Assembly (NCBI GenBank): GCA_964016885.1
Contig: OZ024740.1
Span: forward strand, 215,884,001 to 215,948,000
Direction: 5' to 3'
Source: Eledone cirrhosa
Taxonomy: Eukaryota
Length of the DNA stretch: 64,000 nucleotides
Part shown: positions 1-64,000 of the stretch, piece by piece
Numbering within the stretch: position 1 is the stretch's first letter
Layout: each line of letters starts with the position of its first letter
Notes under the pieces: generated by a model
Told to the model about the DNA's origin: nothing
Seen by the model: only the letters and a program-made list of their open reading frames with translations
Database searches by the model: none
Position numbers and translations under genes: made by a program

Positions 1-345
1 ATGTTTCCCTACTGTCTATTTTGTTAAACCAATCTATTGCTTCATTAGTGTTACCCCATAGTTTAACTTCTAGTTTGTCCTTGATTTGCGCTATTACTCT
101 ATCTAGTATATACTTGCTAATTCAACCTATATCTGACTTCGATGGGCATATTAATCTAATTGTAGGGTCTGTTTCGAAACTATTTTTGTGATCTTTTAGG
201 TTTAATATGGGGTTACAAGAGGTCCTTCCTTATTAATGTCCGTGAGTGTAGATTTGGTAGTTTTCCTGTATTTGTTGTGTAGTTCACGGCGTATAAAGTT
301 ATTGTATGTGTTAAGGCTTATGTGTATACATTTGATGTTTTGTAT
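1..345 (-). pseudogene. Penelope-like element (Naiad-type) reverse transcriptase N-terminal fragment, running off the left edge of the window
   Basis: Manual minus-strand translation gives KTSNVY...YRKTTKSTLTDINKEG...[36 protein letters not shown]...LWGNTNEAIDWFNKI. This matches the LKDHK / RLIxPxKS / W.NT..VI.WF pattern of Naiad PLE RTs. It contains frameshifts and a stop. Confidence 0.8.
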
Positions 346-620
346 TTCTTTTCAAGTTATTGTTATCATTACTGTCATCACTATTTTTCACATCCACTTA
401 CTCACCATTATAACTTCAACTACCACCACTACCACTACTATTATCAGTAACCGTATTTTGTACTTATTTTAAACTTATTTTTTTACATCTTTATCATTTG
501 CATTTTTACTTCTTTATACTTTTATTATTGTTTATTATCTTTTATTATTGATGTTATTGTTTTCATTCACTTGATTCTCCGATGCATCTATAAATCCAAA
601 TGCCATGTGTTACACCCTCC

Positions 621-731
621 AATATTCCGATGATTTGATTAGACACACACTGTATTTAAGGTCGAGTAATGCAATTTCGAGCAATCAGCGGACCCTAGAC
701 TCACCTGATCAATGAAACAATTGTTAATACT
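621..731 (+). ncRNA. Type I hammerhead ribozyme motif (U4C core variant, large stem II loop)
   Basis: tatt-CCGATGA(627-633)-ttgattag...ctgatcaa-t-GAAAC-aatt-GTT-aata. Stem III has a palindromic loop typical of PLE minimal HHRs. AATAAA follows at about 735. Confidence 0.65.
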
Positions 732-944
732 GTAAATAAAACCCTTTTTGTACAGCCGACCATGTTATTCTTCACTCTTTCACTACTATTACTCCAAGAA
801 TGACCTGCATGGGAATTCTCGCAAACTCGCTACCTAACTAAGGAAACCTCTTGTTGAGTCAAACAACGCCGTACGTTAAAACTATCCATAGTACAGAGTA
901 CTCACAACCTCTAACTGGATTACCTAAAACGATAACTTGCTATC

Positions 945-1615
<671 letters not shown>

Positions 1616-1688
1616 TGTATATATATATATATTATTGAGTAAAATGACATGAGGCTGGACTGGTGAAATTTCTTAAAGGTTTATTATA

Positions 1689-1748
1689 AACACTATGCAC
1701 ATTTCAATGGCCGGGTTCTGCAAGAGCCCGGAGACATGATCAGGTGTT
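1689..1748 (-). ncRNA. Degenerate type I hammerhead (G8C), probably an inverted pseudo-LTR at the 5' end of the downstream PLE
   Basis: Minus strand: aacac-CTGATCA-tgtct-ccgggctc...gaacccgg-ccatt-GAAA-tgtgc-ATA-gtgtt, then AATAAA. Confidence 0.6.
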
Positions 1749-1932
1749 ACGAAATTCATCTAATAAAGGAATATAATAATGGTAGACACAATCCAATTAC
1801 GTCGAGAGCTTTTTCTAATATTACATCACGGTTGACTATACGGAATGACCAGTTCTATCCAGTGGTGAACCAACAAACCTAAATTTATATATATCCAGCA
1901 AACCTAAATGTATATATATCCAACAAACCTAA

Positions 1933-1994
<62 letters not shown>

Positions 1995-2878
1995 GTATGT
2001 ATATATATGTATATATATATAATATTAAATAAGGCTTTAATTATGGCCATGAACAATAGTGACCTGACTAGATCCCAAATTGATGACATACTTGCGGCCA
2101 GAAAAACCATAATTACATTTGAAGAGCAATTATGGACCCGCAAGGATACGCATAACAACTTCGACATAACCATGGGATCTAGTGACTCGGCGCAGGTCAC
2201 TGATTTGGTTGGCCTGTACCTACTCATAAGAACCTACCCTACCTCAACGGTGGTTTATACCGCGATGATGCGCTTCTTCTTATAGACTATAAAAAATTTA
2301 ATATAGAAAAAACTAGGAAACAGTTACACAAAATTTTCAAAAACTTCAACTTAAGTATCACCTTAGATAAAAACACTAAAAACGTCAACTTCCTTGATGC
2401 TACCCTTAGCCTAGACTCTAAAATATACACACCTTATCATAAACCTAACGAAAAACTAATTTATGTGAACACCAACTCTAACCACCCTAAATCCATATTA
2501 AACTCTATTACTAAAGGAATATCTAATAGAATCTCTAATCTATCATATAATGAAACCATATTTAACAATAATTCACAATACTATAATGAGGCCTTAGCTA
2601 AATCATGACATAAGAATGAGATTGAATTCCTACCCATAAAATCACATAGTTACAACATTATTCTCACAATATGGCCATGAGGAAAAATAGTAAAAACACT
2701 AGCCACTATAACTCTAGGACGAAGATTAATACCAAACTTAACTCGCACCAAAGTAAACACCACAATAATAATATAAACAGGGATATAAATAGCTAAAAAA
2801 AATAATAATATAAACAAAAATAGAAGGAGAACTAATACATTCTTCAATCCCCCTTTCAATCTAAACGTCTCTACCAAC

Positions 2879-3652
2879 TTGCCTAAGGCATTCTTCTCAA
2901 TCTTGGAAAAAAACTTCCCGACCGGCCACAAGTACCATAGCCTTATCAATAAAATTAAAATATCGTACTCCACCACACCTAACATAGCATACCATATAGC
3001 TAGTAGTAATAAAAGGAAGATTAATAATTATTTCCAACTAATTAAAACACAACAGGAGGTAAACTTAGTACCTGTAAACAATAGTAGTAATAATAGTAAT
3101 AATGATAATAGTAATAATGAAATCAATAACAATACGAATGATAGACATCATTACCCTAGTGCTATCCCTAGCAACCAGAAATCTTCACAACATAGGAACC
3201 GGCAAGCTAACACCCAGAATAAATGTAACTGTAGAACTAATAGAACTTGCCCCTTAGGTAATAATTGTTTAACCAAAGACACCATCTACTCATGCACCGT
3301 CAACGCAAACAACTCTTCTGAAAAATATATAGGCTCTACTTCGAACAGCTTCAAGACAAGATACAACTCGCACTTCTTCTCTTTCAAAAAACACAATCTA
3401 GCCAGCTCCAATGCTTTATCTAGCTACGTACACTCTCTAAAAACTAAGAATAGACCATTTACACTGCAGTGGGAAGTAGTAGGTAGGGCCTCATCGTATA
3501 AACCACCGAATAAATTGTGTAATCTCTGCCTTCTGGAGACCCATACTATAATCTTTTCGAAACTAGACCTCCTTAATAGAAAGTCAGAGACATTTTCCTC
3601 GTATCAACACCGGCACCGGCACTCGTTCCATAACTTTAAACCTAACTGTTAG
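2879..3652 (+). pseudogene. PLE thumb/linker + GIY-YIG endonuclease (Naiad-type), C-terminal part of a broken ORF
   Basis: KISYSTTPN, CNCR...CPLGNNCL, TIY...YIGSTSNSFKTRYNSH, CNLCLLE, LNRKSE motifs. Confidence 0.9.
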
Positions 3653-4009
3653 TATACAACAATCTCAGATTTGAATTCCCCACCACCATTAACACTTCAC
3701 ATCTAGGACTTAGCAGCACCCACAACCACAAACTCTTCGACCAACTCTTTCCTCTACACAACTCCTATTCATCTCTAACCTTATGCTCTGTAATAACAGT
3801 TAGAATTAAACATAGAGTTACCACCTTGTGATATAACTACAATAGATTAATTATATTATATACAGTAATGGATATTTGGTACTTAGTATATAGAGACATT
3901 TAATGTAATATGTGATAATAAACTATATATGCATTTATAGTTATATAATTAAATACTTAAATTAATAACATGTATATAAGAGATCTACCTTAAACACAAC
4001 ATAATAATA

Positions 4010-4195
4010 ATTGTTTCTATTTTTTAGGCACAAGGCCAACAATTACCCAGTGCCTTACTGGTACTTTATTTTTTTTATCGACCCCGTAAGGATGAAAGGC
4101 AAAGTCAACCTCGGCGGGATTTGAACTCAGATCGTAAAGGGACGTAACTATGCTGGAAAGCATGGCGTCCGACGCTCTACCGACACTGCCAATCC
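4010..4195 (-). mobile_element. tRNA-derived SINE with Nin/Deu-like central domain
   Basis: Minus strand has B-box GAGTTCAAATCCC followed by GCCTTTCATCCTTACGGGGTCGATAAAA...GTACCAG. Many other copies occur in the window. Confidence 0.85.
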
Positions 4196-5203
4196 ACATA
4201 ATAAAGTATATATACATTTATAATTAAATATAAAATGTAATAGCATTGTATATTAGGGATTAACTTTCAAAACAATAATGTATATTATTACACATGTGAC
4301 ATATCTGTTTTGACATATTAACAGCTATACAATTCTTCATAACATATACCTTGTCCAGTAATGAATACATAACAATCTAAAGAGACCTTTAATGTATGAT
4401 AGTAAAATACACTGTATTTAAAATCAGGTATAAATATACAGCATTATGTAATAGAGATTCAATGGTATCACATTATAATGTGTATTAGAACAAATAATTT
4501 TAATAACTGAATTGAACTTAATTAGCTGGTTACCTCCCCTTATGAATTAGCTCCTCTTATTCACTTCCGGAAATTAACGATTGGAAAATGTTACCGGTTG
4601 ATCAAATATAGTCTATGAATATGAATACATTAAGACTAATTTACAATCCATTGCTCTAATTAACTTAAAACATTCAATATAAACATTAACTAAAATTTAA
4701 TTCAACATATGTCATGGAAAAGTCTGCAAAAACTGTATGTTTCTCAACACACACAAATTCGAACACTATCAGCATACAGTATCCACCATAGACTCTAATA
4801 CATTAACATATTTGCTTAAAGTGCAGTATTTATTCATCTTTATAGGCATAATATCTTTGCTTGTCTCTTTCTCATGTATATGACTAACGCAGTTGCACCC
4901 TCCACACGCCTGCATATGAATTGTTAATGTACTCTTCCTTTCTCAAAACTACTTTCTCAATACCTCTTTAATGATTGGACTATTCTCTTGTTTTACCTGT
5001 TGCATGTATTCCACTCCGTGCTTTTGATTTTAATTTTAATTTGAACTTGAATGTTTGTACAATTATTGTAGAATTCTCGTAAAATATATGTCACATCCAT
5101 TCCACCCTGTAAATACGAAACTTGCTCACAACATCAATATATATATATGTATCTATATTATTGTTCAGTTGAATAGGAGGTTAATTATATGTGCAAACAT
5201 TGA

Positions 5204-5258
5204 TAATGCTCCGATGACTCCAAACGAGAGTTTGGAAGAAACGATAGTCAGCTATTAA
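5204..5258 (+). ncRNA. Minimal type I hammerhead ribozyme (U4C variant) at the 3' end of the Naiad PLE
   Basis: taatgct-CCGATGA(5211-5217)-ctccaaac gaga gtttggaa-GAAAC-gata-GTC-agc t atta. Predicted cleavage after 5249. Confidence 0.75.
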
Positions 5259-5296
5259 ATGATTTGAACACAACTTTGATAATTGTATAATTTATT

Positions 5297-5382
<86 letters not shown>

Positions 5383-5564
5383 GATTCATCGACTTTCGTC
5401 AAATCGGACCGAGGAAACAATGTTTCCGTTTGTCTTTCCAGTTGCTAGTACTATCTATCGGTCGCAACTCCAGGTAGAGAGAGCAACATGAAATGAAGTG
5501 TCTTGCTCAAGGACATAACGCATCTCCCGGTCCAGGAATCTAACTCAAATATATATATATATGA

Positions 5565-6222
5565 ATGAAAATAGACCGAGAAACGGGACTGTCCATCATC
5601 AGTGGTCTGCTGACAAATCATTGGTATTTCTTCGCATTAAAGACCAGATATCTCAAAATCATGCGAGTAATAACTAAAATAAGTTATTGGGACAGAGCGA
5701 TTAGGATGGGGAAAGTAAACAAACAACATAGTAGTAATGCAACATAAAGAGAGGAACAGTGAGACAAGTGATACCTCTCTCCCCCTTCTCTCTCCTTGTA
5801 CCTATTGCTTTCATTCACCCCCTCTGCTGGTCACACACTCTCTCGGCTGGCCTCTTCCTCACACTTCACTCACTCACTCTCTGCTACTCCCCCTCTCTCA
5901 CTTCCTCCCGCATGACCTGTGTGAAATCCTTTTCTCTCTCACTTTTCGCGCGGTTCGGACGTGTCTGCCTCTTCTCGTCGATTGGTGTGTTCGGACTTAA
6001 GTCCACAAGTATCATTGACCTGTCTCTCGTCTCCTCTCTTTATGTTGCATTACTACTATGTTGTTTGTTTACTTTCCCCATCCTAATCGCTCTGTCCCAA
6101 TAACTTATTTTAGTTATTGCTCGCATGATTTTGAGATATCTGGTCTTTAATGCGAAGAAATACCAATGATAGTCAGCAGACCACTGATGATGGACAGTCC
6201 CGTTTCTCGGTCTATTTTCATT
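5565..6222. mobile_element. Fold-back unit with ~190-bp inverted arms (family A PLE-terminal-like element)
   Basis: 5565-5755 is the reverse complement of about 6035-6222. The body 5770-5950 is homologous to 18740-18910. Confidence 0.85.
6126..6200 (+). ncRNA. Permuted hammerhead-like motif, family A (mirror copy at 5586-5661 on the minus strand)
   Basis: GATAT-C-TGGTCT-ttaatgcgaa-GAA-ATACC-...-AGACCA-CTGATGA-tggacagtcc. Confidence 0.55.
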
Positions 6223-6646
<424 letters not shown>

Positions 6647-6805
6647 ATATATATATATTCAATTGAATTCCTGACCTGTCGCACCCCACCTTCACCACCA
6701 CACATTCATAAAGAACATATTTATAAGAAGATATTTTGACAGAAAACTCACATATATTCGAATATGAATACATGAAAAATACACTTTTAAAAATATCTAA
6801 TATTT

Positions 6806-6848
6806 AATATTTGATAAGATTGTTATACCAATCGAAACCGGTTATATT
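6806..6848 (+). ncRNA. Minimal type I hammerhead, U3:A8 variant
   Basis: aatat-TTGATAA-gattg ttatac caatc-GAAAC-CG-GTT-atatt. Confidence 0.65.
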
Positions 6849-6959
6849 TAATACAAATATTATAAAATTATTCATTCTGTTGGAATAAAGAAAAAAATTA
6901 TTTTTAAATATACTTCTGTGTATTTTTACCTTCACTTTTTGATTATATATATCAGTGAG

Positions 6960-7535
6960 ACATTAGGCATAAGAGGGAGTATACAAGAGAGGAGACTGCG
7001 TTGGTATGGACATGTGATGCGTATGTGATGCGCAGAGCGATCACAATTGAGTGAAGCTACGGAGCAGAAAGACCCAGAGAGCCTTGGAATGAGGTGATAA
7101 AAGCTGACCTTGCACACTTGCACCTCTCTGAGACAATGACACAGGATCGAGATCTTTGGCGCTTGCAGTAATATAGAATACTCACCTTTCCTTGCGCACG
7201 CACTAATACTTACACTCAGTAGGCACCTCTTAATCCAATATATACCCCCACACCCATACACCTCCCTACACTACTGCCCACACCACCCTTACTCTGTAAA
7301 GTTATGTTGGTATCACAAATCATCCAGCCCACGCTGTAGATTGGTCGTGTAGGAGACACGGCAAAAAGCACCCAGCACACACTATAAATGTGGTTGGCAT
7401 CCAGCCGTAGAAAACCAGCCAGAAACAGTCATATATGAGCGAGACACGATCACCCGACCCAATTCCTCAAATGGGACAAACCCGTCTAACTCATGCTAGC
7501 GTGGAAGATAGAAGTTAAACGATGATGATGATGAT
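6960..7535 (+). mobile_element. RTE-type LINE 3' fragment with (GAT)n tail
   Basis: IQERRLRWYGHVMRM motif. The 3' UTR is shared with 40430-41012. Confidence 0.8.
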
Positions 7536-7575
<40 letters not shown>

Positions 7576-7591
7576 CGAAAATCCACAAAGT

Positions 7592-7665
7592 ATGGTGAGC
7601 TATCAATTCATCAGTCGAGCCCGATCATTACTGATCGTACCTTGAGCTGATCGATTGCGAAACTC
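7592..7665 (+). ncRNA. Hammerhead remnant (core CUGAUGA lost)
   Basis: gctatcaatt...gatcgattgc-GAAAC-tcgc-GTC-acat. Homologous to the minus-strand half at 22265-22332. Confidence 0.45.
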
Positions 7666-7865
7666 GCGTCACATGTGAACAAATATACTTCGTTCCTACT
7701 CATTTTATTAATGCTACATAGAGTTACATCCCCTTTACATGTTGAGTTCAAATTCCGCAGAAATTAATTTTGCCTTTCACCCTTACAGGTTCGATAAAAT
7801 AAAGTACCAGTAATGTACGACTTTCCCCTCCCCCTAAAGTGTTGGCCTTATGCTTGAATCAGAAA

Positions 7866-7981
<116 letters not shown>

Positions 7982-7998
7982 GTATATATATATATATA

Positions 7999-8077
<79 letters not shown>

Positions 8078-8082
<5 letters not shown>

Positions 8083-8497
8083 TCCTTATTTGTTGGGTGT
8101 TCCCTACAAGACACGTTTAAAGCAGCCCGGAGCATAGGTGTGTATGCCCCGTCTAGCTTTTTCTCCAGTTTCGACGTTAGCGTCCAAGTGATAGAGCCAT
8201 GAACAAATAAGGATCTCTATGGCAATATACCACCTATCAGCAGGTCAGCACGTGGACAGAGACTCAGATTTGCTGGCCACTGTTGGCGCAGCAAGGAAGA
8301 AATAGGAGGTGATGTATTGTTATGGAGTCCATCTTATGGAGCAAGAAACGCTGGTCGTCCCAAGAAGACATACATCAGCAACTTGAGGACAATACTGGAT
8401 GCACTGCAGAAGAACTGGCAAACGCTATGAGAGACAGAGATGGATGGAGGAAACGTGTCGTAAAAAGCCGAGCAAGCTCGACCTGATGATGATGTTG
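8078..8497 (+). mobile_element. RTE/RTEX-like LINE 3' fragment with inverted 5' part
   Basis: 8078-8200 (-) encodes [31 protein letters not shown]...PTNKDL. 8202-8497 (+) continues TNKDLYGNIPPI...QRLRFAGHCWRS...GRPKKTYI and ends in a (GAT)n tail. Confidence 0.85.
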
Positions 8498-8602
8498 ATA
8501 TATATATATATATATATATATAGTTATTGTGGTTCCCCACATGGTATATTTTGTCTATTTGTTCTTCACATTTACACACACACACACACACACCCACACC
8601 CA

Positions 8603-8697
<95 letters not shown>

Positions 8698-9163
8698 GTA
8701 TATGCAGTTCAAGATTTAAAAAAGCAAAACAGATATTGCACACAATATCTTATTTGTGTCAGGCTTGTGTGGAAAGAAAATATAATATTTTAGCGTATCG
8801 GTTGTTAGTCCTTCATCAGCTTATAGTAAATTTAGGAGAAAGAGGTTGTTTGAAGGTTGAAAACAAATATTATGAAGAGGAGTGAAGTGGGCAGGTAAGT
8901 GTACCGTGGTGGAGCATCCAGGTCAGTTTTTTTAGTGTGTATTGCCAATGCCAGTGTGTTTTTATGGGTATGTATATATGTGTCTGTTTGGTTGTTTGTG
9001 TATGTATGTATTTTGTATGTGCGTATGTGTGCCCTTAGTAGTCACTATGTATGTGTATGGTGTGTGTTTTGTTGCACTCTGCTGAAAAGTGTGTTTGTTT
9101 ATGTATAAATCGGGCGTGTGAACGAGTGCACATTCTTTTGTATATGCGTGCGGACGCGCACGA

Positions 9164-9201
<38 letters not shown>

Positions 9202-9599
9202 ATGTCCGGATATGTTATGTGTCCGGATATGTGTCTGTGTGTAGAAAGTGAGGTAATATCCAAAACCCATCTTCCGAGTGAAGTAATGTTAGAAAGATGA
9301 AAGATTAAAGCAGGCGTCACCTCTGAATTCAGAGGTGACGTTGAGAATGTCCAAAATAGGAATTGAACGAGAAGTAGGGGAGATGTGTGTTTCACCAAAG
9401 GATGGACGCTAGCGTGGGCATATACAAGAGGAAATGGTTGCAGAATATAGATGGGGCCGGGGGGGGGGGGGACTTTAAAAGAGTTCAAAGATTTGTTCAT
9501 AGAGATTAGCATAATATGTCTGCGGGCTTGTGTTGTAGTCACCGCCCCCCCCCACACATATATGTATAAAAGAAAATTTCGCTCTACATGGCTGAATAC

Positions 9600-10026
<427 letters not shown>

Positions 10027-10368
10027 CATTTTAATTTTAGTGAAACACGAAAGTTAATACTTCAAATTATTTTACTAAATTCTACATTCGTTTCAACATA
10101 AATGCACAAAAAACTGGGAAGATACATATAGACCATGATATGCAGGTAAATTAATCTATCAAATTAGTTACAGTTGCAATCACTTAAAATTAAACTATCC
10201 TCAGGAATTCGATATAAGACTTGGAGATTAGTCGAAGAACAATATACGATTCCATGGTTAATAAAATGTTGTTATTAAAGTCTTTTTAAAAAACCCCCAC
10301 TCGATTCATACATTGAGACTCGTTGTATTTGGTAGTGAACGAGCGATATACCCACACTTATTCATCGC

Positions 10369-10416
<48 letters not shown>

Positions 10417-10532
10417 TATATCTTCCCTCATTTGTACTATCTCTGCTATTGAAAATTTAGTCTTGTCTGATGATCCCATGTGTGCGCAGGTGAAACTCCA
10501 GAGTAACATGACTCACTACAGAGCCATAATAA

Positions 10533-10616
<84 letters not shown>

Positions 10617-10644
10617 GTGTGTGTGTATATATATATATATATAT

Positions 10645-10785
10645 AACGAAGGAAATGTGGTAAGGAACCAGGTGGACCATAACGCACGAAAGTACTCAAT
10701 ACTTAGGGTAGTAGACGGCTAATTCTGGACGTCCAGAATTAGCCGTCGAAACGGCTTGAGCTCAGCCGTCGGGGTCTTACTGGTT

Positions 10786-10790
<5 letters not shown>
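10645..10790. mobile_element. Copy of the 6452-6646 repeat family with a hammerhead 3' half
   Basis: Shared ...gtactcaatacttagg. A perfect hairpin gacggctaattctgga/tccagaattagccgtc is followed by GAAACGGCT...AGCCGTC. Confidence 0.7.
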
Positions 10791-10859
<69 letters not shown>

Positions 10860-10993
10860 TTAGAACCCTGTAACCATTAAGCTCTAAGTATAAAGTACAA
10901 ATAAATACTGAGCCGATTAACAATATATAGTAAGAAACCCTTGTAATTTTAGACACACGGTTTACTGTGTTTCTTACTATATATATATGTATG

Positions 10994-11149
<156 letters not shown>

Positions 11150-11194
11150 ACAAAGTGTTGTAATTTGCTTGAAACATTGTGGAATGGGAAATAC

Positions 11195-11504
11195 AAATTT
11201 AACTAGGAAATAAGTTTAATTATTTGTAAGCCCGTCAATGGGTGTAATATTATAAGTGCTAAGGTAATACGAATTAGAGAAAATAGGACAAAAGAACTCA
11301 GAAAAGAGTGAGTACAGTAGAATTTTACCTTGGTTAACTAATGATCCCAAATACTTTCGGTTTTACCATCCATTATCAAGGGAAACCGTTCTCACTCTTT
11401 TCTCTGTTCTTTTGTCCTATTTTCTCTAATTCCTATTTCCTTGGCTCTTATAATCTCACACGCATTGTCGGGCCTACAAACAATTAAAACTTATTTCCTA
11501 GTTA

Positions 11505-11510
<6 letters not shown>
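11195..11510. repeat. Fold-back element with ~115-bp imperfect arms and a hammerhead motif in the spacer
   Basis: 11195-11312 is inverted at 11391-11510. The spacer on the minus strand (11345-11383) reads tccc-TTGATAA-...ggtaaaacc-GAAAG-ta-TTT-ggga. Confidence 0.7.
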
Positions 11511-11540
<30 letters not shown>

Positions 11541-12142
11541 AGCAGGTACGAAGGGCTGTGGCAATAAAGGTGAACATTGAGAGCCATACCAATCCCACTC
11601 ACCCCATTTAAAGTAAGAAATAGATAACTTAGAGTTTAAAGGTTCACAGCGCTACAACATCCTGATAAAAACAGGAAGTAGTCTGTATGTAATGAATGTA
11701 AATGTCTTCAAGTAACATGAACATTCTATCTGAGATCCAAAGTAAGAATTCATGGTGGAAAGAATCACATGCTAGGGCAGCAATATATATCTTAATCATT
11801 CATCAACAGCCAGGGATAGATGTGGGCTAGGAGTAATGTAGCAACAGTGTTGACAGTGTCTCACCATGGCCACAACCAGCGAGCTGGAACAGGTCACATA
11901 GCAAGGAGATGAAAAGAATAGAATATATCATAAACAAAATTAACTCCAATATCGAGTTTTGAGACGCGTATGTATTAGAATTCGTGGGAAAATGGGAAAA
12001 CTCAGCGTAAGGAAGCTGTTAAAACAACAAAATGCCGTCGAAACGGCGTTGGTTAAAACATTAGCTCAAAGAATAGATGTGCGAATAGATGTGAATTGAT
12101 AGGAAGAAAGGAATAATATAGATGAGAGGGGATCACAAACAT

Positions 12143-12210
12143 TTAAATTTACTCATCAGCTTTCAGACCGCCTGCAGTTTCAACGACTTAACTGAAAGTA
12201 CTACGAAGCA
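12143..12210 (-). ncRNA. Non-circularly permuted hammerhead-like motif, family C
   Basis: Minus strand: GTAGT-A-CTTTCAG-ttaagtcgtt-GAA-ACTGC-aggcggt-CTGAAAG-CTGATGA-gtaaattta. Perfect 7-bp helix I, GUA triplet. Confidence 0.6.
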
Positions 12211-12552
12211 TAGCCGACTCGTAACAACGGAAAATAAATATCTCCGTTGGAATAATGTTTGTGTTTGGTCAGGTCAGAGAGAGAAAAATAAGGTGCGTCT
12301 ACTTGACGTCACGTCATTGTAAGAAAGGAAGAGGCACTGTAAGAGTCTTTATGTCAGTGAGGAGGTCACAGAATATGTGATGAAAAAACTTTGACAAACT
12401 AACTAATAACTAATAATAAAGCTGAAATGAATATCAAATAGTGCGTATGTTTCCATTGCCAGTATTGGCAAGATGACCTTTCCCAAACATAACAGAATCT
12501 TTCAACACACGATTTCACATGAAGAATCTTGCAGACAAGCACATAAAGGTGT

Positions 12553-13125
<573 letters not shown>

Positions 13126-13174
13126 TATAAAATATTATGCTATGATGTTCTTACTAAGAACAAATCAATATACC

Positions 13175-13250
<76 letters not shown>

Positions 13251-13457
13251 AATAAAATCTATTTCACAAACCGTTTCAGTCCAAACCCCGGCTATTTTAT
13301 TGTTACTCTATCTTTCTCACTCAGTGGACAAGCGTCCATGTACGTGTGTGTATGCATGTGTGTATACATATTTATGATTGTGTGAAATGTCTGTCTGTTT
13401 GCGTTTGAGTAATTCTTTCTATGTAGGCGTATGAGTTTGCGTTTTGTGTTTGTATAT

Positions 13458-13525
<68 letters not shown>

Positions 13526-13599
13526 CCTGTATATATGTATGTGTATACATGTGTGTTGTGTGTGCGCCCGTATATGTGTTGTCTGTTCATGTGTGCGTG

Positions 13600-13669
13600 T
13601 ATATGTATGTATGTATGAATGTATGTATGTGTGTATGTATGTATGTATGTATGTATTTATGTATCTGAG

Positions 13670-13703
<34 letters not shown>

Positions 13704-13713
13704 TGTATCTGAG

Positions 13714-13747
<34 letters not shown>

Positions 13748-64000: not shown

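Follow-up and report, generated by a model that had tools for sequence, protein, structure and literature searches.

A candidate SGC-order permuted hammerhead ribozyme with almost no helix II in a mobile repeat of Eledone cirrhosa

Can a hammerhead ribozyme whose blocks stand in a permuted order, with only 7 nt between helix III and helix I, fold and cut as one molecule, and what would it do for the repeat that carries it? A short segment of the Eledone cirrhosa genome raises this question. It lies in a stretch of 64,000 nucleotides that was analysed as a whole (the window). Every helix and core letter named in the original prediction is present, on the minus strand, which that prediction had left unstated. 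Read 5' to 3', the layout is GTAGT, A17, CTTTCAG, 10 nt, GAA, ACTGC, 7 nt, CTGAAAG, CTGATGA. Helix I has seven Watson-Crick pairs out of seven, helix III has 5 bp including one G-U, and GAAA (12181–12178) precedes the CUGAUGA core. Since helices III and I cross, the motif is a pseudoknot. Only one of the six possible block orders fits it, the non-circular order that Eckert et al. (2023; PMC10085705) named type SGC; the order of a circular hammerhead does not. Table 1 gives the features. Two contigs, both from one outside sample, span the copy with no differences; the sample may be the source of the assembly.

Table 1. Features of the family C copy and its predicted ribozyme, in window coordinates
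Feature	Position	Strand	Basis
5'-truncated family C copy	11930..12343	-	ends from copy comparison, unit length from natural tandem copy
Hairpin upstream of the ribozyme	12225..12249	-	visible here and in the majority of copies
Helix IIIb (helix III extension), 5' strand	12212..12218	-	one G-G mismatch in the window copy
7-nt bulge between IIIb and IIIa	12205..12211	-	alignment; predicted hinge, role inferred
Helix III strand GTAGT ending in U16.1 (block S)	12200..12204	-	covariation
H17 (A) and predicted cut between 12199 and 12198	12198..12199	-	H17 conservation, 5'-end cluster
Helix I strand CTTTCAG, 3' of the cut	12192..12198	-	3/7 pairs with two-sided change; partner test
10-nt crossover linking helix I and GAAA, with U11.1 as its last letter	12182..12191	-	pattern common to families AB and D
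G12 A13 A14 and helix III strand A15.1–C15.5, ACTGC at 12178–12174 (block G)	12174..12181	-	
7-nt connector AGGCGGT, the helix IIIb 3' strand	12167..12173	-	covariation, folding
Helix I strand CTGAAAG, 5' of the core (block C)	12160..12166	-	covariation, partner test
CUGAUGA catalytic core	12153..12159	-	sequence
G10.1, lone helix II pair with U11.1 at 12182	12152..12152	-	paired in 39/39
Palindrome TAAATTTA, private to the window copy	12144..12151	-	1/63 copies
Segment between two preferred 3' ends	11930..11980	-	Penelope-type 'tail', inferred

The motif belongs to a dispersed repeat, here called family C. A genome search returned 401 candidates, and the best 40 of these were scored; the window copy is 79–86% identical to the other 39. 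Sixty-three copies were collected. We aligned the 39 that are complete and ungapped over the motif and left out 24 that are truncated or gapped.

The proposed structure is 92.2% paired across the 39 copies, with 25 cells changed on both sides. None of 500 shuffles came as high, and slid controls were 31–41% paired. Two weaker measures discriminate less sharply: 20 of 500 shuffles matched the number of pairs with a change and 43 of 500 the pair-type measure. Helix I is 94% paired, has two-sided changes at three of its seven pairs and occurs as four matched strand pairs. Helix III is 93% paired, and two of its pairs changed on both sides, in one sequence each. These two-sided changes trace back to a small number of subfamily events rather than to many independent changes. 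Helix I was also examined with a later search pattern that fixed only its S side and left the partner strand free. At the first pair, A1.1 then faced U in 34/37 copies and C1.1 faced G in 20/21; at the third, C1.3 faced G in 18/19 and U1.3 faced A in 37/39. The call of a permuted hammerhead is thus borne out by SGC block order, intact core and compensatory helix changes. Loss of both pairings from other genomic copies had been set beforehand as one refuting result; both helices are instead kept, with compensation.

At the active site, the pair of U16.1 with A15.1 is U-A in 35/39 copies. The nucleotide before the predicted cut, H17, is A in 20 copies, C in 18, T in 1 and G in none, and it is never G across three families (39 copies of C, 48 of AB and 25 of D). 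The columns of the CUGANGA and GAAA core are 87–100% conserved in the 39 copies, a figure partly fixed by the search patterns. Core, helix I and helix III are all intact in 13 of the 39, the window copy among them. Helix II is nearly absent: a single G-U pair is present in 39/39 copies, with one-sided change only. A longer helix II pairing can be drawn by eye, without covariation. In family AB, helix II shows two-sided changes in 5/48 copies.

The 7 nt between helix III and helix I had been described as a free short linker. That description fails, for the connector pairs as an extension of helix III with a 7-mer upstream of it, across a 7-nt bulge (helix IIIb). Helix IIIb is paired in 88% of cells in family C, with a single two-sided change; in family AB, the same extension has two-sided changes at five of six pairs (48 of 54 collected copies). 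Judged from the alignments, and in family D by eye, the connector of each of the three families has a possible pairing partner upstream. The linker had also been called the strictest test of monomer folding. It is not, because published SGC connectors are as short as 3–5 nt (range 3–7 nt) and SGC-1, with a paired connector of 7 nt, cleaves (PMC10085705). Read from its printed oligonucleotides, SGC-1 has a 6-bp helix III, that connector and a 5-bp helix I; it cleaves at 0.026–0.051 per min, and almost fully during transcription (PMC10085705).

Families AB and D are the sister families of C in this genome. Exact matches to the family AB pattern number 12,149 genome-wide, against 0 for a control pattern; metagenome contigs gave 0 matches. 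The window holds AB motifs at 5602(-), 6184(+), 18601(+) and 19153(+), and AB units are often in tandem at 500–640 bp. In AB, the extension meets helix III at a 3-nt bulge with G-A and A-G pairs directly after it, a junction predicted by sequence to form a standard kink-turn. Among the letters left free by the search pattern, G2n is present in 48/48 copies and A1n in 47/48; the bulge-side letters are fixed by the pattern. The pair that most often follows G-A and A-G is U-U. No kink-turn is present in family C, which has the 7-nt bulge and no GA tandem. Family D, represented in the window at 1194(-), yielded 1,682 search candidates and has, by eye, a larger internal loop (6x3) in a longer helix III extension. 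A bulged helix II is possible in this family. Connector lengths across the families are 7 against 13–14 nt.

The family C motif had further been presented as an independent replicate of the neighbouring families. The helix sequences do differ, but the upstream extension and the segment from helix I to GAAA are common to C, AB and D, the latter following one pattern (roughly TYAA, 1–2 nt, CG, 2 nt). One family C copy (L205) even bears the family D helix I core. For these reasons a single lineage is likelier than separate origins, and C, AB and D probably share common descent, as judged from shared features rather than from a tree. We searched as well for further SGC families with short connectors, which gave 1,854 matches against 72 for the control. 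No new family emerged from the new loci inspected, which proved to be an array of type I retrozymes, another repeat's end, chance matches and more of family C.

The window copy itself has aged. It carries eight letters that are rare in family C, among them T at position 12203, where 36/38 other copies have C. One rare letter creates the G-G mismatch in helix IIIb, and folding predicts that the altered upstream IIIb strand takes CUGAU as its partner instead. The copy is decayed, likely weak or dead as a ribozyme, and probably a poor representative for assays. Family AB is probably a better target than family C. The palindrome TAAATTTA, originally singled out as a feature adjoining the core, does not hold up: it arises from two substitutions rare in family C, the two extra A's being found in 6/38 and 1/38 other copies, and it is complete in 1/63 copies. 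A role for it as a handle for dimers is rejected on that count. Among eight copies tested by folding, helices IIIa and IIIb form the dominant predicted fold in four. Nested folding also pairs the helix I strand with the stretch that contains GAAA, giving a closed rod, an inactive decoy that may serve as an off state.

What kind of element carries the motif? The family C unit is 628 nt long, as measured in a natural tandem copy (L067). It is non-coding, occurs in tandem with one hammerhead motif per unit, and no family-linked ORF was found. Copies are 5'-truncated, often have inverted or partial-tandem partners, and sit at (TA)n targets. Their 3' ends fall at two places, +228..231 from the cut in 30/74 copies and +281..285 in 12/74, mostly with TA runs after them. 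Two adjacent start sites of reverse transcription make up the Penelope 'tail' signature (PMC11167929), and by analogy the two fixed 3' ends with TA runs appear to match it. Copies that reach far enough contain an intron-like segment of 104–123 nt (GT, polypyrimidine tract, AG), unspliced in all.

No parent ORF for a reverse transcriptase and endonuclease was found around the fetched family C loci, and SGC motifs were found at none of 10 young Penelope-like element (PLE) loci of an 832-aa family and none of 29 of a 775-aa family. PLE fragments do adjoin some copies. They were rejected as the parent on their mixed orientation across TA runs, and their adjacency is attributed to shared TA targets. 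Family C does not have the build of an autonomous Penelope-like element, with its own reverse transcriptase and GIY-YIG ORF between pseudo-LTRs; by comparison with known elements it fits a non-autonomous, retrozyme-like one.

The window and its surroundings hold other elements of these kinds. At 12353–12396(+), a decayed minimal type I hammerhead in a very abundant other repeat faces the family C copy head to head, and at 40216(-) there is a type I-like hammerhead whose helix III is minimal. Young tandem arrays with a 310–311 bp unit and one type I hammerhead per unit (L190–L196, at G000:C1:22.62 Mb, and similar loci) are classical non-LTR retrozymes, in inverted blocks. A broken PLE with reverse transcriptase and C-terminal GIY-YIG occupies 1908–3649(+); in a related family with many intact 832-aa ORFs (L108–L117), no hammerhead was found at the ends. 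A second young PLE family (775-aa frames; L217–L245) is represented at 19300–19859(+) by a GIY-YIG fragment, and no hammerhead was detected within 1.4 kb downstream of that family.

If the RNA is cut before it is copied, some genomic copies should begin at the cut. In a first set, 23 pattern-found copies have 5' ends from -100 to +9 (one of them was scored wrongly); four of these ends fall exactly at the predicted cut and 11 lie between 0 and +9. For a second set, 58 of 64 matches were analysed. Some 19 of the 58 go back to a single insertion that was multiplied together with its flanks (L332, L344, L350–L358 and others; on C18, C19, C27 and elsewhere), a sign of a larger duplicated unit. This group was counted once, and ends beyond -80 were excluded. 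Eight of 19 independent 5' ends then lie within 2 nt of the cut (P from 2e-7 to 9e-6, depending on the width of the counting window); five of these eight also occur in the first set, and the ends were placed by manual curation. The pile-up is an indirect sign of cleavage in vivo. Most family C copies read through the cut site. In family AB the 5'-end signal is weak (53 copies), and one fold-back junction is centred on the cut. Counts of AB junctions, 42 at -4 to 0 against 2 at -16 and -15, were dropped on account of confounding by TATA microhomology.

We consider it probable that the SGC-order motif folded as a single pseudoknotted molecule and cut the repeat RNA, and that a Penelope-type reverse transcriptase, likely acting in trans, copied the product into (TA)n. 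Tandem units would be transcribed as multimers. Helix III and helix IIIb would form first; IIIb, bent back at the 7-nt bulge, would then serve as a strut reaching toward helix I, which the next strand would close as a pseudoknot, delivering CUGAUGA. The cut after H17 would free 628-nt monomers, some of which may circularise, as in retrozymes. Reverse transcription would initiate at either of two internal sites, roughly 231 and 283 nt beyond the cut; copies from cut RNA would stop at the cut and those from uncut or re-ligated RNA would run through it. On balance, we also lean toward the broader reading that the families form a mobile repeat lineage with an active, non-circularly permuted hammerhead, almost without helix II, in which the helix III extension acts as a strut replacing the contact between helices I and II, and that this lineage has tens of thousands of copies invisible to current descriptors. 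The strut is predicted from sequence to take the form of a kink-turn in one family and of a 7-nt bulge or 6x3 loop in the others.

Geometry counts against a monomer. A rough A-form estimate, which uses assumed geometry, leaves a monomer with fully paired IIIb 6–14 Å short unless helix I frays to 5 bp. This estimate is not decisive, as the same arithmetic makes SGC-1, which cleaves, too short. The apparent shortness of a fully paired connector next to a 7-bp helix I speaks for a different arrangement, in which cleavage occurs only in a dimer or across tandem units: the helix I strand and CUGAUGA of one copy would invade the loop of a second, while each molecule retains its own helix III/IIIb hairpin. 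Units do occur in tandem, other Penelope-linked hammerheads are reported to depend on dimers (PMC4209133), and helix I has low probability when intact copies are folded as single strands, by a program that cannot form pseudoknots. We nevertheless hold this arrangement to be rather unlikely. SGC-1, of similar lengths, cleaves almost fully in transcription (the accessible text of PMC10085705 gives no concentration test), the conserved AB kink-turn is most simply a hinge for folding back within one molecule, and the palindrome that might have served as a handle is not conserved.

A second alternative accepts the fold and doubts the cut. The structure might be a recognition or pausing signal for a Penelope protein, or cleave only with protein, with cleavage minor in copying. 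Such behaviour has a precedent in the anole Poseidon hammerhead, which was cut only with protein and was dispensable for insertion in vitro (PMC11167929), and it would suit both the near absence of helix II in family C and the many genomic copies that run through the site. The 5' ends, however, cluster at the exact hammerhead position, where a polymerase arriving from the 3' side should have no helix left to stall it, and H17 avoids G in all three families. We judge this alternative quite improbable.

That hammerhead-like words came to stand in this arrangement by chance is scarcely credible: a looser pattern did catch unrelated repeats with GAAA upstream of CUGAUGA, so word order is weak alone, but a descriptor covering all six block orders found four SGC-order motifs in the window (1194, 12159, 18601 and 19153), 0 in 100 local dinucleotide shuffles and none in 100 kb of adjacent, unselected DNA, the same pairings persist in three families whose helix sequences differ, and the compensatory changes largely refute the idea.

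If this motif does cleave, a cellular genome contains the SGC form in many copies, and there is a second way to build it. Standard searches would then miss a class of retroelement ribozymes, and such ribozymes may be common in eukaryotic genomes if the new build is real. The connector series of 7 against 13–14 nt offers a natural test set for the folding of knotted hammerheads, and the 5'-end pile-up a genomic handle on whether Penelope-linked hammerheads cut during transposition.

Hammerhead permutations of the non-circular kind were described as rare in 2023 (PMC10085705). Five natural SGC examples were shown there to cleave; according to the accessible text all come from metatranscriptomes and none from the genome of a known organism (PMC10085705). 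The literature that we searched, mostly outside subscription journals, describes no SGC-order hammerhead from any eukaryotic genome or retroelement. In their accessible parts, PMC4209133 covers type I variants only and PMC13725137 merely cites Eckert et al. Eight Naiad cases with the second half of the core 'on either side' (PMC8557442) might be related to SGC-order motifs.

No Rfam hammerhead match appears in 11900–12450 at E up to 10, and only low-complexity matches appear for the whole window among the 150 of 231 listed. The published SGC descriptor asks for CGAAA, CUGAUGA(U)G and a helix II with at least two further pairs (PMC10085705); through its helix II term it finds 0/39 family C and 0/48 family AB copies, so that a standard search could miss them.

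Family C shares with the published SGC variants, including HRIMA-1, the S-G-C order, the full core, the helix I/III pseudoknot, a short crossover that leads out of helix I toward GAAA, and a connector between helices III and I that is paired (PMC10085705). It differs in two features of build. Published SGC motifs have G10.1-C11.1 and a helix II of 2–6 bp, whereas family C has about one G-U pair; their connector pairs downstream of helix II, whereas that of family C pairs upstream, as a helix III extension (PMC10085705). By eye, the C and AB alignments show no conserved connector partner 3' of helix II (the 'I' stem). The setting differs too, metatranscriptomes for the published motifs and genomic repeats for C, AB and D (PMC10085705). 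In build the motif is a type SGC hammerhead, and it probably works like one, while missing these two published features.

As an element, family C resembles the non-LTR retrozymes, with non-coding tandem units of a few hundred nt carrying one hammerhead each, dispersed monomers and proposed mobilisation by Penelope-like elements (PMC7229834; bioRxiv 10.64898/2026.07.22.740005). Those are defined with type I hammerheads, and their circular RNA and expression have been shown (PMC7229834; bioRxiv 10.64898/2026.07.22.740005); family C has SGC order. The minimal type I hammerheads in the pseudo-LTRs of Penelope-like elements also occur as partial tandem or inverted copies, in many families and with a stripped-down ribozyme (PMC4209133). 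There, helix III is lost and helix II is long (PMC4209133); in family C, helix III is extended and helix II is lost. Unlike the pseudo-LTR elements (PMC4209133), family C was found with no attached reverse transcriptase-endonuclease ORF. The predicted hinge of family AB, a 3-nt bulge and then G-A and A-G, is like the box C/D-type kink-turn, and family C departs from the standard kink-turn with its 7-nt bulge on the other strand (PMC5061560). Taken with these comparisons, the motif is best described as a known ribozyme form with an altered build, in a setting new for it, a genomic mobile repeat.
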